Below, piece by piece: positions 1 to 11,257 of a stretch of 11,257 bases of DNA. The position numbers and the translations under genes were made by a program. How positions within the stretch are numbered: position 1 is the stretch's first letter; each line of letters starts with the position of its first letter. This stretch comes from a virus. Lineage: Duplodnaviria; Heunggongvirae; Uroviricota; Caudoviricetes. The stretch lies in the IMG/VR virus record IMGVR_UViG_2734482772_000014; one strand, given 5' to 3'. The notes beneath the pieces are model-generated. The model was not told the DNA's origin, did not search any database, and saw nothing but the letters and a program-made list of their open reading frames with translations.

Positions 1-282
1 CTACCTTTGCCTATTGCCGCCATTTAACCGGAAGGCGTTACCGTTCGGTTGCGCTATCCCCATGCGGTGTTGCGTTTCGGTAACAGCTTTATGCAGGTCG
101 CCAAAGTCCTCAACCTTCACGGGCGGGCGCTTCACGTTCTCAAGACACGTTTCACGGCGGCGCTTTATCCATTCCCGATCATCGGCCTCGGTGCATAACA
201 GCATGACTTCCATCCATCGCGCTGCGGCGCGTCGGTACATCCCTTTTGCTTCCAGATCCTCGGCTTTACTGTCGTTTACCAT
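1..282 (-). CDS. PerC-family-like small transcriptional regulator (93 aa)
   Basis: Complete ORF: ATG at 282..280, stop TAG at 3..1. SD GGGGGAG 6 nt upstream of ATG. N-terminus MVNDSKAEDLEAKGMYRRAAARWMEV...REWIKRRRETCL matches my recollection of the PerC/Pch family pattern (A..LE.KG..RRAA.RW..V). Family call is from memory, not a search. Confidence 0.5.
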   Translation of the reverse strand: MVNDSKAEDLEAKGMYRRAAARWMEVMLLCTEADDREWIKRRRETCLENVKRPPVKVEDFGDLHKAVTETQHRMGIAQPNGNAFRLNGGNRQR

Positions 283-336
283 GTTTATCTCCCCCAGAAT
301 GGCGTTTCATCGTCGAATGGTGGGCGTTGGTCAAAA
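263..336. repeat. Copy A of a ~75-90 bp duplicated 5' leader (SD + first 8 codons MVNDSKAE + upstream CCATTC direct repeats)
   Basis: Near-identical by eye (a handful of mismatches) to 1205-1296; contains start of the PerC-like gene. Confidence 0.8.
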
Positions 337-495
337 TCATCAGGGGTATTATATGACTCCCATCCCGGCGCGGATTGTGTTGCGTGGCCTCCTGTGTGCC
401 TGTAGCCTGGCTGATTCCGGTAATACTGCGGAGTTAGGTCTACCGGCATAGCTTACCCGTGGAGAAATGAATCATCGAATTAGTTTGGTCGGGAG

Positions 496-1167
496 TTATT
501 CCACCAGCAAAAATGGCGTTGCCCGGTCTATGACGTTGATGCCAATTAACGAGCTAACATTTCGACCATCCACAATGCTATCCCGTTCAAGCAAATGCGC
601 TATTTTTTCTACTTCATACCAGTATTGAGCCATGAGGGCTTTGGTCTTTTCAACGAGTTTAGAAAGCATTAACTCCCTGTTAATTAGCTTATCTGTAGCG
701 CAGATTAAATCGAGCATGTCATTTACGTTAGCCATGTCATAGCGATGAGGTAGCGAATACTTTTTGTTGAAAATATCGTTGTTTTCGTAAAGGGCTTCGC
801 TTACTGGTCCGGCGAGGGATACAAAAGCGGCCTTTTTTGCATCGCGCTTTATGCCATCCGCATAGTAACGTATGAAAGGGATAACTTTACCATTCTGCCC
901 AACTACACCAGATTTACTATCCCGCAAACGCCCGAGATCGTGGCTGTGAATTATGCTGTGTTTAACAACGCCCAAACACTTGGCCTCATGTACATGTTTG
1001 CCAGCAACGTAACCGTATTCATCCATAACGGCGATAACCTGTACATCTAAGCGAATAAGCCATGCAGCTACTGCATGTCCCGCTTCGTGGAATGCTACAC
1101 ATCGTTTACCATCACCTATCCAGTTATAGAACATTTCCGGTTTATATATCTGGTGAATGGCTACCAT
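496..1167 (-). CDS. Standalone zinc metallopeptidase-domain protein, FtsH/M41-like (223 aa), no AAA+ module
   Basis: HExxH motif as FHEAGHAV (FtsH has HEAGHA). Downstream SLAGPVSEAL and DMANVND resemble FtsH GGRLAEEI and ASNDI segments. SD GAGGG 6 nt upstream of ATG 1167..1165, stop TAA 498..496. Visibly lower GC than flanks (not computed). Confidence 0.55.
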   Translation of the reverse strand: MVAIHQIYKPEMFYNWIGDGKRCVAFHEAGHAVAAWLIRLDVQVIAVMDEYGYVAGKHVHEAKCLGVVKHSIIHSHDLGRLRDSKSGVVGQNGKVIPFIRYYADGIKRDAKKAAFVSLAGPVSEALYENNDIFNKKYSLPHRYDMANVNDMLDLICATDKLINRELMLSKLVEKTKALMAQYWYEVEKIAHLLERDSIVDGRNVSSLIGINVIDRATPFLLVE

Positions 1168-1223
1168 TACGCGCCCTCGCTTGCTAGTGAGGCCAGAGCC
1201 TCTGCTTTACTATCGTTGACCAT
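1167..1223 (-). CDS. 18-codon upstream ORF (MVNDSKAEALASLASEGA), stop TAA overlapping ATG of the M41-like gene (TAATG)
   Basis: ATG at 1223..1221 preceded by SD GAGGGAG; first 8 codons identical to the PerC-like N-terminus. Could be a coupling leader peptide or a recombination remnant. Confidence 0.3.
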   Translation of the reverse strand: MVNDSKAEALASLASEGA

Positions 1224-1296
1224 GTTTATCTCCCTCAGAATGGTGTTTCATCGTCGAATGGTGGGCGTTGGTCGTATTCATCACGGGATGGCTGCT
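1205..1296. repeat. Copy B of the duplicated 5' leader, upstream of the M41-like gene
   Basis: Same sequence as 263-336 with a few substitutions; the duplicated start codon opens an 18-codon ORF. Confidence 0.8.
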
Positions 1297-1669
1297 GCGC
1301 ACGTCTCAGCGCGTCCGTTGCCTGTCCCCGCTGTCCTGCCTTCCCGCCGGGGCGTACCGTTCTGGCGCTGATCACACTGTCGGCTACTACCTGATACCCC
1401 TGCTGTGTACCTCCGTCCTGCCCTGTCCACTGATTGATCTGCATCGCTCCGGCAACACTGACTAAATCGCCTTTAACGTGTCCTGCCAGTGCGTCGGCCT
1501 GTTTGCCGAATGCCACCACGCCCAGCCAGAAAGTAACCTCTCCGCCCTCTGCTGTATGGCAGGGCAGTGCCACCGCTAACCGTCCCATTGCCATGCTTGT
1601 ACCGTTTGCTGTGGTACGGGTCTGGGGATCTGCCACCAGCCGCCCGTATGCTGAAATTTGTGCTGTCAT
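1235..1669 (-). CDS. ssb: Single-stranded DNA-binding protein (SSB family, 144 aa)
   Basis: OB-fold pattern aligns by eye with E. coli SSB (G.L..DP..R...NG...A; W..VV.FGK.A....L.KG; W.D..G), Gly/Gln-rich linker, and acidic C-terminal tail FDDETPF (SSB: FDDDIPF). Confidence 0.75.
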   Translation of the reverse strand: MTAQISAYGRLVADPQTRTTANGTSMAMGRLAVALPCHTAEGGEVTFWLGVVAFGKQADALAGHVKGDLVSVAGAMQINQWTGQDGGTQQGYQVVADSVISARTVRPGGKAGQRGQATDALRRAQQPSRDEYDQRPPFDDETPF

Positions 1670-1968
1670 AGATATTTCCTCATGTAGTCACTACCTCCGG
1701 GGATAATTTTCATTTCTTCCCTTAAAGGCCACTGCTCCGCCATTGCTGCGGTCGAGTGATTCCCGTCATCACGTCCGGCCTGTGCTGCCGTCCAGTGTGT
1801 TGCATATTCTGTAAATCCAATTTCTGCTGGCTGCCTCATCCAGTGGGCGATCATCCTCAAGGTCATTTGCAGGCTTTGGGTGTCGCCCTGTAATGCGCGT
1901 TTGTCAGTAAACCCCTTCAATGCTTCACGCTCCTGATAGGTCATTTTCTGGCTGGTTTCTGTATTCAT
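1666..1968 (-). CDS. Hypothetical protein (100 aa), translationally coupled to ssb
   Basis: SD AAGGTGG upstream of ATG 1968..1966; stop overlaps the ssb start (ATGA at 1669..1666). No recognised motif. Confidence 0.5.
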   Translation of the reverse strand: MNTETSQKMTYQEREALKGFTDKRALQGDTQSLQMTLRMIAHWMRQPAEIGFTEYATHWTAAQAGRDDGNHSTAAMAEQWPLREEMKIIPGGSDYMRKYL

Positions 1969-1990
1969 TGCCCACCTTCGTTATAAGCTA

Positions 1991-2016
1991 CCCCCCCCAT
2001 AGAATTTTTTTGGGGG
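1991..2016. repeat. C8 / G5 homopolymer hairpin (CCCCCCCC-13 nt loop-GGGGG)
   Basis: Directly visible; lies between the iteron array and the SD of the 100-aa gene. No U-tract after the stem on either strand. Confidence 0.5.
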
Positions 2017-2022
2017 TGTAAT

Positions 2023-2270
2023 ATCCCTACCAATCCCTACTAACTGGCTCAGGCCACGAATGGCAAGGCTTTCAGACTGGTAGGCATTCAATTTTGTTGC
2101 CCTACATAACCCTACTTATCCCTACTAAATCACTTCAACGGCATTTTGCTGCCTGTTTTATTTGGTAGGGATATGTAGGGATAAGTAGGGATAAAAATAT
2201 ATATCCCTACCTAGTTTAAAGCCTTGCTACGTCTGGCCTCGTCTCGTTTTTAGTAGGGCAGTAGGGATAA
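2023..2270. repeat. Iteron array, putative replication origin (crr/ori-like)
   Basis: About 11 copies of core CCCTAC/GTAGGG, often as (T)TATCCCTAC or GTAGGGATA(A/T). Forward copies at 2025, 2035, 2100, 2110, 2120, 2205; reverse copies at 2165, 2175, 2185 (exact 10-bp period), 2254, 2261. AT-rich tract ATAAAAATATATAT at 2191-2204. Sits immediately 3' of the primase-helicase gene. Confidence 0.6.
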
Positions 2271-2287
2271 GTGCCGCCGTAAAAGTT

Positions 2288-4729
2288 TCAATCATCACTC
2301 TGCCCGCTCTCCACACCGTAAGCACGGGGCATGAACTCCTCAGCCTTCTCGTTATAGCCAACGTTGGTTTGCGCTCTGCCGTTAATGCTTCTCGTCAGGT
2401 AGCTGGCTCGGTACTCTTTTGCTGCTGATTTTATGGCGCGTGAAAACTTATTGACGGAAAGCGGTTTACCCAAACCGTGATACTCCATAAACGCCAGATA
2501 AAGATGATAAAGATACGTCCTCGGCTCTGGCTGGCCTGCCCATGTACCTCCGCCCATCATCATGCCTTTGGGTTCGTTCATGAAAAAAAGCGCCGCACAC
2601 ATATCGACAACCGGATCCGTGCCGCGTTTAACCTCTAGCGCCTCCTGCGAATCGCGCTGCTCTAGTAATAGTTCCTTTGCTTTGTTCTGGTCGGAAAAGG
2701 TGGTTAGCAGGTGGCGGATAATCACCGGGATTTCTCGCCTGATTTTTGCTGTTAAATCCGGGTCTTTGTCTGCGTCTGATACCGGGTTATTAAACGGGAA
2801 TATCACGCGGCGGCGGGCAATGCCCCCGTTTCGCTCCGTGAATGTCATCGGCTCGTTATTGGTTGCCATAACAACGGCATTTATCACGGTTGTGAACTGC
2901 TTTTCATATTTCCCATCAATCTCTACCGGATCGCCGCCCGTAATGGCTTTAATCCCCGCACCCTCTCCAACATAGCGGGTCTGGTCAGGCATAATAATCA
3001 GGCTTTTTCCTACGAACTGCGCCCGTCCCCGTGCGGTGTCCAGCGTCATCATGCTACCGCTGGCGGTGTTGTGTTCACCTGCCAGCGTGGTTGCTATGCT
3101 GCTGAATACGGATTTTCCACTGCCGCCCTCGCCAGTTATCTCAATGAATAGCTGCCAGTCGTGACGCTTCGCCAGCACCATAAACAAGGCTGCTTTGATA
3201 CGCTCGGCCTTATGATGGTCGCCAGCCGTTGCATGATTCAGCCAACTGGTAAAATTGGGGGCGCTGGTGGTAATATTTTCCCCCGGCGCTGGCGGGGTGT
3301 AGGTGATCCCATTGTGGTTCATCAGCCAGTTACCCGGCGAATGGGCGGAAAACGTCTGCGTAGCGAGGTCATAAACGCCGTTATCAAAACCAATCAAATC
3401 CCCGCTCCGCTCACCAATTACCGGTATTTGCAGCTTCATGGTTGCGACAACCGATTTAATCCCCTTTTCGGTGTAGTGGGCTTCGTGCTCGTCGAAAATT
3501 GCCACCATAACCCTTTCTAATTCACTGTCTGGTAGCTTCTCCCATACGCCAGATTCGTAGCAGTAAACAGTGCCACTATCAGGGTTAACCGCCAACATAT
3601 CCCATCGAGATGAAAGCAACCGCGCTTTCTGGCTGGCTGCCATTTGTGCAATATCTCCGACTTCGGCTTTACGGCGGGATTTACCGCCCGCAATGGCCTG
3701 TAGTTGTGGTTTCACGGCTTCCCCCTGAATCTGGTACATCGAATCGTTAAACGCAGCCGTAGCGACTTCCAGCCCGTTTTGCTGGCGGTAGTCGTCCCAG
3801 TCGGCTTTGTAGTCTGTCGGCGGCAGCGCCACCCAGCCAGCCACGGATAAGGCGGCTTTCTCTGCGGCATCTTTGCCCGTGTTCGCCTGTTCGTCCTGTT
3901 GGTGGTCGTTATCTGCGGCAATGATAATTTGCGACTGCGGGTGTTTCCGGCGCATCACTTCGGCAACGGGTAGCAGGTTGCCCGCATCAATGGCGCACAC
4001 TGTCAGCGCGTCAGGGCGCATCAGGTGGACTGATAAAGTGGTTGCCAGCCCCTCGGCAATAATCACCGCCTGCGGCTGTTCCGGTGCGTTAACGGCGTGA
4101 TATGCCCCGCGCTTTGCTGAACCTGTCAGGAGTCGCTTCTCTCCCTGCGGTGTAATGGTTTGCGCTGCTGCCACTGCGCCGGATTCGTCCACCAGCTCCA
4201 GCAATAACGAACCATCCGGCATAACCGGATAGTTAAACCCGGTCAGCCCTTTTGATTGCAGGTAATCAGATTCTCCCTGTGTGGCACTCTGGCGCATTCC
4301 GGCATACAGACGGGCAAACGTAGCCCTTCGCTGCTCTGCATCCTCTGCTGCCTGTTTCTGGCGCTCCTGCTCACGCTGCTGGCGGTCAGCTTCCAGTTGC
4401 TCTCTTCTATGGCTCGCTGCCACCGGGTCGGTTTCCGCTGCCCGGTAATCAATACCCAGCACATCAGCGGCAAGCCTTGCCGCTTCTGTGGTGTCGCAGT
4501 TGTTCACCTTCTTAATCAGGTCTAAACCGTCACCAGCGCCACACTGATTGCAGATAAAGCTACCGCGCCCGTTGTCGTCGAATCTGAAACGGTCTTTTCC
4601 ACCACATGCAGGGCATGGAGAATGGCGGCGCGATGAATCAGGCACGTCGATAGACAATCCAGCCAGCACATAAGGCCAGCGCCCGGCGGCGGCACTGGTC
4701 ACTTCGCGGATAATGTCGATATTACGCAT
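2288..4729 (-). CDS. P4 alpha-like bifunctional primase-helicase (813 aa from ATG 4729)
   Basis: Zinc ribbon CPACGG...CNQCG; Toprim signatures (IIAEG..., IIIAADND); Walker A GEGGSGKS in the C-terminal helicase region. SD AGGGGG upstream of ATG 4729..4727, placed just after the stop of the 113-aa gene (4724..4722). Confidence 0.88.
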   Translation of the reverse strand: MRNIDIIREVTSAAAGRWPYVLAGLSIDVPDSSRRHSPCPACGGKDRFRFDDNGRGSFICNQCGAGDGLDLIKKVNNCDTTEAARLAADVLGIDYRAAETDPVAASHRREQLEADRQQREQERQKQAAEDAEQRRATFARLYAGMRQSATQGESDYLQSKGLTGFNYPVMPDGSLLLELVDESGAVAAAQTITPQGEKRLLTGSAKRGAYHAVNAPEQPQAVIIAEGLATTLSVHLMRPDALTVCAIDAGNLLPVAEVMRRKHPQSQIIIAADNDHQQDEQANTGKDAAEKAALSVAGWVALPPTDYKADWDDYRQQNGLEVATAAFNDSMYQIQGEAVKPQLQAIAGGKSRRKAEVGDIAQMAASQKARLLSSRWDMLAVNPDSGTVYCYESGVWEKLPDSELERVMVAIFDEHEAHYTEKGIKSVVATMKLQIPVIGERSGDLIGFDNGVYDLATQTFSAHSPGNWLMNHNGITYTPPAPGENITTSAPNFTSWLNHATAGDHHKAERIKAALFMVLAKRHDWQLFIEITGEGGSGKSVFSSIATTLAGEHNTASGSMMTLDTARGRAQFVGKSLIIMPDQTRYVGEGAGIKAITGGDPVEIDGKYEKQFTTVINAVVMATNNEPMTFTERNGGIARRRVIFPFNNPVSDADKDPDLTAKIRREIPVIIRHLLTTFSDQNKAKELLLEQRDSQEALEVKRGTDPVVDMCAALFFMNEPKGMMMGGGTWAGQPEPRTYLYHLYLAFMEYHGLGKPLSVNKFSRAIKSAAKEYRASYLTRSINGRAQTNVGYNEKAEEFMPRAYGVESGQSDD

Positions 4730-5063
4730 GGTTGCCCCCTGCCACGGTCGCGCCCATGTCTTTAACCATGCTTTGCCATATCTCACGCCCTACGTCAGTC
4801 AATCCGTCATTAGTGACGCAACGATCAAGAATCTCGATCCCCACGGTTTCCCACTGCGGGTAGGACACTTTCATGGCTGCCAGTGTGTAGCTATCGATCA
4901 GGCTGCGAACGCCTTTTACTCCATTGACGATTTCCACACGGATTTGCTGGCCTGCCGCGTCAACCATGAAGTAATTGCCACCATTGATAGCCGTAATGTG
5001 GTTATACAGTGCCGACGCATACTTATTCGCCAGCGCATTAAGTCGGAAATTTTTAGTAATCAT
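4722..5063 (-). CDS. Hypothetical protein (113 aa)
   Basis: SD GAGGGGG upstream of ATG 5063..5061; ends 4 nt before the primase SD/ATG. No recognised motif. Confidence 0.5.
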   Translation of the reverse strand: MITKNFRLNALANKYASALYNHITAINGGNYFMVDAAGQQIRVEIVNGVKGVRSLIDSYTLAAMKVSYPQWETVGIEILDRCVTNDGLTDVGREIWQSMVKDMGATVAGGNHA

Positions 5064-5072
5064 GTCGCCCCC

Positions 5073-5699
5073 TCAGTGCGCCAGCGGCATTTCAGGCCAG
5101 CCGTTTTCATCCAGTTCAGCTATAAAGCTGTTGTGAAGTTCAGCAAGCGTTTCACGCCCGAACGGGGTCAACTCGCCGCGCTCCGTGTCGATCATGGCCT
5201 GATAAAAAACAATGGCGTTCGCTGTTCCCTGCTCAATGCCGTAGCGCTCAACCATTGCGCCCTCCATGTTGTTAGCCATCGCCAGACGTTCCGCGAACGG
5301 GTAAACCACAATCCCCGCCGTGCCATTGGAGTAAATCGCCACCTGCGATGAAGTGCCGTCAGACTCAGTTACCGTGGTTGTGCCGTTTTCGCGCTTCATC
5401 TCAGAAATGAACGTCGCAGCAATCAGCCAGCGCCACATAGTGACGTTATGCTGCGCGGTGAAGTCGAACCAGCCACGCGCCCCGCCATCAGCAACGGCAA
5501 AATGAATGGCGTATCCGATATCTGGCTTATCGTCGTACTCTCCGGCGTCAAGGCCGTTCACGGCGCTCTCGTAGCTGATAAGAGCAACCTGCTCATATCC
5601 CCCGGCATCATTGCGGGTCATGATATTGACGCCGTGCGGTGTGGCTTCGGCGTGTAATAAGTCGGCATTTCCCGATTTAATGGTCGGTGCGTTGCTCAT
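5073..5699 (-). CDS. Hypothetical protein (208 aa)
   Basis: ATG 5699..5697 overlaps stop of upstream gene (ATGA). No recognised motif. Confidence 0.5.
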   Translation of the reverse strand: MSNAPTIKSGNADLLHAEATPHGVNIMTRNDAGGYEQVALISYESAVNGLDAGEYDDKPDIGYAIHFAVADGGARGWFDFTAQHNVTMWRWLIAATFISEMKRENGTTTVTESDGTSSQVAIYSNGTAGIVVYPFAERLAMANNMEGAMVERYGIEQGTANAIVFYQAMIDTERGELTPFGRETLAELHNSFIAELDENGWPEMPLAH

Positions 5700-5959
5700 G
5701 CGCTGCCCTCCGCATCAATTCTGGCTATATCGACAATCGTCAGGACTTTACTCAGCCAGCAATACGCGATGGCTGCTTGCTCAACTTCGAGGAGTGGTAA
5801 TAAATCGGTCATAACGTGAGCCAGCCCATTGCGGGCGCGGGTCATGCGTTCTGCTGTTCGGTCTGCCAGCGTAAAATCATCCGGGTAAGCCTGCTCGCGG
5901 GATAACATCGCTTCGGCTTCCAGCTCTGCCGGGTGGCGATAGATGGTAGTTATGTTCAT
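5696..5959 (-). CDS. Hypothetical protein (87 aa)
   Basis: ATGA overlap with upstream gene at 5959..5956. No recognised motif. Confidence 0.45.
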   Translation of the reverse strand: MNITTIYRHPAELEAEAMLSREQAYPDDFTLADRTAERMTRARNGLAHVMTDLLPLLEVEQAAIAYCWLSKVLTIVDIARIDAEGSA

Positions 5960-6270
5960 TTGCCCGCCCTCCCTTTGGCTTCTTTTTCACTGATTGAGCG
6001 CAAGAATGCGGCGTTTGCAGCGATATCGTTCAGCGCCCGCGCAAATTCTCCGATATGTCCCAGCATTGCGCCTAATCTGTACATATCAGCCTTAGCGATT
6101 TCCTCCGGGTAGCCATCGCTACCAGCCGCCCAGAACATGAGGCTACCAATGGCACTTACGCCCAGCATTAAATCATCCACGGCATCACTGGCGCGGCTCT
6201 CAATTCCGTTCAGATCATCAGGTGTACAACCATCAAATTTGCAGGACACTAAATCGTCATACATGCTCAT
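5956..6270 (-). CDS. Hypothetical protein (104 aa)
   Basis: ATGA overlap at 6270..6267. No recognised motif. Confidence 0.45.
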   Translation of the reverse strand: MSMYDDLVSCKFDGCTPDDLNGIESRASDAVDDLMLGVSAIGSLMFWAAGSDGYPEEIAKADMYRLGAMLGHIGEFARALNDIAANAAFLRSISEKEAKGRAGK

Positions 6271-6446
6271 GCCGCCACCTCACGAACGCGGGTAATCTGG
6301 ATGTGGGAAAGGCGTTCATTTCTGGCCTGATTTAGCGCCTCAGCTTTGGCGCTGATCGCGCTGCGGGCGTCAACGATATAAACGAACTCGACTAATTCGC
6401 CGCTCCGGGCGGTGGCGCATCCTGCAACACGGAAGTAATTAAGCAT
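6267..6446 (-). CDS. Hypothetical small protein (59 aa from ATG 6446)
   Basis: ATG 6446..6444 preceded by AGGGGG; overlaps the stop of the Icd-like gene by 8 nt (ATGCTTAA). The ORF track's longer version begins at a TTG. Confidence 0.4.
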   Translation of the reverse strand: MLNYFRVAGCATARSGELVEFVYIVDARSAISAKAEALNQARNERLSHIQITRVREVAA

Positions 6447-6631
6447 GTGCGCCCCCTGTGCGAATACGTCCGGCAAAAAAGCAAACGTGATCCCGCGCCA
6501 GAATGCGGCGGGCTTCCTGCTCGGTCTCTGCGGCGATATGGTGAATTTTGGCGGTAATTGTCGGGCAATCGCGGCGAACTGCGGCGATAATCCAGATAAA
6601 TTGCGGTTTTTGGGTAGGGGTAGTAGCCATT
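6439..6631 (-). CDS. Icd-like small protein (63 aa, MATTPTQKPQFIWIIAAVRR...)
   Basis: Strong SD AAGGAGG 7 nt upstream of ATG 6631..6629. Size and position (immediately after a C4/CI-type leader) match Icd of P1/P4-like elements. Family call from memory. Confidence 0.45.
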
Positions 6632-6654
6632 ATGGCAGCCTCCTTTGTGTTTAA

Positions 6655-6845
6655 GGAGTCACCGCATAAGGTTCCAATCTTAATAGTGGCGGTGACGTTA
6701 GCAGGGTTGGAACTACCGGACACAAAGGAAACCGGCCTACGCGAACGTAGCCCCACTAACGCCACCATAGATACAGTACGGGCAAGGCCGCTGATTTGAT
6801 GTGCGTGGTGATCGGACACAAAAAAAGACGCTTTCGGCGTCTGTG
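6655..6845 (-). ncRNA. Putative C4/CI-type antisense-RNA leader
   Basis: On the minus strand, two direct repeats UUUGUGUCCG(A/G)U (plus coords ~6811-6824 and ~6717-6730) are complementary to the Icd-like RBS ACACAAAGGAGG (plus 6641-6653). No protein-coding signal with an SD in this interval. Boundaries approximate. Confidence 0.3.
6819..6842 (-). terminator. Short hairpin + U7 (AGACGC-CGAAA-GCGUCU-UUUUUUU): terminator or leader structural element
   Basis: Minus-strand stem-loop followed by 7 U. The stem is only 6 bp, so it may instead be part of the antisense-RNA leader. Confidence 0.3.
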
Positions 6846-7039
6846 TCGCCCTTAGTGTGTTCGGGGTTCCAATCCCGGTTGCTGATTTTGCAGCAACGCT
6901 TGGACTATAACAGCTTTTCTCTGCTAGGTGGTCATACCAGATAAAACCGTAACCCTTTAAGAGTTTTTCCTGTGCACGGCTCACCATCTTTTTGTTGAGG
7001 GTAAGCGCCTCGCGTACTGGTAACGGAACTCCGGGCGCT

Positions 7040-7085
7040 GCGGTATCAATATCAGGTTTTATAAGGTTGTAAGGGTTAACATTTG
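7040..7085 (-). promoter_or_regulatory. Putative promoter/operator region with twin GTTAAC palindromes
   Basis: GTTAAC-ATTT-GTTAAC at 7065-7080, followed on the minus strand by TTACAA...TATAAA/TATTGAT candidate -35/-10 elements. Sits in the non-coding gap upstream of the antisense leader. Confidence 0.25.
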
Positions 7086-7129
7086 TTAACAGGCTAGCCA
7101 GATTAAAGGCTTCTTTCTGGGCGGCAGGT

Positions 7130-7312
7130 TCATTCAGTATCACGGCGCACCTCCACGAACTCATTAACGAATCTCTCCAAAGGCTGAACACATGGCGACT
7201 GATAGCCCTCGCGGTAAAAGGTCACTCGGTTATGCTCGACGCGCTCAACGGTCACTACAGCCCCGTGCGAATCCTTGTAACGGCTTCCCGGCATCGGATT
7301 GTGGTTACGCAT
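7130..7312 (-). CDS. DUF4222-like small protein (60 aa)
   Basis: SD GGAGG 6 nt upstream of ATG 7312..7310; start overlaps the antirepressor stop by 8 nt (ATGCGTAA). Pattern GSRYKDSHGAVVTV...VTFYREGY...C...LERFVNEF resembles DUF4222 from memory. Confidence 0.45.
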   Translation of the reverse strand: MRNHNPMPGSRYKDSHGAVVTVERVEHNRVTFYREGYQSPCVQPLERFVNEFVEVRRDTE

Positions 7313-8114
7313 GGTTTACCTCCAGACGCTTAGCGAGCCAGCGTTGCGACAGGCGGGTGAGTTCTCCTTTGCGCTGCTCATATTCCATGCCCATATCAAT
7401 TAACGTGATATTGGTGCTTTCGAGATAGGCGAGGTGTTCAAGCTGTGCTGCGTTCATGCTGTCCCGTGGTTCGCCAGTAATGCCATTTGCCTGCGCCCAC
7501 TGCTTCGCCGTCATGCCACCCAGCACGATACGGGCGATCATGTTGCTCTCGTTGCTGTAGTGGCGAGCCTGCGTCTGTTTACCCTGTTCTGCGCGGGCGC
7601 TTTCCAGCGCTACGCACATCGGTTTAAACAGGTTTGCGGCACCGATACGGGCTTTTAGCTGGCGACGATAGCGGGCGGCGATTTCAGGCACGCTACGCTG
7701 TAGTGCTTCCTCGCACTGGATGAAATAACGGCGGATAGCGCGACCCTGCTCGTTGCGTTCAACCATTGCCACTTCTTTAGCCATATCCAGCGATAGCAGA
7801 TAATCATGTTCTATTTGTTGGCGAGTTTTTGCGCTCGCCAGTTTTGGCGTGCTCAAATTTTCAACACGGATAAAATCGGTTCCGGCAATAAAACCGTACT
7901 GGTCAATTCGGCCTTTAATCCAGTTAGTGAAGTCGCGGCCCACCCCCAGCGCCTTATGCAAGGCTCTGGCGCTAACAATATTGGTTTCACGCCCGCCAAT
8001 GCGTCCGGCAATAACGGGAACAATAGCGGCAAAGTCGTCGCCGTTAATTACTCCCGTGTTAACGTTGGGTTGCGGGGCGGCCTCAGAAATTAATCTGCTT
8101 TTTTCGATAGTCAT
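7305..8114 (-). CDS. AntA-like phage antirepressor (269 aa)
   Basis: N-terminal VPVIAG...VSARALHKALGVGRDFTNWIKGRIDQYGFIAGTDF matches the AntA/AntB N-terminal domain pattern (VSAR.LH..L.V...F..WIK.RI..YGF....DF). SD GGAG upstream of ATG 8114..8112. Confidence 0.6.
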   Translation of the reverse strand: MTIEKSRLISEAAPQPNVNTGVINGDDFAAIVPVIAGRIGGRETNIVSARALHKALGVGRDFTNWIKGRIDQYGFIAGTDFIRVENLSTPKLASAKTRQQIEHDYLLSLDMAKEVAMVERNEQGRAIRRYFIQCEEALQRSVPEIAARYRRQLKARIGAANLFKPMCVALESARAEQGKQTQARHYSNESNMIARIVLGGMTAKQWAQANGITGEPRDSMNAAQLEHLAYLESTNITLIDMGMEYEQRKGELTRLSQRWLAKRLEVNHA

Positions 8115-8127
8115 ATTTTCGGCTCCG

Positions 8128-8559
8128 TTATGCGGCGGTAAATGCGTCTGGGTAGAGGTTGAGAATGTCGGCTATTTCAGACTTACTAAGCCCCTGATAA
8201 CCCCCTGCGGCGGCGTTGCTGTTAACCAACTGGATAACTCGCATCACATCACCACGGCCCACAAATCTGTAGCGTAGGTGTGCGCCAATGCCATCGGGGT
8301 TCTTTTCGTCTATACGCTCAAGCTGAATATCAAGCCTGCGCTCTAACTCGCTGGCGTAGTTCCTTCCAGACGAAAGGCGGCAATAACGCAGAATATCGTT
8401 TTCTGTCCATCCCTCTATACCAGTACGCAGCATATAGACGCGGGCGCGGTGTTTCTTTGGGGTACGCCTAGGTACTTGTACCGGGCTGGTGGTCGGCGTA
8501 ATATCAGACGTGCGAATATCTGAGTTAGCCGCCTGTAATGGGCGGTTTTTCTTTTTCAT
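8128..8559 (-). CDS. Hypothetical basic protein (143 aa from ATG 8559), coupled to alpA
   Basis: ATG 8559..8557 overlaps the alpA stop (ATGA). Lys/Arg-rich N-terminus suggests nucleic-acid binding. Family not recognised. Confidence 0.5.
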   Translation of the reverse strand: MKKKNRPLQAANSDIRTSDITPTTSPVQVPRRTPKKHRARVYMLRTGIEGWTENDILRYCRLSSGRNYASELERRLDIQLERIDEKNPDGIGAHLRYRFVGRGDVMRVIQLVNSNAAAGGYQGLSKSEIADILNLYPDAFTAA

Positions 8560-8762
8560 CAAGCCACCTTTCCCCGACGTTCTGCCAGCCAGTTGTTAAT
8601 CTCTACCGCATCAAAGGCGGTAATCTTCTCGCCCAGCTTTACCGGACGTGGTAGTGAACCGTTTCTTACTTTACGGTCGATGGTGGATACACTAACGCCC
8701 AGTAATTCAGCCAGGCGGAAGCGTCTGATATAGCCTTTTGTAGGAATAGTGTCGGTGTTCAT
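8559..8762 (-). CDS. alpA: AlpA/Vis-family phage transcriptional regulator / excisionase-like (67 aa)
   Basis: Winged-HTH signature RLAELLGVSVSTIDRKVRNGSLPRPVKLGEKITAFDAVEINNWL typical of the AlpA family; position next to a P4-type integrase. Confidence 0.8.
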   Translation of the reverse strand: MNTDTIPTKGYIRRFRLAELLGVSVSTIDRKVRNGSLPRPVKLGEKITAFDAVEINNWLAERRGKVA

Positions 8763-8764
8763 GC

Positions 8765-8811
8765 TTCCCGTAACCTCTTAGCGATAGTTGTTGCTTCGTT
8801 ACGGGAGGAAG
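8765..8811 (-). promoter_or_regulatory. Inverted repeat spanning the alpA 5' UTR/RBS
   Basis: TTCCCGTAAC (8765-8774) and GTTACGGGAgGAA (8798-8811); on the minus strand the proximal arm covers the likely SD of alpA. Confidence 0.35.
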
Positions 8812-8828
8812 TATCTGTACATATATGA

Positions 8829-8860
8829 ACAATAAAAAGGCACAGTAATGATACTGTGCC
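8829..8860 (-). terminator. Rho-independent terminator for the 321-aa gene
   Basis: Minus strand: GGCACAGUA-UCAU-UACUGUGCC (perfect 9-bp stem) followed by UUUUUAUU; about 20 nt after the stop at 8877. Confidence 0.7.
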
Positions 8861-8876
8861 TGAATAGTTAGCTACT

Positions 8877-9842
8877 CTACCCCTTACCGTTGGCGGCAGC
8901 ACGTAAGTGTCTCAAAATCACATCTTCATTTGTGATTGCTAACGGTGGAATTTCGTCTTTATGAGCCACTATGCAATCCCGCCACTTCTCAGGGCTTATT
9001 TCTTTCTTTTTGCCACGGCATTCATCAGGATACTTTGACAAAAGATATATTGCAGATTTGAAAAGTTTTTCCCTGTTTTCAGCATGTCTCTCGGCATTAT
9101 GGTTGCTATTTTTTATTTCAGGTATTAGTTCCTGTTCTACCGCCATTTCGTATCGTTTTTTGCTCTTAGCTGCGTCAAAACTTCCATTAACCTTTGCGTC
9201 ATGAAGGTATTCTAAATCAGCCTTTGTTATATAAATGTTTTTATCTGACAGGCTACTCAGGTGAATTTGGGAACTTTGCATTTTGAATTTATATAGATCA
9301 CAATCAAATGTTGCTTCAAGTCGCACATATGGTTCTCCACATTCTTGTGAATGATAATGTCGTGTTGTTCTACCGCGTACACGCAACAATCCACATGCAA
9401 TTGATTTTCTTACAATAAAAGAGTTTTTGCCAATTTGTTCAAAAACATTTTTATTGTCGCTGTCTTCAACTGTCAGTGGTTTATGTGCATAAAATAGCTC
9501 ATAAGCACCGCTTTCAGATGCTGGGATATAAACTTCGTTGCTTGCGCTGGTAATAAGAAAAGGAAATGTAAACCTTACTTCTTCTGGGTACATAAGTAAT
9601 AAATCAGTTATAAAATTAGCATCTTTTTTGAAGTGGATGGTGGCATCAGATTCAATGAAATCAAGAAAGTCAGCATAGACATAAAAGTCTATATGTAGTC
9701 TATCTTTCCAATGCCATATATCATCAATTTCACAATTTAATAATTTTGATGCTCGCTCTATCGTGCAGTAGTCCAAAGGTGGAATACCTGATTCCTGCCA
9801 TAAATTTCTATGCACCACAGTTGTTTCATGAGAGTCGTTCAT
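8877..9842 (-). CDS. Orphan hypothetical protein (321 aa), AT-rich cargo between integrase and alpA
   Basis: SD AAGGTGA 7 nt upstream of ATG 9842..9840, stop TAG 8879..8877. Markedly AT-rich versus neighbours (by eye). No Walker A, HExxH or obvious hydrophobic TM stretch; C-terminal third is Lys/Glu-rich. Confidence 0.65.
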   Translation of the reverse strand: MNDSHETTVVHRNLWQESGIPPLDYCTIERASKLLNCEIDDIWHWKDRLHIDFYVYADFLDFIESDATIHFKKDANFITDLLLMYPEEVRFTFPFLITSASNEVYIPASESGAYELFYAHKPLTVEDSDNKNVFEQIGKNSFIVRKSIACGLLRVRGRTTRHYHSQECGEPYVRLEATFDCDLYKFKMQSSQIHLSSLSDKNIYITKADLEYLHDAKVNGSFDAAKSKKRYEMAVEQELIPEIKNSNHNAERHAENREKLFKSAIYLLSKYPDECRGKKKEISPEKWRDCIVAHKDEIPPLAITNEDVILRHLRAAANGKG

Positions 9843-9875
9843 TGCGTCACCTTTTACGCTGCGCCTTATTTTGTG

Positions 9876-9930
9876 ATTGAGCCAGGCGGTAAGGCTTCCC
9901 GCTTTTCGCCCCGTCGAGCTAGGCTCAATC
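9876..9930. repeat. Inverted repeat GATTGAGCC...GGCTCAATC in the int-cargo intergenic region
   Basis: 9-bp arms at 9876-9884 and 9922-9930 with a GC-rich ~37-bp spacer; no U-tract follows on the minus strand. Confidence 0.5.
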
Positions 9931-9937
9931 TATTCAG

Positions 9938-11197
9938 TTAGTTCGCCCTTCTGAGAGGCGTTACGTTGTAGTCTTTTCCGCTTTCCAGTGCCACCAGCAG
10001 ATCAGCCCACTGTGCCAGTGCTGCTTTACGCTCATCAAAATACTGATGGCGGTTATAAATCCCCTCTACGCCCTTAATGCGATGATTGAGGCATCGTTCC
10101 GCCACGACAGGATCAACACCCAACGCTGCTAAATGAGTACGTGCGGTGCGTCGGAAGTCGTGAATCGTGAAATTAGGCACATCCGGCATTTCGGCGCGAA
10201 CCTTAGCCAGTGCTACGGGCAAAGTGCTTTCCTGAATATGTGGGATCATTCTGTTTTGCATCTTCCTGGCTGGAAGCACCCATGCGCTATTACATGAAAA
10301 GGTGTGTAGCTCTCTCAACCATTCAACGGCTGGGGAAGGTAGAGGTATATCAATAGGGTCTCCGTTTTTGCTGCGTTCTTCCGGCAAATGCCATACCGCA
10401 CCATCTAAATCAAACTCTTCCCATCGTGCGGCGCATAACTCCATCTTACGAACGCATAGTGCCAGCAATAGCTTAAATGTCAGTTCGTTCTGGCGGCTGA
10501 ATCCTTTTGCGGTGCGCATAGCCTCGAATAGCCTGATAAGCTCATCGCGAGTTAGCCAACGGTCGCGGGAAACCTCTTTACCACCAGCATCAGATACTTC
10601 AAACGCTGAACAAGGGTTTATCTCCAGAGCGTGGCGTTTTATCCCGTAGTCAAAGATACGGCGTGTCCAGCGTAATACATCTGTTGCTATCGTTGGTGCT
10701 CCTCGGTCAACGATACCTTTCAACATGTCGTCAATGTGGCGTGGCTTAACGTCCTCTACCTTCATATGCCCAATGCAGGGGTTAATATCCTTATCAATTC
10801 TCCGGCGAAGGATATCGGGATGTTTCCATCTCGGAAGTATCTGGCGCTCGAAGTATTCGGAGGCCAGATCTGAAACACGCATGGCGTTTTTCTCAGCCTC
10901 CATTTTTGCCAGTGCTTCAGCTTTTCGTTCCTGTTTCTCTGCTGCTACGTCATAGCCAAGAGCAACTCTGGCTGACAGCTCTTTGGCTGTCTCTCTGGCC
11001 TTTGATAGTGATAGCTCGCTATACGAACCAATTAGCATGGCGCGGGACTTCCCTGCGAGTTTATAGCGGAATCTCCATGTGGGGGTTTTGTCGGCTTCAC
11101 GGTAACGTAGGTATAAACCGTTACCGTCTGCCCGCCCCTCGAATCGCTCTCCGCTCTTAATCCATGCGCGGATCTGCATGTCTGTTAGTTTTGGCAT
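9938..11197 (-). CDS. int: P4-type tyrosine integrase (419 aa from ATG 11197)
   Basis: N-terminus MPKLTD...GLYLRY...WRFRYKLAGK...LIGSY is characteristic of P4-family integrases; C-terminal HDFRRTARTHL (HxxR) and GIYNRHQYFDERK (catalytic Tyr region). The ORF stays open to the window edge (11257), but the MPKLTD start is the conserved one. Confidence 0.88.
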   Translation of the reverse strand: MPKLTDMQIRAWIKSGERFEGRADGNGLYLRYREADKTPTWRFRYKLAGKSRAMLIGSYSELSLSKARETAKELSARVALGYDVAAEKQERKAEALAKMEAEKNAMRVSDLASEYFERQILPRWKHPDILRRRIDKDINPCIGHMKVEDVKPRHIDDMLKGIVDRGAPTIATDVLRWTRRIFDYGIKRHALEINPCSAFEVSDAGGKEVSRDRWLTRDELIRLFEAMRTAKGFSRQNELTFKLLLALCVRKMELCAARWEEFDLDGAVWHLPEERSKNGDPIDIPLPSPAVEWLRELHTFSCNSAWVLPARKMQNRMIPHIQESTLPVALAKVRAEMPDVPNFTIHDFRRTARTHLAALGVDPVVAERCLNHRIKGVEGIYNRHQYFDERKAALAQWADLLVALESGKDYNVTPLRRAN

Positions 11198-11227
11198 TTT
11201 GCGAATATCCAAACTTTGAATAGGGGG

Positions 11228-11251
11228 TGTACCCAAAGCAATGTACCCAAA
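11228..11251. repeat. Direct repeats TGTACCCAAA x2 upstream of int
   Basis: Copies at 11228-11237 and 11242-11251 (14-bp period), within 50 bp of the int start. Candidate Int arm-type sites or int promoter operator. Confidence 0.4.
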
Positions 11252-11257
11252 CCTCAT

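Follow-up and report, generated by a model that had tools for sequence, protein, structure and literature searches.

Near one end of an 11,257-nt viral DNA record (IMG/VR IMGVR_UViG_2734482772_000014; "the window" below means this whole stretch), nearly the same sequence stands in front of two unrelated genes, one for a PerC-family regulator and one for an FtsH-type peptidase domain. This raises the question of whether the shared sequence is a control element placed before two genes, a site at which cassettes are exchanged, or the residue of a recombination event. The initial annotation described it as about 90 bp of promoter-proximal leader plus the first eight codons, and offered two explanations: the footprint of cassette insertion by homologous or site-specific recombination at a conserved leader, or a common regulatory module. 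Our analysis indicates that the two copies are, very probably, allelic versions of a single junction between an ssb gene, a Shine-Dalgarno (SD) site and perC, which would have been brought together by unequal crossover between diverged relatives within an EcCIMP1-like family of phage-inducible chromosomal islands (PICIs).

Judging by its genes, the host element is an EcCIMP1-like PICI, of which 11.3 kb is visible. All genes in the window lie on the minus strand. An Arm-type (Arm-binding, phage-type) tyrosine integrase occupies the far end of the island (9938-11257), followed by an AlpA-type HTH gene (8559-8762), genes for an AntA antirepressor and an Ash-family protein, a P4-family primase gene (2288-4786) and TCCCTAC iterons at about 2020-2240. 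After the iterons come orf100, ssb, an M41-like peptidase gene and perC, in this order. Structural and lysis genes are absent from the visible stretch.

One gene junction present twice

A repeat search of the window returned a single long direct-repeat family, two ungapped 95-nt copies at 252-346 (copy A) and 1193-1287 (copy B) that are identical at 85 of 95 positions (89%) and spaced 941 nt apart. Counting all pairs of offsets in the window, a binomial calculation puts the number of such matches expected by chance at about 1e-29, so the near-identical duplication first seen by eye is real. Its limits had been placed slightly off, at 263-336 and 1205-1296; the homology breaks off at 1287/1288, not at 1296.

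Read on the minus strand, each copy is made up of the last 17 codons of ssb, an 11-nt spacer that holds the SD (GGGAGA) between the ssb stop and the perC ATG, and perC codons 1-10. This make-up follows from the identity of the ORF upstream of copy B, ssbS (1235-1669), an intact gene for a 144-aa single-stranded DNA-binding protein ending ...DEYDQRPPFDDETPF*. The Pfam SSB family (PF00436) matches residues 4-99 with E 4.3e-15 and 56.1 bits against a 26-bit cut-off, phrog_44 matches with E 5.5e-33, and the TIGR00621 match (E 7.5e-14) reaches 52.4 bits, slightly below its cut-off of 53.95 bits. The C-terminus, ...QRPPFDDETPF*, is an SSB-type acidic tail with Pro-Phe directly before the stop. In bacterial SSB proteins the OB-fold is followed by a linker rich in Gly, Gln and Pro and by an acidic tail with Pro-Phe at its end, and the same plan is seen here (PPFDDETPF*), although the tail sequence differs from that of the host SSB, the acidic tip of the E. 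coli protein being ...DFDDDIPF. The repeat is one gene junction (ssb end, ribosome site, perC start) present twice.

The minus-strand content of the repeat had been described correctly: both copies encode MVNDSKAE, with codon 9 differing (D versus A), and both carry an SD and two CCATTC motifs. What does not hold is its reading as a leader, since about 55 of the 95 nt, those 5' of the SD site, are the 3' coding end of ssb. The CCATTC motifs, taken for direct repeats of that leader, both lie inside coding sequence as the Pro-Phe codons of PPF...TPF in the SSB acidic tail, and are conserved because they encode the Pro-Phe of the SSB tip. The ten differences between the copies comprise four synonymous third-position changes, E>D, Y>F (2 nt), R>P, A>D and TGA>TGG. 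The substitutions appear to track codon positions, which looks like coding-type divergence.

The copies differ in what surrounds them. In copy B, the final 17 codons of the short ssb and its TGA are followed by the 11-nt SD spacer and perC-derived MVNDSKAEAL. Copy A consists of the last 17 codons of a long ssb, the SD spacer and intact perC codons 1-10; the QRPPFDDETPF tail is again in frame before it, and because the stop codon is mutated to Trp (TGA>TGG), WGR is appended after the terminal Phe, as it is in some intact long ssb alleles (L006 and L013 in our numbering of related loci). As originally described, copy A continues into the PerC-like ORF (perC, 1-282), whose 93-aa product matches PF06069 with E 1.8e-28 and 99.1 bits against a 22.6-bit cut-off. 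Also as described, copy B stops after 18 codons and hands over to the M41-like gene: the 18-codon ORF (1167-1223) contains perC codons 1-10 and orf57 codons 49-57 before its stop, and its TAA overlaps the ATG of M41a (TAATG). M41a (496-1167) is a cargo gene for a stand-alone FtsH-type (HEAGH) peptidase domain of 223 aa, named "peptidase M41 family protein" by NCBI, with a partial match to Pfam M41 (E 3e-4) and a match over residues 20-210 to the AFG3L2 protease domain (6nyy, E 1e-4).

Allelic origin of the copies and the joints of the peptidase cassette

Positions 1-2300 of the window are matched in 398 of 5,426 complete E. coli genomes, and the related islands provide single-copy junctions with which each copy can be compared. 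Copy A is identical at 95/95 positions to the junctions of L002, L006 and L013. Copy B is identical at 92/95 positions to the junction of an Enterobacter asburiae island (L010), with which it has 9 of 10 diagnostic sites in common, and at 91/95 to that of L001. The flanks follow different lineages: the ssbS body upstream of copy B shares 99.5% identity with L001, and the part of perC past copy A shares 99.6% with L002. Since each copy is closer to the junctions of other islands than to its partner (85/95), the divergence of A and B predates their juxtaposition. On these comparisons, copy B can be identified as the junction of an intact short ssb allele and copy A as that of a long ssb allele in which the peptidase cassette has taken the place of the gene body. 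What is left of the latter is a remnant, 'ssbL (294-394), comprising the last ~33 codons of a long ssb, ...GHATQSAPGWESYNTPDDFDQRPPFDDETPF, then W; strain MB46 has an intact ssb of 156 aa, and the 3' end of this gene shares 97.3% identity with window positions 283-394. Intact long ssb genes (153-156 aa) followed by perC are found in L006, L008 and L013.

Both cassette joints were resolved to the nucleotide. At joint 1 (1193-1201, minus strand), copy B is fused after perC codon 10 to the last 9 codons of orf57, a small gene whose normal place is directly before the M41-like peptidase gene, as seen in L002 and L003. In these two islands the 57-codon ORF has the ending ...DKALASLASEGA*, with a TAA that overlaps the M41a ATG just as in the window. 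In the window, perC-derived ...AGTAAAGCAGAGGCTCTGG passes directly into ...CCTCACTAGCAAGCGAGGGCGCGTAATGG (orf57 codons 49-57), and thus the 18-codon ORF is a perC'-'orf57 chimera that keeps the native TAATG. The perC allele of the E. asburiae island starts MVNDSKAEAL (GAGGCTCTGG), and this places the joint on the L010-type perC sequence AGGCTCTGG against orf57 AGGCGCTGG, a microhomology of 8/9 nt (AGGC[T/G]CTGG).

Joint 2 (381-389, minus strand) lies inside the ssb linker, not at the repeat, and is a microhomology of the same length and quality (GGCCAC[G/A]CA, 8/9 nt) between orf94 (GGCCACGCA) and the long ssb allele (GGCCACACA). Between M41a and this joint lie two further pieces on the same strand. 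The first is the M41a 3' flank (431-495), which travels with the gene and is contiguous with it, at 96% identity, in an unrelated island, L009, whose orf58-M41 module is 96% identical to window positions 431-1201. The second (381-430) is a 50-nt fragment from the 5' part of orf94, a 94-aa gene that sits at the ends of capsid-gene-bearing islands; it is 100% identical to L009 and 95% identical to L015.

One ORF, orf54 (285-449, minus strand), runs across all of these pieces: the M41a flank, the orf94 fragment out of frame, the ssbL tail in frame, and WGR. Pfam, TIGR and PHROG profile searches gave no family match for it and the orf94 piece is out of frame, so we regard orf54 as an accidental three-part chimera and not a gene. 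As a candidate SSB-tail mimic gene it was rejected on the same out-of-frame fragment and on having no homologues as a protein family. Neither orf54 nor the 18-codon ORF should be annotated as a gene.

Both parental architectures occur in living relatives, from which we infer the parental elements. The first parent would have had the order orf100-ssbS-perC, as in L001, which has a single junction and a span exactly 941 bp shorter than the window. The second would have had the order orf57-M41a-(orf94 fragment)-'ssbL remnant-perC; L002 has orf57-M41a-remnant-perC without ssb, and L003 is similar with part of orf100 kept, such that L002 equals L003 minus 326 nt. In a first step, the M41a module of an L009-like donor would have replaced the body of a long ssb by illegitimate recombination, giving rise to islands of the L003 and L002 types; this step is suggested by the right joint that these islands have in common. 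In a second step, a single unequal crossover at AGGC[T/G]CTGG, between perC codon 10 of an ssbS-perC island and orf57 codon 48 of an L003-type island, would have produced the order seen in the window: ssbS, copy B, 18-codon chimeric ORF, M41a, 'ssbL remnant, copy A, perC. The single crossover and the order of events belong to this reconstruction, and the same product could come from insertion of a fragment into the ssbS-perC junction without a reciprocal unequal crossover. It is also conceivable that the short microhomologies (8/9 nt) are coincidental. The best reading of the locus is an ordinary mosaic joint, made by recombination that was probably illegitimate and microhomology-mediated, rather than a regulatory leader.

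Several consequences are likely under such an origin. The peptidase gene would now be part of the ssb operon, co-oriented behind ssbS. The perC ribosome site would open a short ORF ending on the M41a ATG, with the native stop/start coupling kept; M41a has its own GAGGG ~8 nt upstream of its ATG, so its translation may not depend on the chimeric ORF. The flanking direct repeats would make the cassette prone to loss. Among the junctions compared, no single-copy junction is the clean hybrid, B on the left and A on the right, that is expected from a pop-out between the copies, and such a pop-out was rejected as the origin of the single-copy elements.

Derivatives and competing explanations

Both copies are also present in L018 and L020, which are 99.87% and 100% identical, respectively, to window positions 1-2300 (L020 is GCA_000797915.1). 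They are among the 10 contigs returned by an exact-protein look-up, which disproved the idea that the two-copy state is unique to the window and indicates that it is a small but real lineage. Among complete E. coli genomes the chimeric joint occurs in 5 records from 4 strains; an exact search of IMG/VR and JGI metagenomes did not find it. Copy B is identical at 95/95 positions in L018-L021. In two of these, L019 and L021, ssbS, copy B, M41a and the 'ssbL tail are followed by a different pair of genes, M41b-orf116, in place of perC, and the second copy is reduced to a 54-nt ssb tail.

Other derivatives have lost sequence. In E41 (L004), a 150-nt deletion removed copy A and perC codons 1-22; its ends are marked by 13-nt imperfect repeats on the minus strand, GGATGG[G/A]AGTCAT, at 353-365 (GGATGGGAGTCAT) and at 203-215 inside perC (GGATGGAAGTCAT). 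In strains 50EVAW and QDFD216 the matched span has the same length as in E41, 2148 bp, and the search of complete E. coli genomes shows a single place, so these strains appear to carry the E41 deletion. BLAST gave the three strains a "coverage" of 98% by using copy B twice, and we rejected the window-identical architecture that this value implied. The island of F11 breaks off inside M41a.

These relatives bear on whether the repeat works as a control element. A common cis-regulatory or translational module (a promoter, a CCATTC operator or a leader) governing perC and the peptidase gene is an appealing idea in that the perC SD and ATG are reused in copy B, where the stop of the 18-codon ORF overlaps the peptidase ATG, and in that the sequence is conserved across many islands. 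Against it stand the features already described, namely that more than half of the repeat is ssb coding end, that the motifs are a Pro-Phe codon pair, that only 11 nt between the ssb stop and the ATG are non-coding, and that substitutions follow codon positions. A promoter and terminator scan of 1-2400 found no sigma-70-like promoter in either copy and one weak promoter-like site overall, inside the peptidase gene, fewer than in shuffles. DNA folding found no stable fold in either copy on either strand (z +0.7 to +2.3 versus shuffled sequence), and an Rfam search of the repeat gave no match at E<=1. The comparison with other cargo argues in the same direction: in L007, L011 and L014 the same ssb tail is followed by M41b and orf116 (M41b is another HEAGH peptidase, only distantly related to M41a, with 29% identity and E 1e-12), and there the homology extends no further than the ssb stop codon and is followed by a different SD region, so that no portable leader module is present. 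We consider a shared control module very improbable. An in situ tandem duplication of the junction, followed by cargo insertion between the copies and divergence, would explain why two direct copies flank cargo, but the copies are identical or nearly identical to the junctions of other lineages while only 89% identical to each other, and a different ssb allele lies upstream of copy A. These comparisons contradict this origin, which we hold to be, if anything, slightly less credible still.

The proposal of a recombination footprint fares better, with one restriction. That a cassette was exchanged here is supported, as is the expected variability of cargo, since the homologous islands surveyed carry perC, M41b-orf116 or the M41a cassette after the ssb tail. 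That the exchange was site-specific is not, given joints that vary in position and consist of 8/9-nt microhomologies. The variable cargo (perC, M41b-orf116, perC'-orf57'-M41a) and the tyrosine integrase of the island might suggest that the 95-nt unit is the recombination site of a dedicated integron-like or att-like cassette system. Yet the left joint of the M41a cassette differs from island to island, L002 having it in the iteron region, L003 within orf100 and the window at perC codon 10, while the right joint of the cassette lies in the ssb linker and the joint of the L007-type architecture at the ssb stop codon, and joint positions that differ in this way between architectures exclude such a system. 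Repeat search and folding found no inverted repeat or hairpin in the 95-nt unit, and the integrase is of the ordinary Arm-binding phage type, at the far end of the island. Of all the readings weighed here we hold this one to be the least probable.

Homologous recombination at a conserved junction has some limited support, with the correction that the conserved stretch is SSB-tip coding sequence and not a leader. All four combinations of ssbS or ssbL with perC or M41b exist with identical joints (L001/L010, L006/L008/L013, L011 and L007/L014), a four-gamete pattern that implies crossover within the ~40-nt invariant tail-coding stretch, and in L019 and L021 M41b comes after the 'ssbL remnant. 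The ssb tail may therefore work in practice as a linker for homologous recombination by which downstream cargo is shuffled, with the copies persisting as handles for gain and loss. We regard this as possible though rather doubtful, given that a clean B-left/A-right junction is missing, that copy A was lost, in the one case observed, through another microhomology of 13 nt, and that ~40 nt is close to the minimum length for RecA-dependent exchange. It complements the joining of two junction alleles by unequal crossover and does not replace it. A bolder extension, in which the tail stretch, held invariant through selection on the protein, also acts as a linker for swapping the gene after ssb (perC, M41b or the M41a cassette) and the retained repeats and 18-codon ORF reflect a selected coupling of the FtsH-type peptidase to ssb, seems to us unlikely, and the suggestion that the orf54 remnant could serve as an SSB-tail decoy peptide is weaker still.

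Cargo exchange in EcCIMP1-like islands

In the modular-evolution picture of Hendrix and Botstein, illegitimate or short-homology recombination creates mosaic joints between the modules of temperate phages and of satellites. The window resembles such mosaic joints in its sharp module transitions at or near gene boundaries, in the microhomology at the joints, in the alternative cargo at the same position and in the leftover gene fragments ('ssbL, orf94) beside the joint. It differs from them in keeping both parental versions of the junction in cis, which accounts for the 95-nt repeat and the 18-codon chimeric ORF. To our knowledge, this particular joint has not been described before.

A search of M41a, orf57, M41b, orf116 and orf100 with PADLOC gave no defence-system match for the cargo, and a literature search found no M41 peptidases in satellites. 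One weak PADLOC match (E 0.002) was to an unrelated 321-aa ORF.

EcCIMP1 is a described E. coli PICI with a PerC-family gene, and such genes are reported to be common PICI cargo (PMC11773190). The window and EcCIMP1 have the integrase, AlpA-type HTH, AntA, Ash, primase, PerC-family and pRiA4b-ORF3 genes in the same order. They differ in the primase, which is of the P4 family in the window and of the TOPRIM/DUF927 type in EcCIMP1. Of the two, EcCIMP1 is the one for which helper-phage induction and packaging have been shown (PMC11773190). After the primase, the orf100-ssb-M41a module of the window contrasts with DNA-ejection-like genes in EcCIMP1 (L017), and since the two modules are entirely different, the post-primase stretch is the variable part of these islands.

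The locus reveals no new regulatory element or mechanism. It is a worked example of how a "duplicated leader" recognized by eye can turn out to be two alleles of one junction side by side, with both cassette joints defined to the nucleotide and with parental and derivative architectures found in other genomes. It documents that cargo is exchanged by short-homology recombination after the primase in EcCIMP1-like PICIs.

Variation at the ssb-perC junction

In copy A, one of the two copies of the 95-nt repeat that joins the 3′ end of ssb to the 5′ end of perC, the ssb stop codon is changed from TGA to TGG (window 294-296). The same change is found in the intact long ssb alleles of two other islands, L006 (2503-2973) and L013, while TGA is retained at this site in L003, an island that carries a remnant of the long allele. 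The substitution adds WGR past the Phe that normally ends the SSB acidic tip; a longer SSB tip would be expected to weaken partner binding.

In strain E41, a 150-nt deletion takes out copy A together with codons 1-22 of perC, and its ends are marked by imperfect 13-nt direct repeats, GGATGG[G/A]AGTCAT, at window 203-215 and 353-365. This deletion appears to be common to 50EVAW and QDFD216, since both are matched over the same 2148-bp span as E41.

A probable origin and additional reading frames

Directly downstream of the P4-family primase gene, (A/T)TCCCTAC iterons are densely packed in both direct and inverted orientations (window 2020-2240). This array contains imperfect inverted arms of 80 nt (2051-2130 and 2160-2239) and is probably the replication origin of the island.

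Opposite the perC/ssb tail, two long antisense ORFs on the plus strand, of 145 aa (window 14-451) and 98 aa (1075-1371), each include the 95-nt repeat. Both mirror the minus-strand genes, and it is very unlikely that either is a real gene. At the end of the island nearest the integrase, a 321-aa ORF (8877-9842) flanked by the integrase and AlpA genes is possibly cargo with an accessory or defence role; Pfam and PHROG searches returned no match for it, and its sole PADLOC match was weak (PDC-S31, E 0.002).

Stand-alone M41-type peptidases

The peptidases M41a (window 496-1167) and M41b (L007 1857-2501) are FtsH-type HEAGH peptidase-domain proteins that stand alone, without an AAA+ module. They are distantly related (29% identical, E 1e-12), each lies immediately 3′ of ssb in the window's PICI family, and both are present together in the islands L019 and L021. 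M41a could also be aligned with the protease domain of AFG3L2 (E 1e-4). In the unrelated island L009, ~1.2 kb without an annotated gene (~1347-2565, plus coordinates of the locus) separates M41a from orf94; this stretch begins with a lipoprotein-like signal, MNLINRIALTSLALMFTGC, and is absent from the window's family.

A PADLOC search gave no match for M41a or M41b, and a literature search found no link between M41-type peptidases and satellites. Because FtsH controls the stability of lambda CII, it is conceivable that M41a and M41b could influence the lysis-lysogeny decision of the helper phage.

Follow-up and report, generated by a model that had tools for sequence, protein, structure and literature searches.

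A PerC-family gene next to the replication module of a predicted EcCIMP1-like phage satellite of Escherichia coli

Introduction

PerC of EPEC is an 89-aa activator of LEE1, and its gene lies on the virulence plasmid pMAR2 after perA and perB. The PchA/B/C proteins of EHEC O157:H7 belong to the same Pfam family and also activate LEE1, as anti-silencers. PchA has 104 aa, and its gene is found among the late and lysis genes of the lambda-like prophage Sp4. Pch activates LEE1 only through relief of silencing by H-NS/StpA/Hha/YdgT, and its binding to the promoter region of LEE1 has been reported both in vivo and in vitro (PMC4764244). The ANR family includes Aar, found in EAEC, and Rnr, found in EPEC and C. 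rodentium. Both proteins bind H-NS and Ler, and LEE is repressed by them (PMC5570504, PMC10148876); such direct contacts of Aar and Rnr concern AraC/XylS regulators and/or members of the H-NS family.

PerC-family genes are also carried by phage-inducible chromosomal islands (PICIs) of E. coli, such as EcCICFT073 and EcCIEDL933 (PMC6092414, PMC11773190). Fillol-Salom 2018 states that LEE is activated by some of the PerC homologues encoded on PICIs (PMC6092414). The nearest tested relative of the gene studied here is EcCIMP1_025 of the PICI EcCIMP1 in E. coli MP1 (Pick, Stadel & Raivio, ISME J 2025; PMC11773190). In C. rodentium it represses LEE1-lux in a dose-dependent manner, whereas EPEC PerC activates in the same assay; the effect was obtained with the protein over-expressed from a plasmid in a heterologous host, and Pick et al. 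proposed that EcCIMP1_025 is an ANR-like repressor (PMC11773190). The PerC-like proteins of EcCIEDL933 and EcCICFT073 are more distant, at about 40% identity to EcCIMP1_025, and had no effect on LEE1-lacZ in Porter 2005 as that work is cited in PMC11773190. EcCIMP1 itself is excised, replicated and packaged with the help of phage Kapi1, and AlpA is its master regulator (PMC11773190). De Sousa and Rocha 2023 make no mention of PerC.

Here we analyze a PerC-like gene at the edge of a window of 11,257 nt, by which we mean the whole stretch of viral DNA. The gene is already known: hundreds of genomes have it annotated, and experiments have been done on a copy with 90% identity. What this study adds is an account of the upstream region as an ssb relic, the insertion of a cassette that parts ssb from perC, the lack of a LEE association, a fixed synteny across LEE-free genera and a score gradient from PerC to ANR.

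Results

The element that carries the gene

Every substantial ORF in the window is encoded by the minus strand. The ORF map starts with the integrase, a low-GC 321-aa ORF, an AlpA-like HTH regulator and a 144-aa ORF; these are followed by an AntA-type antirepressor, an Icd-like region and several small ORFs, then by a P4-family primase and a 100-aa ORF, and finally by ssb, the gene of an HExxH protein and perC. The backbone genes used for comparison are as follows.

9938-11257, minus strand: tyrosine integrase; near-identical elements lie between yicC and dinD
8559-8762, minus strand: AlpA-like HTH regulator; the same position holds Phage_AlpA (PF05930) in relatives
2288-4786, minus strand: P4-family primase, from the RefSeq annotation of a near-identical element; N-terminal half 69% identical to that of EcCIMP1

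E. coli chromosomes carry DNA that is 98.6% identical to the window in the interval from yicC to dinD, and RefSeq annotates it in the same way. Protein identity to EcCIMP1 is 90% for PerC, 88% for orf113, 84% for Icd, 78% for orf144, 71% for AntA and 69% for the N-terminal half of the primase, but only 33% for AlpA and 29% for the integrase. Since the backbone is shared and the integrase is not, the window appears to be an EcCIMP1-like satellite with a different integration module. Judged from its sequence, it is an EcCIMP1-like PICI of E. coli: integrase, AlpA and primase stand in one orientation, the size falls within ~10-20 kb, and virion structural and lysis genes are missing.

EcCIMP1 is integrated at tRNA-Thr, whereas the near-identical elements of the window are at yicC-dinD. 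The upstream neighbors of perC also differ, being phage DNA-ejection-type genes and a second alpA-like gene in EcCIMP1, and ssb, an inserted HExxH gene and an ssb relic in the window. Downstream of perC the likeness returns: in QDFD216, a relative of the window, the next two genes (a 186-nt hypothetical gene and one of the pRiA4b ORF-3 family) share their RefSeq proteins with EcCIMP1.

The perC-like gene and its protein

1-282, minus strand: perC-like gene, a 93-aa ATG ORF of the PerC family, orthologue-like to EcCIMP1_025
288-295, minus strand: Shine-Dalgarno sequence GGGGGAGA of perC, GGAG core 6 nt before the ATG, by reading the sequence

The original prediction was that the N-terminal half of this 93-aa ORF follows the PerC/Pch pattern, with a PF06069 profile search as the check. 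The search confirmed the family assignment at 99.1 bits (E=1.8e-28; gathering threshold 22.6 bits). The match extends over protein residues 1-86 and model positions 1-86 of 90; it is thus of full length and not confined to the N-terminal half. PHROG 994 also matches at full length (E=9e-35), and RefSeq names the 99.6%-identical copy of CFS3292 a 'PerC family transcriptional regulator'. A large protein collection contains 75 homologues with 44-97% identity, whose named sources are Escherichia, Klebsiella, Enterobacter, Citrobacter, Salmonella, Kluyvera, Raoultella, Pluralibacter and Erwinia, and about 35 positions are near-invariant when homologues from many genera, with identities of 51-97%, are aligned. 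The window perC is a real, conserved gene. A plus-strand ORF of 145 aa that runs antisense to it (14-451) has no family match and was taken as spurious.

When 12 sequences, PerC and PchA among them, are aligned, the invariant residues are D4, A7, L10, E11, K13, G14, Y16, R17, R18, A19, A20, R22, W23, C46, R52 and G75. The N-terminal motif D-KA-LE-KG-YRRAA-RW is common to the window protein, EPEC PerC and PchA, and the satellite clade has a conserved C-terminal sequence of its own, HRMGIAQPNG-AFRL. The predicted structure has three confident helices in residues 5-50, which would form an N-terminal domain resembling a TPR/MIT-like hairpin, and a further helix at 61-73. No helix-turn-helix or other recognizable DNA-binding fold was found in this model, and a PDB sequence search with the family profile returned nothing meaningful (best E=0.47).

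The window protein and EcCIMP1_025, both of 93 aa, share 84 residues (90% identity, 96% similarity). Seven of the nine substitutions fall within the first 33 residues, in the N-terminal ANR-like domain. At the DNA level the comparison with the EcCIMP1 gene (L014 9535-9816) is a mosaic, with 98.2% identity over nt 1-219 and 73% over nt 220-282, which suggests a recombination breakpoint within perC, near the ssb junction. The first segment encodes the C-terminal two thirds of the protein and the second its first 21 codons.

Position between the PerC/Pch and ANR proteins

Identity of the window protein is 33% to EPEC PerC, taken from pMAR2, and 33% to PchA, taken from prophage Sp4 of O157:H7 Sakai. 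The likeness to EPEC PerC lies in the Pfam family, a similar length and the N-terminal motif; with PchA/B/C the family and the motif are shared, whereas the C-terminal half of PchA is different. The sub-motifs AAQKRA-C, IKQ-V and FR-YK of PerC and PchA are absent from the window protein. The settings differ as well, as the window gene sits on a satellite, where it follows ssb, and not on a virulence plasmid or among prophage lysis genes. For these reasons the implied closeness to the LEE activators is not supported. When EPEC perC was used as a blastn query in distant mode for pch genes, only 11 pEAF-type plasmids were matched.

We compared the Pfam profile with the ANR model NF033650 (ANR_neg_reg, NCBIfam), which has 54 positions and a curated cut-off of 32 bits.

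PchA: PF06069 149 bits; NF033650 13.6 bits
EPEC PerC: PF06069 143 bits; NF033650 18.2 bits
EcCIMP1_025: PF06069 104.5 bits; NF033650 31.1 bits
Window protein: PF06069 99.1 bits; NF033650 29.0 bits

The ANR match of the window protein involves residues 6-50 and is significant (E=7.2e-7), yet it remains below the cut-off. By this profile measure the protein has significant ANR homology without formal ANR membership. EcCIMP1_025 scores comparably on both profiles, and the ANR model is matched by 43 of 46 satellite-clade members. The score gradient and this proportion together indicate that the satellite clade is a branch of the PerC family which, in its first 50 residues, is distinctly closer to ANR than the LEE activators are. 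The predicted three-helix N-terminal domain of the window protein is a likeness to the ANR family, but the protein also has, beyond the 54-position ANR model, some 40 C-terminal residues of the PerC type, with the helix at 61-73 and the HRMGIAQPNG-AFRL sequence. The functional sign is also ANR-like, since Rnr represses LEE (PMC10148876) and EcCIMP1_025 represses LEE1. In this the tested satellite-clade member differs from EPEC PerC and Pch, which activate LEE1 (PMC11773190, PMC4764244). PchA/B/C are linked mechanistically to H-NS silencing (PMC4764244), and the window protein would share such a link.

An ssb relic and an inserted cassette upstream of perC

1235-1669, minus strand: ssb, 144 aa (PF00436, E=4e-15), which directly precedes perC in relatives
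1193-1287: direct repeat copy 2, with the end of the intact ssb, a Shine-Dalgarno sequence and a truncated perC start
1167-1223, minus strand: 18-codon fusion leader MVNDSKAEALASLASEGA and its stop, made of the first perC codons and the last 10 codons of a 57-aa gene known from CFS3292
496-1167, minus strand: inserted HExxH (HEAGH) gene, 223 aa, RefSeq 'peptidase M41 family protein'
283-390, minus strand: relic of an ssb 3' end (153-aa-type allele) in which the stop TGA has become TGG; C-terminal part of a 54-aa ORF at 285-449
252-346: direct repeat copy 1, 95 nt, with the ssb tail, the Shine-Dalgarno sequence and the first perC codons; 89% identical to 1193-1287

The 54-aa ORF ends with GHATQSAPGWESYNTPDDFDQRPPFDDETPFWGR, and the intact 153-aa SSB of a related locus (L005) ends with GHATQSALGWELYNTPDDFDQRPPFDDEDPF. 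The last 31 residues of the ORF match the C-terminus of the 153-aa ssb allele that lies next to perC in relatives, the DNA having been aligned by eye; Pfam, PADLOC and PHROGs gave no family match for the ORF. In repeat copy 2 the intact ssb ends with …DQRPPFDDETPF and a stop. The fusion leader joins the perC start MVNDSKAE to ALASLASEGA, and its TAA stop and the HExxH start codon overlap (TAATG). The same ALASLASEGA ends the 57-aa protein of CFS3292, whose gene (L002 13167-13340) is translationally coupled to the HExxH gene by a TAATG overlap, the usual arrangement of the pair. Since only the last 10 codons of this partner are left in the window, the HExxH gene is the orphan of a two-gene cassette. 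It has a GC content of 43-48%, compared with 55-58% around it. Pfam gives sub-threshold Peptidase_M41 and M50 matches at the HExxH site, and no PADLOC or PHROG match was obtained for the HExxH protein or its 57-aa partner. An RPN5_C match at residues 147-169 of the HExxH protein is above the Pfam threshold and looks spurious.

In relatives the ssb stop, the Shine-Dalgarno sequence and the ATG form a junction with an 11-nt spacer before perC. The 95-nt repeat and the relic ssb tail, read as traces in the DNA, indicate that ssb-11 nt-perC is the ancestral order, and that the lower-GC HExxH cassette later recombined between the two genes with duplication of the junction. As a result of the HExxH gene insertion, perC is now about 950 nt from ssb.

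This history bears on two signals that had been noted upstream of perC.

297-302 and 315-320, minus strand: CCATTC pair, Pro-Phe codons of the acidic tail of the relic SSB (RPPFDDETPF)
348-353, minus strand: single perfect TATAAT at 66 nt before the perC ATG, perhaps a weak internal -10 element

The CCATTC repeats had been put forward as an upstream feature. They are codons of the relic SSB, and both recur at 1238-1243 and 1256-1261 in the direct repeat. We rejected the pair as a regulator binding site, because the copies are in-frame Pro-Phe codons that are found again in the intact ssb. The window contains CCATTC 12 times against 6.9 expected, and a further copy is on the plus strand within the perC ORF (169-174). 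The perfect minus-strand TATAAT does exist, although at 348-353 and not at 342-347 as first given. It corresponds to the ssb codons TAT AAC of the intact allele, here TAT AAT. It is the only copy on both strands of the 11,257 nt, where shuffles give 6.4 +/- 2.5, and 198 of 200 shuffles contain at least one; thus, its occurrence is not above chance. No acceptable -35 hexamer and no TG extension accompany it, and the promoter scan did not call it. The lone -10 is a putative element that may add some perC transcription. The minus-strand genes are tightly spaced. As no terminator is predicted on the minus strand within 1-2400, read-through along the operon offers the simpler model.

The near-identical elements QDFD216, E41 and 50EVAW have a 150-bp deletion (window positions 203-352), by which the first 26 codons of perC and the Shine-Dalgarno sequence are lost. 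The ends of the deletion are ATGACT(T/C)CC microhomologies, and the ssb relic tail and most of the TATAAT are removed too. RefSeq still names the 70-aa remainder a PerC family regulator.

LEE co-occurrence and host range

Co-occurrence with LEE was measured by inclusion-exclusion over 5,426 complete E. coli genomes, with ler+escN from Sakai as the LEE marker. The window perC allele was found in 337 genomes (a copy covering at least 80% of the gene in 332), ler+escN in 697 and the concatenated query in 983. Allele and LEE are together in 51 genomes, O111:H8 strains among them, compared with 43 expected (odds ratio 1.23, p=0.21). Hence no LEE enrichment was found among the 337 carriers, and 286 of them (85%) have no LEE. 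With homologues also present in LEE-free genera, a LEE-linked context is not supported for the gene.

For a sampling that was not anchored on perC, we searched for AntA with one genome per species and scanned the loci with the PerC HMM. PerC was present in about 10 of about 20 AntA-anchored satellite-like loci, in 7 of them directly after ssb, and the hosts include Shimwellia, Enterobacter, Buttiauxella, Rahnella and Atlantibacter. The synteny int-AlpA-AntA-primase-(SSB or ProQ)-PerC is seen in E. coli, Enterobacter and Salmonella contigs. In the Salmonella lineage (L010-L013, 7520-8276) the ssb slot is occupied by a ProQ/FinO-domain gene of 164 aa that overlaps the perC start by 14 nt.

The idea that perC is a universal core gene was rejected, as about half of the AntA-anchored satellite loci are without it. 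Its absence from these satellites and the N-terminal deletion in three elements mean that it is not essential for the satellite. Nor is the suggested status of cargo supported, for the gene has a fixed slot that closes the replication module, with ssb or proQ directly before it. perC is a frequent, position-fixed and dispensable module of this satellite family. Since there is no LEE association and the same slot is occupied in LEE-free genera, its normal role cannot be LEE control.

Discussion

We suggest that positions 1-282 probably encode a functional small regulator of the PerC/ANR superfamily that belongs to an EcCIMP1-like PICI (int - alpA - antA - icd - primase - ssb - perC), is expressed as part of an operon, acts through contacts with H-NS-family or AraC-type proteins, and represses LEE1 where LEE1 is present. 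Upon induction of a helper phage, AlpA would switch on the long minus-strand operon, of which perC would be the last cistron. The protein may then act by contacts with H-NS, StpA, Ler and/or AraC-type activators, as ANR proteins do, which would be a protein-protein mode rather than classical DNA-binding activation. Direct DNA contact is also possible, since Pch is reported to bind the LEE1 promoter region (PMC4764244). In a LEE-positive host the net effect would be LEE1 repression, as measured for EcCIMP1_025. In the usual LEE-negative host the targets may be H-NS-silenced genes of the host, the satellite or the helper phage.

The original prediction of cross-talk with host virulence is therefore plausible in part. 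A LEE effect has been measured for the 90%-identical EcCIMP1_025, but its direction is repression and not activation (PMC11773190), so that an effect of the window protein on LEE would probably have the reversed sign. It is very unlikely that the protein is an activator of the PerC/Pch type that turns on ler (LEE1) and raises virulence in a LEE-positive host. The Pfam family and the invariant N-terminal motif that it shares with PerC and PchA, the LEE activation reported for some PICI homologues (PMC6092414) and the 51 E. coli genomes, including O111:H8, that have both allele and LEE would fit such an activator. Against it are the identity of only 33% to either protein, the repression of LEE1 by EcCIMP1_025 where EPEC PerC activates (PMC11773190), the 85% of carriers without LEE and the homologues that are common in LEE-free genera. 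A Pch-like, DNA-associated anti-silencer that serves the satellite, displacing H-NS from AT-rich satellite or helper promoters, such as those of the low-GC accessory genes, to activate them upon induction with only an incidental effect on LEE, is easier to accept but still unlikely. Pch does lower H-NS binding at LEE1 and depends fully on H-NS/StpA/Hha/YdgT silencing (PMC4764244), perC stands at the border of the replication module and variable accessory genes and keeps this position in non-pathogenic genera, and the window has low-GC segments (43% at 401-800; 35-42% at 8801-10000). However, the sole functional result for the clade is repression (PMC11773190), the predicted model is without a recognizable DNA-binding fold, many related satellites do without perC, and the literature surveyed reports no satellite phenotype for a perC deletion.

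Two further readings concern expression and decay. perC could be transcribed alone from a promoter in the ssb relic (the TATAAT at 348-353), as a lysogenic-conversion gene of the uninduced state, and we regard this as possible but doubtful. The element is the sole perfect TATAAT in 11.3 kb, is 66 nt from the ATG and arose by a synonymous-type change from TATAAC of the intact ssb allele, and the HExxH insertion has opened a gap of about 950 nt between ssb and perC. Yet it has neither a -35 nor a TG extension, was not called by the scan and is a single copy where chance would give more; the stretch from the HExxH gene to perC has no predicted terminator. Moreover, the 11 nt that part ssb and perC in the relatives are too few to hold a promoter, which makes transcription as an operon the ancestral state. 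That perC is a decaying passenger with no current function is hardly credible. The 150-bp deletion of the first 26 codons and the Shine-Dalgarno sequence in QDFD216, E41 and 50EVAW and the variable presence of the gene among related satellites (also PMC11773190) speak for decay, but the ORF is intact with a good Shine-Dalgarno sequence, 332 E. coli genomes have a copy covering at least 80% of it, about 35 positions are near-invariant across genera and the 90%-identical homologue is active when expressed (PMC11773190). We thus retain the reading of an operon-expressed satellite regulator.

For the origin of the family we put forward a tentative hypothesis, which we hold to be possible without calling it likely. 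PerC-like proteins may originally have been a regulatory module with a fixed place in the phage satellites of enterobacteria, expressed together with the replication genes and retuning H-NS-family silencing during helper-phage induction, with the LEE activators PerC/Pch and the ANR anti-activators as later offshoots. If so, the window protein would be near the ancestral type, since it scores between PerC/Pch and ANR on both profiles.

The naming of these proteins calls for caution. A label such as 'PerC family transcriptional activator' invites the reading that the gene activates virulence, while the nearest tested protein does the opposite. In a LEE-positive strain, this satellite would more likely damp attaching-effacing virulence than boost it.

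Some observations on the rest of the element can be added. The primase matches that of EcCIMP1 (L014 18539-21295) over the N-terminal 367 residues only (69%). Comparison of primases within the satellite family indicates a domain swap, in which the C-terminal helicase part is either of the D5_N/DUF5906 type or of the DUF927 type. Rfam models identify RNA elements in two places, and these are listed below with the 321-aa ORF.

6685-6772, minus strand: complete C4 antisense RNA, 82 bits
6821-6897, minus strand: isrK, 75 bits
6858-6910, minus strand: c4 a1/b1 target motif
8877-9842, minus strand: 321-aa ORF between integrase and alpA, in the lowest-GC part (35-42%)
9863-9929, minus strand: int-alpA RNA motif RF02996, 60.6 bits, between the integrase and the 321-aa ORF

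The cluster of C4, isrK and target motif (6685-6910) is just upstream of the Icd-like coding region, an arrangement that resembles the immI module of the P1/P7 type (c4-icd-ant). The 321-aa ORF has a weak PADLOC match (PDC-S31, E=0.002), and the equivalent slot differs among relatives; it looks like a variable accessory or defence position.

Follow-up and report, generated by a model that had tools for sequence, protein, structure and literature searches.

What can the protease half of an FtsH-type machine do without its motor? The question is raised by the viral record IMGVR_UViG_2734482772_000014, which was analyzed over its whole length of 11,257 nucleotides (hereafter the window). One of its genes encodes a protein of only 223 residues with an HEAGH motif near the N-terminus, and the start codon of this gene overlaps the stop codon of an ORF of 18 codons. 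FtsH-type proteases are ATP-dependent machines, and their zinc sites are deemed to be of use only if unfolded chains are supplied by an AAA+ ring. A sequence-only reading of the locus had described the protein as a standalone M41/FtsH-type peptidase, the gene as accessory and the short ORF as its coupled leader. Here, we consider what the protein is, which element carries it, how the short ORF came about and which role would fit the evidence best.

The carrier island

On the minus strand of the window, the genes run in the order integrase, 321-aa ORF, AlpA, AntA, DUF4222, Ash/Icd-like gene, five small ORFs, primase-helicase, 100-aa ORF, ssb, protease gene and perC (Table 1). The gene content expected of a PICI, namely an integrase, an AlpA-type regulator and a primase-helicase within about 11–13 kb, was found, and Pfam scans detected no phage structural or lysis genes among the window ORFs. 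Judged from its gene content, the window is a complete PICI-type satellite. Its place in E. coli chromosomes is between yicC and dinD. The architecture matches that of published E. coli PICIs (PMC11773190; PMC13612085), in which the position behind the primase is the typical packaging location (PMC11773190).

Table 1. Coordinates of the features discussed in the text, counted from the first nucleotide of the window
Feature	Position	Strand	Basis
PerC-family regulator gene, downstream of the M41 cassette	1..282	minus	Pfam PerC 1.8e-28
Direct repeat copy 1: 3' end of the ssb' remnant, spacer, true perC start	252..346	.	Repeat search
ssb' remnant, 54-codon ORF ending ...DDFDQRPPFDDETPFWGR, 3' end of a second ssb allele, downstream of the M41 cassette	285..449	minus	ORF listing, repeat comparison
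Standalone M41/FtsH-type zinc peptidase-domain protein, CDS of 223 aa	496..1167	minus	ORF listing
D144 codon, predicted third zinc ligand	736..738	minus	GAC read from sequence; profile alignment to FtsH Asp
HEAGH zinc-binding/catalytic motif (H27, E28, H31; aa 27–31)	1075..1089	minus	CAC GAA GCG GGA CAT read from sequence; invariant in the close family
18-codon chimeric ORF MVNDSKAEALASLASEGA, then stop (MVNDSKAE + ALASLASEGA, then stop)	1167..1223	minus	Sequence; comparison with L002, L020, L027
Translation-initiation region CTGGCCTCACTRGCAAGCGAGGGCGCGTA, with GAGGG Shine-Dalgarno-like element	1168..1195	minus	Near-identical in the window, L002, L020, L027
Direct repeat copy 2: ssb 3' end, spacer, perC-type start; upstream border of the recombinant junction	1193..1287	.	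Repeat search, 89% identical to copy 1
Complete ssb, 11 nt upstream of the chimeric 18-codon ORF	1235..1669	minus	Pfam SSB 4.3e-15
Primase-helicase (Zn-ribbon/Toprim/D5)	2288–4786	minus	Pfam
Ash/Icd-like	6439–7191	minus	Pfam
DUF4222	7130–7312	minus	Pfam
AntA	7305–8114	minus	Pfam
AlpA	8559–8762	minus	Pfam
Unknown low-GC 321-aa ORF	8877–9842	minus	ORF in window
Tyrosine integrase	9938–11257	minus	Pfam

Family assignment of the 223-aa protein

The ORF, its length and the N-terminal position of HEAGH are as the sequence-only reading had given them, and so is the lack of ATPase motifs: Pfam and NCBIfam scans of the protein found neither an AAA+/Walker motif nor a membrane segment. Nor was an FtsH-type ATPase or AAA match found in any island ORF when all window ORFs were scanned with Pfam. 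In place of the N-terminal membrane anchor and fused AAA+ module of the M41 layout, 26 residues precede HEAGH. Searched directly, the protein scored 21.1 bits against Pfam Peptidase_M41 (PF01434; residues 21–41 covered), below the curated cut-off of 29.9, and 15.4 bits against the NCBIfam FtsH model TIGR01241, whose cut-off is 600; the Pfam and NCBIfam matches span only about 21–25 residues around the motif. It had no match in PHROGs, and no family of PADLOC-DB 2.0 matched at E ≤ 1. The NCBI pipeline already labels it "peptidase M41 family protein", and its annotation as an M41 peptidase was thus known.

Wider profiles extend the similarity to the whole domain. A profile built from 17 close homologs matched exclusively FtsH and AFG3L2 chains in the PDB, over two collinear stretches, and allowed the C-terminal helical bundle to be aligned with that of FtsH/AFG3L2. 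When used in an exhaustive HMMER search, the same profile recovered 186 representative clusters (50% identity, E ≤ 1e-3), mostly of standalone proteins of 150–220 aa. Pfam Peptidase_M41 is matched by 37 of 40 sampled relatives (best E 4e-16), and a 40-relative profile, which includes the window protein itself, aligned with the protease domains of FtsH, YME1 and AFG3L2 over their entire length at 9e-20 to 7e-14. The FtsH-like segments that had been suspected downstream of HEAGH are therefore seen with both profiles, as two stretches with the narrow one and as a whole domain with the wider one. The curated cut-offs are not reached directly, and homology to M41 is established only via intermediates.

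Both the HEXXH motif and the protease-domain fold expected of an M41 peptidase were found in the protein, and the residues of the catalytic site are strongly conserved. Across 40 distant standalone relatives in the profile alignment, H27, G30, H31 and G120 are invariant, and E28 and D144 are at least 90% conserved; D144 is also invariant in the close family. When the 40-relative profile is compared with FtsH, the D144 column falls on the Asp of the "END" segment, which is the third zinc ligand in FtsH structures. In M41 peptidases this ligand is an Asp about 75–115 residues downstream, in the helix after "LAGxxAE", a placement with which that of D144 agrees. Structural alignments of the predicted monomer gave about 11–18% identity to FtsH-family proteins. 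The active-site helix is followed by an insertion (about 50 residues, aa ~41–100) that is specific to the family and has no FtsH counterpart; pLDDT falls below 50 in roughly one third of the model, to which the 41–75 part of the insertion belongs. We conclude with high confidence, on the strength of profile and model comparisons, that the protein has an M41 fold and an intact catalytic site and that the motor is absent, in agreement with the earlier description of a standalone M41/FtsH-type peptidase.

Homologs, selection and base composition

Close homologs, 72–96% identical, occur in Escherichia, Salmonella, Enterobacter, Citrobacter, Shigella and Dickeya. Among 5,426 complete E. coli genomes the gene was found in 53, always on the chromosome, and the carriers include EPEC E2348/69 and several STEC. 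It had been proposed that disruption in most homologous elements would speak against a function; 51 of the 53 copies are full length and in a single ungapped piece, and the other two are partial. No match to the gene was found in 50,697 phage records or 72,556 plasmid records. One derivative (P0022/L021), in which the N-terminus of AntA is fused to the protease at residue ~44 and HEAGH is gone, is an island deletion remnant.

Nucleotide substitutions were compared between alleles by the Nei-Gojobori method. The dN/dS ratio is 0.19–0.26 between alleles with a dS of 0.23–0.32, and 0.22 between two alleles that are each only about 45% identical to the window protein. Inside the close group the ratio ranges from 0.04 to 0.45, and it is about 0.2 across 10% divergence. 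In other satellites, the family is still conserved at 44–48% identity. These ratios show that the gene is under purifying selection. Its GC content is 41–47%, compared with 56–60% in ssb, a difference already noted from the sequence; the gene is richer in AT than those around it and looks horizontally acquired.

Origin of the 18-codon ORF

The TAA of the short ORF (1169–1167) and the ATG of the protease gene (1167–1165) have one base in common (TAATG). The PerC-like start of this ORF had been recognized as duplicated, and its first eight codons indeed lie inside a 95-nt direct repeat whose two copies are 89% identical (Table 1). The ORF is not a dedicated coupled leader: its 18 codons are a fusion of perC codons 1–8 with the final 10 codons of a 57-aa ORF, which is conserved and as a rule lies in front of the M41 gene. 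The join sits at a short similar stretch (GAGGNTCTGG / AAGGCGCTGG).

Just 3 of the 5,426 complete E. coli genomes share the arrangement of the window, with ssb, leader and M41 gene in succession. The more common arrangement in E. coli, that of L002 and L003, has the M41 gene behind the 57-aa ORF MAISVKPVLISEKQMEAIKKIQEEQRKKSEVGVAPTIHEIARGLMDKALASLASEGA (followed by a stop) and keeps the TAATG overlap. Downstream of the cassette, both arrangements have a 3' remnant of another ssb allele and then perC. The last ~28 nt before the M41 start codon are near-identical in four differing upstream contexts (the window, L002, L020 and L027). The small ORF of E2348/69 has only about 70% identity left in its body, with its tail ALASLASEGA (and stop) unchanged, which indicates that these ~28 nt belong to the protease cassette. 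Since the overlap and the ~28 nt travel with the gene, translational coupling may still be of importance.

We consider it very likely that the M41 gene is mobile satellite cargo and that the 18-codon leader is a scar. In the simplest history, the cassette would have been inserted behind the 57-aa ORF, truncating the ssb of the island, and a later recombination with an ssb-perC island would have given the window form. This illegitimate recombination would have joined perC codon 8 to codon 48 of the small ORF, so that the cassette came to follow a complete ssb directly. As the 95-nt repeats flank the cassette, homologous recombination could remove it again. Cargo slots of satellites may thus be rebuilt by short-homology recombination, of which an 18-codon fusion ORF remains here.

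Conservation of the 57-aa ORF family extends over Escherichia, Serratia, Klebsiella, Raoultella and Erwinia, and the ORF is invariably found after a primase or ssb module, yet it heads differing cargo. In many E. coli islands it precedes DUF2824 (gp14-like), P22_gp7, Inj_translocase (gp20) and P22_gp16, i.e., a full P22-type ejection-protein set; in Serratia it precedes gp20-like and gp16-like genes, and in Raoultella unknown proteins of 605 and 168 aa. With such unrelated cargo behind it, the 57-aa ORF is not a protease-specific partner. The earlier remark that no HTH partner adjoins the protease gene is true of the window but incomplete, because the commoner arrangement has a 57/58-aa ORF upstream, in which no HTH or RHH signal was detected. 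An RHH fold for the 57-aa ORF seemed plausible from its sequence pattern and a two-helix AF2 model, but received no support.

Other contexts of the cassette

The M41 gene and the identical ~28 nt upstream of it occur in three island settings: they follow ssb in the window and L001, follow the 57-aa ORF downstream of the primase in L002 and L003, and lie beside the integrase after p183-p62-58aa in L020, L022 and L027–29. The module int-p183-p62-58aa-M41 is shared by E2348/69-type E. coli islands and a very widespread Salmonella allele. The gene thus behaves as the cargo of mobile elements, as its description as accessory had implied, and it is a mobile single-gene cassette of PICI-type satellites of Enterobacteria.

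Known or probable defense genes lie close to several copies. In L020, RosmerTA is immediately convergent with the M41 gene (RmrA 3.5e-125, RmrT 8e-16); the Salmonella loci (L027/28) have a matching 407-aa HTH-M78 gene and a 213/215-aa neighbor about 1.5 kb from the M41 gene; and AbiD (1e-50) lies 2 kb from the L015 copy. L015 also carries a Neck1/tail-completion homolog two genes upstream, and L014 has baseplate genes downstream. Other neighbors recur with more distant proteases. A p183 homolog, in L013/14 (49% identity) and L015 (40%), precedes proteases that are 44–48% identical to the window protein, and a protein of 102–112 aa follows the protease in Salmonella and L015. In Dickeya and Yersinia, whose proteases are only about 23% identical to each other, a predicted lipoprotein of 352–374 aa (lipobox ITGC, FTGC or LASC) directly follows the protease, and this lipoprotein is also present on the L013 contig.

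The island of the window lineage has none of these recurrent neighbors or defense systems, and the protease is thus evidently able to stand alone. Distant relatives of about 170–190 aa are orphans in ordinary chromosomal neighborhoods, among IS elements or behind an Antitox_RHH gene. With distant members in ordinary chromosomal contexts, the M41 family overall is not confined to conflict loci.

Proposed function and alternatives

We propose that the M41 protein is a cytoplasmic zinc endopeptidase, consisting of the M41 domain only and predicted to be catalytically competent. H27, H31 and D144 would hold the zinc ion and E28 would serve as the catalytic base, and the ~50-residue insertion would take the place of the short β-hairpin region of FtsH. 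Lacking an AAA+ unfoldase and a membrane anchor, the protein could not carry out processive ATP-dependent degradation. Most likely, it would make ATP-independent cuts in a specific, accessible substrate. The active sites of FtsH, however, open onto an enclosed chamber that the ATPase supplies, and an isolated domain may not act on proteins. The cassette would bring its own ~28-nt translation-initiation region and would normally be translationally coupled to the small ORF upstream.

The protein that is cleaved would come from a helper or competitor phage or, during infection, from the host. A part in phage-satellite-host conflict, whether defense or interference with the helper, seems possible but has to be called tentative; it is suggested by the variable cargo/virion-hijack slot, the recurrent defense neighbors and the apparent horizontal acquisition. 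Defense neighbors were seen in only some of the M41 contexts. An ATP-independent M41 protease cassette that acts in phage-satellite-host conflict is the best overall explanation, and the balance for and against it is about even. A bolder version is rather unlikely: ATPase-less M41 proteases would form an unrecognized class of single-gene effectors in this conflict, and the cassette, replacing the P22-type ejection-protein operon of satellites, would act at DNA delivery by, or virion assembly of, the helper or competitor (e.g., through cleavage of ejection proteins), possibly in concert with the lipoprotein, p183 or p102 neighbors, or would hijack host FtsH. A literature search for ATPase-less M41 proteins in satellites returned no paper. 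Should this effector-class reading be true, the FtsH protease domain can be an autonomous, substrate-specific protease.

Exploitation of the helper rather than defense of the cell would also make use of a protease, which would then process or destroy helper virion proteins (P22-type ejection, scaffold or tail-completion proteins) and so favor satellite particles. The M41 gene does occupy the place of the gp14/gp7/gp20/gp16 homologs of sister islands, behind the same small ORF and in the slot described as the PICI packaging location (PMC11773190), and virion genes lie near the L015 and L014 copies. This role in morphogenesis is nevertheless unlikely, given that the widespread Salmonella allele and the E2348/69-type islands place the cassette by the integrase, near RosmerTA and away from the replication module, and that no structural gene stands alongside it in the window. 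In the window, L002, L020, L027 and L013, the M41 start codon overlaps the stop of a small ORF in front of it, which, together with one distant relative (L019) behind a Pfam Antitox_RHH gene, could instead point to a toxic protease that is neutralized or repressed by the small ORF just upstream. A type II TA system would be a conserved two-gene operon with its partner always present, which is not what was found: in the window and in three complete genomes the M41 gene is intact and under purifying selection although just 10 codons of the small ORF survive, such an ORF is missing from the Yersinia and Dickeya copies, L013 and L015 have upstream small ORFs of unrelated sequence, and the 57-aa ORF also heads ejection-protein operons. 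A TA-like toxin is accordingly quite improbable.

We hold it to be just as improbable that the protein docks on, co-assembles with or competes with host FtsH, altering the turnover of lambda CII-type regulators and hence the lysis-lysogeny decision of the helper. FtsH has an established role in the decisions of lambdoid phages, and the protein is homologous to the ring-forming protease domain, C-terminal helices included; yet its low identity to the FtsH family is not that of a recent host capture, the insertion has no counterpart in FtsH, and the strictly conserved catalytic residues point to catalysis of its own. Cleavage of an island or helper-prophage repressor in the manner of ImmA/IrrE, leading to induction, had been raised by the sequence-only reading, and metalloproteases in such a role are common on mobile elements (for ImmA, see PMC10440598). 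It is very unlikely here, for the protein has no Pfam match to Peptidase_M78 (ImmA/IrrE) and its fold is that of M41 instead of M78. Furthermore, no repressor gene is adjacent in the window, the gene lies in cargo regions outside the int-alpA regulatory module, and true M78 proteins (RmrA) are present separately in sister islands. Finally, the gene might be a decaying passenger with no current function in the island, as the rarity of the recombinant window arrangement (3 of 5,426 complete genomes) and the existence of deletion derivatives (P0022/L021 without HEAGH and the two partial copies) would allow. The intact ORF in the window and in 51 of 53 genomes, the dN/dS values within the close group and across 10% divergence, and the conservation of the family down to 44–48% identity in other satellites make this highly improbable.

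Comparison with known systems

The window protein resembles FtsH/M41 proteases (FtsH, YME1, AFG3L2) in the HEXGH helix, the "LAGxxAE" segment, the downstream Asp and the C-terminal helical bundle. In FtsH, an N-terminal membrane anchor and an AAA+ module are fused to the protease domain (PMC9020784), whereas the window protein has neither the transmembrane segment nor the ATPase and starts about 25 residues before HEAGH. Furthermore, FtsH is a core gene, whereas this M41 protein is encoded by a satellite. The chloroplast FtsHi pseudo-proteases, which are among the top structural matches, are likewise divergent FtsH-family members in which the two activities are split. They have kept the ATPase and lost the zinc site, and the window protein is the reverse.

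Standalone M41 domains form at least 3,235 clusters at 90% identity. Bacterial and metagenomic examples (P0043, P0047, P0163) share with the window protein a single domain of about 150–220 aa, HEAGH, LAG and the conserved Asp; most such relatives, however, lack the insertion at aa 41–100, and their contexts are varied and often non-mobile. A fold search also returned one standalone M41 example from a phage, the 214-aa BFVD entry A0A6J5RJ76 of an uncultured phage. No study of any standalone M41-domain protein was found in the literature.

ImmA, IrrE and RmrA (M78) are HExxH zinc proteases on mobile elements as well, and RmrA adjoins the M41 gene in E2348/69-type islands. They belong to another family and fold, and have a fused or adjacent HTH partner that the window protein lacks. 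The Lit protease of e14, a HExxH metalloprotease encoded by a single gene, cleaves EF-Tu when T4 infects the cell. Although the M41 protein gave no match to Lit in the Pfam scan and no sequence relationship was detected, Lit is a precedent for a single-gene, ATP-independent anti-phage zinc protease on a mobile element.

Since the gene is present in EPEC E2348/69 and widespread in Salmonella, direct testing is possible in standard strains. Here the protease half occurs alone, with all catalytic residues kept, under purifying selection and moving among satellites beside known defense systems. If active, it would represent both an ATP-independent mode of action for the M41 fold and a new type of effector in satellite-phage warfare.

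Cargo around the small ORF and beside the integrase

The surroundings of the small ORF (the conserved 57-aa-family ORF that normally precedes the M41-like gene) and of the M41 slot are rich in defense genes. In E. coli E2348/69 (locus L020), a RosmerTA system lies convergent with the M41 cassette and adjoins the integrase of the yicC-inserted islands; it comprises an RmrT of 215 aa (PADLOC, 8e-16) and an RmrA of 407 aa with HTH_3 and Peptidase_M78 domains (PADLOC, 3.5e-125). In Salmonella (L027/L028), a 407-aa gene that matches the latter in size and in its HTH_3 and Peptidase_M78 domains, with a 213/215-aa neighbor, was identified by Pfam alone. Further cargo in these surroundings includes AbiD (1e-50) and, in a Raoultella island, an ABC-type ATPase with HEC-02A, PD-T4-4 and AriA-like PADLOC matches, encoded with a 202-aa partner. 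Within the window, the AntA-family protein shows a match to PDC-S22, a candidate family in PADLOC, over its C-terminal part (aa 178–258; E = 2.7e-10).

On the integrase side, the island seems to have a second slot for variable cargo. The window carries here a 321-aa ORF with the lowest GC content in the island (35–39%), which had no match in Pfam, NCBIfam or PHROG, and whose sole, weak match was to PADLOC PDC-S31 (E = 0.002). At the same position, the sister islands carry other genes, namely hypotheticals of 966, 846 and 651 nt.

Coordinates of the features discussed, by comparison locus or in the window
Feature	Location	Strand	Remark
M41-like protease	window 496-1167	-	
AntA-family protein	window 7305-8114	-	
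321-aa ORF adjoining integrase	window 8877-9842	-	
Second ssb allele, 3' remnant (…DDFDQRPPFDDETPF)	window 285-449	-	
RosmerTA defense system	L020 7014-8881		E. coli E2348/69
407-aa HTH_3 + Peptidase_M78 gene with 213/215-aa neighbor	L027/L028 8137-10004		Salmonella; Pfam only
Further cargo close to small ORF or M41 slot	L007 3384-5310; L015 5753-6679		
Predicted outer-membrane-type lipoprotein, 352-374 aa	L030 6795-7853; L011 7746-8870; L013 265-1332		
~183-205-aa protein	L020 10019-10570; L027 5092-5643; L013 6197-6751; L015 1503-2120		
Chimeric protein P0022, 226 aa	L021 6001-6681		E. coli EC2641
P22-type ejection-protein set	L023-L026 7001-12476		E. coli islands
P22-type ejection genes	L004-L006 6001-10357		Serratia islands

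Recurrent neighbors and remnants of the protease gene

Two proteins recur near the M41-like gene. The predicted lipoprotein, for which no family match was found, lies directly 3' of the gene in Dickeya and Yersinia and is also present on the L013 contig, with predicted lipoboxes ITGC, FTGC and LASC. The lipoprotein-linked proteases of Dickeya and Yersinia share only ~23% identity. The lipoprotein may be a functional partner of the protease or a co-travelling exclusion protein. The ~183–205-aa protein, conserved in its C-terminal half (…AEFMRLVRAV.PKY…DPR.VALDVLRYAPAEAF…) and without a hit in Pfam, PHROGs, PADLOC and PDB, is encoded 5' of the M41-like gene by three divergent lineages. Usually it precedes a 55–62-aa ORF with an N..FW.EQ motif, and in L015 the two form one fused protein.

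In P0022, the AntA antirepressor N-terminus is joined to the protease from residue ~44, and HEAGH is gone. The chimera is the leftover of an island deleted from antA through the 5' end of the M41-like gene; it is still annotated as “peptidase M41 family protein” and is listed on 66 contigs in the protein collection. In the window, the ssb remnant marks where the inserted M41 cassette ends on its downstream side; the TGA stop of this remnant is mutated to TGG, giving readthrough to WGR*. Within the protease itself, a helix at aa 147–169 scored 27.8 bits (cut-off, 22) against the 33-residue Pfam model RPN5_C, almost certainly a spurious short-helix match.

Ejection genes in satellite islands

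Immediately 3' of the 57-aa-family ORF, some PICI-type islands carry P22-type ejection genes. The full set in the E. coli islands consists of DUF2824/gp14-like, P22_gp7, Inj_translocase/gp20 and P22_gp16, the last with an SLT domain in some islands and without it in others; the Serratia islands have only the gp20-like and gp16-like genes. Satellites that bring their own DNA-ejection proteins are worth studying, and similar “DNA transfer” genes have been mentioned for EcCIMP1 (PMC11773190).

Follow-up and report, generated by a model that had tools for sequence, protein, structure and literature searches.

The stretch of DNA analyzed here (11,257 nt; the window) carries an uninterrupted run of eight G residues between a replication origin and the start of a gene encoding a 100-aa protein, and this raises the question of whether the run is a switch for that gene or belongs to something else. 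The run is C8 on the plus strand and G8 on the minus strand, on which the genes lie, and the last iteron pair of the origin (2021 to 2043) directly precedes it. By direct reading, the order on the plus strand is ...CATTGCCCACCTTCGTTATAAGCTA-CCCCCCCC-ATAGAATTTTTTT-GGGGG-TGTAATATCCCTACC..., where ATAGAATTTTTTT is 1999 to 2011 and the G5 is 2012 to 2016. On the minus strand the order is TTACA-CCCCC (2016 to 2012)-AAAAAAATTCTAT (2011 to 1999)-GGGGGGGG (1998 to 1991)-TAGCTTATAAC (1990 to 1980)-GAAGGTGGG (1979 to 1971)-CA-ATG (1968 to 1966). Since the Shine-Dalgarno (SD) region occupies 1979 to 1971 and the ATG 1968 to 1966, the 100-aa open reading frame (ORF) starts 23 to 30 nt downstream of the run. 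The original prediction was that slippage in the run would alter both the stability of a hairpin formed with the GGGGG segment and the spacing to the SD sequence; the positions on which it was built (C8 at 1991 to 1998, GGGGG at 2012 to 2016, and a distance of 23 to 30 nt from the ATG at 1968) were all correct by direct reading. The features discussed below are collected in Table 1.

Table 1. Features of the window, with positions counted from its first nucleotide
Feature	Position	Strand	Basis or remark
Integrase	9938-11257	-	Pfam/PHROG
321-aa ORF between the integrase and alpA-like genes	8877-9842	-	No Pfam or PHROG match
Terminator-like hairpin plus T-run, just upstream of the alpA-like gene	8861-8838	-	Only strong intergenic minus-strand one in the window
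AlpA-like excisionase/regulator	8559-8762	-	Pfam/PHROG
P4-family primase-helicase (Zn ribbon, Toprim, D5_N, DUF5906, Pox_D5)	2288-4786	-	Pfam and RefSeq annotation of a homologue
Iteron origin: 10-nt-spaced GTAGGGATA repeats in both orientations round an AT-rich centre (2192-2204)	2021-2272		Repeat analysis
TTACA linker and terminal iteron pair GTAGGGAT-TG-GTAGGGATA	2017-2043	-	Repeat families D1/D2; conserved in both origin lineages
C5 arm (G5 on the plus strand), complementary to part of the G-run	2012-2016	-	Length 5 in 34/37 copies, 4 in 3/37
13-nt A/T-rich spacer AAAAAAATTCTAT, loop of the putative hairpin	1999-2011	-	Second least stable 13-mer in 1900-2330
G8 homopolymer (C8 on the plus strand), length-variable tract	1991-1998	-	Direct reading; G6 to G9 in 37 homologous copies
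Linker TAGCTTATAAC between the G-run and the SD	1980-1990	-	Common to downstream variants a, b and c of the window's origin lineage
SD region GAAGGTGGG of the 100-aa ORF	1971-1979	-	Direct reading
100-aa ORF, first gene after the origin in this variant	1666-1968	-	No Pfam match; weak phrog_4935 match
SSB gene	1235-1669	-	Pfam SSB, E = 4e-15
M41-motif protein, 223 aa	496-1167	-	Short sub-threshold matches to peptidase M41/M50 metal-site motifs

Judged by its gene content, the window represents a roughly 12-kb PICI-type phage satellite of E. coli that is transcribed leftward. The features of Gram-negative PICIs were found: int, alpA and pri-rep genes, a single direction of transcription, a size of about 10 to 15 kb, no virion or lysis genes and, judged by the closest E. 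coli relative, which sits at tRNA-Thr, integration at a specific att site. The large ORFs are all on the minus strand. Those between alpA and the primase gene encode an AntA antirepressor, a DUF4222 protein, an Ash/Icd-like protein and small products, and a gene for a PerC-like activator is also among those past SSB. A stretch 99.9% identical to 1600 to 2400 was located in an island of E. coli YZ22MPE6, between tRNA-Thr/proA and the pao genes. Sigma-70-like promoter matches were depleted in the window (3 found versus 12.9 +/- 3.6 expected), and a scan for strong intergenic minus-strand terminators returned none between alpA and ssb. Promoter depletion together with the lack of an internal terminator fits the unidirectional operon of Gram-negative PICIs, as outlined in parts of PMC6092414. 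The 321-aa ORF occupies a position where PICIs often carry accessory genes. Some genomes annotate homologues of the 223-aa protein as "peptidase M41 family protein"; it may therefore serve as a small accessory protein of metalloprotease type. The 100-aa and SSB ORFs overlap by ATGA. We also noted that in strain ZF31 (NZ_CP047455, about 1440 to 1500 of locus L043) the 100-aa gene is internally deleted (…GAAAATGACCT joined to TGAGGATGATCGCC…) and unannotated, and that both ssb and the tract (G8) are intact.

The origin follows the primase gene immediately. Gram-negative PICI origins are described, in parts of PMC6092414, as lying 3' of pri-rep, with sets of iterons that flank an AT-rich segment. 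The same layout was observed here, with iterons from 2021 to 2272, the AT-rich centre at 2192 to 2204 and the primase stop at 2288; the P4-family primase-helicase is the presumed initiator for these iterons. Across the 404 nt that comprise the origin and the end of the primase gene, length was constant in more than 70 genomes except for gains or losses of iterons. These changes, of exactly 10 nt (window 2096 to 2128 and 2165 to 2196), were the only indels in that comparison: NZ_LR898868 (L052) and a further copy (L054) each have one extra GTAGGGATA/TTATCCCTAC unit, and strain F11 (NZ_CP184143) is 10 nt shorter. The iteron TTATCCCTAC resembles the DnaA box TTATCCACA, with agreement at 7/9 positions.

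Inspection of base composition revealed that C8 is the sole G/C run longer than 5 in the window. Under an i.i.d. model, about 0.32 G/C runs of 8 or more would be expected in a sequence of this length, so the run by itself is only mildly unusual; for a C5/G5 pair within 13 nt, a rough post-hoc probability is about 0.02. Homopolymer tracts in Escherichia show a strong A/T bias and are partly phage derived (PMC8928963), and 8-bp G:C runs, including those in leu tRNA genes, are rated as outliers in the E. coli genome (PMC8510543). A G:C run of 8 to 9 bp is unusual for E. coli, yet precedented (PMC8510543).

To see how the tract behaves among relatives, the 801-nt segment from 1600 to 2400 and the tract-containing 151-nt segment from 1930 to 2080 were used as queries. 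The former matched 115 of 5,426 complete E. coli genomes and the latter 77, all chromosomally; megablast of a phage collection gave no match. None of the complete E. coli genomes matched the window at 100% over 1930 to 2080. We read the sequences from 25 E. coli genomes, one Atlantibacter MAG, six IMG/VR contigs and nine metagenome contigs, and the tally was made on 37 non-redundant copies. G6 was present in 5 copies, G7 in 12, G8 in 15 and G9 in 5, and a run shorter than 6 or interrupted was seen in 0/37. The matches were 799 to 802 nt long for the 801-nt query and 149 to 152 nt for the 151-nt query; the length differences of the longer comparison were all confined to 1930 to 2080, and the G-run was its only 1-nt indel site. 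Single-base changes in the length of the run (6 to 9) were far more frequent than changes at any neighboring position, and most of the flanking differences look like single events. When the first 31 copies were grouped by their flanks, 12 haplotypes were obtained, 5 of which had two or three tract lengths, so at least six independent length changes have occurred in this set. The T that follows the run was replaced by G in three backgrounds (L034, about 9995; L040, about 3640; L055, about 1600; window position 1990). This recurrent T-to-G substitution at the 3' edge is of the kind that transient misalignment at a run's end typically leaves.

The variation was not seen within clonal sets of genomes. 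One length was shared by at least 12 genomes of the same lineage (coordinate 68405) from different laboratories, one length was shared by six 0H-series genomes, and one TAAAAC/100-aa haplotype had G6 in 5/5 copies (four genomes and one metagenome). Metagenome contigs with SPAdes-style "NODE" names, which are likely to be short-read assemblies, ranged from G6 to G8. These patterns point to length variation that is heritable rather than noise. The expectation that tract length differs among homologous elements was thereby borne out, with G6 to G9 in 37 copies and repeated independent changes. Comparing homologous elements had been proposed as the check, and invariant length, which would have counted against the expectation, is not what the strains show. 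As the tract is variable between strains and constant in clonal sets, the predicted polymorphism is borne out over evolutionary time, rather than on the time scale of a clone. Difference in tract length among strains is one mark of a contingency locus, and it was found here (G6 to G9, with at least six within-haplotype changes).

The copies also differ in the loop and in the SD region. The loop had been described as T-rich, and the window indeed has T7 on the plus strand (A7 on the minus strand, 2005 to 2011), although this is a private SNP that is absent from 36/36 other copies. It results from a G-to-A change in the window; relatives have AAAAAGATTCTAT, and the loops of the other 36 copies contain AAAAAGA, AAAAAAGA or AAAAATA in place of A7. 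Separately, a 1-nt deletion in the SD region (CGAAGG to CGAGG, window 1977 to 1978) was observed in 7 copies (L026, L028, L038, L041, L042, L048 and others), and it combines freely with G7, G8 and G9. Compensation between the length of the G-run and this GAAGG/GAGG indel was considered and rejected, since G7, G8 and G9 all exist together with GAGG.

We then asked what the tract travels with. In variant a, to which the window belongs, it is followed by the 100-aa gene and ssb. In variant b (L031, L033, L037, L045 and L046) both of these genes are missing, and a canonical terminator, about 45 nt further downstream of the tract, a 57-aa gene, the M41-motif gene and perC follow instead. In variant c (L032, L036 and L040) ssb follows directly, without the 100-aa gene. 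Homology with the window breaks at 1977 in variant b and at about 1973 in variant c. A second origin lineage (E. coli 873.10 and three IMG/VR contigs) has the same iteron type and is about 73% identical overall. It retains TTACA-C4/5-A5/6GATT...-G7-9; homology stops at the 3' end of the G-run, after which come a 69-aa gene and ssb. Four cassettes are thus found joined to one origin end, with junctions within about 20 nt of the G-run (1973 to 1990; L031, L032 and L051), which marks a clear module boundary in this satellite family. Because the same tract has four downstream partners and homology ends at the run, the tract is the last element of the primase-origin module and not a leader of the 100-aa/ssb genes.

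Comparison of the window with a copy of the second lineage (L051) revealed that the segment TTACACCCCCAAAAAAATT is identical at 17/19 positions, versus 72/135 (53%) for the internal origin spacers (Fisher p = 0.0025); when the 3' half of the loop is added, identity is 17/23 and p = 0.07. From these alignments, conservation in the terminal segment would lie in the C-run and the A-run that adjoin the last iteron pair, with the G-run as the outer limit. A mosaic was noted in strain 19-5 (NZ_CP047010, L050, about 430 to 800). Like L051, it has a second-lineage primase 3' end and first iteron pair; the remainder of its origin, and its tract block, are those of the window's lineage. Recombination must therefore have taken place within the origin.

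Homologues of the 100-aa gene also follow primase-origin modules with other iterons, namely GGTGAACA (P4 type, in a Tatumella element), AGTGGGGA, AGTGAGG and CTGTACCA. Of these, the Tatumella element alone has C/G runs at the corresponding position, in the form of a C5/G5 pair (GCGCCC-AAAACTTTT-CCCCCAGGGGG-TAAC). In the AGTGGGGA, AGTGAGG and CTGTACCA loci no G/C run of 6 or more was found at this place, and the last iteron leads straight into the start codon. The crr region of phage P4 resembles the window in that its iterons lie directly downstream of the primase gene and in that each of its 120-bp repeats ends in an iteron pair followed within about 10 nt by A8(C)T6. P4 differs in that the terminator t-alpha separates alpha from crr, in that its ori is a distinct site 4.5 kb away and in its TGTTCACC iterons, and it has no G/C homopolymers beside the A-run. 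An A-run beside the terminal iterons is shared by the window, P4 crr and the Tatumella element; thus, the recurring design is the A-run, and the G-run is lineage specific. EcCICFT073-type PICIs (Fillol-Salom et al. 2018, PMC6092414, from parts of that paper) are similar in having the origin right 3' of a P4-family pri-rep, iterons that flank an AT-rich segment, one direction of transcription, and int and alpA at the upstream end. Unlike here, those parts of the paper mention no homopolymer at the origin edge; the G-run/C-run block differs from the EcCICFT073 type in being associated with one iteron family (GTAGGGATA) and, in shorter form, with the Tatumella element. A limited literature search found no earlier mention of a G-run at the edge of a PICI origin.

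The two consequences that the original prediction attached to slippage were not borne out. A hairpin of 5 to 6 G-C pairs with an 11- to 13-nt loop is predicted in the leader RNA, and it was no better than chance: against dinucleotide-shuffled sequence, z was -1.06 over 38 nt and -0.34 over 91 nt. The fold did not beat shuffles in the way expected of a structured cis-regulatory RNA (z from -0.34 to -1.9), and both of its arms are homopolymers. No Rfam family covers the hairpin at 1991 to 2016; the nearest match was a sub-threshold one to sR53 at 1966 to 1988 (10.8 bits versus a gathering score of 49; E = 9.3). The C arm is fixed at 4 to 5 residues, so the stem is capped and limited to 4 to 6 pairs. 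Changing the length of the run did not alter predicted stability, with ensemble energies for the leader of -17.63 (G6), -17.78 (G7), -17.60 (G8) and -17.65 (G9) kcal/mol. Nor would it alter the spacing to the SD, as the 3' end of the run is at a fixed distance from it. The total spacing from iteron to ATG drifts by -2 to +1 nt among the copies, without compensation.

Scans for sigma-70-like promoters and for terminators returned none that includes the tract. A sigma-70 promoter with the tract as spacer was rejected by eye, because neither the TATAAC/TAAAAC downstream of the tract nor the TAGAAT on the plus strand has a usable -35 at 16 to 18 nt; the plus-strand TAGAAT is not conserved in the second origin lineage. 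A sigma-54 promoter was rejected on reading the sequence, as the GG-N10-GC spacing is not attained by G6 to G9. An intrinsic terminator on either strand was rejected because the loop is too long (11 to 13 nt versus 3 to 8) and there is no U-run; the tail after the hairpin is UAGCUUAUAAC on the minus strand and UGUAAUAU on the plus strand. Searching the window for a lambda-type cos site gave only 2-mismatch matches at chance level, none of them near the tract, and no convincing IHF or DnaA consensus site was seen by eye in the tract block. The only ORF through the tract is a mini-ORF without an SD (22 aa from TTG, 11 codons from ATG). The placement of a contingency tract, in a reading frame or a promoter spacer, was accordingly not found, and no hexamer pair brackets the tract on either strand.

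With no sign of a role as a genetic switch, the run is best read as an ordinary slippage hotspot. We consider it probable that the tract is a slippage-prone, near-neutral G:C homopolymer that closes the origin module of a PICI-type satellite, and not a 100-aa/ssb switch. The indel rate in E. coli rises exponentially with run length (PMC8510543), and on that basis the length changes would arise by strand misalignment during replication. They would be nearly neutral because the partner C arm caps any hairpin, because the run is in no credibly started reading frame or promoter spacer, and because the downstream genes are probably expressed by read-through from the island's single long leftward operon. 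The mononucleotide-run hotspots of E. coli (PMC8510543) are alike in run length, base composition and organism, in the dominance of single-base changes and in conversion of a flanking base; those data come from laboratory mutation-accumulation lines, and the present case is natural polymorphism among satellite copies. Several observations sit less easily with near neutrality: an uninterrupted G7 to G9 survives in the second lineage, where identity in the internal spacers is only 53%; the high identity of TTACA, C-run and A-run in that lineage (17/19 versus 72/135) is a hint that the terminal block is under selection; interrupted runs, and runs shorter than 6, occur in no copy; and the Tatumella element, with P4-type iterons, keeps its C5/G5 pair at the same place. 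Recombination between lineages, of the kind seen in the mosaic of strain 19-5, could yield the same local pattern of identity. Alternatively, the C-run, the A+T 13-mer and the G-run together might form a functional terminal element of the origin, in which the G-run is kept by selection with some tolerance of length. Such an element could act as an A-tract bend, as a GC-clamped segment that melts readily, or by binding the primase-helicase or a host protein. We regard this, the main rival, as unlikely. It agrees with the block always traveling with the primase-origin module whatever lies downstream, with the conservation of the block in the diverged lineage (p = 0.0025), with the low stability of the 13-mer at 1999 to 2011, which is the second least stable of the origin region, and with the absence from the 37 copies of any run that is under 6 or broken. 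It also agrees with the A-run that follows the terminal iteron pair both in the P4 crr 120-bp repeats and in the Tatumella element, and that is found near the last iteron cluster of the AGTGGGGA family. Yet G/C runs are absent from P4 crr and the other iteron families, the AT-rich centre between the inverted iterons (2192 to 2204) is the obvious melting site by analogy with the origins described in parts of PMC6092414, free variation of both the run (6 to 9) and the total spacing argues against a precise geometry, conservation falls to 17/23 (p = 0.07) with the 3' half of the loop, and interlineage recombination could account for the local identity.

A phase-variable switch, in which slippage of the G-run alters the hairpin or the spacing and turns translation or transcription of the 100-aa and ssb genes up or down, is improbable in our view. 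The polymorphism among strains, the short distance of 23 to 30 nt to the start codon and a weak second hairpin (GCUUAU/GUGGGC) that can occlude part of the SD would suit it. It is countered by an ensemble energy that is constant from G6 to G9 with a stem capped by C5, by the fixed position of the 3' end of the run relative to the SD, by the lack of promoter hexamers flanking the tract at usable spacing on either strand, by retention of the tract where the 100-aa gene, or both it and ssb, are absent, and by the single length within clonal sets, unlike contingency loci. A tract of 6 to 9 nt is also short for a contingency locus in mismatch-repair-proficient E. coli. Promoter contingency tracts such as the fim poly-C of Bordetella pertussis (PMC1891110) are similar in that a G:C homopolymer upstream of a gene varies among strains through slipped-strand mispairing. 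The tract described here differs from them in being short (6 to 9) and uniform in length within clonal sets, in not lying between recognizable -35 and -10 sequences, in having no predicted structural effect and in its linkage, which is with the origin and not with any one downstream gene. Many of the complete genomes were assembled from long reads, which are prone to error at G/C homopolymers of 7 to 9, and the length differences might on that account be sequencing or assembly errors. This is very improbable, given that lengths cosegregate with flank haplotypes across laboratories (G6 in 5/5 copies of the TAAAAC/100-aa haplotype), that clonal sets are uniform, that the likely short-read "NODE" contigs give the same range of 6 to 8, and that other homopolymers in the 801-nt region are free of such noise. 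It is extremely improbable that the run is translated, with TAT plus G forming an ATG such that the tract sets the frame of a mini-ORF (window 1965 to 2001, minus strand; ATG GGG GGG GTA GCT TAT AAC GAA GGT GGG CAA TGA). With G8, this would be an upstream ORF of 11 codons (MGGVAYNEGGQ), and coupling would be possible through the overlap of its TGA with the ATG of the 100-aa gene; with G7, it stops after 3 codons; and on the TAAAAC background, G6 and G9 each fuse it in frame to the 100-aa ORF. The two lengths on the TAAAAC/100-aa background (6 and 9) do differ by 3, but agreement of two lengths modulo 3 is a 1-in-3 chance, no SD-like sequence precedes the mini-ORF ATG, and the downstream ATG is the start that PGAP assigns to the gene in every genome. 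The TATAAC background is found with G7, with G8 and with G9, and no frame is thus kept there.

G-rich tracts near origins stabilize RNA-DNA hybrids in other replicons, examples being the G-run of ColE1 RNA II and mitochondrial CSB II, which is also length polymorphic. The likeness to the present tract lies in a G-run on the non-template strand that is transcribed through, located at an origin and naturally polymorphic in length; unlike those systems, the satellite has a primase-helicase gene of its own and does not depend on a transcript primer. We find it very doubtful that the G-run serves to tune the origin. In that reading, the run would be transcribed into G-rich RNA where the iterons end distally; this RNA could stabilize an RNA-DNA hybrid, or the run could act as a clamp on the A/T 13-mer next to it. 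Satellite replication after induction would be more or less efficient according to where slippage left the run between G6 and G9, with heritable differences from strain to strain in satellite copy number and helper interference.

Homopolymer indel hotspots are already well known. Read as a near-neutral hotspot, the tract provides a natural, documented example of a mononucleotide-run indel hotspot in a mobile element of E. coli, and it carries the practical warning that assemblies will differ in sequence at the G-run. The tract also marks the end of the primase-origin module and the start of exchangeable downstream cassettes, which aids in delimiting the modules of PICI-type elements. Only an effect of tract length on origin firing or downstream expression would make the tract a new means by which a satellite varies its behavior.

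Follow-up and report, generated by a model that had tools for sequence, protein, structure and literature searches.

An iteron dyad 3' of a P4-type primase-helicase gene is the probable replication origin of an EcCI-type phage-satellite island

The Gram-negative phage-inducible chromosomal islands (PICIs) described by Fillol-Salom et al. 2018 (PMC6092414) include one, EcCICFT073, whose replication origin has been examined by experiment: a plasmid carrying pri and ori was kept at the restrictive temperature, and delta-ori and delta-pri versions of it were not (PMC6092414). In staphylococcal pathogenicity islands (SaPIs), origins consist of 6–12 penta- or hexanucleotide iterons placed right after the rep ORF, in opposed halves that flank an A+T-rich centre (PMC9371898); such a centre between opposed iteron sets is common to both accounts (PMC6092414, PMC9371898), and in SaPIs it is where melting occurs, with one hexamer loading per side (PMC9371898). 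The SaPI Rep/PriRep proteins are self-loading SF3 helicases with a C-terminal winged helix (PMC9371898), and structures are available both for SaPI5 PriRep (PDB 7OLA) and for the origin-binding winged helix of the P4 alpha protein (PDB 1KA8) (PMC9371898, PMC2777425). The satellite P4 splits its origin functions between ori (one iteron arm, as defined below, plus type-2 repeats) and crr (two tandem 120-bp repeats), which lie ~4.5 kb apart, crr being directly 3' of the alpha gene. Here we analyse an 11,257-bp stretch of viral DNA (herein referred to as the window), positions 2025-2266 of which are very probably the replication origin of an EcCI/PICI-type phage-satellite island, matched to the island's own initiator; the evidence for this function is homology, namely of position, of architecture and of protein.

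Every gene in the window lies on the minus strand. From the integrase (9938-11257), the order runs through an AlpA/excisionase-like HTH protein of 67 aa (8559-8762), an AntA-family protein (7305-8114) and the primase-helicase Pri-Rep (2288-4786) to the iteron array, and beyond the array to a 100-aa ORF, an island-encoded SSB (1235-1669; Pfam SSB, E = 4.3e-15), a 223-aa HEXXH protein (496-1167) and PerC (1-282). The order primase, origin, small ORF, SSB and PerC is common to the window, EcCICFT073, EcCI042, ATCC 25922 and RM13514, and the SSB encoded downstream of the origin is likely an accessory replication protein. Of 5,426 complete E. coli genomes, 77 carry the array region, at 95-100% identity and always on the chromosome; in strain NT1F10 (L001) the island sits between yicC and dinD, the site at which EcCIRM13514 is listed as a PICI (PMC6092414). 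By its gene content and order, its single direction of transcription and the yicC-dinD site of its relatives, we assign the window to the EcCI-type PICIs. Neither a lambda-type cosN nor the P4 cos site was found in the window, capsid and terS genes are absent from the window (which may not span the whole island) and from L001, and sid, delta and psu are not annotated in the full island L001.

The 319-bp gap 3' of the primase-helicase gene holds a dense array of the hexamer CCCTAC/GTAGGG, the first iteron of which begins 22 nt past the stop codon at 2288. The hexamer occurs 13 times in the window, where dinucleotide-preserving shuffles give an expectation of 3.27 copies (sd 1.92), and none of 200 such shuffles reached 13. 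Eleven of the 13 copies fall within 2025-2266, and the Poisson probability of at least 11 copies in 248 bp, given the window-wide expectation, is ~6e-21; together, the shuffles and the Poisson test rule out chance or low complexity as the source of the array. Exact cores lie at 2025, 2035, 2100, 2110, 2120 and 2205 on the plus strand and at 2165, 2175, 2185, 2253 and 2261 on the minus strand, and the full iteron unit is longer than the hexamer, reading approximately (T)ATCCCTAC(T). An initial annotation, made from the letters of the window, had described about 11 copies of the hexamer, two opposed triplets with 10-bp spacing, an A/T tract at 2191-2204 and a position directly downstream of a primase-helicase gene, and each of these descriptions is borne out, the gene being a minus-strand ORF and the triplets lying exactly where it had placed them.

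Beyond these elements, the array has a symmetry that extends over its whole length. Starting next to the primase gene, the proximal arm comprises an outer pair (2253-2266, minus strand) with cores at 2261-2266 and 2253-2258, 8 bp apart and reading CCCTAC in the direction of the gene; a lone inverted iteron (2205-2210, plus strand), 48 bp from the outer pair and 20 bp from the triplet; a 14-bp linker (2191-2204) of sequence ATAAAAATATATAT, 100% A+T; and a triplet (2165-2190, minus strand) with cores at 2185, 2175 and 2165. A central spacer of 39 bp (2126-2164) with 64% A+T, against 49% for the window, then separates this arm from a distal one, in which a triplet (2100-2125, plus strand; cores 2100, 2110 and 2120) mirrors the proximal triplet, a linker (2086-2099; ATTCAATTTTGTTG, 79% A+T) mirrors that at 2191-2204, a degenerate lone inverted iteron (2080-2085, minus strand) reads GTAGGC with one mismatch, and an outer pair (2025-2040, plus strand) has its cores at 2025 and 2035. 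The GTAGGC site is the sole one-mismatch copy of the iteron within the intergenic region, and it occupies the exact mirror position of the copy at 2205. The 12 iterons (11 exact and one degenerate) form a single dyad centred on 2145, in which the coordinates of mirrored partners sum to 4290 in every pair, the two triplets are opposed in exact 10-bp phase and the order, read along the direction of the gene, is 2-1-3/3-1-2. The spacers are partly palindromic too (80-nt arms, 73% complementary), and the 251-nt array folded as single-stranded DNA gives one long hairpin (z = -8.9). A separate palindrome at 1993-2017 (CCCCCCCCATAGAATTTTTTTGGGGG), in which two G/C runs enclose an A/T stretch, is situated between the array and the beginning of the 100-aa ORF; three related loci (L001, L005 and L006) retain it, and L008 and EcCICFT073 have looser versions of it.

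Several other identities were considered for the region and rejected. A classical RepA-type iteron-plasmid oriV has direct repeats of 17-22 bp together with DnaA boxes and an A+T-rich unwinding element set apart from them, and the units here measure 6-10 bp and occur in both orientations. The array region contains no DnaA box, even with one mismatch allowed, no IHF site and no GATC cluster, absences that rule out an origin fired by a host initiator. A known RNA is excluded by the lack of any Rfam match in 1969-2287; a hidden small gene by the presence of only short, unsupported ORFs of 22-44 aa, mostly with TTG starts; integrase arm sites by the ~8 kb that separate the array from int; and a packaging site by the lack of any cos-like sequence.

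The closest match to the dyad is the tested origin of EcCICFT073. That origin, too, comes right after pri-rep, with a small ORF, ssb and perC beyond it, and it has a 12-iteron 2-1-3/3-1-2 dyad with near-identical spacing and an A+T-rich centre; in our own reading of the gap after pri-rep in EcCICFT073, the iterons follow the order 2-1-3/2(+1 degenerate)-1-2. The two differ in their core, which is TCTACC in EcCICFT073 and CCCTAC here, and in the protein: where the window encodes P4-type zinc ribbon and Toprim domains, the EcCICFT073 Pri-Rep has an unrelated N-terminal stretch of ~143 aa. EcCICFT073 also carries capsid genes and cos sites, which are not seen in the window, and its origin function has been tested experimentally, whereas that of the window is predicted from sequence comparison. 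EcCIRM13514 shares both the attachment site of the window's relatives (yicC-dinD) and the origin architecture, its gap reading 2-1-3/3-1-2, but it has P4-type TGTTCACC iterons and a Pri-Rep of 607 aa with a different N-terminus and a DNA-binding domain only 29% identical. Our comparison of published Pri-Rep alleles left out the fourth one (E. coli ED1a). A text search of the supplements of PMC6092414 found no CCCTAC/GTAGGG, the figure that shows iteron sequences lying outside that search. The SaPIs are more distant: they share iteron sets around an A+T-rich centre and a helicase match to 7OLA, but the sequence match is confined to the helicase core, the hosts are Gram-positive, and the lone inverted site and outer pair of each arm fall outside the SaPI description of PMC9371898. 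What is particular to the window is that an EcCI-type island here combines a CCCTAC core and a complete N-terminal primase region of the P4 type.

The comparison with P4 bears on a different reading of the array. The initial annotation had stated that P4 crr lies just beyond alpha and that the P4 repeat has another core, and had proposed that the array is an ori or crr analogue whose binding specificity may differ from that of P4; the P4 record agrees on both statements, the P4 core being the 8-nt TGTTCACC as against CCCTAC (approximately ATCCCTAC) here, and the analogy gains support from the homology of Pri-Rep to alpha, the match to 1KA8, the position of the array and the tracking of the core with the C-terminal domain of the protein. 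The homology of alpha to Pri-Rep spans the whole protein and takes in the 1KA8 winged helix, and crr and the array occupy equivalent places, each directly 3' of the initiator gene. The array could accordingly be imagined as a crr-like cis element bound by the primase-helicase, with synthesis starting at a separate origin as in P4: it occupies exactly the crr position, and each 120-bp unit of crr (L004 4291-4590) resembles the centre of the dyad, with one reverse and three forward sites followed by two reverse ones. Against such a division of labour, there is no second CCCTAC cluster in the window (which has two isolated copies elsewhere) or in the 24-kb whole-island locus of NT1F10; the array is a dyad and not two tandem 120-bp direct repeats; it contains arms spaced as in P4 ori (L004 9310-9413), whose six type-1 repeats, spaced 10, 11, 22, 43 and 10, correspond to one arm of the window; and in EcCICFT073 the equivalent single region together with pri-rep sufficed (PMC6092414). 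We regard the crr-like reading as very unlikely. The window has both arms in one dyad, unlike the split ori and crr of P4, and because no second CCCTAC cluster exists we judge the array to be closer to the single PICI origin of EcCICFT073 than to P4 ori plus crr. P4 itself appears to have the same origin plan split into separate pieces. The arm-and-dyad plan of the array is shared with PICI origins and, in split form, with P4.

We examined how widely this plan occurs by fetching 80 further loci, from Enterobacterales, Aeromonas and others, out of at least 286 relatives of the helicase and DNA-binding half of Pri-Rep, and by inspecting the first 450 bp downstream of every primase stop codon. 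In most of the 80 loci one hexamer is strongly over-represented there, and the cores are of at least six different kinds (CCCTAC, TCTACC, TTCACC/TGTTCACC, TGTTCAT, GTCACT, CTCCAC and CTTCCA). The order and spacing of the sites are nearly constant across these cores and can be written, with arrowheads for the sites and numbers for the distances between them, as > 8-10 > ~45 < ~21 > ~10 > ~10 > (centre) < ~10 < ~10 < ~22 > ~43 < ~9 <. In the relatives, the outer pair has a spacing of 8-10 bp and lies ~+16 to +25 nt after the stop, the 48 and 20 bp that flank the lone proximal site of the window agree with conserved distances of 41-50 and 19-24 bp, and an exact iteron copy stands where the window has its degenerate site at 2080-2085. 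When 34 loci were searched for six-site arms with the spacings of the relatives and one mismatch allowed per site, the cognate core yielded a proximal arm in 22 of 34 loci and a distal arm in 15 of 34, compared with 6 and 1, respectively, of 272 tests with non-cognate cores. Similar DNA was not found in phage records, and the matches in plasmids represent the same kind of island, or its remnants, within large plasmids.

The protein presumed to act on the array is a P4 alpha-type primase-helicase encoded by an intact minus-strand ORF (2288-4786), which in its mechanical form has 832 aa from a GTG at 4786, RefSeq relatives starting at the ATG at 4729 to give 813 aa under the name 'phage/plasmid primase, P4 family'. 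Its Pfam domains are Zn_Ribbon_Prim, Toprim_3, D5_N, DUF5906 (the SF3 helicase) and, at the C-terminus, Pox_D5. Pri-Rep is 39% identical to P4 alpha across 812 aa with an identical domain order, the half that holds the helicase and the C-terminus shares 54% identity with Pri-Rep of EcCICFT073 and 47% with that of RM13514, and residues 409-669 match 7OLA. The C-terminal winged-helix origin-binding domain (aa 723-815; codons at 2342-2620, minus strand) matches 1KA8 (phmmer, E = 3.9e-8) and is predicted to be the reader of the iterons. The 100-aa ORF downstream of the array was rejected as an alternative reader, being missing in L005, which has identical iterons, and having a homologue in L009, where the core is TTCACC.

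If the winged helix reads the iterons, the core might be expected to follow this domain, and a comparison of cores with the primase C-terminal domain, which the initial annotation had put forward, gave this outcome: the core tracks the C-terminal domain and not the helicase. Among 34 dereplicated loci, identity of the binding domain predicted a shared core with an AUC of 0.77, as against 0.66 for identity of the helicase, and permutation of labels gave p <= 5e-4 for the link, a test that ignores shared ancestry. Individual loci illustrate the pattern. The Tatumella locus (L009) has a helicase 81% identical to that of the window, a binding domain only 35% identical and the core TTCACC; L048 has a helicase 48% identical, a binding domain 64% identical and the core TCTACC, which is related to CCCTAC; and the Rosenbergiella locus (L008), 80% identical in both helicase and binding domain, has CTCTAC. 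Co-variation alone cannot separate cause from linkage, because the downstream DNA is co-inherited with the C-terminal domain. We regard the concerted change of sites in L008 as the stronger argument: when its array is aligned to that of the window, CTCTAC stands at the homologous positions while the spacers differ at about half of theirs. L007 shares the core of the window, and in the alignment of the two arrays differences fall in 13 of 72 iteron columns, compared with 124 of 261 columns outside the iterons (Fisher, 5.8e-6). Sites that have been kept (L007) or changed together (L008) among spacers ~50% diverged indicate, at the level of these alignments, that selection acts on the sites.

The same alignments weigh on the idea that the array is a relic, the origin of a decayed and no longer replicating island that has been kept merely by recent descent. 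Conservation within E. coli says little on this point, because all 77 carriers are 95-100% identical at the array, and the window shows neither packaging genes nor a cos site. The pri-rep ORF is nevertheless intact, all 12 of the 12 sites are present, 11 of them exact, and across genera (L007 and L008) sites have been conserved or changed in concert; a relic is scarcely credible, and it is the least probable of the readings considered here.

Nor does the region have the appearance of one devoted mainly to transcriptional control, whether as operators for the operon of the small ORF, ssb and perC, or as a terminator or autoregulatory element of pri-rep. The array does fill the whole gap from pri-rep to the next gene, and iteron-binding initiators, such as those of iteron plasmids, often repress nearby promoters too. 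However, there is no sigma-70-like promoter on either strand, a single weak terminator-like site lies on the non-coding strand, Rfam offers no family for 1969-2287, the downstream small ORF does not track the repeats (L005 and L009), and tested origins have just this layout, a conserved dyad of 12 sites around an A+T-rich centre. We consider a mainly regulatory role highly improbable, and hold to the array being a replication origin.

Where the DNA of such an origin would open is a question on which the composition of the array gives two answers. In 21 relatives, mean A+T content is 76% in the linkers and 67% in the central spacers, compared with 48% in the adjacent gene. In the window, the 14-bp linker at 2191-2204 forms the core of the replication module's least stable 40-mer, and 2181-2220 is the least stable 40-mer of the whole window outside an A+T-rich cargo gene (nearest-neighbour energy, z = 3.2). 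The initial annotation had taken the tract at 2191-2204 for a DNA-unwinding element; the part of this proposal that stands is that the linker region is the least stable DNA of the module, but the tract is one of two symmetric linkers within the arms, and by analogy with SaPIs and PICIs melting is expected in the centre. We propose the central spacer (2126-2164) as the candidate region for melting and loading. The choice between centre and linkers is an uncertain one, because the central spacer is only moderately A+T-rich (64%), below the 14-bp linker.

We hypothesize the following course of replication by extension from experiments on P4, SaPIs and EcCICFT073. Once the island had been induced and excised, the winged helices of Pri-Rep would bind the iterons, and two SF3-type helicase hexamers, one per arm, would load themselves without DnaA and melt A+T-rich DNA either between the triplets or next to them. 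Synthesis would then be primed by the N-terminal zinc-ribbon and Toprim primase, the island SSB would coat the unwound strands, and the circular element would replicate bidirectionally.

The constancy of the arm deserves comment. Each arm consists of 2 + 1 + 3 sites with spacings of ~9, 45, 21, 10 and 10 bp, and it is found with at least six DNA specificities, in bacteria that range from E. coli to Aeromonas. P4 ori has one such arm, and PICI origins have two, arranged as a dyad. The number of sites in an arm, six, is also the number of winged helices in one hexamer, and the arm could therefore template one hexamer. As a speculation to which we would give rather low odds, what is conserved may be, beyond the mere placing of iterons to either side of an A+T-rich region, a fixed arm of six sites that serves as a template, wrapping ~110 bp round one hexamer, so that two arms would give a double hexamer of defined geometry. 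If this were true, the family would be a model, readable from sequence, of how self-loading helicases are positioned, and the need of P4 for crr would be explained as that for a second arm supplied in trans. A fixed arm across many specificities may be the one aspect of this system that deserves further work. The biology is otherwise what would be expected of PICI and P4-type satellites, whose origins have this layout as standard. Its value lies in assigning a role to the longest non-coding stretch of an island that is widespread in E. coli and encodes a PerC-family regulator, and in predicting the protein domain by which each 6-8 bp word is read. Natural pairs such as CCCTAC/CTCTAC, whose binding domains are 80% identical, offer a ready system for mapping winged-helix specificity, and such core pairs could be used for orthogonal, helper-inducible replicons.

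Other islands and plasmids show the module, or substitutes for it, in further settings. On the same island backbone, a locus with an unrelated TOPRIM+DUF927 replicase (L085 2841-3424) has, where the window has its array, three copies of GTTGGTTCA, an A+T-rich stretch and three inverted copies, and EcCI042 (L086 5725-5924), with a RepA-family helicase, has AAAGTGAGG-type repeats; to judge from these sequences, replicase and origin are swapped together, as a single cassette, on island backbones that resemble one another. A Klebsiella plasmid (K. pneumoniae pVA126-339, L088) carries the whole module. The Salmonella plasmid pLG26p2 (L089 5001-5747) carries a remnant ORF that amounts to the primase C-terminal DNA-binding domain alone, beside approximately half an array that is ~79% identical to the window over the first 137 bp of the gap; plasmids of this kind are large Salmonella conjugative plasmids, and the stand-alone binding domain could compete for iterons. 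The contig labelled Chryseobacterium sp. 18061 (L007), with CCCTAC iterons and 84% protein identity to the Pri-Rep of the window, is recorded under a Bacteroidota genus, and all other relatives belong to Gammaproteobacteria; contamination or mislabelling of this assembly seems more likely than transfer.

The remainder of the window also has features of its own. Four P4-type immunity and regulatory RNAs, all on the minus strand, score above their Rfam gathering thresholds: C4 antisense RNA (6685-6772), isrK (6821-6897), the c4 a1b1 target (6858-6910) and int-alpA RNA (9863-9929). Those at 6685-6910 lie under a mechanical 250-aa ORF (6439-7191) that is annotated as ash or Icd-like in RefSeq relatives. 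Adjoining the integrase, a 321-aa ORF (8877-9842, minus strand) with no Pfam or PHROG match is strongly A+T-rich and accounts for most of the window's least stable DNA; it looks like foreign cargo, and is possibly a defence gene in a satellite hotspot. The 223-aa protein (496-1167) has weak M41 and M50B matches (E = 3e-4 and 5e-3, below Pfam cut-offs) over a HEAGH motif of the HEXXH type. It is encoded between SSB and PerC in the window and in L085 and is missing from the similar NT1F10 island (L001), and the slot between SSB and PerC looks like a variable cargo slot.

Follow-up and report, generated by a model that had tools for sequence, protein, structure and literature searches.

The window analysed here, the whole 11,257-nt stretch from the virus record IMGVR_UViG_2734482772_000014, is probably part of a ~12.9-kb EcCIMP1-type Gram-negative phage-inducible chromosomal island (PICI) with the general PICI life cycle; only the last ~1.7 kb of the island falls outside the window. 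An E. coli contig (L015) identical to window positions 1-11167 (100%) supplied the rest of the element as far as attR. The element is inserted at the 3' end of E. coli yicC, with no tRNA gene involved, contrary to the tRNA target suggested by the first-pass annotation. Compared with the empty K-12 site, the att core CAGATTCAGAAYATCGAATAA corresponds to the last ~21 nt of yicC, and the same int adjoins yicC in L008-L013, which identifies the yicC 3' end as the integrase target at the level of sequence. All 18 ORFs of the window (GC 0.51) are intact and tightly coupled, and all named genes of the element lie on the minus strand. Judged by gene content, the layout is the unidirectional four-zone Gram-negative PICI plan (Integration, Bro, Replication and Late), which has already been published together with its C4/isrK RNAs (PMC10111431). 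The Integration zone contains int, the int-alpA RNA, a cargo slot and alpA; the Bro zone contains orf143, AntA, DUF4222 and an Eta/Ash ORF with its isrK/seqA-like leader and C4/CI RNA; the Replication zone contains an icd/kil-like ORF, five small ORFs, an alpha-type primase-helicase, an iteron ori, orf100 and ssb; and the accessory zone contains a peptidase and PerC, followed past the window edge by a cos-like region and by ORFs for a 61-aa product, a PRiA4_ORF3 protein and a 119-aa product. Of the five PICI core components that SatelliteFinder looks for, the element has only three, which makes it 'Type C'; the authors of that scheme deem this class uncertain (PMC10085698).

Compared with known systems, the element is closest to EcCIMP1. 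Gene order matches over 16 genes, and overall protein identity is 60-90% to EcCIMP1 (DUF4222 72%, Icd 84%, orf87 60%, orf208 64%, orf113 88%) versus 26-39% to P4. The distal ends of the closest complete relative and of EcCIMP1 are 97-100% identical. For EcCIMP1, phage induction, dependence on AlpA and transduction have been demonstrated by experiment (PMC11773190). Of 5426 complete E. coli genomes, 14 contain 80% or more of the window, and the exact peptidase-bearing variant is rare, the peptidase being found on 10 contigs. The first-pass annotation had set the element apart from canonical capsid-hijacking satellites; this held for canonical Sid/Psu/Delta redirection, but the element is still a satellite by its EcCIMP1 gene order, 60-90% identity and PICI plan.

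The Integration and Bro zones are composed as follows.

9938-11197, minus strand: tyrosine integrase with P4-type arm-binding N-terminus (Pfam Arm-DNA-bind_3, Phage_int_M, Phage_integrase)
9863-9929, minus strand: int-alpA RNA motif (Rfam RF02996, 60.6 bits; gathering score 35.8)
8877-9842, minus strand: orf321, cargo gene of low GC content occupying the variable int-alpA slot
8559-8762, minus strand: AlpA-family regulator (PF05930, E 1.9e-8)
8128-8559, minus strand: orf143, conserved, winged-helix-like topology, start overlapping the alpA stop
7305-8114, minus strand: AntA/Bro-N-network antirepressor-like protein (PF08346, E 1.5e-24; phrog_5817 anti-repressor)
7130-7312, minus strand: DUF4222 protein (PF13973, E 4.7e-23)
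6439-7191, with the Eta/Ash-like feature delimited as 6439-7143, minus strand: Eta/Ash/Icd-like ORF overlapping the immunity RNAs (PF10554, NF033153)

The AlpA, AntA-like, DUF4222 and Icd-like genes that had been noticed between int and the primase were all recovered with Pfam/NCBIfam profiles. The integrase shares 26% identity with P4 Int and 27% with CP4-57 IntA. The int-alpA RNA motif is also present in relatives, and their int-alpA slot holds genes other than orf321. The GC content of orf321 is 0.37 versus 0.51 in the window; its product has no match in Pfam, PHROG or NCBIfam and a weak PADLOC match (PDC-S31, E 0.002), and 3139 blocks of the assembly collection list the identical protein. 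AlpA, which shows 35% identity to P4 Vis, is presumed to be the master activator of the element by analogy with EcCICFT073 and EcCIMP1 (PMC6092414, PMC11773190). The orf143 product is 78% identical to its EcCIMP1 homologue and conserved at >80% across Enterobacterales; its AF2 model (pLDDT 71.9) has an H-H-H-beta-beta topology whose best Foldseek matches are winged-helix proteins, only at E >= 0.08, and no similarity to RppA was found. AntA is 71% identical to the EcCIMP1 homologue and 69% to a gene product of Edwardsiella phage EPP-1. In the Eta/Ash-like ORF (39% identity to the P4 'cI' ORF), PF10554 covers residues 95-195 and NF033153 residues 198-245, and the C-terminal 63 codons (6439-6630) constitute the Icd/Kil-like ORF; gene callers give a 234-aa product here. 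In P4, the overlap of eta/kil with CI has already been described (PMC10111431).

As indicated by RNA profiles and covariation, the element retains a P4-type RNA immunity cassette, in which an isrK/seqA-like leader is combined with a C4/CI RNA and with target sites covering the icd/kil-like ribosome-binding site.

6821-6910, minus strand: leader with a1/b1 targets and isrK (P4 seqA-like) hairpin-terminator (Rfam RF03163, 53.6 bits; RF01394, 74.6 bits)
6685-6772, minus strand: C4/CI-type antisense immunity RNA (Rfam RF01695, 82.1 bits; gathering score 45)
6641-6677, minus strand: a2/b2 target sites of the C4 RNA (predicted pairing with the C4 loops)

The RF03163 match is c4-a1b1 and the RF01394 match is isrK, with a terminator-like hairpin at 6842-6826. 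The C4 loop TCCTTTGTGT is predicted to pair with ACACAAAGGA at 6650-6641, and GTTCCAA with TTGGAAC at two sites, 6677-6671 and 6872-6866; b2 overlaps the Shine-Dalgarno sequence of the icd/kil-like ORF. When seven copies of the C4 RNA including P4 CI were compared, all 27 pairs were paired in every sequence, with compensatory changes in 14 of the 27 (reached by 0/500 shuffles), and the C4 loop and its targets over the Shine-Dalgarno sequence co-varied in 7/7 elements. P4 and EcCIMP1 have the C4/isrK RNA pair too, but EcCICFT073 lacks it. Neither this cassette nor, necessarily, the cos-like region outside the window had figured in the first-pass annotation.

The Replication zone carries the following features.

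6267-6446, minus strand: orf59, first of five small, tightly coupled ORFs in the replication operon (4722-6446)
5956-6270, minus strand: orf104
5696-5959, minus strand: orf87
5073-5699, minus strand: orf208 (phrog_1515, unknown function)
4722-5063, minus strand: orf113
2288-4786, ATG at 4729, minus strand: P4 alpha-type primase-helicase, Pri-Rep (Zn_Ribbon_Prim, Toprim_3, D5_N, DUF5906, Pox_D5)
2021-2275, no strand assigned: putative replication origin with 8-bp iterons in both orientations (iteron count)
1666-1968, minus strand: orf100 (weak phrog_4935 match)
1235-1669, minus strand: SSB, single-stranded DNA-binding protein (PF00436, E 4.3e-15)

The small ORFs match phrog_6805, phrog_1515 and phrog_37628, all PHROGs of unknown function, and are 60-88% identical to their EcCIMP1 homologues; the AF2 model of orf208 (pLDDT 43.6) is too low for use. 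The P4-type int and alpha-like primase named in the first-pass annotation both carry the corresponding Pfam domains. Residues 26-822 of the primase-helicase are 38.5% identical to P4 alpha, its N-terminal part is 69% identical to the EcCIMP1 primase, and its C-terminal part is 54% identical to EcCICFT073 Pri-Rep. Directly 3' of the primase gene, eight copies of the iteron ATCCCTAC lie within 2023-2268, versus 0.77 expected in the whole window, and 0/200 shuffles reach that count. EcCICFT073 and EcCIMP1 have the same ori layout and position with different iterons, and this is the PICI ori organisation of PMC6092414. Orf100 is 100% identical in the related locus L023, and the SSB is 56% identical to that of EcCICFT073.

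Past the primase, ssb, a peptidase and a PerC-like gene had been proposed, and all three match their families (PF00436, weak Peptidase_M41 and PF06069).

496-1167, minus strand: stand-alone FtsH/M41-like metallopeptidase with HEAGH motif (weak Peptidase_M41 match)
285-449, minus strand: orf54, sharing the C-terminal tail QRPPFDDETPF with SSB and lying inside a 95-nt repeat
1-282, minus strand: PerC-family regulator (PF06069, E 1.8e-28)

The peptidase matches the AFG3L2 protease domain (E 0.0013) and is flanked by the 95-nt direct repeat (252-346 and 1193-1287); in L023, which lacks it, ssb adjoins perC. This comparison marks the peptidase as a cargo gene inserted at the ssb-perC junction, and orf54 is probably a remnant of the ssb 3' end. 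PerC is 47% identical to EcCICFT073 PerC and 90% to EcCIMP1_025, which repressed LEE expression (PMC11773190).

With regard to packaging, the sequence 10-98 bp outside the window, on the side of position 1, forms a cos-like region of the phiP27/SfV type. The first-pass annotation had raised the matter of cos sites; lambda and P2 cos are absent from the element, but this region starts 10 bp past the window edge. It matches the SfV left end at 48 of 49 nt, is conserved in the element of the window, the E7 element and EcCIMP1, and the annotated phiP27 cos-site CGCCCGCCCC aligns with TGCCCGCCCC of the element. In phages, the genome ends fall within this region, which is flanked by the HNH and terS genes, and SfI, SfII, SfIV and SfV are cos packagers (PMC3851460). 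As a positive control, both known EcCICFT073 cos sites were recovered. Moreover, 3 x 12.9 = 38.8 kb equals one SfV-like genome (helper genomes 37-41.5 kb), and for three family members 38-40 kb is a whole multiple of the unit length (including data of PMC11773190). From the cos-like region and these lengths, we tentatively infer packaging by cos mimicry, rather than by capsid remodelling, as multimers by SfV-like helpers, a reading to which we give somewhat less than even weight; the helper type itself is inferred because the sole proven helper in the family, Kapi1 for EcCIMP1, is a podovirus (PMC11773190).

It is unlikely, though by no means negligible, that the element is a functional satellite transferred by another route and its cos-like region a relic. 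Transfer could then proceed through a P22-like helper with headful packaging, as in EcCIMP1/Kapi1, through generalised or lateral transduction, or with the aid of a novel redirecting function, for which the conserved orf143, orf208, orf113, 61-aa ORF and PRiA4_ORF3 are candidates. In favour of this reading, the proven helper Kapi1 is a podovirus, and genes resembling P22 gp7/gp20/gp16 are present in siblings. Around the presumed nick site the sequence departs from known phages (~8/22 positions differ from SfV), and no database phage matches the whole 89-nt region better than 88%. In L023 phage late genes follow directly on this region, the arrangement that capture of a fragment would produce, and the region could be a relic of late-gene capture; orf143 could be a packaging-specificity factor because it is conserved across genera and has a DNA-binding-like fold. 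However, the 49-nt arm is kept at 48-49/49 in elements otherwise differing by 10-40%, which suggests selection, and the integer-fraction unit lengths also speak for a working site. The P22 pac site and the P22-type ejection genes carried by EcCIMP1 are absent from the element, Kapi1 transfers EcCIMP1 with very low efficiency, and a Kapi1-like prophage is present in just 2 of 21 carrier strains (PMC11773190).

The absence of Psu, Sid and Delta/Ogr reported in the first-pass annotation was upheld. None of the 18 window ORFs matches Psu (PF07455), Ogr_Delta (PF04606), Derepression/epsilon (PF25738) or the PHROGs holding Sid, Psu, Delta and epsilon, and these libraries are able to detect such genes because P4's own Sid, Delta, Psu and epsilon match them (E 1e-22 to 1e-116). 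In tblastn of P4 proteins against six frames of the window and the closest complete relative, nothing fell below E 0.08. A capsid-redirecting module outside the window had been considered; between the window edge and attR, L015 has as genes only the 61-aa ORF, PRiA4_ORF3 and the 119-aa ORF, none of them Sid-, Psu- or Delta-like, and the full element has no such module, nor any RppA, terminase or capsid gene. The ORF at 5073-5699 (orf208), once put forward as a possible Sid, Psu or Delta, was rejected since it belongs to phrog_1515 and not to the Sid/Psu PHROGs. Sid/Psu/Delta/epsilon-type late genes occur in 0/30 IMG/VR relatives, and their absence is therefore ancestral to the family rather than due to recent decay. 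A decayed P4-like satellite, in which the sid-delta-psu operon, epsilon and cos were lost and an immobile remnant with int, alpA, CI RNA and alpha was left, is improbable. P4 does share int (26%), Vis/AlpA (35%), the Eta/'cI' ORF (39%), alpha (38.5%) and the C4/isrK pair in the same order, and where the P4 prophage has its late operon, between int and alpA, the element holds only orf321. However, the ORFs are all intact and tightly coupled, the RNA cassette shows compensatory evolution with co-varying targets, identity to P4 is far below that to EcCIMP1, and EcCIMP1 is functional (PMC11773190); in addition, the spread of relatives over many genera and several integration sites, together with the swapping of modules among them, points to ongoing mobility.

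A CP4-57-like, non-satellite genomic island merely using a P4-family integrase and AlpA, the class proposed in the first-pass annotation, is very improbable: both families are present and a ~320-aa ORF separates int from alpA, in the place that yfjH has in CP4-57, but orf321 shows no relationship to YfjH, the integrase is the sole match (27%) when the 18 window proteins are compared with the K-12 CP4-57 region by tblastn, CP4-57 lacks an alpha-type primase with iteron ori, the AntA/DUF4222/Icd block and PerC, and the element has its own replicon, immunity RNA and phage cos-like region.

For the EcCIMP1-type PICI, the steps of induction, excision, replication and transfer can be proposed from P4, P1, EcCICFT073 and EcCIMP1. 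While the element is resting, pairing of the C4/CI RNA with a1/b1 and a2/b2 would occlude the icd/kil ribosome-binding site or terminate the transcript, and the primase operon would thereby stay off. A helper phage would raise alpA expression, and read-through and translation of the Eta-like ORF would override the RNA block. Int would then excise the element, and the primase-helicase would replicate it from the iterons. AntA may lift the repression of a resident helper prophage, in the manner of epsilon acting on P2. At the cos-like region, concatemers would be cut by the HNH/TerS(P27)/TerL terminase of an SfV-like helper, and trimers would fill its full-size heads.

In conclusion, the element of this record is probably an ordinary member of the recently described family of E. 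coli phage-inducible chromosomal islands, and its cos-like region may be the packaging site of the element.

The element in the window belongs to the PICI class of satellites, is of the EcCIMP1 type and has an early region like that of P4. EcCIMP1 is the PICI of E. coli MP1 described by Pick, Stadel and Raivio (ISME J 2025, PMC11773190). Across the window the genes form a single unidirectional array on the minus strand, in which profile searches identified the following products:

9938-11197, minus strand, tyrosine integrase with a P4-type arm-binding domain
8559-8762, minus strand, AlpA (PF05930)
7305-8114, minus strand, AntA antirepressor-like protein
7130-7312, minus strand, DUF4222 protein
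6439-7191, minus strand, Ash/Icd-like ORF
2288-4786 (ATG at 4729), minus strand, Zn-ribbon/Toprim/D5_N/DUF5906/Pox_D5 primase-helicase
1235-1669, minus strand, SSB
496-1167, minus strand, M41-like peptidase
1-282, minus strand, PerC

All genes named in the first-pass annotation (int, AlpA, AntA, DUF4222, Ash/Icd, primase, SSB, peptidase and PerC) are therefore present; its description of the gene content is correct, and its label, a CP4-57-like integrative element, is partly wrong. The absence of Psu, Sid and Delta that it reported was also borne out, as none of the 18 window ORFs matched the Pfam or PHROG families of these proteins or of epsilon. Because P4's own Sid, Psu, Delta and epsilon matched those families with E values from 1e-22 to 1e-116, the absence test is valid. 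For Sid, no phrog_6165 match was obtained in window or flank ORFs (P4 control 6e-116), and the best tblastn E value was 0.93. For Psu, PF07455 and phrog_6366 gave no match (P4 control 1e-88) and the window had no tblastn match at E <= 10, the best value (2.8) being confined to the locus of the E7 element, the closest complete relative. Likewise, no match was found to PF04606 or phrog_603 for Delta/Ogr (P4 control 6.5e-22) or to PF25738 or phrog_10016 for epsilon (P4 control 9e-51), of which AntA may be a non-homologous analogue. When the P4 proteins were searched by tblastn against all six frames, the best E value was no lower than 0.08, and neither the window nor its flank gave a capsid-related match.

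Two small ORFs were considered, one as a diverged Sid or Psu and one as an RppA-like protein. The ORF at 5073-5699 (orf208), which had been singled out as a place where a Sid or Psu might be hidden, was placed in phrog_1515, a family without assigned function that is distinct from the Sid and Psu PHROGs; no support for the assignment was found, and its AF2 model (pLDDT 43.6) was unusable. The other ORF, orf143, is as long as RppA (144 aa), but it has no sequence similarity to RppA and no PDB sequence match at E <= 0.4, and it was rejected as a homologue. Its AF2 model (pLDDT 71.9) has a generic winged-helix-like topology with weak Foldseek matches to winged-helix proteins, and neither AF2 model supports a Sid- or Psu-like protein.

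The boundaries were obtained from an E. coli contig (GCA_000797915.1, L015), reached through the exact peptidase sequence, which is 100% identical to window positions 1-11167 and continues for 9.5 kb. Past PerC it carries a 61-aa ORF, a PRiA4_ORF3 protein and a 119-aa ORF on the other strand, followed by dinD, yicG and ligB. The first-pass annotation had allowed for a capsid-redirecting module outside the window, and these three ORFs bear no likeness to Sid, Psu or Delta. At the other end int adjoins yicC, as seen in relatives with the same int. Comparison with the empty K-12 site gave the att core as the last ~21 nt of yicC, CAGATTCAGAAYATCGAATAA, with attL ~130 bp past the right window end and attR at L015 ~12707. 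From these positions, the element is ~12.9 kb long and is not inserted in a tRNA gene; a tRNA target had been expected, and the window has no tRNA genes. The palindromic repeat GGTACACCYTTGTGTACAC, found near both ends (at 7363-7381 and 19903-19921 in the E7 locus, L001), was rejected as an att core, being internal to the element and also present in relatives at another chromosomal site. Short direct repeats of the GTACCCAAA type lie upstream of int at window 11221-11253, and these repeats and the palindrome may be Int arm-type binding sites.

Several classes of element were compared. The CP4-57-like label is unsupported, since of the window proteins just the integrase matches CP4-57 (27%); this cryptic prophage of E. 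coli K-12 also has a P4-family integrase, an AlpA-family gene and one ~320-aa ORF between them, but lacks an alpha-type replicon, immunity RNA, AntA block, PerC and cos. The capsid-forming PICI (cf-PICI) class was rejected as well, as its own terS, terL, portal, protease and major capsid genes are absent from the element.

More is shared with P4. Int (26%), Vis/AlpA (35%), the Eta/'cI' ORF (39%) and the alpha primase-helicase (38.5% over residues 26-822) are identical to this extent, and the CI (C4) RNA and seqA (isrK) leader occur in the same order with nearly the same downstream ribosome-binding site; 8-bp iterons lie beside alpha in both. An integrase, AlpA/Vis, alpha and CI RNA immunity with seqA/seqC targets are thus all present. 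In contrast, Sid, Psu, Delta/Ogr, epsilon, a P2-type 19-nt cos and gop/beta/cII are missing from the window element, which has AntA, DUF4222, ssb and PerC in addition and is inserted in yicC rather than in tRNA-Leu as P4 is. By the SatelliteFinder criteria (PMC10085698), 3 of the 7 P4 core components were found, and the element is not P4-like; with 3 of the 5 PICI core components it is scored 'Type C', to which EcCIMP1 was also assigned by Pick et al. (PMC11773190).

EcCICFT073, the archetypal cos-type E. coli PICI (PMC6092414, PMC6739421), shares the order of int, alpA, Icd-like gene, DUF4222, Pri-Rep, ori, ssb and PerC, with 54% identity in the C-terminal half of the primase, 56% in SSB and 47% in PerC. 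It uses a helper-type cos, and its multimers are packaged in full-size capsids (PMC6092414, PMC6739421). Unlike the window element, it has the lambda-type cosN twice together with RppA, which retargets TerS, and it lacks AntA. Its RefSeq record labels major capsid and head decoration protein genes at 7969-9371 of L007, upstream of cos1-rppA-cos2, with no counterpart in the window.

EcCIMP1 gave the best fit. The two elements have in common the order int, alpA, orf143, AntA, DUF4222, Ash/Icd, small ORFs, orf208, orf113 and primase, the distal order PerC, 61-aa ORF, PRiA4_ORF3 and 119-aa ORF, the C4 and isrK RNAs, a cos-like 49-mer and the absence of terminase and capsid genes. Their proteins are 60-90% identical: orf143 78%, AntA 71%, DUF4222 72%, Icd 84%, orf87 60%, orf208 64%, orf113 88%, primase residues 4-367 69% and PerC 90%. 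In the E7 element, the three distal ORFs are 97-100% identical to those of EcCIMP1. On the other hand, the integrases are 29% identical, with EcCIMP1 inserted at tRNA-Thr and the present element at the yicC 3' end; AlpA is just 33% identical; the C-terminal helicase/DNA-binding half of the primase is D5-type here and DUF927-type in EcCIMP1, and the iterons differ. EcCIMP1 also carries DUF2824, gp7/gp20/gp16-like ejection genes and a second alpA/xis, in place of which the window element has orf321, orf100, ssb and the peptidase, and it is larger (20 kb versus 12.9 kb). EcCIMP1-like elements are defined by a conserved antirepressor, Ash protein and primase, with variable int, AlpA and PerC (PMC11773190), and this core was found here with AntA at 71%, the Icd part of the Ash ORF at 84% and the primase at 69%, the last in its N-terminal half only.

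The assignment to PICIs agrees with the general plans of this class. The Gram-negative PICI criterion is int, alpA and pri-rep in one orientation in an element of about 10-15 kb (PMC6092414); here the three genes are co-oriented in ~12.9 kb by att mapping, and tail and lysis genes are lacking. The element can also be fitted to the four-zone plan of Gram-negative PICIs and HE-PICIs (Tommasini, Mageeney and Williams 2023, PMC10111431). In this plan, an Integration zone (int, AlpA) is followed by a Bro zone (Bro-N/AntA, with the C4 and isrK RNAs inside an Eta-like gene), a Replication zone (primase, DUF5906, SSB, ori) and a dynamic Late zone, all transcribed in one direction (PMC10111431). The late zone here differs in having no captured late gene, just a cos-like region and accessory genes, and yicC is not mentioned in the main text of PMC10111431.

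The replication module provides a further PICI feature. Eight ATCCCTAC iterons, four per strand, lie at 2023-2268 directly 3' of the primase gene (0.77 expected in the whole window), and EcCICFT073 and EcCIMP1 are laid out alike, with iterons of their own. In PICIs, the ori is placed directly 3' of the rep gene, with two iteron sets around an AT-rich stretch (PMC6092414), and the position of the iterons here corresponds to this organisation. The primase-helicase (2288-4729) is chimeric, with residues 4-367 69% identical to the DUF927-type protein of EcCIMP1 and residues 379-819 54% identical to EcCICFT073 Pri-Rep. The iterons, too, are particular to each element, and ori specificity therefore seems to go with the C-terminal part of the protein.

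Rfam searches detected four RNA elements:

6685-6772, C4 antisense immunity RNA (82 bits against a gathering score of 45)
6821-6897, isrK RNA (75 bits)
6858-6910, c4-a1b1 target motif
9863-9929, int-alpA RNA (RF02996)

The last of these immediately follows the stop codon of int and precedes the cargo gene orf321. The C4 and isrK pair also occurs in P4 and EcCIMP1 at the same relative position, and EcCICFT073 gave no C4 or isrK RNA even at E <= 1. All 27 base pairs of the C4 structure are kept in all seven copies, the P4 CI included, and 14 of the 27 pairs show compensatory double changes, a number reached by none of 500 shuffles. Every element has two sites complementary to the C4 loop and linker, at +5 to +8 and at +35 to +38, the second of which overlaps the Shine-Dalgarno sequence of the icd/kil-like ORF; upstream sites are complementary as well. 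The loops (here TCCTTTGTGT, with ACACAAAGGA as the b2 target) vary from one element to the next, with co-varying targets. The same design is known from P1 c4 and P4 CI-seqA-seqC (PMC4825925). RNA immunity in PICIs is not a new finding, since its presence in Bro zones, inside an Eta-like gene, has already been published (PMC10111431). These comparisons do show that the lineage has the entire regulatory cassette in common with P4. The Pfam 'Ash' match (residues 95-195 of a 250-aa ORF, window 6607-6909) coincides exactly with the isrK, c4-a1b1 and C4 genes, and in this region the protein is just 25% identical to that of EcCIMP1 with RNA structures scoring 81-82 bits. Part of the 'Ash family' signal may come from the RNA. 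We first regarded the Ash ORF as an artefact of translating the RNA genes, and this view was softened because its P4 counterpart, eta, is a true gene that overlaps CI (PMC10111431).

Accessory genes vary among the relatives. The slot between int and alpA is a candidate accessory or defence hotspot. Here it is occupied by orf321 (8877-9842), a cargo gene of low GC content (0.37) that has a terminator-like hairpin of its own (8861-8838), and in relatives by an unrelated 293-aa gene or a 316-aa gene alike in the C-terminal 74 aa only (77%). In the index of the assembly collection, 3139 blocks contain the exact orf321 protein; it matched no Pfam or defence family, and PADLOC gave no convincing defence-system match for orf321, the peptidase or the distal ORFs. 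The peptidase (496-1167), another cargo gene product, is an FtsH/M41-like metallopeptidase domain that stands alone, with an HEAGH motif but no AAA module; among proteins of known structure, sequence searches related it to the AFG3L2 protease domain only (E 0.0013). The ssb-3'/perC-5' junction occurs twice, as a 95-nt direct repeat (252-346 and 1193-1287, 89% identical) that flanks the gene, and orf54 (285-449) is probably a remnant of an ssb tail. Since ssb lies directly beside perC in a relative with phage late genes (L023), the peptidase gene is a recombinational insertion.

For a view of the whole family, we surveyed 30 IMG/VR loci encoding orf208 relatives. The primase was found in all 30, int in 27, orf143 and ssb in 25 each and PerC in 18, and none of the loci had a homologue of P4 epsilon, Sid, Delta or Psu, or of RppA. 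The zone after PerC is variable, and about 20 loci carry superinfection-immunity, tape-measure and tail-completion genes; in L026-L051 this module encodes a superinfection-immunity protein, a 930-aa tape-measure protein and a tail-completion protein. In EcCIMP1 (L006) and in the siblings at the yicC site (L008, L012 and L013), P22 gp7/gp20/gp16-like ejection genes follow PerC, and no such genes were matched downstream of the primase in the window or in L015. The sibling late zones encode DNA-delivery proteins of different helper types, either as functional satellite genes or as captured or adjacent prophage genes. The window variant has no tape-measure, ejection or capsid module and is rare: 80% or more of the window is present in 14 of 5426 complete E. 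coli genomes, and parts of it in 768. A megablast of the window against the phage collection gave no match. L023 is about 98% identical to the window in DNA from icd to ssb and in the PerC region, and its cos-like region runs into terS, terL, portal, protease and capsid genes (10520-16190). It was considered as a capsid-forming PICI sibling, and this was withdrawn because a complete SfV-like prophage (L052, 12501-18171) has the same late genes at 98-99% identity. This capsid module occurs in 867 of the 5426 E. coli genomes, and the late genes of L023 are either captured or part of a helper-embedded or adjacent arrangement.

The packaging route was addressed by searches for known sites. The lambda cosN was not found in the window, the E7 element or EcCIMP1; in EcCICFT073, which served as positive control, the search returned it twice. 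The P2-type cos GGCGAGGCGGGGAAAGCAC was found in P4, but not in the window, the E7 element or EcCIMP1 at up to 3 mismatches; the window had no P22 pac site, TerS gave no match, and RppA gave none by tblastn (E > 0.3) or PDB sequence search. A candidate site was found just outside the window. L015 11177-11265, which is 10-98 bp past window position 1 and is flanked by PerC and the 61-aa ORF, is homologous to the HNH endonuclease-terS intergenic region of SfV-like phages. The same cos-like region was located in relatives:

L001 (E7 element), 8740-8828
L006 (EcCIMP1), 1557-1645
L023, 10524-10612

A 49-nt arm of this region is identical at 48 of 49 positions to the left end of the SfV genome and is also carried by the E7 element, EcCIMP1 (49/49) and other relatives. 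The matches in phage records lie at the genome ends of SfV, SfIV, SfI, SfII and ST64B, and the Sf phages are cos packagers (PMC3851460). The core TGCCCGCCCC of the element aligns to the depositor-annotated phiP27 cos-site CGCCCGCCCC, and the bases around the presumed nick site are unlike those of known phages. The putative cos is of the phiP27/SfV type (HNH-dependent), in contrast to the lambda type of EcCICFT073. The unit lengths would fit multimer packaging: 3 x ~12.9 kb gives 38.8 kb for the window element, 3 x ~12.7 kb about 38.2 kb for E7 and 2 x 19.96 kb 39.9 kb for EcCIMP1, compared with 37.1-41.5 kb for the genomes of SfV, SfI, SfIV, ST64B and SfII.

On the basis of the cos-like region and these unit lengths, we propose cos mimicry without capsid remodelling, in which the helper terminase would be HNH-TerS(P27)-TerL. 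We consider it possible, although somewhat short of probable, that EcCIMP1-type PICIs are cos satellites of SfV/phiP27/ST64B-like temperate myoviruses; the islands would carry the helper cos and be packaged as integer multimers (about 38-40 kb) in unmodified heads. EcCIMP1 excises and circularises only on helper induction, requires its canonical alpA and int, and is transduced by phage Kapi1 (PMC11773190). Kapi1, the sole proven helper in the family, is a podovirus, helper-dependent induction and transfer are known only for EcCIMP1 and at low frequency, and cos is not mentioned in that paper (PMC11773190). If the cos-satellite reading is true, a capsid-remodelling or terminase-retargeting protein would be unneeded, and Kapi1 would be a poor surrogate helper.

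In conclusion, nothing here would be very surprising to a specialist, and the cos-like site outside the window is the one lead of some value, which makes the packaging route directly testable. Elements with a P4-family integrase, AlpA and an alpha-type primase but without sid, psu and delta should not be filed as degraded P4 or 'CP4-like' islands; they belong to an abundant PICI lineage that SatelliteFinder scores just as an uncertain 'Type C', and which is probably functional. Beyond three distantly related proteins, P4 and this lineage have the CI/seqA RNA cassette in common at the same position, which bears on the claimed independent evolution of P4 and PICIs. The conserved cos-like region yields a specific and cheaply testable hypothesis on how EcCIMP1-like islands are packaged and which phages are their true helpers and, if the cos-satellite reading holds, the family would combine a P4-derived early region (int, AlpA, CI RNA and alpha) with another helper's cos, for which the P2-specific late operon would have been exchanged.

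Follow-up and report, generated by a model that had tools for sequence, protein, structure and literature searches.

A chain of overlapping small genes runs from a C4-type antisense RNA leader into the primase gene of an EcCIMP1-like phage-inducible chromosomal island

EcCIMP1 is a phage-inducible chromosomal island (PICI) that has been mobilised experimentally by a P22-like phage and that both depends on its helper phage and affects it (PMC11773190); the small genes of EcCIMP1-like PICIs are not discussed by Pick, Stadel and Raivio 2025 (PMC11773190). The left operon of P4 reads PLE, cI RNA/icd, epsilon, ORF151, ORF106 and alpha, with two 8-nt overlaps. ORF106 is presumably Cnr, the regulator of alpha; Cnr attaches to alpha's DNA-binding domain and keeps replication in check. 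In immI of P1 and P7, the loop of the C4 antisense RNA reportedly base-pairs with the icd ribosome-binding site, and icd is said to be translationally coupled to the downstream gene, so that translational repression becomes transcriptional polarity.

Here a stretch of 11,257 nucleotides of viral DNA (IMG/VR record IMGVR_UViG_2734482772_000014), termed the window, is analysed. It carries an EcCIMP1-like, P4-related PICI, not P4 proper, with the backbone int, AlpA, AntA/B, DUF4222, isrK/C4 leader, icd, small genes, primase, iteron origin, SSB and PerC; the small genes are designated here by the length of their products (e.g., g59). EcCIMP1 shares the order P4-type integrase, AlpA, 143/144-aa protein, AntA/B antirepressor, DUF4222, ash/C4/icd leader, overlapping small genes, primase and PerC, encodes proteins 85% (Icd), 60% (g87), 64% (g208) and 88% (g113) identical to those of the island, and likewise lacks structural and lysis genes. 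The two differ in their cassettes (products of 64, 87, 73, 200, 113 and 123 aa in EcCIMP1 versus 59, 104, 87, 208 and 113 aa here), in their primases (a 918-aa TOPRIM+DUF927 type versus an 813-aa P4-alpha type) and in their sites (tRNA-Thr by proA versus the yicC/yicG interval in the island's closest E. coli copy); moreover, only EcCIMP1 has genes for P22-like ejection proteins, which lie downstream of its pri.

A preliminary description of this DNA had treated the element as a P4-like satellite. That assignment fails: where the island is complete, in a near-identical copy from E. coli, it contains no sid, psu or delta (nor any structural or lysis genes), and without sid, delta and psu it cannot remodel P2-type capsids. 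With P4 the island does share a leader with a C4/CI-type RNA, an Icd-like ORF after it whose product shows 40% identity to the Icd-like end of the P4 'cI' ORF, 8-nt overlaps linking small genes, an alpha primase (39% identity over its full length) with a DUF5375-type protein encoded a short way upstream, an AlpA/Vis-type gene farther upstream, and iterons near alpha. It differs in that g208, which has an additional N-terminal lobe and a beta insertion, is double the size of ORF106, and in that g113 stands between g208 and the primase. The gene layout is ordinary among elements of the EcCIMP1/P4 kind.

Table 1. Features of the leader, the gene chain and the origin (window coordinates).
Feature	Position	Strand	Basis or remark
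Candidate leader promoter	6904..6934	-	TGACCA, 19-nt spacer, extended -10 TGTTATAGT; relaxed hexamer search
seqA-like target region	6821..6910	-	c4-a1b1 target and isrK RNA
c4-a1b1 target	6910-6858	-	Rfam RF03163, 53.6 bits (gathering score 46.7)
isrK RNA	6897-6821	-	Rfam RF01394, 74.6 bits (gathering score 50); full-length model match
isrK intrinsic terminator	6842-6826 plus T-run	-	terminator scan; 3' end of isrK RNA
C4/CI-type antisense immunity RNA	6685..6772	-	Rfam RF01695, 82.1 bits (gathering score 45), E 2.5e-15; full-length model
Second C4 target	6636..6650	-	overlaps icd Shine-Dalgarno, ACACAAAGGAGGCTG
icd-like gene, 63 aa	6439..6630	-	first translated ORF of chain; NCBIfam NF033153, E 1.3e-20
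icd/g59 junction	6446-6439	-	8-nt stop/start overlap, ATGCTTAA
g59, 59 aa	6267..6446	-	facultative cassette member; 8-nt overlap with icd
g59/g104 junction	6270-6267	-	ATGA, 4-nt overlap
g104, 104 aa	5956..6270	-	facultative cassette member; ATGA overlap; phrog_6805, E 5.6e-11
g104/g87 junction	5959-5956	-	ATGA, 4-nt overlap
g87, 87 aa	5696..5959	-	ATGA overlap
g87/g208 junction	5699-5696	-	ATGA, 4-nt overlap
g208, 208 aa	5073..5699	-	two-lobed; phrog_1515, E 2.4e-45
g208/g113 junction	5072-5064	-	9-nt spacer; GAGGGGG overlaps g208 stop codon
g113, 113 aa	4722..5063	-	helical; phrog_37628, E 5.8e-48
g113/primase junction	4729-4722	-	8-nt overlap, ATGCGTAA; AGGGGG 5 nt upstream of ATG
P4-alpha-type primase-helicase-initiator, 813 aa	2288..4729	-	last gene of chain; Zn_Ribbon_Prim, Toprim_3, D5_N, DUF5906 and Pox_D5 domains
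Probable replication origin	2020..2272	.	at least 12 iterons (TATCCCTAC / GTAGGGATA), both orientations, around AT-rich core; repeat families D1-D3, I1-I22

The six small genes are chained through overlapping stop and start codons into the primase gene (Table 1), the successive minus-strand junctions from icd onward measuring -8, -4, -4, -4, +9 and -8 nt. Every start of the chain has a G-rich Shine-Dalgarno sequence, and the coding density of 4722-6630 is 99.5%. All of the overlaps quoted in the preliminary description are present, as is the short spacing between Shine-Dalgarno and ATG at the primase. Within 6820-2288, a simple consensus scan found neither a sigma-70-like promoter nor an intrinsic terminator, except for a single weak terminator-like match inside the primase gene. 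Of the earlier proposal of one stoichiometrically coupled unit from leader to primase, the tight chain thus stands, but equal stoichiometry is more than overlapping codons can support: translational coupling implies co-regulation only.

It is scarcely credible that some of these frames, g59 and g104 especially, are chance openings in a GC-rich leader. ORFs of at least 50 aa are indeed common among dinucleotide-preserving shuffles, neither gene has a Pfam match, and their dN/dS ratios are poorly determined (0.3-0.6 from 6 comparisons for g59; 0.4-1.1 for g104 from 3 comparisons, too sparse for use). Yet none of 500 such shuffles attains the observed tiling (ORF coverage: mean 0.55, maximum 0.90); both genes have a strong Shine-Dalgarno sequence and a start overlapping the upstream stop; homologues of their products, at 23-49% identity, occupy the same operon position in distant genera; g104 matches two PHROG families; and where either gene is missing the whole gene is gone and the ATGA junction is restored, as for g104 in two relatives (L003 and L005). 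In near-identical E. coli islands, RefSeq annotates these six CDS at matching coordinates. That the ORFs are coding, as had been assumed, is borne out further by AlphaFold models of two of them with pLDDT above 91, by purifying selection on g87, g208 and g113 (dN/dS about 0.23, i.e., a median of 0.24 from 9 comparisons, 0.23, and 0.22 from 36 comparisons, respectively), and by homologues of the chain proteins across Enterobacterales.

The coupling is kept among relatives. Over 23 related loci, 116 of the 137 junctions from icd to primase are overlaps, 62 of them of 4 nt and 46 of 8 nt; of the remainder, 20 are gaps of 8-11 nt and a single one exceeds 12 nt. An SD-like motif accompanies 132 of the 137 starts. 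Gene content is not that of a fixed six-gene unit: the stretch from icd to primase holds anywhere from 2 to 7 small genes in relatives. The cassette is thus modular, changing by clean gene-sized gains and losses and drawing on a shared gene pool.

The C4-like leader that had been named in the preliminary description is confirmed by matches above the Rfam gathering scores for isrK, c4-a1b1 and C4, followed by the Icd-like ORF. The full-length isrK match, terminator included, is reminiscent of isrK-orf45-anrP in Salmonella Gifsy-1, where IsrK serves both as sRNA and as mRNA. Both leaders are of the early regulatory kind seen in prophages, but other genes follow in the island. The C4 RNA has a predicted fold (-39.3 kcal/mol) of the expected two-hairpin shape. 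Its positions 39-53 are complementary to the icd Shine-Dalgarno (AAGGAGG, 8 nt upstream of ATG) over 15 contiguous bp (12 Watson-Crick and 3 G-U), the longest C4 match in the leader outside C4's own stem; the apical loop of the second hairpin lies in the middle of the pairing segment, which extends into the 5' arm of that hairpin's stem. As in P1/P7 immI, there are matches to the models for C4, a1b1 and Icd as well as loop-SD pairing. The gene downstream in immI encodes the Ant antirepressor, whereas the island has five ORFans and the primase at that place, its own antirepressor gene being upstream of the leader. A candidate promoter would give a +1 at about 6897, the first base of the isrK model; it is a weak, consensus-only candidate, and a stricter scan gave nothing there.

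The six genes are probably the translated body of an immunity-controlled early (replication) operon of an EcCIMP1-like PICI, in which g208 and g113 would modulate the primase and g59, g104 and g87 would be accessory. Transcription would begin near 6897, cross the seqA/isrK-like element with its terminator and then the C4/CI antisense RNA gene, and enter icd, whose Shine-Dalgarno could pair with the C4 loop. Because each later gene starts inside, or at most 9 nt from, the end of the preceding gene, in which its Shine-Dalgarno is buried, ribosomes would be handed from icd via g59, g104, g87, g208 and g113 to the primase. C4 RNA, by blocking icd translation, would expose the untranslated message to Rho-dependent polarity, and one small RNA would thereby shut off the entire chain, including the replication initiator acting on the downstream iteron origin. 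In other words, given the complementarity between C4 loop and icd, coupling most likely lets a single antisense RNA gate the chain down to the primase, a regulatory consequence that we infer from P1 immI (c4-icd-ant) and the P4 left operon. One point against chain-wide regulation is that the isrK terminator sits upstream of C4.

No recognisable motif had been seen in the five proteins encoded after icd. This holds for Pfam, NCBIfam and PADLOC, but not for the PHROG families, to which g104, g208 and g113 belong, nor for g208, which is related to DUF5375. Profile comparisons newly identify g208 as distantly homologous, in its C-terminal half, to P4 ORF106 (DUF5375). Three routes lead to this relationship, namely a weak hmmscan match to phrog_5991, the P4 ORF106 family (E 1.5e-3), an hhalign comparison with DUF5375/ORF106 (92%), and an hhalign comparison of the DUF5375 and g208 profiles (94.5% probability, E 7.4e-8, 96 columns); g208 is below every Pfam threshold for DUF5375. 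The DUF5375-like domain spans residues ~82-199 and has an inserted beta-meander, the N-terminal lobe and a 22-residue insertion being additional to DUF5375. The most conserved cassette member, g113, which usually overlaps the primase start, may be a paralogue of the same C-terminal part (hhalign E 1.4e-3; an LTxxGRE motif is common to both); its direct comparison with DUF5375 is not significant. EcCIMP1's extra 123-aa protein, like g113, looks like a more distant paralogue. The AlphaFold folds of g208 (pLDDT 92.3) and g113 (91.3) are confident and have no solved structural relative.

It is proposed from these similarities that g208 and g113 may modulate the alpha-type primase/initiator; 90% of P4-like elements are stated to have cnr between epsilon and alpha (PMC8628076). 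Temperate phages (phi467, phiP27, Stx phages) and prophage-like loci of Xenorhabdus/Yersinia, however, also have homologues of both genes. There these are part of an early-left operon, next to genes for antirepressors, and no primase of the P4 type lies within 7 kb, which speaks against a function tied to alpha. Nor is either gene indispensable, since E. coli variants exist without g208 (L004, L006) or g113 (L005). Such homologues (including those of g104), together with the gene-sized turnover of the cassette and the lack of a functional family match in the Pfam, NCBIfam and PADLOC libraries, would also fit five proteins that are unrelated accessory ('moron'-like) cargo, for instance in host takeover or anti-defence, for which the early operon would offer cheap expression and the overlaps would reflect genome compaction. 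Cargo of this kind is nevertheless rather unlikely: a g208 homologue lies 8-12 nt upstream of g113 in 36 of 51 loci, the primase overlaps g113 by 8 or 4 nt in 23 of the 51 (27 if four short loci truncated at the primase are included), the P4 gene holding the same place before alpha is a homologue of g208, and the PADLOC search gave no match.

Klebsiella, Tatumella, Pluralibacter and Pantoea have homologues of g59 (35-49% identity), which in 2 of the 4 loci follow icd immediately and overlap it to the same extent; g59 has no family match in Pfam, NCBIfam and PHROG searches and no PDB match. The same family searches gave nothing for g87, which is found in 17 of the 23 scored loci. Within an immunity-controlled replication operon, g59, g104 and g87 would act as small, interchangeable accessory proteins, drawn from a pool on which the early-left operons of temperate phages rely as well. 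The place of g59, right after icd with an 8-nt overlap, is that of epsilon in P4, and this, like the relationship of EcCIMP1 to its helper, speaks for the small proteins being satellite-helper interaction factors, i.e., functional counterparts of epsilon, which derepresses the helper of P4, or of the proteins with which PICIs interfere or redirect packaging. Such a role, raised in the preliminary description, is purely conjectural and has a small chance of being right: none of the five proteins resembles P4 epsilon (PF25738) or ORF151 in sequence and profile comparisons, the same proteins are found in complete temperate phages, and characterised Gram-negative PICIs keep their packaging and interference genes downstream of pri (PMC10111431, PMC11773190). 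Upstream, moreover, the island already has genes for AlpA and for an AntA/B antirepressor, and the antirepressor is the more obvious candidate for helper interaction.

The primase at the end of the chain matches TIGR01613 above cutoff. Alpha residues T675, G732, L733 and L737, which we take to be those mutated in Cnr-resistant P4, are not conserved in it, which counts against a Cnr-like role for the proteins encoded upstream. An origin just downstream of pri has been reported for Gram-negative PICIs (PMC10111431), and the position of the iterons here agrees with this.

The five small genes that lie between the icd-like gene and the primase gene (termed here g59, g104, g87, g208 and g113, after the lengths of their products in amino acids) form, together with these two neighbours, an almost gapless chain. 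From icd to the primase, the junction spacings read from the sequence are -8, -4, -4, -4, +9 and -8 nt: icd and g59 share an 8-nt overlap (ATGCTTAA); ATGA overlaps join g59 to g104, g104 to g87 and g87 to g208; a 9-nt spacer precedes g113; and g113 and the primase gene share another 8 nt (ATGCGTAA). Each of the six starts has, 4-8 nt to its 5' side and within the upstream gene, a G-rich Shine-Dalgarno (SD) sequence, and these sites are alike at all six junctions (GAGGG or GGGGG, with ATG(A) 4-6 nt further on; window 4722-6650). The coding fraction of the region is 99.5%, a coverage reached by none of 500 dinucleotide-preserving shuffles (mean 0.55, maximum 0.90), and the tiling is clearly non-random; in near-identical E. 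coli islands the RefSeq CDS boundaries are identical to those found here. From the leader to the end of the primase gene, a consensus scan predicts no sigma-70-like promoter and no intrinsic terminator other than one weak terminator-like match within the primase gene.

Features of the island in window gene order, from the integrase (first) to PerC (last); dN/dS values are median pairwise estimates (NG86), with the number of comparisons in brackets
Feature	Coordinates	Strand	Length (aa)	Median dN/dS	Match or remark
P4-type integrase		minus			Pfam
321-aa protein		minus	321		no assigned function
AlpA		minus			Phage_AlpA (Pfam)
144-aa protein		minus	144		no assigned function
AntA/B antirepressor		minus			
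DUF4222		minus			
c4-a1b1 target	6910-6858	minus			Rfam RF03163, 53.6 bits vs gathering score 46.7
isrK	6897-6821	minus			Rfam, 74.6 bits vs gathering score 50
isrK intrinsic terminator	6842-6826	minus			at isrK end
C4 antisense RNA	6772-6685	minus			Rfam RF01695, 82.1 bits vs gathering score 45
icd-like	6630-6439	minus	63		
g59	6446-6267	minus	59		
g104	6270-5956	minus	104		
g87	5959-5696	minus	87	0.24 (9)	
g208	5699-5073	minus	208	0.23 (17)	
g113	5063-4722	minus	113	0.22 (36)	
primase	4729-2288	minus	813	0.30 (20)	
iteron-rich region	2020-2272				probable origin
100-aa protein		minus	100		no assigned function
SSB		minus			
223-aa HEAGH protein	496-1167	minus	223		metalloprotease-like
PerC		minus			

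The preliminary description of this DNA had proposed a coupled early operon, for which internal promoters or terminators, or reading frames not conserved as coding, would be counter-evidence. Its junctions recur exactly as described, on the minus strand; no promoter or terminator is predicted between the small genes (by consensus scan); and the junctions, the SD sequences and their conservation in relatives bear out such an operon, in which translation of each downstream gene would depend on that of the gene upstream. Likewise, dN/dS is 0.22-0.24 for g87, g208 and g113, as expected of conserved coding sequences. For g59 (0.3-0.6) and g104 (0.4-1.1, three comparisons) the data are too thin to be read either way; both nevertheless have protein homologues in distant genera (23-49% identity), and g104 matches two PHROG families. 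From diverse alignments, AlphaFold yields high-confidence models of g208 (pLDDT 92.3) and g113 (pLDDT 91.3).

Comparison with eight E. coli loci and 45 loci from other Enterobacterales indicates that the chain is modular, rather than the fixed six-gene unit first envisaged: between icd and the primase gene, relatives carry from two to seven small genes, drawn from a pool that includes g59, g87, g104 and at least eight other families. Gains and losses are clean, with an ATGA or 8-nt junction re-formed every time; for instance, one locus (L003) lacks g104, another (L004) lacks g208, and a third (L006) has only a 68-aa gene and g113. Within the 23 loci, from more than ten genera, that have both icd and the primase gene, overlaps account for 116 of 137 junctions, gaps of 8-11 nt for 20 and a larger gap for one, and an SD-like motif precedes 132 of the 137 starts; the gene caller used on these loci favours tiling, and RefSeq coordinates concur with it wherever they are available. 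The conserved core is the g208-g113 pair: of 51 loci, 36 have a g208 homologue 8-12 nt 5' of g113, and in 23 the g113 stop is overlapped by the primase gene (by 8 or 4 nt). The genes g59, g104 and g87 remain exchangeable accessories without an assigned function. Because gene-sized gains and losses among the relatives (L001-L053) fall exactly at the G-rich SD-ATG(A) junctions, which are alike, the sequences suggest that cassettes may be exchanged through microhomology at these sites.

The element itself, which had been taken to be P4-like, is instead an island of the EcCIMP1 type, EcCIMP1 being an E. coli phage-inducible chromosomal island (PICI) with which it shares its backbone. Genes for int, alpA and pri are present and co-oriented, all genes in the window are on the minus strand, and iterons lie downstream of pri. 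The corresponding island of E. coli 64.1, which has 97.6% identity over the cassette and is located between yicC and yicG, spans ~12.5 kb, within the PICI size criterion of about 10-20 kb. A P4-like satellite in the sense of SatelliteFinder comprises int, psu, delta, sid, alpA, epsilon/ash and alpha. Of these, int, alpA, an ash region and alpha are present; sid, delta and psu, all carried by P4 itself, are absent both from the window gene set and from the whole of a near-identical E. coli island (L001); the E. coli 64.1 island lacks these three genes and contains no structural or lysis genes. Due to these absences, the island does not count, strictly speaking, as a P4-like satellite. Such EcCIMP1-like islands are common: part of the cassette occurs in ~11% of complete E. 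coli genomes (598/5426), and at least 80% of it in 35.

Identity to the EcCIMP1 homologues is 88% for g113, 85% for Icd, 64% for g208 and 60% for g87; EcCIMP1 differs in having an extra 123-aa protein between g113 and the primase, which itself resembles g113 (hhalign 43%, E 2.5e-4). Helper-induced excision and transfer have been shown experimentally for EcCIMP1 only, which the P22-like phage Kapi1 excises and transduces in an AlpA-controlled manner, in a paper in which the small genes are not discussed (PMC11773190). A relative of the island affects both helper-phage biology and virulence-gene expression (PMC11773190). Directly 3' of the primase stop, at least 12 iteron copies of 9-10 bp (TATCCCTAC / GTAGGGATA) occur in both orientations, with 10-bp phasing and an AT-rich core between them, which marks this region as a probable origin of replication.

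The chain is preceded by an RNA leader in which the elements of C4-type immunity are found: a C4 gene, an upstream seqA-like a1/b1 target, and a downstream target at the icd ribosome-binding site. Nucleotides 39-53 of C4, a stretch centred on the apical loop of its second hairpin (UCCUUUGUGU), are complementary over 15 contiguous bp to 6650-6636, which includes the icd SD sequence AAGGAGG. The icd-like ORF matches the NCBIfam model 'Icd-like' (E 1.3e-20) and shares 40% identity with the Icd-like end of the 'cI' ORF of P4. A relaxed search yields, as weak evidence, a candidate promoter with an extended -10 (6934-6904) whose predicted start is the first base of the isrK model. A Pfam match to the 'Ash protein family', covering residues 95-195 of a long ORF (6439-7191, minus strand; match at window 6606-6909), coincides with the isrK and C4 RNA genes, and RefSeq joins this stretch to Icd in CDSs of 241-355 aa that are named 'Icd-like' or 'ash family protein'. 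The part of this ORF that precedes the ATG at 6630 most likely encodes no protein; the protein called there is probably a conceptual translation of RNA genes.

The models for C4 RNA control are P1 immI (c4-icd-ant) and P4 immunity. By analogy with these, C4 RNA, by pairing at the ribosome-binding site of icd, would keep this gene from being translated; each downstream start would rely on ribosomes coming from the gene upstream, and it is therefore proposed that the block propagates along the chain, leaving a message that is untranslated and open to Rho. The primase, and with it replication from the adjacent iteron origin, would remain off until a helper-triggered, AlpA-driven programme overrode immunity. 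This amounts to a wiring diagram for how one small RNA could silence the replication gene of the island, in which the gene anatomy, its conservation and the pairing between C4 and the SD sequence are read from the sequences and the regulatory outcome is inferred. C4- and isrK-type leaders have already been noted in Gram-negative PICIs (PMC10111431).

Profile and structure searches on each of the small proteins, which the preliminary description had called for, yielded a relationship for g208, to P4 ORF106 and DUF5375. Otherwise, Pfam, NCBIfam and PADLOC give nothing significant for the five, PDB sequence searches give nothing below E 0.2 for any of them, and a Foldseek search of g208 against BFVD gives nothing at E up to 0.001. 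BLASTP and hhalign relate none of the five proteins to epsilon or ORF151 of P4, and no evidence points to the satellite-helper interaction factors that had been suggested among them. ORF106 belongs to Pfam DUF5375 (PF17345, which it matches with 210.9 bits) and to phrog_5991. The latter matches g208 with E 1.5e-3 (hmmscan); ORF106 matches the g208 profile (hhalign 92% probability, E 6e-7), as does a DUF5375 profile of 26 sequences (hhalign 94.5%, E 7.4e-8), positions 6-102 of which align with g208 residues 82-199, with the g208 beta-meander as an insertion. PF17345 matches neither g208 nor g113 even at E up to 10; because the Pfam threshold is not reached, g208 is regarded here, from these alignments, as a remote homologue of ORF106/DUF5375 and not as a family member. 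In turn, g113 aligns with g208 residues 104-200 (hhalign, E 1.4e-3), with secondary structure in register and a common LTxxGRE motif; compared with DUF5375 directly, g113 gives no significant match.

Several other candidate identities were rejected. A weak likeness of g113 to cold-shock domains (E about 0.7) is set aside, since the confidently predicted fold of this protein consists of helices and a single hairpin rather than an OB barrel. An internal duplication of g208, hinted at by the order of its secondary structures, gains no support from hhalign of its N- against its C-terminal half. An 'antitoxin' PHROG match (E 0.023) and a Cas6b PADLOC match (E 0.043) are taken as noise. The RefSeq names 'nicotinic acetylcholine receptor subunit beta' (g87 homologues), 'ubiquinol-cytochrome C reductase' (g104 homologues) and '2-polyprenylphenol hydroxylase related flavodoxin oxidoreductase' (g208 homologues), which occur at L001 12997-13260, at L003 1797-2060 and in other E. 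coli matches, are not backed by any domain match and seem to be misannotations that have been passed on between records.

The order in the left operon of P4, which contains two 8-nt overlaps, is cI RNA/icd, epsilon, ORF151, ORF106, alpha, and the window primase, aligned over its full length, has 39% identity to the P4 primase alpha. Like ORF106, whose end is 14 nt from alpha, g208 is encoded a short way 5' of an alpha-type primase in one operon: 352 nt separate its end from the primase start, with g113 alone between. The P4 cnr gene is presumably ORF106; its product reportedly acts as a brake on replication and binds alpha at the C-terminal DNA-binding domain. The sites of Cnr resistance in alpha, which we take to be T675, G732, L733 and L737, have those amino acids in P4 alpha and are not conserved in the window primase. 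In 90% of P4-like elements, the space between epsilon and alpha is occupied by the cnr family (PMC8628076). A primase-specific role is argued against by further homologues of g208 and g113, in temperate phages (phi467, phiP27 and Stx phages) and in prophage-like loci of Xenorhabdus/Yersinia. These copies belong to an early-left operon flanked by the repressor region and xis-int, have antirepressor genes as neighbours, and are not accompanied by a P4-type primase. The phage regions in question are 5091-6615 of phi467 and 4941-5579 of phiP27, and in phi467 an ORF6N/KilAC antirepressor-type gene separates the g208 and g113 homologues.

On balance, there is moderate support for the hypothesis that g208 and g113 act in a Cnr-like way, and the remote ORF106/DUF5375 link provides a first functional handle on two of the most conserved hypothetical proteins of the island. 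A broader scenario, unlikely to hold, is that g208, g113 and the EcCIMP1 123-aa protein represent an unrecognised, diversified Cnr/DUF5375-like superfamily binding alpha-type (perhaps also other) initiators, that the phage copies might act on competing replicons, and that the G-rich SD-ATGA junctions serve as microhomology 'joints' at which small genes are swapped while coupling to a single C4-gated entry, icd, is kept. The architecture is otherwise as expected for a P4/P1-type early operon; the only new leads are the distant kinship with DUF5375 and the two proteins that have confident models and no relative of solved structure.

Elsewhere in the island, alpA, the 144-aa gene, antA/B and DUF4222 (7130-8762, minus strand) make up another such chain (junctions of -4, +13 and -8 nt), and no terminator is predicted ahead of that of isrK except for two weak matches in the antA/B coding sequence (8043-8027 and 7896-7877). 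For these reasons, AlpA-driven transcription may read into the leader/primase operon, as does PLL in P4. An int-alpA RNA motif (RF02996; 9863-9929, minus strand; 60.6 bits vs gathering score 35.8) lies just 3' of the integrase gene, before the 321-aa gene and alpA. The C-terminal tail of SSB (DQRPPFDDETPF) recurs as the end of another ORF, of 54 aa (285-449), perhaps a vestige of SSB or a mimic of its tail, and the repeated DNA (window 285-449 and 1235-1290) lies on both sides of the gene for the 223-aa HEAGH protein.

Follow-up and report, generated by a model that had tools for sequence, protein, structure and literature searches.

A C4/CI-type antisense-RNA module with an IsrK-like leader RNA ahead of the primase operon of a probable EcCIMP1-like satellite island

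The window, by which we mean the whole 11,257-nucleotide stretch of viral DNA that was analyzed (IMG/VR record IMGVR_UViG_2734482772_000014), carries all of its genes on the minus strand. Their order is integrase, a 321-aa ORF, an AlpA-type HTH gene, a 144-aa ORF, an AntA antirepressor gene, DUF4222, the leader described here, an Icd-like gene, five small overlapping ORFs, a P4-family primase, SSB and PerC, with further unnamed ORFs intervening between the primase, SSB and PerC. The first cistron after the leader (6630-6439, minus strand) encodes an Icd/Kil-like protein of 63 aa that matched NCBIfam model NF033153 at 73.2 bits (cutoff 25); the same model also matches P1 Icd and the C-terminus of the P4 ‘cI’ ORF. 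The 5′ part of this gene is C-rich and G-poor, thus rut-like in look, and this composition fits a Rho site. ORF and domain searches identified the downstream operon (6446-2288, minus strand) as the five small ORFs, whose start and stop codons overlap or abut, followed by the primase with its Zn-ribbon, Toprim and D5_N domains.

A previous reading of this DNA from the letters alone (the sequence-only reading) proposed that an RNA-based immunity switch lies ahead of the icd-to-primase operon and named a search with the Rfam C4 and isrK models as the way to check it. That search was positive. When the whole window was scanned at gathering thresholds, three Rfam families scored above their curated thresholds, all on the minus strand: C4 (RF01695, 6772-6685, 82.1 bits vs GA 45), isrK, which is the P4 seqA RNA (RF01394, 6897-6821, 74.6 bits vs GA 50), and the c4-a1b1 motif (RF03163, 6910-6858, 53.6 bits vs GA 46.7), which overlaps the IsrK-like RNA. 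Both this a1/b1 target set and the IsrK-type RNA are therefore positioned 5′ of C4.

The C4 match covered model positions 1-87 of 87 with no non-canonical pair, and the minimum free energy fold was identical to the Rfam consensus structure (-39.3 kcal/mol, z -4.6). In this structure a long closing stem surrounds two hairpins, while the loop of hairpin 2 (b′) and the segment that follows this hairpin (a′) are unpaired. Among 60 distinct sequences 99.9% of the pairs in the C4 stems were canonical, with compensatory changes at 14 of the 26 pairs. Homology with the annotated mature ends of P1 C4 predicts a mature RNA of 79 nt (6766-6688), and a CCA-like CCAC (6689-6686) is found directly after the closing stem. 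In P1 and P4 the 5′ end of the C4/CI RNA is processed by RNase P, and the stable product of this class is about 77 nt long. The IsrK-like RNA, according to Rfam and the fold, consists of two hairpins, a linker and an intrinsic terminator. This terminator, AGACGC-CGAAA-GCGUCU followed by U7 (6842-6820, minus strand), was also detected by a terminator search and marks the 3′ end of the short RNA; it is the hairpin with U7 that the sequence-only reading had placed at 6819-6842.

Two recognition elements are exposed on C4. The first, b′, is the 12-nt loop UUUCCUUUGUGU (6731-6720, minus strand), which was defined by the Rfam structure, the fold and covariation. The second, a′, is GUUCCAA (6713-6707, minus strand), located between hairpin 2 and the closing stem and assigned from the fold and from complementarity. 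The target b2, ACACAAAGGA (6650-6641, minus strand), is a perfect complement of b′ and overlaps the Shine-Dalgarno sequence AAGGAGG of the Icd-like gene; the b′/b2 duplex was calculated at -19.1 kcal/mol and none of 500 shuffled targets was as good. Just 3′ of C4 lies a2, UUGGAAC (6677-6671, minus strand), the perfect complement of a′ (-8.8 kcal/mol, 0 of 500 shuffles as good). The same heptamer forms a1 in the loop of IsrK hairpin 2 (6872-6866, minus strand), also with a perfect match to a′ (-8.8 kcal/mol, 4 of 500 shuffles as good). The fourth element, b1, is ACACuAAGG in the single-stranded linker of the IsrK-like RNA (6858-6850, minus strand) and matches b′ at 8 of 9 positions with one mismatch; this is the second-best b′ site in the leader, but its duplex energy of -9.3 to -10.0 kcal/mol was equaled in 96 of 500 shuffles and is not significant alone. 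The a1 and a2 sites are embedded in GATTGGAACC, which is complementary to the GUUCCAA of C4 and occurs twice (6874-6865 and 6679-6670, minus strand) against 0.04 copies expected. This is the canonical architecture, in which a single antisense RNA carries a′ and b′ as its recognition elements and has two target sets, a1/b1 in the IsrK-like RNA and a2/b2 at the Shine-Dalgarno sequence.

The sequence-only reading had reached the b′/b2 pair by way of direct repeats. The ribosome binding site that it reported, ACACAAAGGAGG, is present at 6650-6639 (minus strand) followed by the ATG at 6630, and CCTTTGTGT in the repeat core is the exact reverse complement of ACACAAAGG. The two upstream repeats, CCTTTGTGTCCGG (6728-6716) and TTTTTGTGTCCGAT (6824-6811), both on the minus strand, are likewise real, although measured from their 5′ ends to the ribosome binding site motif they are 78 and 174 nt away rather than about 85 and 175. 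They share the 10-mer TTTGTGTCCG, with two copies against 0.03 expected and 0 of 200 shuffles reaching two. The upstream repeat nearer to the gene is indeed antisense, as it comprises b′, that is, the loop of C4 hairpin 2 together with its 3′ stem; the farther one is discussed below. The a set (a′, a1 and a2) and b1 were overlooked in that reading.

A putative internal promoter of the extended -10 type, TGtTATAGT (6912-6904, minus strand), was read by eye upstream of the IsrK-like RNA. Its hexamer TATAGT (6909-6904, with the TG at 6912-6911) is placed relative to the a1b1 motif like the -10 sequence (TATAGT) of P1 P1c4/P51b, TATAGT-like hexamers occupy the same position in relatives, and the IsrK model begins about 7 nt past it. 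A sigma-70 consensus scan of positions 6400-7400 found no canonical -35/-10 promoter, and TGtTATAGT is not accompanied by a recognisable -35; we therefore infer the promoter from its homology with P51b and from the extended -10.

To compare antisense and target among relatives, we searched with a pattern that fixed the invariant parts of hairpin 2 and allowed any loop sequence. It retrieved 120 viral contigs, corresponding to 91 unique loci with 32 distinct loops. In nearly all of the 91 loci a complement of b′ (9-10 nt) was found at the same position, directly next to GGAGG with an ATG 6-10 nt further on, and across the 32 loop variants, in about 100 related loci, this SD-adjacent target changed together with the loop. 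The complementary run between b′ and b2 averaged 10.1 nt for cognate pairs, compared to 5.8 nt when loops were paired with the targets of other loci. For b′ and b1 the corresponding values were 7.4 and 5.0 nt, with a perfect match of at least 7 nt in 23 of 31 loop types. The main a′ types, GUUCCAA, UUUCCAC and UUCUCAC, had a matching a2 in 25 of 25, 36 of 36 and 25 of 25 loci, respectively, and were also matched by a1 upstream. Four a′ types were seen in this survey.

A further comparison is with NZ_CP092452, whose leader is 97% identical to that of the window. The differences cluster in a1, a′ and a2, which have switched in concert from AUUGGAAC/GUUCCAA in the window to CGUGGAAA/UUUCCAC. This concerted change is a natural compensatory experiment, and covariation holds for all four antisense/target pairs. 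Related sequence is common, occurring in about 595 of 5426 complete E. coli genomes and also in P1-like, Stx and other phages. A species-level genome scan for the loop of the window returned one contig only, which is probably mislabelled. A phage with the same b′ and a′ pair was sought as a sign of satellite-helper cross-talk, and none was found among phages.

The leader had been described as protein-free in the sequence-only reading, and this proved incorrect. A 250-codon frame (7191-6439, minus strand) spans the entire leader in frame with the Icd-like ATG and has a match to Pfam Phage_ASH (PF10554, E 2e-19). The mechanical ORF opens at 7191; we place the start of this Eta/Ash-like ORF at GTG 7143, preceded by the Shine-Dalgarno sequence GGAGG (7154-7150), which gives 234 codons (7143-6439, minus strand) and an overlap with the DUF4222 stop codon (7132-7130). 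The frame encloses the putative internal promoter, the IsrK-like RNA, C4 and the Icd-like gene, the latter nested as its C-terminal part, and the Phage_ASH match (aa 95-195) coincides exactly with the RNA region. By sequence, this looks like the nested-gene layout of P4 eta/kil, with promoter, RNAs, an in-frame short gene and a start at the end of the upstream gene. RefSeq annotates a 234-aa CDS at this place in a 98% relative, while in a 95% relative and in EcCIMP1 the locus is split into an ‘ash family’ pseudogene and a 64-aa Icd.

Followed upstream from the Icd-like ATG, the frame remains open across C4 in 76 of 99 loci and is broken in about a quarter of relatives. Between the IsrK loop and the ATG the Icd frame is stop-free in 54 of 68 loci, compared to 10 and 1 for the other two frames, and the distance between these points belongs to one mod-3 class in 53 of the 68 loci (10 of 19 distinct lengths). 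The peptide itself behaves otherwise. A dN/dS of about 0.9, crude as it was obtained from ungapped sequences with saturated dS, indicates no amino-acid constraint on the Eta-like frame. Diversity at the three codon positions of the leader (0.26/0.32/0.28) showed no third-position excess, but this is uninformative, as the control icd showed only a mild one. In a BLASTP comparison the Ash translations of the window and EcCIMP1 were not similar (E 0.73), although both loci have C4 at 81-82 bits. The frame of the leader is thus kept open without amino-acid conservation. Since there is no amino-acid constraint and the frame is broken in about a quarter of relatives, translation of the Eta-like frame may be dispensable.

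The arrangement is closely matched by immI of P1/P7, where the order of elements is the same: a1 b1, C4 (b′, a′), a2 b2, icd, ant. P1 C4 scored 68.8 bits, c4-a1b1 was also matched, and the P1 record annotates promoter P1c4, a1, b1, C4, a2, b2 and icd in exactly the layout of the window. The -10 TATAGT is in the same place, a′ is 3′ of hairpin 2 with b′ in its loop, b2 lies over the icd Shine-Dalgarno sequence and the first cistron is Icd-like. The specificity is different: the P1 elements, as read from its sequence, are a1/a2 UUGACAG, b1/b2 GUUAGUG, a′ CUGUCAA and b′ CACUAAC, compared to a′ GUUCCAA and b′ CCUUUGUGU in the window, where b1 is imperfect. Moreover, the gene downstream in P1 encodes the Ant antirepressor, in contrast to the primase/replication operon of the window.

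In that last respect the window resembles P4, where the layout is PLE - seqA - CI RNA (seqB) - seqC - eta/kil - ... - alpha primase and the controlled operon ends in the P4-family primase. P4 matched C4 at 74.9 bits and isrK at 61 bits with the order and spacing of the window, and its immunity operates via CI, seqA and seqC (PMC4825925; PMC3632133). The RNAs of P4 lie within a long ORF (eta, ‘cI’ in the record) whose in-frame C-terminus is Kil/Icd-like (PMC10111431). Previous work described Eta as a long ORF with an internal constitutive promoter, seqA and CI, and Kil as a truncated product of the same frame; full Eta is made only when transcription starts at the late promoter upstream, its translation is coupled to the alpA homologue, and this translation prevents termination (PMC10111431). 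Compared to P4, the window has a shorter terminator-C4 spacer, other upstream genes (AntA, DUF4222) and another a/b specificity, and it has no psu, sid, delta or epsilon. The equivalence of IsrK/C4 and P4 seqA/CI has been stated before (PMC3632133; PMC4825925), and Rfam C4 and isrK matches in Gram-negative PICIs were already reported (PMC10111431).

A third related system is Gifsy-1 of Salmonella (IsrK - orf45/STnc1160 - anrP), where a short IsrK RNA ends at a Rho-independent terminator and read-through gives a processed downstream RNA of about 80 nt on Northern blots, which is complementary to IsrK (PMC4825925). There, however, an antirepressor gene is downstream, IsrK activates, and the C4-like RNA was treated as an ORF (PMC4825925).

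A fourth related element is EcCIMP1, a validated PICI of E. coli that phage Kapi1 mobilises; its locus is described only as ‘Ash family protein’ (PMC11773190). EcCIMP1 has the order int, AlpA-type HTH, 144-aa ORF, AntA, DUF4222, ash/Icd, small ORFs, primase and PerC, with C4 at 81 bits and isrK at 69 bits, and blastn against the window gave 73-93% identity in the antA/DUF4222, icd, primase region and PerC blocks. By this gene order and the identity of the aligned blocks, the island is a candidate Gram-negative PICI. EcCIMP1 differs in its integrase, in its site (tRNA-Thr by proA, as compared to beside der in the 98% relative of the window) and in specificity (b′ CCUUGUACG, a′ CUGCGAA), and its leader is too diverged for blastn. 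We also considered a strict P4-like satellite, as int, the AlpA-type HTH gene and the P4-family primase are present. However, psu, sid, delta and epsilon were found neither in the window nor in an 18.8-kb relative (L001), and this assignment was therefore rejected.

We conclude, with a probability of roughly 85%, that the leader forms a complete P1 c4 / P4 CI-type immunity module which heads the replication operon in an EcCIMP1-like PICI / P4-like satellite island of E. coli. This reading draws on membership in the RNA families, on the fold with a′ and b′ exposed, on complementarity and covariation, the Icd-like first cistron, tight operon packing and conservation of the open frame. The core of the sequence-only reading was correct, as the Rfam matches, the covariation of ribosome binding site and loop in about 100 loci and the tight ORF run from icd to primase all agree with an RNA immunity switch; its details, namely the second repeat and the protein-free leader, had to be corrected, and the system is one already known. 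By sequence, the region is an ordinary, intact copy of the P1 c4 / P4 CI antisense-RNA immunity switch, with nothing conceptually new beyond the P1/P4 paradigm.

Promoter use, RNA processing, action in trans, the involvement of Rho and override by translation are inferred from P1 and P4, and on this analogy the module would operate as follows. Transcripts would begin about 7 nt past the -10 sequence, and most of them would stop at the intrinsic terminator, giving a 77-nt IsrK/seqA-like RNA that carries a1 and b1. Read-through transcripts would contain the C4 fold, and its excision would release a stable RNA, about 79 nt long (6766-6688). Its exposed b′ and a′ would pair with b2, at the Shine-Dalgarno sequence of the Icd/Kil-like gene, and with a2. 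Translation of the first cistron would then be blocked, leading to premature, probably Rho-dependent, termination, and the icd-to-primase operon would stay off. The a1/b1 set on the short leader RNA would provide a second C4 binding site, maybe a target or a decoy, and could also pair in cis. In the induced state, translation of the Eta/Ash-like ORF would require transcripts that begin farther upstream, within the alpA-antA-DUF4222 unit. As proposed for P4 eta, ribosomes that pass through the leader would then override both the terminator and the control by C4. As a counterpoint to this model, an efficient terminator between promoter and C4 would limit the synthesis of C4 from the internal promoter. 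The imperfect b1, the negative consensus scan for a -35/-10 promoter and an Eta-like frame that lacks amino-acid constraint and is broken in about a quarter of relatives count against it as well. In Gifsy-1 the homologue of the short RNA turns downstream translation on and does not support repression, and growth arrest occurred even when the C4-like RNA was expressed constitutively (PMC4825925).

Several other explanations were weighed against this one. The sequence-only reading took both repeats to be antisense copies that pair with the Icd ribosome binding site, and for the second of them this is very doubtful. It is true that UUUGUGU is in both repeats, that the shared 10-mer is unlikely by chance and that the second repeat can form an 11-bp AU-rich duplex of -9.8 kcal/mol with the SD region. 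However, the second repeat, UUUUUGUGUCCGAU (6824-6811, minus strand), is the end of the terminator U-tract plus a conserved post-terminator GUGUC, and it forms the 3′ arm of a short helix with the GACAC just 5′ of the terminator (6847-6843 with 6819-6815), a pairing of about the same strength (-9.6 kcal/mol). The sequence directly 3′ of the IsrK terminator, UUUUUGUGUCCG, has the same T-run and GTGTC in P1 and P4, whose Shine-Dalgarno sequences are unrelated, and 51 of 96 loci, with 10 different b′ loops among them, have this T-run plus GTGTC. Complementarity of the second repeat to the Shine-Dalgarno sequence (at least 7 nt) was limited to 3 of the 96 loci, the window and its two closest relatives, while one locus (L018) has the b′ loop of the window with a different tail. 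The terminator-flanking helix has moderate support (cognate run 5.6 vs 4.5), and its classes covary: GCGAC/GUCGC, GCGAU/AUCGU, GCGCAUA/UAUGCG and GCGCAC/GUGCG. Since it is a conserved terminator tail found with unrelated loops, and its match to the Shine-Dalgarno sequence is limited to one lineage, the second repeat does not represent a further antisense copy; the match is a lineage-specific coincidence of this b′ type. Even less credible is the idea that the leader is merely the coding sequence of an Ash/Eta-family protein and that its RNA-like features are incidental. The Pfam match, the conserved open frame and the fact that RefSeq annotates only proteins here speak for it, but the Pfam match covers exactly the RNA motifs, which three covariance models recognize at 54-82 bits, and the stems stay paired through compensatory changes that alter the peptide. 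The lack of a third-position excess, the dN/dS of about 0.9, the dissimilar translations of the window and EcCIMP1 and the split frame of the 95% relative are also against it.

A different mode of action has more to recommend it, yet we regard it as unlikely. It could be speculated that the module is under positive control of the IsrK type, where the C4-like segment acts mainly in cis, pairing of a1 and a′ silences the read-through transcript, and the short RNA opens it in trans and turns the operon on. The homologous RNAs are present. We take the positions mutated in Gifsy-1 to fit a1/a′ by Rfam consensus numbering. In that system two compensatory mutants, G28A/C162U and G31A/C159U, indicate that IsrK pairs with the segment downstream, and IsrK supplied in trans raised downstream translation more than 100-fold (PMC4825925). 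Positive control, however, leaves unexplained the covariation of b′ with the Shine-Dalgarno sequence (b2) in nearly every locus and the retention of a2, and in the genetics of P1 and P4, C4/CI is a trans-acting repressor (P1 annotation; PMC3632133). The positive-control and repression models can coexist, with IsrK as an anti-antisense RNA. Another possibility is that the module is a decaying relic without present function, as b1 is imperfect, a -35 is absent and this a/b pair is rare, with one species-level genome match and none among phages. This is very improbable: C4 is full length without a non-canonical pair, b2, a1 and a2 are perfect, and related sequence is carried by about 595 of 5426 complete E. 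coli genomes. Since a1, a′ and a2 changed in concert in a close relative, selection must be ongoing.

Beyond the repression module itself, a wider reading can be put forward tentatively, as a possibility that falls short of even odds. The ‘Ash family protein’ locus of EcCIMP1-like PICIs might be a three-layer switch, in which the two RNA genes, for C4 and the IsrK-like RNA, are combined with an interchangeable a/b code and with a frame that is kept open by selection although its amino acids are not conserved; translation of this frame from upstream helper-induced transcripts would cancel RNA immunity. The code comprises at least 32 b′ loops and the four a′ types, and its cassettes are swapped between relatives with 97%-identical leaders. 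If this reading were true, PICIs would have an RNA repressor of replication besides activation by AlpA, and coexistence with other satellites, perhaps also with helper phages that carry C4, would depend on the immunity type. Recognition of IsrK and C4 in such islands offers a ready hypothesis for a silent primase operon and for the avoidance of cross-immunity. The survey of a/b covariation and the open but unconstrained frame are modest extensions of what was known. The annotation can also be corrected, as RefSeq labels the locus as a fused ‘Icd-like’ protein or an ‘ash family’ pseudogene with no RNA marked.

Among the viral contigs carrying related loci (L005-L124), a single b' loop of the C4 antisense RNA was found with differing a' types, and vice versa; the loops TTTCCGATAACG, TATCCTGTGAAG, and TTTCCTTTGTGT each occurred with two a' types. 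The a and b recognition elements thus assort independently.

In EcCIMP1, an experimentally validated PICI (NZ_CP139039), the C4 and isrK RNAs were recovered at 81 and 69 bits, respectively (L125 23717-23944), and the element has an a/b code of its own. A contribution of EcCIMP1 to superinfection immunity has been reported without explanation, and the same paper does not mention the C4 and isrK RNAs (PMC11773190). The b' loop of the window was found in only one species-level genome, L126 (CACSKA010000004.1), which is titled Chryseobacterium sp. 18061. Because this locus has a GC content of 53.5% and is ~80% identical to the primase and AntA regions of the window, the contig looks enterobacterial by sequence, and would then be mislabelled or a contaminant.

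In some family members (L016, L075), the U-tract terminator is absent downstream of b1 and a GGAGGCACUUAGUGCCUCC hairpin stands in its place. Some lineages may therefore make no short IsrK-type RNA. In the window, the bases immediately 5' of the IsrK terminator hairpin (6847-6843, minus strand) are complementary to those right past its U-tract (6819-6815). These flanking arms covary by class, as GCGAC/GUCGC, GCGAU/AUCGU, GCGCAUA/UAUGCG, and GCGCAC/GUGCG (L003, L008, L011, L022, L055, L119, and other related loci). Such a helix requires a transcript that reads through the terminator; it might serve as a processing site or modulate termination. Further downstream, the 5' part of the Icd-like coding sequence (6540-6640, minus strand) is C-rich and G-poor in the transcript, with a plus-strand GC skew as high as +0.42. 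In composition this segment looks like a rut site, in keeping with Rho-dependent polarity once translation is shut off.

In RefSeq the Ash/Icd locus is entered either as a single 234-aa “Icd-like” protein or split between an “ash family protein” pseudogene and a separate Icd of 64 aa. The Pfam Phage_ASH match is exactly the segment taken up by IsrK and C4, and RefSeq marks neither RNA at this locus, which lies at 6439-7143 (minus strand) in the window, at 9058-9762 in its 18.8-kb relative L001, at 1537-2264 in the related L002, and at 23469-24184 in EcCIMP1 (L125). RefSeq gives an 87-aa island ORF (5696-5959, minus strand; L001 10242-10505), which had no match in Pfam or PHROG, the evidently mistaken name “nicotinic acetylcholine receptor subunit beta”. 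Elsewhere in the window, the stretch between the integrase and the ORF that follows it holds an int-alpA RNA motif (RF02996; 9863-9929, minus strand; 60.6 bits against a GA of 35.8).

Follow-up and report, generated by a model that had tools for sequence, protein, structure and literature searches.

A conserved inverted repeat over the alpA start of an enterobacterial phage satellite clade, probably an RNA lock on translation

Introduction

The rpoS leader contains a hairpin that is opened by DsrA or RprA, and IS50 is subject to the same fold-back inhibition as IS10. In IS10, the element's own transcripts do not carry the 5′ arm and are translated, and transcripts that read through into the element fold back on themselves and are untranslatable (Davis, Simons and Kleckner 1985, as cited in PMC13181058). 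The vis-eta leader of P4 and the RNA immunity of P1 and P4 have been summarized together (PMC10111431). In Gram-negative phage-inducible chromosomal islands the master activator is AlpA, and its overexpression alone leads to excision and to harmful runaway replication (PMC6092414; PMC11773190). How AlpA stays silent, and how helpers turn it on, are open questions (PMC6092414; PMC11773190).

Here we analyse the start of alpA in an 11,257-nt stretch of viral DNA (IMG/VR record IMGVR_UViG_2734482772_000014), hereafter the window, in which a first-pass annotation had pointed out an inverted repeat. Compared with IS10/Tn10, the two loci are alike in that a short inverted repeat has its 3′ arm in the stretch where translation of the key gene is initiated. 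They would also be alike in having a 5′ arm, here a proposed one, upstream of the gene's own start, so that only outside transcripts fold and a dangerous function is protected from fortuitous activation. The two also differ. The host here is a phage satellite, the gene encodes a transcriptional activator/excisionase-family protein and no transposase, outside transcription would come from the element's own int and cargo genes, and the start-site asymmetry that defines the IS10 case is a prediction. Co-directional entry of the IS10 type could come from int and the cargo gene immediately upstream; a terminator stands between the cargo gene and alpA. The rpoS leader is comparable in that its 5′ arm sequesters the initiation region, such that the gene is expressed only once this arm is gone or has been outcompeted; it differs in that we found no candidate activating RNA in the island, and we know of none from helper phages. 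The mechanism considered below is of a known kind. What sets the hairpin apart is its position on the master switch of a satellite family.

Results

Genetic layout of the island

All long open reading frames in the window lie on the minus strand and belong to a phage-inducible chromosomal island of the Gram-negative type. A gene for a P4-type tyrosine integrase, int (11257–9938, −; Arm-DNA-bind_3 and Phage_integrase domains), is followed by a variable 321-aa cargo gene of no confident family (8877–9842, −) and then by alpA (8559–8762, −), which encodes a 67-aa Phage_AlpA/HTH_17 protein; all three are co-directional. The cargo gene matched nothing in Pfam or NCBIfam and only weakly an entry in PADLOC (PDC-S31, E = 0.002). 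The first gene after alpA, orf144 (8128–8562, −; 144 aa), has a start that overlaps the alpA stop (TGATG), and in the RefSeq annotation of relatives it overlaps alpA by 1 nt; translational coupling of orf144 to alpA is likely. Other island genes on the minus strand comprise an AntA gene, an Ash/Icd-like gene, several small ORFs, a Toprim/D5 primase-helicase gene (4786–2288, −) and an SSB gene. Close E. coli relatives have the same gene order and adjoin yicC. Repeats of GTAGGGATA cluster, in either orientation, shortly after the end of the primase-helicase gene (2117–2211) and are probably a replication origin with iterons. A terminator-like hairpin with a T tail faces the genes from the opposite strand (8527–8557, +) at the junction of the alpA stop and the orf144 start (8557–8562, −); on the sense strand, this hairpin falls just after the orf144 start codon.

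The arrangement around alpA recalls P4, where the alpA/vis homologue opens a leftward operon, translation of the following ORF is coupled to that of this first gene, and transcription further downstream is under the control of a C4/CI-type RNA (PMC10111431). The window has such an RNA as well. Within 6685–6910 (−), in the region of the Ash/Icd-like gene, we found a C4 antisense RNA (RF01695, 82 bits), isrK (RF01394) and a c4-a1b1 target motif (RF03163), and the island therefore has RNA immunity of the P1/P4 type downstream of alpA. With C4-type control downstream, elongation into the operon plausibly depends on whether the first gene is translated. We know of no hairpin over the P4 vis start, and a protein search of the phage collection returned only distant matches, P4 Vis not being among those retrieved.

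The slot between int and alpA is a swap-in site in which close relatives (L001–L008) carry unrelated genes of 216–321 aa. One of these genes is annotated as DUF6387 in RefSeq, and none of the seven scanned had a confident match to a defence family. The exchangeable gene is framed by two conserved structured elements, the Rfam int-alpA RNA (RF02996; 9863–9929, −; 60.6 bits) between the int stop and the cargo start, and the hairpin at alpA described below. Both are conserved structured RNAs of the int-alpA region of the same islands, but RF02996 is a different element: it has a three-helix shape and precedes the cargo gene, and it lies ~1 kb upstream of alpA in all 13 related loci in which it was detected.

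The cargo gene is the likely source of transcription that reads into alpA. It is followed by an intrinsic terminator (8838–8861, −) with a 10-bp stem, a 4-nt loop and a T-rich tail, TTTTATTGTT, that extends to ~8828. This layout fits the first-pass suggestion that alpA is insulated from cargo transcription; the separate gating of alpA that was suggested along with it is something we infer. A canonical terminator precedes the hairpin in only 5 of the 55 upstream types found among relatives, so the order of terminator then hairpin holds for the window and is no rule across the hairpin family.

An inverted repeat immediately upstream of alpA

Read along the minus strand, the cargo stop (8877) is followed by the terminator, ~30 nt, the distal arm, the loop, the proximal arm, the trinucleotide AGC and the alpA ATG. 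In the sense of alpA, the distal (5′) arm is UCCCGUAAC (8798–8806, −) and the proximal (3′) arm is GUUACGGGA (8766–8774, −), separated by a loop of 23 nt (8775–8797, −). The proximal arm fills the spacer between the Shine–Dalgarno (SD) sequence and the AUG, and ends 3 nt before the AUG. Direct reading and a repeat finder, which lists the arms as TCCCGTAAC (8766–8774) and GTTACGGGA (8798–8806), agree on 9-nt arms that are 100% complementary and 23 nt apart. The inverted repeat with a spacer of ~23 bp reported by the first-pass annotation is real, and it was correctly placed between the cargo terminator and the alpA ATG at 8762. The longer arms proposed at the same time, TTCCCGTAAC and GTTACGGGAgGAA, hold up for one clean additional pair at most, beyond which a bulge is needed.

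Taken by itself, the window sequence does not make the repeat significant. Counting perfect 9-nt inverted repeats with a spacer of 3–40 nt, 1.8 ± 1.6 are expected by chance in an 11.3-kb sequence of the same composition, and several comparable repeats are present in the window. What lifts this repeat above chance is its conservation in relatives with compensatory change. RNA folding of the alpA leader, a check proposed from the outset, returned the hairpin at −15.4 kcal/mol (z = −2.6). No Rfam family matched it, and nothing was reported between 8400 and 9000 even at E ≤ 1. We rejected the identification of the stem as an intrinsic terminator, as it is followed by AGCAUGAAC with no U tract, and a terminator scan called only 8861–8838 on that strand.

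Conservation and covariation among relatives

We gathered 148 further alpA loci from E. coli genomes, from a set of one genome per species (Leclercia, Enterobacter, Kosakonia, Citrobacter, Klebsiella, Tatumella and Erwinia), from metagenomes and from viral contigs. Including the window, 146 of the 149 loci had enough upstream sequence, giving 85 distinct leaders, and the 145 loci with the proximal-arm motif (Enterobacterales) were scored for core pairing. In the case of L011 (CACSKA010000004.1, labelled Chryseobacterium sp. 18061), a contig assigned to a Bacteroidota species carries an alpA island of the enterobacterial type (82% AlpA identity); the assembly is probably contaminated or mislabelled. 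The repeat stands at the same distance from the AUG in most of the 145 loci, and at least 6.5 of the 8 core pairs are kept in 113 of them. The DNA upstream of the distal arm is unrelated between islands, and in E. coli relatives similarity to the window often starts exactly at the 5′ edge of that arm, at its first C (query position 96, window 8805).

We tested the 9-pair helix for covariation in a MAFFT alignment of 69 distinct leaders, using 500 shuffles. Helix cells were paired at a rate of 87.3%, compared with 27–41% when the partners were slid. Double-change cells numbered 37 against 9.1 ± 2.6 in the shuffles, none of which reached the observed value. One pair varied as GC (51), AU (10), CG (2) and UA (1), and paired arm variants in relatives include CTCGTAAC/GTTACGAG, CCTGTAAC/GTTACAGG, CCCATAAC/GTTATGGG, CCCCTAAC/GTTAGGGG and CCCCGTTAC/GTAACGGGG. 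RNAalifold recovered the helix unaided. The hairpin is the minimum-energy structure in the window and in all 12 diverse relatives folded (−12 to −33 kcal/mol), and the relatives have fold z-scores of −1.3 to −8.2. When the 69 leaders were made into a covariance model, it matched every locus exactly once, always at the alpA start and in the sense orientation, with no other match in ~575 kb. We conclude that the repeat is a real cis-element under selection in one enterobacterial clade of alpA. With one copy per island, 58 positions and 9 pairs, it is well suited to be proposed as a new curated family of cis-regulatory RNAs.

This pattern of change also bears on whether the element gates anything at all. 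It could be a 5′ stem-loop that stabilizes the alpA mRNA, or a relic or boundary left by cargo-swapping recombination, as might be expected from a border between conserved and variable DNA that falls exactly at the distal arm and from the survival of seven loci without that arm. Compensatory changes, however, amount to selection for pairing itself. A boundary relic would not co-vary with a partner 13–23 nt away, and a stabilizer need not cover the SD–AUG spacer at a fixed distance from the AUG. We consider the absence of any gating role very improbable.

The seven loci without a distal arm (the L084 type) keep alpA and form a distinct sub-group (L084, L092, L124, L013, L093, L132 and L133). 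The distal arm and the −10-like hexamer discussed below are lost in these loci, with a breakpoint inside the loop, and a different short repeat, TGATAGC/GCTATCA, is found there instead, ~45–65 nt before alpA. In L084, a co-directional cargo gene is still present upstream. Separately, we considered an integron attC site and rejected it, as only the AAC...GTT core is alike and RYYYAAC ... GTTRRRY cores for each cassette, together with IntI, would be expected. The hairpin and its loop moreover travel with the alpA allele while the cargo changes, and the integrase is of the P4 type.

RNA hairpin or DNA operator

A conserved inverted repeat may also act as DNA, and the first-pass annotation had offered an operator for a dimeric regulator as an alternative. 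The two arms would then be half-sites over the start region of the alpA promoter, and AlpA, an island or host repressor and a helper-phage inducer are candidate binders. Transcription of alpA is subject to autoactivation by AlpA (PMC6092414) and to activation by helpers (PMC11773190), and because the DNA upstream of the hexamer is unconserved, any conserved cis-site for such activation would have to lie here. The inner core is in keeping with this. GTAAC/GTTAC is near-invariant (as RNA, GUAAC/GUUAC; pairs 18–48, 20–46 and 21–45 are invariant or nearly so) while the outer CCC/GGG changes in step, as co-evolving half-sites would, and a wobble test, with 17 G·U-type against 11 A·C-type cells, did not separate RNA from DNA.

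Other features are at odds with an operator. The loop measures 13, 16, 17, 19, 20, 22 or 23 nt among the 69 distinct leaders, and a spacing that runs from 13 to 23 nt with intermediates rotates the half-sites round the helix, which is unsuited to a fixed dimer. We found no further copy of the arms in the window, other promoters and island ends included, or in ~575 kb of related loci. Arms identical to those of the window accompany AlpA proteins with different helix–turn–helix sequences (SVSTIDRKVRNG, HVATIDRWVRDK and SMPTIDRWVKNG). Pairing reaches inward onto the SD in some lineages (CUUC/GGAG) and outward across the AUG in another (CAUGCUU/AAGCAUG); outside the 8-bp core there is more complementarity than in permuted controls (run length 0.98 versus 0.55 ± 0.10). 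Such lineage-specific extension of pairing onto the SD and the AUG has no DNA-level rationale. In the island EcCICFT073, moreover, proteins probably bind upstream of alpA at direct repeats that are in phase, and these form no palindrome. These features favour RNA, and the operator is disfavoured; we think it unlikely, mainly on account of the variable spacing and the lack of extra copies, and the near-invariant inner core and the wobble counts are what remain in its favour.

We also searched for the AlpA binding element (ABE) of P. aeruginosa, GGGACG-N5-GGTA, which lies between the −35 and −10 of its target promoter (PMC7969949). The window has seven matches at up to two mismatches, none of them near alpA, where 7.6 are expected by chance.

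Structure of the alpA initiation region

The ATG at 8762 is the start of alpA because an in-frame TAA lies at 8780–8778. The best SD is AAGAGG (8779–8774), 11 nt from the ATG. The first-pass annotation was mistaken in assigning the only SD-like sequence to the proximal arm, since AAGAGG lies at the 3′ end of the loop, at its junction with the arm; its last G is the base with which the proximal arm begins, and this G and the U after it are all that the stem takes in. The position is widely shared, with GGAG or GAGG found 10–12 nt before the ATG in 55 of 57 distinct relatives. The proposal that a stem-loop sequesters the alpA SD consequently survives in an altered form: evolution does preserve a stem-loop over the start, but it is the SD–AUG spacer that the stem buries, with the SD at the junction.

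Structure predictions for transcripts that carry both arms agree with this geometry. In the window, the predicted probability of being unpaired is 0.23 for the SD–AUG spacer, 0.20 for the AUG and 0.75 for the SD. We modelled 57 distinct leaders as read-in RNA and found the spacer to be mostly paired in 55, the AUG in 35 and the SD in 26. Opening the region from −15 to +5 cost a mean of 14.2 kcal/mol when the 5′ arm was present and 6.2 kcal/mol when the RNA started inside the arm, and all 57 leaders showed a gap of more than 3 kcal/mol. The corresponding costs were 15.4 and 5.2 kcal/mol for L024, whose leader is identical to the window over −15 to +5. De Smit and van Duin reportedly gave rules that relate the structure of an initiation region to translation initiation, and by these rules the extra opening cost of ~8 kcal/mol would lower initiation by orders of magnitude. 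The hairpin is predicted to be stable enough to hinder initiation, and one of its complementary arms lies within the 30S footprint of the start codon, as expected of a translational lock.

We consider it likely that the hairpin works as an RNA lock on alpA translation. In a transcript with both arms, the distal arm (8806–8798) would pair with the proximal arm (8774–8766), and the closed hairpin would bury the stretch between the SD and the AUG. The 30S subunit could then not load, and AlpA, the master activator of the island, would not be made. Because the next gene starts on the alpA stop, the operon further downstream would lose its coupling and be open to polarity if alpA were not translated. 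As a master switch, AlpA activates its own expression, and too much of it leads to uncontrolled, harmful replication (PMC6092414); for that reason a lock against stray AlpA makes biological sense.

Promoter signal and the transcripts that carry the arm

Which transcripts would be locked depends on where they start. In the window, we read a putative, weak −10 hexamer of an alpA promoter, GATACT (8810–8815, −), which is shifted by 4 nt with respect to the hexamer of relatives and predicts a start at ~8803–8802, inside the distal arm. The relatives share an alignment consensus, TAnAAT, that ends 2 nt before the arm in upstream DNA that is otherwise non-homologous. Among 31 loosely independent upstream types, T occupies the last position of the hexamer in 23 and A the two preceding positions in 17–18. 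When every register from −70 to +39 was scored for a −10 in 17 strictly independent upstream types, this one came out highest (z = 3.4). A hexamer 2 nt before the arm would place the start ~7 nt downstream, again inside the distal arm. The signal is partial: no more than 41% of independent upstream types have a hexamer that exceeds 2 bits, the A at position 2 is often missing (TTTAAT), no conserved −35 was found upstream of it in these types, and strict sigma-70 scans called no sense-strand promoter in the window, L003 or L009. It is the position-specific signal across relatives that argues for a promoter, and a weak, activator-dependent one would fit the published biology, which is known from other alpA alleles.

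A start inside the arm would make the lock selective. Transcripts reading in from int or the cargo gene through the terminator would carry the 5′ arm and be locked, and alpA's own transcripts, from a weak, activator-dependent promoter, would start within the 5′ arm, lack that arm and be translatable. We put forward this selectivity for read-in transcripts, a form of fold-back inhibition, tentatively and as somewhat short of an even chance. Counting against it are the weak, partial −10 signal, the seven arm-less loci, the absence of such a hairpin from EcCICFT073, the wobble counts and the near-invariance of the inner core pairs, the last of which hints at sequence-specific recognition beyond pairing.

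The same RNA hairpin may instead be present on every alpA mRNA, with starts upstream of the 5′ arm or with upstream promoters only. It would then be a constitutive attenuator that keeps AlpA very low, or a lock opened by some factor such as a helper-phage protein or RNA, temperature or ribosome standby. All of the structural evidence for an RNA hairpin applies equally to this arrangement, and the evidence for a start inside the arm is weak. In several lineages complementarity runs 3–7 nt upstream of the core arm, which implies that the relevant RNA begins upstream; in L078 the best −10-like hexamer is further upstream; and the 11 nt between SD and AUG are in themselves less than optimal, as would suit a leader built to be poorly translated. 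A hairpin of −15 kcal/mol with no visible key would, however, all but abolish AlpA translation. We found no complementary RNA in the island that could serve as a key: no 8-mer complementary to the arms occurs elsewhere on its sense strand, and the duplex energies of C4 and isrK with the leader are no better than with shuffled leaders. A hairpin on every mRNA also leaves unexplained the fixed −10-like register 5′ of the arm in otherwise unrelated DNA. We consider it a serious yet doubtful alternative to a lock that selects for read-in transcripts.

Discussion

A hairpin over the alpA start that acts as a lock would add a post-transcriptional layer to the control of AlpA in one widespread enterobacterial clade. 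Such a lock offers a simple reason why exchangeable cargo with its own expression signals can sit upstream of the master switch with no self-induction of the island. Published alpA reporters are transcriptional fusions and would miss control by a hairpin. Literature searches aimed at a hairpin at the alpA start found no paper describing one, and we found no published experiments on this alpA clade, those in print having used other alpA alleles.

A more ambitious reading is that the hairpin is the point at which a helper phage switches the island on. The translational lock would be the main means of keeping AlpA off, and a helper-encoded factor would open or bypass it. An RNA or protein might bind the 5′ arm, or antiterminated, helper-driven transcription might act together with ribosome loading. 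We regard this as quite unlikely. If true, it would explain how Gram-negative phage-inducible islands sense their helper, and the transcriptional fusions employed to date could not have revealed such control.

EcCICFT073, the island on which experiments have been done, carries a different alpA allele without the hairpin, and its reporter data are for that reason not transferable to this clade. In that island (L151, E. coli CFT073), we observed six direct repeats of the ACAACG type with 10-bp phasing at 8187–8245, after int and upstream of alpA. Proteins probably bind there, AlpA possibly among them. In the loop of the hairpin described here there is a single similar GCAACAAC or AACAACG.

Follow-up and report, generated by a model that had tools for sequence, protein, structure and literature searches.

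An acidic, three-module protein family occupies the exchangeable int-alpA slot of PICI-type satellites behind a conserved RNA leader

We report that the product of the single gene lying between the integrase gene and alpA in an 11,257-nt stretch of viral DNA (the window) is functional, modular, and non-enzymatic and that diversifying exchange acts on its variable center, a pattern that marks a recognition interface in genetic conflict. This slot gene belongs to a large family, and whole alleles of it replace one another between conserved flanks. We estimate a probability of roughly 0.4 that its product is a non-enzymatic recognition protein that acts at the interface between phage and island and would give interference or defense.

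RESULTS

The slot gene, its signals, and its composition

The arrangement described in the original prediction, a 321-aa ORF with a good Shine-Dalgarno (SD) sequence between a P4-type integrase gene and alpA, was recovered at the same positions (Table 1), and RefSeq carries an identical annotation of the ORF (WP_001000004.1, hypothetical protein). The SD sequence, AAAAGGTGA, has its 3' end 4 nt ahead of the ATG and is kept in loci L003, L004, L005, L006, L007, and L011. The intrinsic terminator that had been predicted after the gene was also found; its perfect stem and loop occupy positions 8838 to 8861 and are followed on the minus strand by TTTTTATT. Hairpins of differing sequence lie 3' of the slot gene in other family loci, and the 70-nt tail after the gene folds at -12 kcal/mol or less in 26 of 47 loci. 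This allele is carried by 77 of 5,426 complete E. coli genomes, and another 127 share the flanks alone.

TABLE 1 Features of the int-alpA slot and its surroundings in the window
Feature	Position	Strand	Description
P4-type tyrosine integrase	9938..11257	minus	Pfam Arm-DNA-bind_3, Phage_int_M, Phage_integrase; left flank, recombination anchor
int-alpA RNA, Rfam RF02996	9863..9929	minus	cmscan 60.6 bits vs gathering 35.8, E=1e-11, positions 1-71/71
Shine-Dalgarno AAAAGGTGA	9847..9855	minus	Read from sequence
Slot gene ORF	8877..9842	minus	321 aa; one allele of the three-module family at the int-alpA junction
N-module (residues 20-71)	9630..9785	minus	Predicted beta-alpha-alpha-beta-beta, AlpA/Xis-like winged-helix type, acidic
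Middle module (residues 72-200)	9243..9629	minus	Hypervariable, strongly acidic, beta-rich
DLxIT motif (202-206) and helical linker (201-244)	9111..9242	minus	From conservation map and model
C-module (residues 245-321)	8880..9110	minus	Small helical domain
Intrinsic terminator between slot gene and alpA	8829..8861	minus	10-bp stem, 5 GC pairs, 4-nt loop, T-run
alpA-leader hairpin/inverted repeat	8766..8806	minus	9-bp perfect repeat; ends 3 nt before alpA ATG
alpA, AlpA-family regulator	8559..8762	minus	Pfam PF05930, E=1.9e-8; right flank of cassette
C4 antisense RNA, isrK, c4 a1/b1 targets	6685-6910		RNA search of window

As had been claimed, the slot ORF is more AT-rich than the core genes: its GC content is 36.9%, against about 50 to 54% in its neighbors (53.7% over positions 2288 to 8762 and 49.9% in int), and its GC3 is 29%, compared with 48% in int and 59% in the primase gene. 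The slot gene lies about 8 to 21 GC points below the adjacent integrase gene in 15 of 15 family loci, across hosts. AT-richness is a family-wide trait; it therefore gives no indication of recent foreign origin, and its interpretation as a mark of recent import was ruled out.

Motif and hydropathy checks of the slot protein bore out the reported absence of Walker A, HExxH, and transmembrane signatures. A CxxC motif was not found either, and the highest Kyte-Doolittle 19-residue mean was 0.84, with no transmembrane segment. The protein is soluble, acidic, and apparently non-enzymatic.

The host element and the synteny of the slot

The minus strand of the window carries all of the int, alpA, AntA, Ash, and P4-family primase genes. 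E. coli CFS3292 contains this DNA at 99.9% identity; there, the element lies between yicC and dinD in about 12 to 13 kb, in the order int, slot ORF, alpA, a 143-aa gene, AntA/AntB, DUF4222, Icd/Ash-like, several small ORFs, P4-family primase, M41-like peptidase, and, at the far end, PerC. The host element is small, has int, alpA, and the primase gene in the same orientation, and lacks structural and lysis genes; as judged from its genes, it is a Gram-negative PICI-type satellite, the class defined by its int-alpA-pri architecture (PMC6092414, PMC13612085). The original description of a P4-like element thus holds for the integrase, which is of the P4 type by its Pfam domains, but not for the element, which is of the int-alpA-primase PICI type and not of the P4 type with sid, psu, and delta. 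The C4 and isrK RNAs, together with their targets, are an RNA-based immunity module of the P1/P4 type.

The family has a constant position, at the int-alpA junction of islands with a P4-type integrase, most of which are phage satellites of the PICI type. Among family loci with enough sequence, the gene is directly preceded by an integrase gene in 35 of 35 and followed by alpA in 42 of 42, always in the same orientation, and the gap to alpA is typically 100 to 115 nt; this sample comprised 49 distinct proteins and is biased, many of its loci having been retrieved via the RNA motif described below. Seven distant members were located by exact protein identity, independently of context. A P4-type integrase gene lies directly upstream in six of them, the contig of the seventh being cut, and AlpA is encoded directly downstream in six; their backbones range from AntA or Bro-N PICIs to an element with a P2 capsid, Toprim/DUF927 islands, and a BREX island. 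On the right side of the slot, 23 of 24 distinct alpA leaders have a stem equivalent to that of the window, with compensatory changes. A search of the intergenic regions for a shared operator motif yielded just the RNA motif, the terminators, and the alpA-leader hairpin.

Extent of the family and searches for relatives

The gene had been called an orphan, which was refuted. A word-index search returned 48 homologues of the slot protein, and an exhaustive profile search (cut-off, E <= 0.001) returned at least 578 representative clusters at 50% identity, nearly all of 270 to 380 aa. No meaningful family match was obtained for the slot protein in Pfam, NCBIfam, PHROG, or PADLOC, and 127 diverse family members contained no Pfam or PADLOC domain and no recognizable effector domain. 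A Pfam HTH_17 match (E = 0.005) seen in 1 of the 127 members, and not in the query, did not reach the Pfam gathering score. The sole match of the query in PADLOC-DB v2.0.0 was PDC-S31 (E = 0.002, 15.6 bits); this match was at chance level, being specific to the query and seen in none of the other 126 members. Nine slot proteins, comprising four family alleles and five other occupants drawn from DUF6387, YfjH, and the 295/262-aa and 228/218-aa types, gave no PADLOC match (0/9), and DUF6387 itself was the only Pfam match among these occupants. Neither the family nor the alternative occupants match a PADLOC model.

None of 50,697 phage records contained a member of the family. When the sequences in PDB were searched with profiles of the entire family, of the N-module, and of the C-module, nothing genuine was found; a match to 3k21 was spurious and fell on a His-tag/TEV linker.

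Whole alleles are exchanged between conserved flanks

Against locus L003, nucleotide identity is 98 to 100% over int and over the leader as far as the ATG, drops to about 35 to 45% (chance level) over the slot ORF and its terminator, and returns to 97 to 98% from the alpA leader onward, the right breakpoint of the cassette lying just upstream of the alpA-leader hairpin. Against locus L002, nucleotide identity (67 to 82%) is kept in the C-module only. Alleles that stand beside near-identical flanks (alpA leader, 97 to 98%) can be as little as 24 to 28% identical to one another in their N and C modules, and one AlpA protein (WP_001090781.1) was found with three different slot alleles. The claim of swapped cargo was confirmed in this form, as allele replacement with sharp breakpoints in near-identical islands whose flanks are 97 to 100% identical.

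Sister elements at the yicC site carry family alleles of 316, 281, or 307/312 aa or an unrelated DUF6387 gene, and the 295/262-aa and 228/218-aa types are further unrelated slot genes. Alignment of related elements accordingly agreed with the expectation that the int-alpA slot would hold different alleles or unrelated genes in different elements. The slot always contains one gene, of about 220 to 390 aa (about 0.7 to 1.2 kb). When the slot was considered as a cargo hotspot, conserved int and alpA flanks (97 to 100% identical) were found around unalignable slot genes; however, recognizable, often multigene defense occupants were not found, with 0 of 9 proteins matching PADLOC and single genes throughout.

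Two of the unrelated occupants, DUF6387 (283 aa) and YfjH of K-12 (318 aa), resemble the family in slot and size, and DUF6387 has the same int-alpA RNA leader upstream as family members; it also adjoins AlpA in ICEKp258.2 (PMC10763509). Homology of either protein to the family was rejected by hhalign (probability, <1%), and yfjH lies on the opposite strand. The possibility of a shared N-domain in the 295/262-aa slot proteins (L028 and L034) was likewise rejected; the alignment was in register but did not reach significance (E of about 0.04). EcCIMP1_002, the product of the slot gene of a characterized PICI, was rejected as a relative, being a much smaller, unrelated protein.

Module architecture, structure prediction, and selection

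A conservation map of 126 family members and an AF2 model of the slot protein (pLDDT, 85.7; an earlier structure prediction from 20 sequences had reached 62.6) delimit the modules listed in Table 1. Foldseek searches of the pLDDT-85.7 model against PDB and BFVD gave nothing significant (best E of about 0.1; TM, <0.15).

The N-module is the best-conserved part of the family (entropy of about 1.7 to 1.9 bits) and was modeled at a pLDDT of 92 to 97, with strands and helices at E25-27, H28-34, H39-47, E54-57, and E64-71. Its predicted beta-alpha-alpha-beta-beta topology would fit the winged helices of AlpA, Xis, and HTH_17 proteins, and its profile aligns in register with that of AlpA (hhalign against the AlpA alignment, E = 7e-4, with a probability of only 26%); however, it lies below the Pfam threshold, is negatively charged (median net charge, -2; negative in 74% of members, compared with +4 to +8 for AlpA proteins), and is fused to about 250 further residues.

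The middle module has a median pairwise identity of 12%, with many gaps, and a median net charge of -9 (negative in 95% of members); the median for the whole protein across the family is -8.5. In the AF2 model it forms long beta-hairpins at residues 134 to 190, and the linker that follows contains helices at residues 207 to 219 and 224 to 238. The C-module is nearly invariant within one large Enterobacterales subgroup and has a pLDDT of 94 to 98.

Comparison of the C-module with those of L002, L006, L007, and L008 gave pS values of 0.75 to 0.88 (saturated) and pN values of 0.11 to 0.19; it is therefore the protein sequence, not the DNA sequence, that is conserved. The saturation of synonymous sites led us to reject the possibilities that the C-module is conserved as a DNA element, such as an alpA promoter, or through recent recombination. 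Over the whole slot gene, pN/pS against the orthologues of this allele lineage in Salmonella, Enterobacter, and Cedecea, all of which are in an int-X-alpA-AntA context, is 0.22 to 0.33, which indicates purifying selection. Within the lineage, the middle module has two to four times the pN of the N and C modules; relative to int or alpA, it changes about 4 to 10 times faster in most comparisons.

The modules are also shuffled. There are 54 pairs of proteins whose C-modules are at least 70% identical, and 43 of these have middles that are less than 30% identical; the same is true of 182 of the 211 pairs whose N-modules are at least 70% identical.

A structured RNA leader precedes the slot gene

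The inverted repeat with 9-bp arms that had been noted before the slot gene is present (arms at 9875 to 9883 and 9922 to 9930, with 38 nt between them) and is the outer stem of the int-alpA RNA, RF02996. Scanning for the invariant core of this motif gathered 23 loci from genomes or viruses and, after filtering, 27 from metagenomes in which an ORF could be called downstream; 87 of the 120 matches from the 17-mer metagenome scan lacked motif context and were discarded as chance. The ORF that follows the core in these 23 and 27 loci encodes 218 to 386 aa and starts 19 to 59 nt, mostly 31 to 37 nt, downstream. It belongs to the family described here in 19 of the 23 genome or viral loci and in 19 of the 27 metagenome loci, the remainder being DUF6387, the 295/262-aa type, the 228/218-aa type, and one 386-aa ORF. 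Whichever gene follows, conservation of the leader extends through the SD sequence to the ATG.

Between int and the slot ORF in the window, neither a consensus sigma-70 promoter nor a terminator was found. A U-run follows the outer stem in L006, in L007, and in the Rfam consensus, and these variants raise the prospect that the int-alpA RNA may act as a conditional terminator or leader. Rfam classes RF02996 as an sRNA, and the motif in the window is a full-length, above-threshold member; however, here and at about 50 other loci it lies upstream of the slot gene on the same strand and at a fixed spacing, whichever gene is present. This spacing suggests that the motif is a leader acting in cis, an attenuator, or the 3' terminus of the int transcript and not just a trans-acting sRNA.

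DISCUSSION

Our proposal is built on the observed anatomy of the slot gene, its synteny, allele swapping, and module shuffling, the pattern of selection, and the absence of known domains. We envision that transcription of the slot gene probably originates on the int side, passes through the int-alpA RNA leader, and would be halted by the gene's own terminator ahead of alpA. Whole alleles, each comprising the ORF and its terminator, move between islands via recombination in the conserved flanks, and reassortment of the N, middle, and C modules takes place within the family as well. The hypervariable acidic middle module may bind a variable, probably basic, protein of a helper or competitor phage, while the conserved N and C modules would link this binding to a partner that is itself conserved. 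The island and its host would both benefit from the resulting interference with, or defense against, phages.

Several features argue for such a role. Divergent alleles are found beside identical Int, AlpA, and alpA leader sequences, which points to an autonomous cassette and not to a coevolving partner of Int or AlpA. The C4/isrK RNA immunity module is already present, so that a protein master repressor is less needed, and the combination of a dedicated terminator with a conserved leader fits expression together with int in the resident state. Allele swapping, module shuffling, the fast-evolving middle module, and the unrelated alternative occupants also count in favor of interference or defense, as does the reported location of immune genes at the int-proximal end of PICIs: PMC11364771, citing Fillol-Salom 2022, states that the 5' (int) end of PICIs can harbor immune systems. 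Other features count against a defense role, namely, the lack of a PADLOC match, effector domain, or fold match, the absolute restriction to the int-alpA junction, the absence from phage records, and the size-constrained, single-gene nature of the slot. Most defense genes roam between contexts, and strict confinement is unusual for them. The original guess of a defense or abortive-infection gene is plausible but stands beside several other readings, and the role favored here keeps to its spirit.

The slot protein could instead sense a helper phage or regulate induction of the island, as a functional counterpart of the SaPI protein Stl, although we consider this unlikely. The middle module would bind a helper-specific protein, the conserved modules would act on alpA, AlpA, or Int to hold or trigger the island, and a swap of alleles would change helper specificity. 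At all loci, the slot gene shares the map position of stl and rpr, between int and the regulatory/replication module, and the synteny of int-X-alpA is absolute across different backbones. Like SaPI Stl and PICI Rpr, the slot protein has an N-terminal HTH-like module, predicted to resemble the AlpA/Xis winged helices, followed by a divergent remainder, and its alleles differ between similar islands; no member has an enzymatic domain. However, the Stl and Rpr genes are divergent from the operon that they repress, whereas the slot gene is codirectional with alpA and is terminated before it, and its N-module is acidic, unlike the DNA-binding AlpA. Operators of Stl and Rpr covary with the repressor; in contrast, AlpA is identical and the alpA leader 97 to 98% identical beside alleles whose N and C modules share only 24 to 28% identity, with no covariation. 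Unrelated proteins can fill the slot, EcCIMP1 has a small, unrelated slot ORF and still shows helper-dependent alpA induction, and C4/isrK immunity already resides in the element, all of which argue against a sensor. Neither sequence nor fold similarity of the slot protein to Stl or Rpr was detected.

It is also rather improbable that the gene encodes a counterdefense or establishment factor, an acidic protein that would be coexpressed with int upon entry of the island and would neutralize host defenses in the manner of anti-restriction or anti-toxin proteins. Consistent with this role, the gene lies downstream of int, whose expression is required upon entry, and no terminator or consensus promoter separates the two in the window; the protein is also strongly acidic overall (median net charge, -8.5). 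Hypervariability and allele swapping would fit an arms race with diverse host defenses, and the family is absent from defense databases. [quoted passage not shown] Searches of PDB and BFVD revealed no similarity of the slot protein to ArdA, Ocr, or other known inhibitors. Most known anti-defense proteins are smaller and simpler than a three-module, wHTH-like protein of about 300 aa, which we count against a counterdefense role.

We regard as very unlikely a role as an integrase accessory protein or modulator of recombination directionality, in which an Xis-like N-module would contact Int or att DNA and tune integration and excision. The gene does lie directly downstream of the P4-type integrase gene on the same strand (35/35), and the N-module is in register with AlpA/Xis-type wHTH domains, but identical Int proteins are paired with highly divergent alleles and also with unrelated slot genes, and the N-module is acidic. 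Moreover, the Xis-like role is already filled by AlpA, which is needed for excision in EcCIMP1 (PMC11773190), and a hypervariable middle module would have no obvious purpose. Finally, the gene could be cargo unconnected with phages, or it could be decaying and retained by linkage alone. This reading would agree with the lack of functional annotation anywhere but is extremely improbable, given purifying selection in every module, which argues strongly against decay, the conservation of length and architecture over 578 clusters, the confidence of the AF2 model (pLDDT, 85.7), and a conserved leader, SD sequence, and terminator.

Variable satellite cargo beside int is a feature of a kind already known, and such cargo is a productive source of new phage defense biology. 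The cargo at the int end of PICIs and the hotspots of P4 and P2 (Fillol-Salom 2022 as cited in PMC11364771; Rousset 2022, PMC9122126) resemble the int-alpA slot: they are variable, AT-rich slots between satellite core genes, they hold unrelated genes in related elements, and exchange proceeds via recombination in the flanks. Unlike these classical hotspots, the int-alpA slot holds a single gene and no recognizable or multigene system, is dominated by one family that is found nowhere else, and has a conserved, structured RNA leader in front. In the literature that we searched, the family, its three-module architecture, its confinement to the int-alpA junction, the single-gene slot, and the coupling to an RNA leader are undescribed. 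The family, with at least 578 clusters, has no name, domain annotation, or structural relative, and its sister alleles are present in many more E. coli genomes. In addition, the int-alpA RNA, an orphan Rfam motif, gains a genomic context as the conserved leader of the slot.

It is conceivable, if doubtful, that the family and the int-alpA RNA leader together make up an unrecognized specificity module of P4-integrase islands, either a helper sensor or a non-enzymatic immunity or counterimmunity protein. Such a module would consist of a single-gene allelic cassette under the control of the leader, in which the hypervariable acidic domain recognizes phage proteins. Helper sensing by Gram-negative PICIs is not explained in the literature searched; if the slot protein were the missing sensor, it would explain how alpA becomes helper dependent. 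If it were an immunity or counterimmunity protein instead, it would represent a new class that acts stoichiometrically and not enzymatically. Either version would assign a cis-regulatory function to the orphan RNA motif.

The natural series of alleles in isogenic backbones, with family proteins of 321, 316, 281, and 307 to 312 aa alongside DUF6387, provides a ready-made comparison.

RNA elements and repeats around the int-alpA slot

The position between the integrase gene int and alpA (the int-alpA slot) is introduced by the int-alpA RNA motif (Rfam RF02996), which lies upstream of the 321-aa slot gene and is listed in Rfam as an sRNA. Its distance to the start codon of the slot gene was constant, mostly 31 to 37 nt, whichever gene occupied the slot, and an SD was conserved within this interval. 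A U-run follows the outer stem on the 3′ side in L006 and L007, two of the related loci gathered for comparison, and in the Rfam consensus; the copy in the window has no such run. The motif may act in cis as a leader, may be an attenuator, or may form the 3′ end of the int transcript.

At the other side of the slot, the inverted repeat in the alpA leader ends 3 nt before the alpA start, and the alpA SD sits where the loop meets the 3′ arm. Of 24 distinct alpA leaders, 23 contained a comparable stem of 7 to 12 bp, with compensatory substitutions between stems, for example, CCCATAAC/GTTATGGG, CTCGTAAC/GTTACGAG, CCTGTAAC/GTTACAGG, TCCTGTCATG/CATGACAGGA, and TATCCCCC/GGGGGATA. This repeat could form an RNA hairpin that governs alpA translation, or it could be an AlpA operator. 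The AT-rich palindrome next to it, which could belong to the promoter or operator of alpA, lies near the right breakpoint of the cassette (the slot gene and its terminator) that is swapped between islands.

The repeat inside the slot gene is overlapped by the only two sigma-70-like matches of the region. Because fewer promoters were counted than expected from shuffled sequence, this feature is probably a by-product of AT-richness.

The C4, isrK, and c4 a1/b1 RNAs, which are located within or beside the Ash/Icd-like ORF region and were also found in the related loci L002 and L013, constitute an RNA immunity module of the P1/P4 type in a PICI-type element.

Features of the window in addition to its principal genes
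Feature	Position	Strand	Details
Peptidase-like ORF, 223 aa	496-1167	-	HEAGH zinc-metallopeptidase motif; weak Peptidase_M41 match over ~20 residues
C4 antisense RNA, isrK, c4 a1/b1 targets	6685-6910	-	82, 75, and 54 bits, respectively
alpA-leader inverted repeat	8766-8806	-	9 bp, perfect, TCCCGTAAC ... GTTACGGGA; directly upstream of alpA ATG (8762)
AT-rich palindrome	8816-8831		TGTACATATAT / ATATATGAACA; between slot-gene terminator and alpA-leader repeat
Inverted repeat in slot-gene ORF	9404-9476	-	18-nt arms, 9412-9429 / 9440-9457; 89% complementary
int-alpA RNA motif RF02996	9863-9929	-	Also in L003-L008, L011, L020-L037, and 33 metagenome loci

Other slot occupants and island contexts

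In L028, L034, L042, L117, L125, and L128, the ORF after the int-alpA RNA belongs to a second unnamed family of 262 to 295 aa, for which searches of Pfam and PADLOC gave no match. Its N terminus begins KEWLTLKEASERL...SIADCLQLALDK..ITIS, and the in-register resemblance of this start to the AlpA/Xis-like N-module pattern of the main family, to which the slot gene belongs, was not significant (hhalign E value of about 0.04).

In L016 (1513-7547), the int-proximal end of an island carries a main-family member and AlpA, and beyond them lie a YagK/YfjJ-type gene, BrxR, and a DUF499 (BrxC-like) gene; therefore, the int-X-alpA module also fronts a BREX-carrying island and is not confined to satellites. 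A main-family member, AlpA, an antirepressor, and DUF4222 are carried by L019 (CP031371.2), a 21.8-kb circular "plasmid" of Klebsiella pneumoniae deposited as nonmobilizable; this record probably represents either a circular island after excision or a contig that was mis-binned.

The HEAGH-containing ORF of the window, annotated in RefSeq as "peptidase M41 family protein," adjoins PerC at the end of the island opposite int and could represent 3′-end accessory cargo.

In E. coli CV839-06 (L003), the pyrE-slmA interval, a few kilobases away from the island, contains an inserted reverse-transcriptase-family gene (11276-12235) that is possibly a retron; this insertion was missing from the other strains compared.

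Follow-up and report, generated by a model that had tools for sequence, protein, structure and literature searches.

In the pseudoknot operator of Escherichia coli rpsO (S15) and in the two-conformer mRNA of lambda cIII, a hairpin loop pairs with the ribosome-binding region. Each of these operators serves one specific gene and responds to a known protein or to RNase III. Recoding pseudoknots, which stimulate −1 frameshifting or read-through, stand behind spacers of 5–9 nt. The sib element of phage lambda (tI retroregulator) is located downstream of int and combines a simple RNase III hairpin with a terminator; it affects expression after transcription, and integration separates it from int. 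Small RNAs (sRNAs) derived from 3′ UTRs form an established class. At the DNA level, the attC sites of integrons occur in arrays with one site per cassette, show little sequence conservation and act as single-stranded DNA.

The int-alpA RNA motif (Rfam RF02996) stems from a comparative-genomics survey (Weinberg et al. 2017, PMC5737381) and is mentioned there only in the supplement. Our literature search returned no functional study of the motif; its name was found in one paper, where it is only a list entry, and the term 'RF02996' was not found. The object described below is therefore already known as a member of a catalogued, functionally orphan RNA family. What may be new is a leader model for this family, the complementarity of one hairpin loop to two downstream sites and the link to a hypervariable gene slot.

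Identity of the Inverted Repeat

The window is an 11,257-nt stretch of viral DNA (IMG/VR record IMGVR_UViG_2734482772_000014). In this window, a 95-nt gap separates the int stop codon (TAA, 9938–9940) from the start codon (ATG, 9840–9842) of a 321-aa ORF, both on the minus strand. A repeat search of the window locates a perfect 9-nt inverted repeat in this gap, with GATTGAGCC at 9875–9883, GGCTCAATC at 9922–9930 and 38 nt between the arms. The initial annotation had placed the right arm correctly, while its left arm (9876–9884) was off by one base. Among 2000 dinucleotide-preserving shuffles of 9843–9937, only nine contained a perfect inverted repeat of at least 9 nt with a gap of at most 60 nt (P = 0.0045). 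The minus-strand RNA of the gap folds with a z-score of −2.81 (2 of 200 shuffles as good), while the plus-strand RNA is unremarkable (z = −1.32). The inverted repeat is real, and the decisive support is comparative, comprising an Rfam match and covariation of the arms in 71 distinct homologues.

A cmscan search of the whole window matches RF02996 to positions 9863–9929 of the minus strand with 60.6 bits, compared to a gathering score of 35.8 (E = 7.4e-11 on the whole window), and covers model positions 1–71 of 71. It is near certain that the two arms of the repeat form helix P1, which closes a copy of the int-alpA RNA motif. Score, architecture (a three-stem junction closed by P1) and genomic context all agree with this membership. 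The window copy shares with the family the three-stem junction, the junction bases (UA, GAAAA and CU), the orientation of int, an integrase upstream, whose stop codon lies 7 nt away, and an alpA gene (PF05930) downstream on the same strand. No essential difference is apparent; alpA is merely non-adjacent, with the 321-aa variable gene and its terminator intervening. The initial annotation had recognized neither the three-way junction with a pseudoknot that the repeat closes nor its membership in a known family. Within the region, int-alpA is the only Rfam family that matches at E ≤ 1, with no riboswitch or self-cleaving ribozyme class among the matches. Neither ZTP, which has a CCGCCUGG-like sequence in common, nor hammerhead is matched at this threshold, and when the hammerhead core (CUGANGA / GAAA) was sought in the sequence, CUGANGA was absent from the junction.

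Read along the minus strand, the RNA starts with the 7-nt spacer CUGAAUA (9931–9937) between the int stop codon and P1. The 5′ arm of P1, GAUUGAGCC (9922–9930), and its 3′ arm, GGCUCAAUC (9875–9883), are defined by the repeat search, the fold, the Rfam alignment and covariation. They enclose the conserved junction UA (9920–9921; Rfam alignment), the P2 hairpin GCUC-GACG-GGGC (9908–9919; Rfam alignment and P2 covariation), the conserved junction J2/3, GAAAA (9903–9907), the P3 hairpin GCGG ... CCGC (9886–9902; fold and Rfam alignment) and the junction CU (9884–9885), which precedes the 3′ arm of P1. J2/3 is upper-case in the Rfam consensus and nearly invariant in a sample of loci collected by their integrase (see below). 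The loop of P3, GAAGCCUUA (9890–9898), resembles an anti-Shine-Dalgarno sequence. The minimum free energy fold of the minus-strand RNA gives P1, P2 and P3, and the junction bases agree with the upper-case Rfam consensus.

Comparative Support for the Helices

Homologues were collected with a degenerate pattern of junction and P3 bases, taking one genome per species, which yielded 100 loci. Together with the window and two E. coli loci, 103 copies were examined, among which P1 reaches 6 bp or more in 78 and contains one mismatch in several others. The pattern-collected copies originate mostly from beta- and gammaproteobacteria, with some in metagenome bins assigned to other phyla. The Rfam threshold is passed by 13 of 16 diverse pattern-collected loci and by all four of the tested copies from metagenome bins assigned to other phyla. 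In the 71 distinct core sequences, P1 and P2 covary strongly and 90.9% of the cells are standard pairs. The covariation score amounts to 0.555, compared to 0.132 in shuffled data (0 of 500 as high) and at most 0.165 when the partners are slid by 1–3 columns. In seven of the nine P1 pairs both partners vary, and up to six pair types occur. P1 columns 3–9 hold at least 28 G–U cells and at most four non-pairs, and therefore the fold is to be placed on the int-sense strand. The E. coli yicC site alone provides three unrelated, fully complementary P1 helices, namely GAUUGAGCC / GGCUCAAUC in the window, GACCGGAAC / GUUCCGGUC in two further loci (L104 and L189) and ACCGGGG / CCCCGGU in another (L188).

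As the search pattern fixes the junction and P3 bases, their conservation among the pattern-collected copies is partly by construction. This is mitigated by a second sample, drawn via the integrase protein and not via the RNA pattern, of 51 IMG/VR loci that encode relatives of the window's integrase. The motif directly follows int in 23 of them. In this sample, the first P2 pair changes from G–C to A–U or G–U, and the P3 stem reads CCCG/CGGG in a distant member (L236), while the junction bases UA, GAAAA and CU stay conserved.

Pseudoknot, Shine-Dalgarno Hairpin and Start Codon

Beyond the three-way junction, every clade has a site 5–9 nt after P1 that is complementary to the final 5–8 nt of the P3 loop. 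In the window, the strands of this putative pseudoknot are GCCUUA in the P3 loop (9890–9895) and UAAGGC (site 1, 9863–9868), with the linker ACAAAA (9869–9874) between P1 and site 1. Site 1 is defined by the loop–tail complementarity and by the span of the Rfam model, which includes this tail. Loop and site 1 covary across the family as CCUUCA/UGAAGG, UCCGAA/UUCGGA, UCUCAC/GUGAGA, ACCUAC/GUAGGU, AUCAUUAA/UUAAUGAU, UCAUCG/CGAUGA and others, and an independent set of viral contigs contributes new pair types that do not resemble a Shine-Dalgarno (SD) sequence. Such non-SD covarying sequences include UUAAUGAU, CGAUGAU and UUCGGA, and are sometimes duplicated at both sites. The MAFFT alignment of the tails is too poor in register to count the pairs of the pseudoknot and of the following hairpin by column, and register-free permutation tests were used instead. 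With one representative per distinct loop and the tails permuted among the 48 loops, the loop-to-tail helix averages 5.8 bp, compared to 4.5 bp for permuted tails (0 of 5000 as high). The pseudoknot may already have been drawn by the original authors of the motif, as the Rfam model already takes in the site-1 tail.

Downstream of site 1, the window contains a hairpin that we term P4, GCGU-AAAAGGUG-ACGC (9844–9859), with the SD sequence in its loop. A second site, AAGGU (site 2, 9849–9853), lies in this loop, and the ATG of the 321-aa ORF follows P1 by 32 nt. A P4-type hairpin of at least 3 bp is found in 97% of 66 tails (mean z = −2.05), with the SD sequence in its loop or 3′ strand. The P3 loop is specifically complementary to its own SD zone (−6.7 kcal/mol, compared to −5.1 kcal/mol after permutation; 0 of 5000; 68 loops); this complementarity in part reflects that both sites are purine-rich. 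Pairing at site 1 is on average slightly more stable than at the SD site (−7.5 versus −6.7 kcal/mol), and the second site is poor in some members (L006, L066 and L070). The start codon lies 25–41 nt after P1 in most of the 78 copies and in 48 of 55 members of the viral set. The linker after P1 is G-poor and pyrimidine-rich across the family, as expected for the linker of a pseudoknot, rather than a U-run; in the window it is A-rich. In one locus (L086), a tRNA-like fragment follows the motif, which ARAGORN rejected as a complete tRNA.

The element can be described as a P1–P2–P3 RNA with a loop/site-1 pseudoknot, a P4 hairpin that presents the SD sequence and a start codon about 32 nt after P1. 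These parts and their pairing potential can be read in the sequences, and we infer that they also fold in this way in vivo. Of these features, the pseudoknot, the SD hairpin and the constant distance to the start codon are either not covered by the Rfam covariance model or located at its margin. A fixed position relative to the SD sequence and start codon, together with a specific potential for loop–SD pairing, is what a cis-acting translational leader would be predicted to display. We rate the odds that the motif is such a leader as slightly better than even. In nearest-neighbour folding, which does not model pseudoknots, blocking the 5′ arm of P1 gave no clear change in SD accessibility.

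The same loop also invites a different explanation, namely that the motif is a trans-acting sRNA, transcribed from its own promoter or processed from the int 3′ UTR, whose anti-SD-like loop pairs with the SD regions of other mRNAs. The type assigned to RF02996 in Rfam is 'Gene; sRNA' and not cis-regulatory, which favors this explanation and counts against a cis-acting leader. Moreover, the P3 loop would be exposed and often resembles the anti-SD sequence of 16S rRNA (e.g., UCACCUC in L236), so that it could pair with many SD regions. Nonetheless, a consensus scan detects no promoter site upstream and no terminator after P1 that would provide a promoter and a defined 3′ end of its own, and a U-rich tail is inconsistent across the family. 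The conservation also runs past P1 into the pseudoknot partner, the SD hairpin and a start codon at fixed spacing, and the covariation between the loop and the sites downstream of it argues for a partner in cis. We consider a trans-acting sRNA unlikely.

Transcriptional Context

The initial annotation had noted that no U-run follows the structure on the minus strand, and this holds, as the 3′ arm of P1 is followed by ACAAAAUAAGG. At least five U in the 8 nt after P1 occur in only 19 of 78 copies, and therefore the missing U-run in the window is normal for the family. These observations bear on the possibility that int transcripts end at the repeat by intrinsic termination or attenuation, which the initial annotation had rightly doubted. 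P1 is a GC-containing stem, the linker is U-rich in some members (the 19 copies mentioned above) and the Rfam consensus tail is weakly U-rich, all of which would speak for a terminator, a GC-rich hairpin directly followed by a U-run. The tail in the window, however, reads ACAAAAUA, and a terminator scan finds no terminator-like site after P1. Furthermore, P1 closes a branched interior of 38 nt and is not a simple hairpin, and the downstream gene has a terminator of its own, a terminator-like hairpin with a U-run after its stop codon (8838–8861, minus strand; terminator scan). A terminator is poorly compatible with these data and we regard it as very improbable. The motif resembles lambda sib in being a structured RNA immediately downstream of a phage integrase gene that would affect expression after transcription, but it differs in that it forms a three-way junction with a pseudoknot, lacks terminator features, stays linked to int when integrated and is geared to a downstream start codon.

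A consensus scan of the minus strand between 9843 and 10400 detects no sigma-70-like site. The absence of promoter- or terminator-like sites at the junction, a spacer of only 18 nt between the two genes in relatives that lack the motif (see below) and the constrained position of the upstream stop codon suggest that int and the 321-aa gene share a transcript. Such co-transcription, which the initial annotation had proposed, is the most economical reading.

The upstream stop codon was analyzed in 127 unique family copies, of which 122 have a same-strand ORF ending at most 300 nt upstream. The distance from this stop codon to P1 peaks sharply at 6–7 nt, with 67 copies within 4–12 nt and one below 4 nt. 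P1 therefore appears to be kept just outside the terminating ribosome. Such a spacing raises the question whether the element serves the upstream gene, either as a block to 3′ exonucleases or as a structure wedged at the mRNA entrance of the terminating ribosome, where it would act in pausing, recoding or termination–reinitiation, similar to the stimulators of frameshifting and read-through. As in those stimulators, a pseudoknot structure lies 6–7 nt after the A-site codon, a distance that agrees with the spacers of recoding pseudoknots. Unlike them, the motif is accompanied by neither a slippery sequence nor a conserved downstream frame, and the genes upstream belong to unrelated families. 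Relative to the upstream ORF, the junction UAG shows no preferred frame (19, 40 and 29 copies in the three frames); as no read-through frame is conserved, a read-through or frameshift design is not supported. In addition, the upstream gene varies (integrases, helix-turn-helix (HTH) proteins and others), while the downstream spacing and the SD hairpin are constant, and nothing stops transcription at the motif, which is therefore not obviously a 3′ end. A role for the upstream gene is in our view rather unlikely.

Genomic Context and the Variable Gene Slot

The int gene (9938–11197, minus strand) encodes a P4-type tyrosine integrase with arm-binding, central and catalytic domains (Pfam PF13356, PF22022 and PF00589). 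The same 11 kb are present with 100% identity in E. coli strain 165, where the element adjoins yicC; RefSeq annotates a 419-aa integrase at this identical locus. The host of the motif is a satellite-like mobile element integrated beside yicC in E. coli. Its gene order is int, motif, variable gene, alpA, antA, ash/C4 RNA and primase. The neighboring genes comprise an AlpA-family gene (67 aa; 8559–8762, minus strand; PF05930), which the variable gene separates from the motif, a 144-aa ORF, an AntA-family gene, an Ash-family ORF and a primase-helicase, accompanied by matches to C4 antisense RNA and isrK. In IMG/VR, the motif lies 1.2–1.7 kb from the contig end, and these contigs are often 10–18 kb long, which fits elements of satellite size.

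The gene between motif and alpA (8877–9842, minus strand), hereafter the cargo gene, encodes a 321-aa protein with a hypervariable N-terminal and middle part and a conserved C-terminal domain. It has no match in Pfam, PHROGs, PADLOC or a PDB profile search, and a Foldseek comparison of its AlphaFold2 model (pLDDT 72) with PDB and BFVD yields nothing significant. The enterobacterial cargo proteins constitute one family, of which the C-terminal 75–120 aa are conserved while the N-terminal and middle parts are hypervariable. By eye, a short N-terminal motif resembles the helices of excisionase/HTH_17 domains. Across the family, the gene directly downstream of the motif almost always encodes a diverse protein of 170–460 aa with almost no family assignment: three out of 61 such proteins belong to DUF6387, one to T5orf172 and none to AlpA. 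Immediately upstream of the motif, 31 of 59 loci have an integrase gene. In other loci, between one and four small genes, some of them encoding HTH proteins, separate the integrase from the motif.

Among 5426 complete E. coli genomes, the leader is present in 203, with a median of one and a maximum of two places per genome. The many dispersed copies per genome typical of REP-like repeats were thus not observed in this set. These copies are always located at the integrase junction and are left unannotated. Strains 165 and 042 both contain the 95 nt in identical form. A blastn search of the leader against a phage collection gave no match. The initial annotation had named as counter-evidence related elements with the same cargo but without the repeat; the repeat was present in each of the 77 E. 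coli genomes that contain this cargo, and no case of the cargo without the repeat was seen. Another 78 E. coli genomes share only 9838–9937 of the query 8806–9937 and then diverge. E. coli elements are homologous up to 9838/9839, two bases beyond the ATG of the cargo gene, and again from 8805 onwards, 43 nt before alpA. The variable block delimited by these blastn breakpoints (8806–9837, minus strand; comparison with L002 and L003) consists of the cargo ORF from just after its ATG and its own terminator, and is swapped between otherwise homologous E. coli elements.

The motif is dispensable, which argues against a cis-acting leader. Of the 51 IMG/VR loci with related integrases, 28 do not contain it, and neither do two closely related sister elements at yicC (L105 and L106). 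In these two elements, the int stop codon TGA is followed by 18 nt with GAGAGGAAAG and then by the ATG of a 316-aa homologue of the cargo protein. Their breakpoint lies inside the 3′ end of int and not at the motif.

The coincidence of the repeat with the left edge of the variable block (9838/9839), which is also the end of the leader, is relevant to a further suggestion of the initial annotation, a recombination scar. More broadly, the repeat might be a DNA-level feature that marks cargo insertion, be it such a scar, an attC-like cassette site or a protein-binding palindrome. Motif searches of this kind can also find single-stranded DNA motifs such as attC, according to PMC5737381, where attC is discussed for another motif. 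Like attC, the int-alpA motif is a folded and strand-specific element that adjoins an integrase and borders on variable cargo. In contrast to attC, there is one copy per element, the junction is strongly conserved and the structure is coupled to an SD sequence and a start codon. A search with our own covariance model returned exactly one motif copy per locus in 99 loci and no arrays. With this count and with a P4-type integrase that carries an arm-binding domain, an attC-like cassette array was rejected. The G–U pairs render the fold strand-specific, while the fixed spacing to SD and start codon and the loop–SD complementarity are features of translation. Moreover, the sister elements break inside int and not at the motif, the att site of the element must lie at the other end of int, beside yicC, and homologous exchange anchored in conserved flanks accounts for the breakpoints with no need of a dedicated site. 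The scar does not stand, as the fold is conserved, covarying and strand-specific across many taxa and already present in Rfam. A DNA-level site is, like a terminator, poorly compatible with the data, and its probability is very low.

A Proposed Translational Leader

Overall, the best explanation for these observations is that the int-alpA motif is a cis-acting leader in the int–cargo transcript that sets or switches translation, to which we assign a probability of roughly 0.6. Acting in cis on the co-transcript of int and cargo, the motif would form a self-contained leader by which translation initiation is set or switched for whichever gene fills the variable slot. Because the P3 loop is complementary to two sites, it may have two partners that exclude each other, namely a decoy adjacent to P1 and the SD sequence in the P4 loop, and this arrangement may constitute a switch or a buffer. 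With the P3 loop on the decoy (site 1), the SD sequence would be free, while with the loop on the SD sequence in the P4 loop it would be occluded. The upstream stop codon just outside P1 would bring terminating ribosomes up against the fold. This two-state loop switch is put forward tentatively, as the less probable part of the model.

The rpsO and cIII operators offer a parallel to the proposed leader. In both of them a hairpin loop pairs with a downstream sequence at or next to the SD, as the P3 loop of int-alpA is predicted to do, and alternative conformers would set the access of the 30S subunit. Unlike these operators, the int-alpA leader is conserved while the gene that it would regulate is hypervariable, and a decoy site duplicates the complementarity of the SD zone.

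A further-reaching reading, which we offer as a speculative possibility with the odds somewhat against it, is that int-alpA is a portable translational switch and not an sRNA. Its loop would toggle between the decoy (pseudoknot, ON) and the SD sequence (kissing complex, OFF), and its state would be read out together with the ribosomes that terminate 6–7 nt upstream. It would gate a hypervariable accessory slot, possibly of anti-phage or regulatory content, in satellite-like elements of several bacterial phyla. The invariant junction bases UA / GAAAA / CU could form a pocket for a ligand or host factor.

This analysis gives an orphan motif a concrete and testable model. The motif looks like a leader that acts in cis, combines a pseudoknot with a hairpin displaying the SD sequence and is conserved ahead of a slot at which mobile elements, otherwise almost identical, exchange one gene for another. 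In genome annotation, a non-coding RNA feature should be entered in the 95 bp that separate int from the following gene, which are left unannotated in about 4% of E. coli genomes. If the model is true, the leader would also provide a compact natural 'expression adaptor' for synthetic biology, and satellite-like elements would keep their ever-changing accessory genes under one conserved control module.

Conservation and variation of the int-alpA RNA

The int-alpA RNA (RF02996) lies on the minus strand between the integrase stop codon and the start codon of the variable cargo gene. The mechanical call of the integrase ORF (9938-11257, minus strand, 439 aa) has its start exactly on the window edge, and the RefSeq annotation gives a protein of 419 aa starting at 11197. 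Across 127 unique copies of the motif from genome and IMG/VR loci, the preceding ORF on the same strand most often ends 6-7 nt before P1, the closing stem, and in almost no copies is this distance less than 5 nt. With such a spacing, a ribosome at termination would make contact with no more than the foot of the fold.

At a single E. coli integration site, yicC, three completely different P1 helices occur, each of them fully complementary: one in the window, one in L104 (2493-2548) and L189 (1994-2050), and one in L188 (1990-2047). The junction of L188 reads AUAG in place of CUAG. Two close relatives at the same site, L105 (2477-2494) and L106, wholly lack the RNA motif: only 18 nt, which include a plain SD, separate the TGA of int from the ATG of a 316-aa cargo homologue. 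Homology between these two loci and the window stops 12-19 nt upstream of the int stop.

Atypical loci are found as well. One member under the Rfam threshold (L175, 3671-3754) carries UGGUU in the loop of the P3 hairpin and three copies of AACCA in the tail ahead of the start codon. In another locus (L086, ~6000-6050, minus strand), the motif is followed by a tRNA-like fragment (GCGCCTGTAGCTCAGTGGATAGAGCG) instead of an ORF; ARAGORN detects no complete tRNA in this locus, so the fragment may be a remnant of an attachment site.

Other RNA matches in the window

The Ash-family ORF (6439-7191) contains or adjoins three strong minus-strand Rfam matches within 6685-6910, namely C4 antisense RNA (6685-6772; 82 bits), isrK (6821-6897; 75 bits) and c4 a1/b1 targets (6858-6910; 54 bits), which are predicted to form an antisense immunity module of the P1/P7/P4 type. 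The aceE-II match within the primase gene (2759-2946, minus strand) scores 20.9 bits, below the gathering score of 100, and is most likely due to chance.

The cargo gene and its terminator

The 321-aa cargo protein (8877-9842, minus strand) belongs to an enterobacterial family with a conserved C-terminal part of 75-120 aa (NREKLFKSAIYLLSKYPDECRG...) and a hypervariable N-terminal and middle part. It has no match in Pfam, PHROG, PADLOC, PDB or BFVD; its N-terminal motif, IPP..Y..L.RAA.LL....DDL, appears to resemble excisionase-type helices. Directly after the cargo stop codon follows a terminator-like hairpin with a U-run (8838-8861, minus strand). The hairpin falls within the segment swapped among E. 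coli elements, so every cargo allele seems to come with a terminator of its own.
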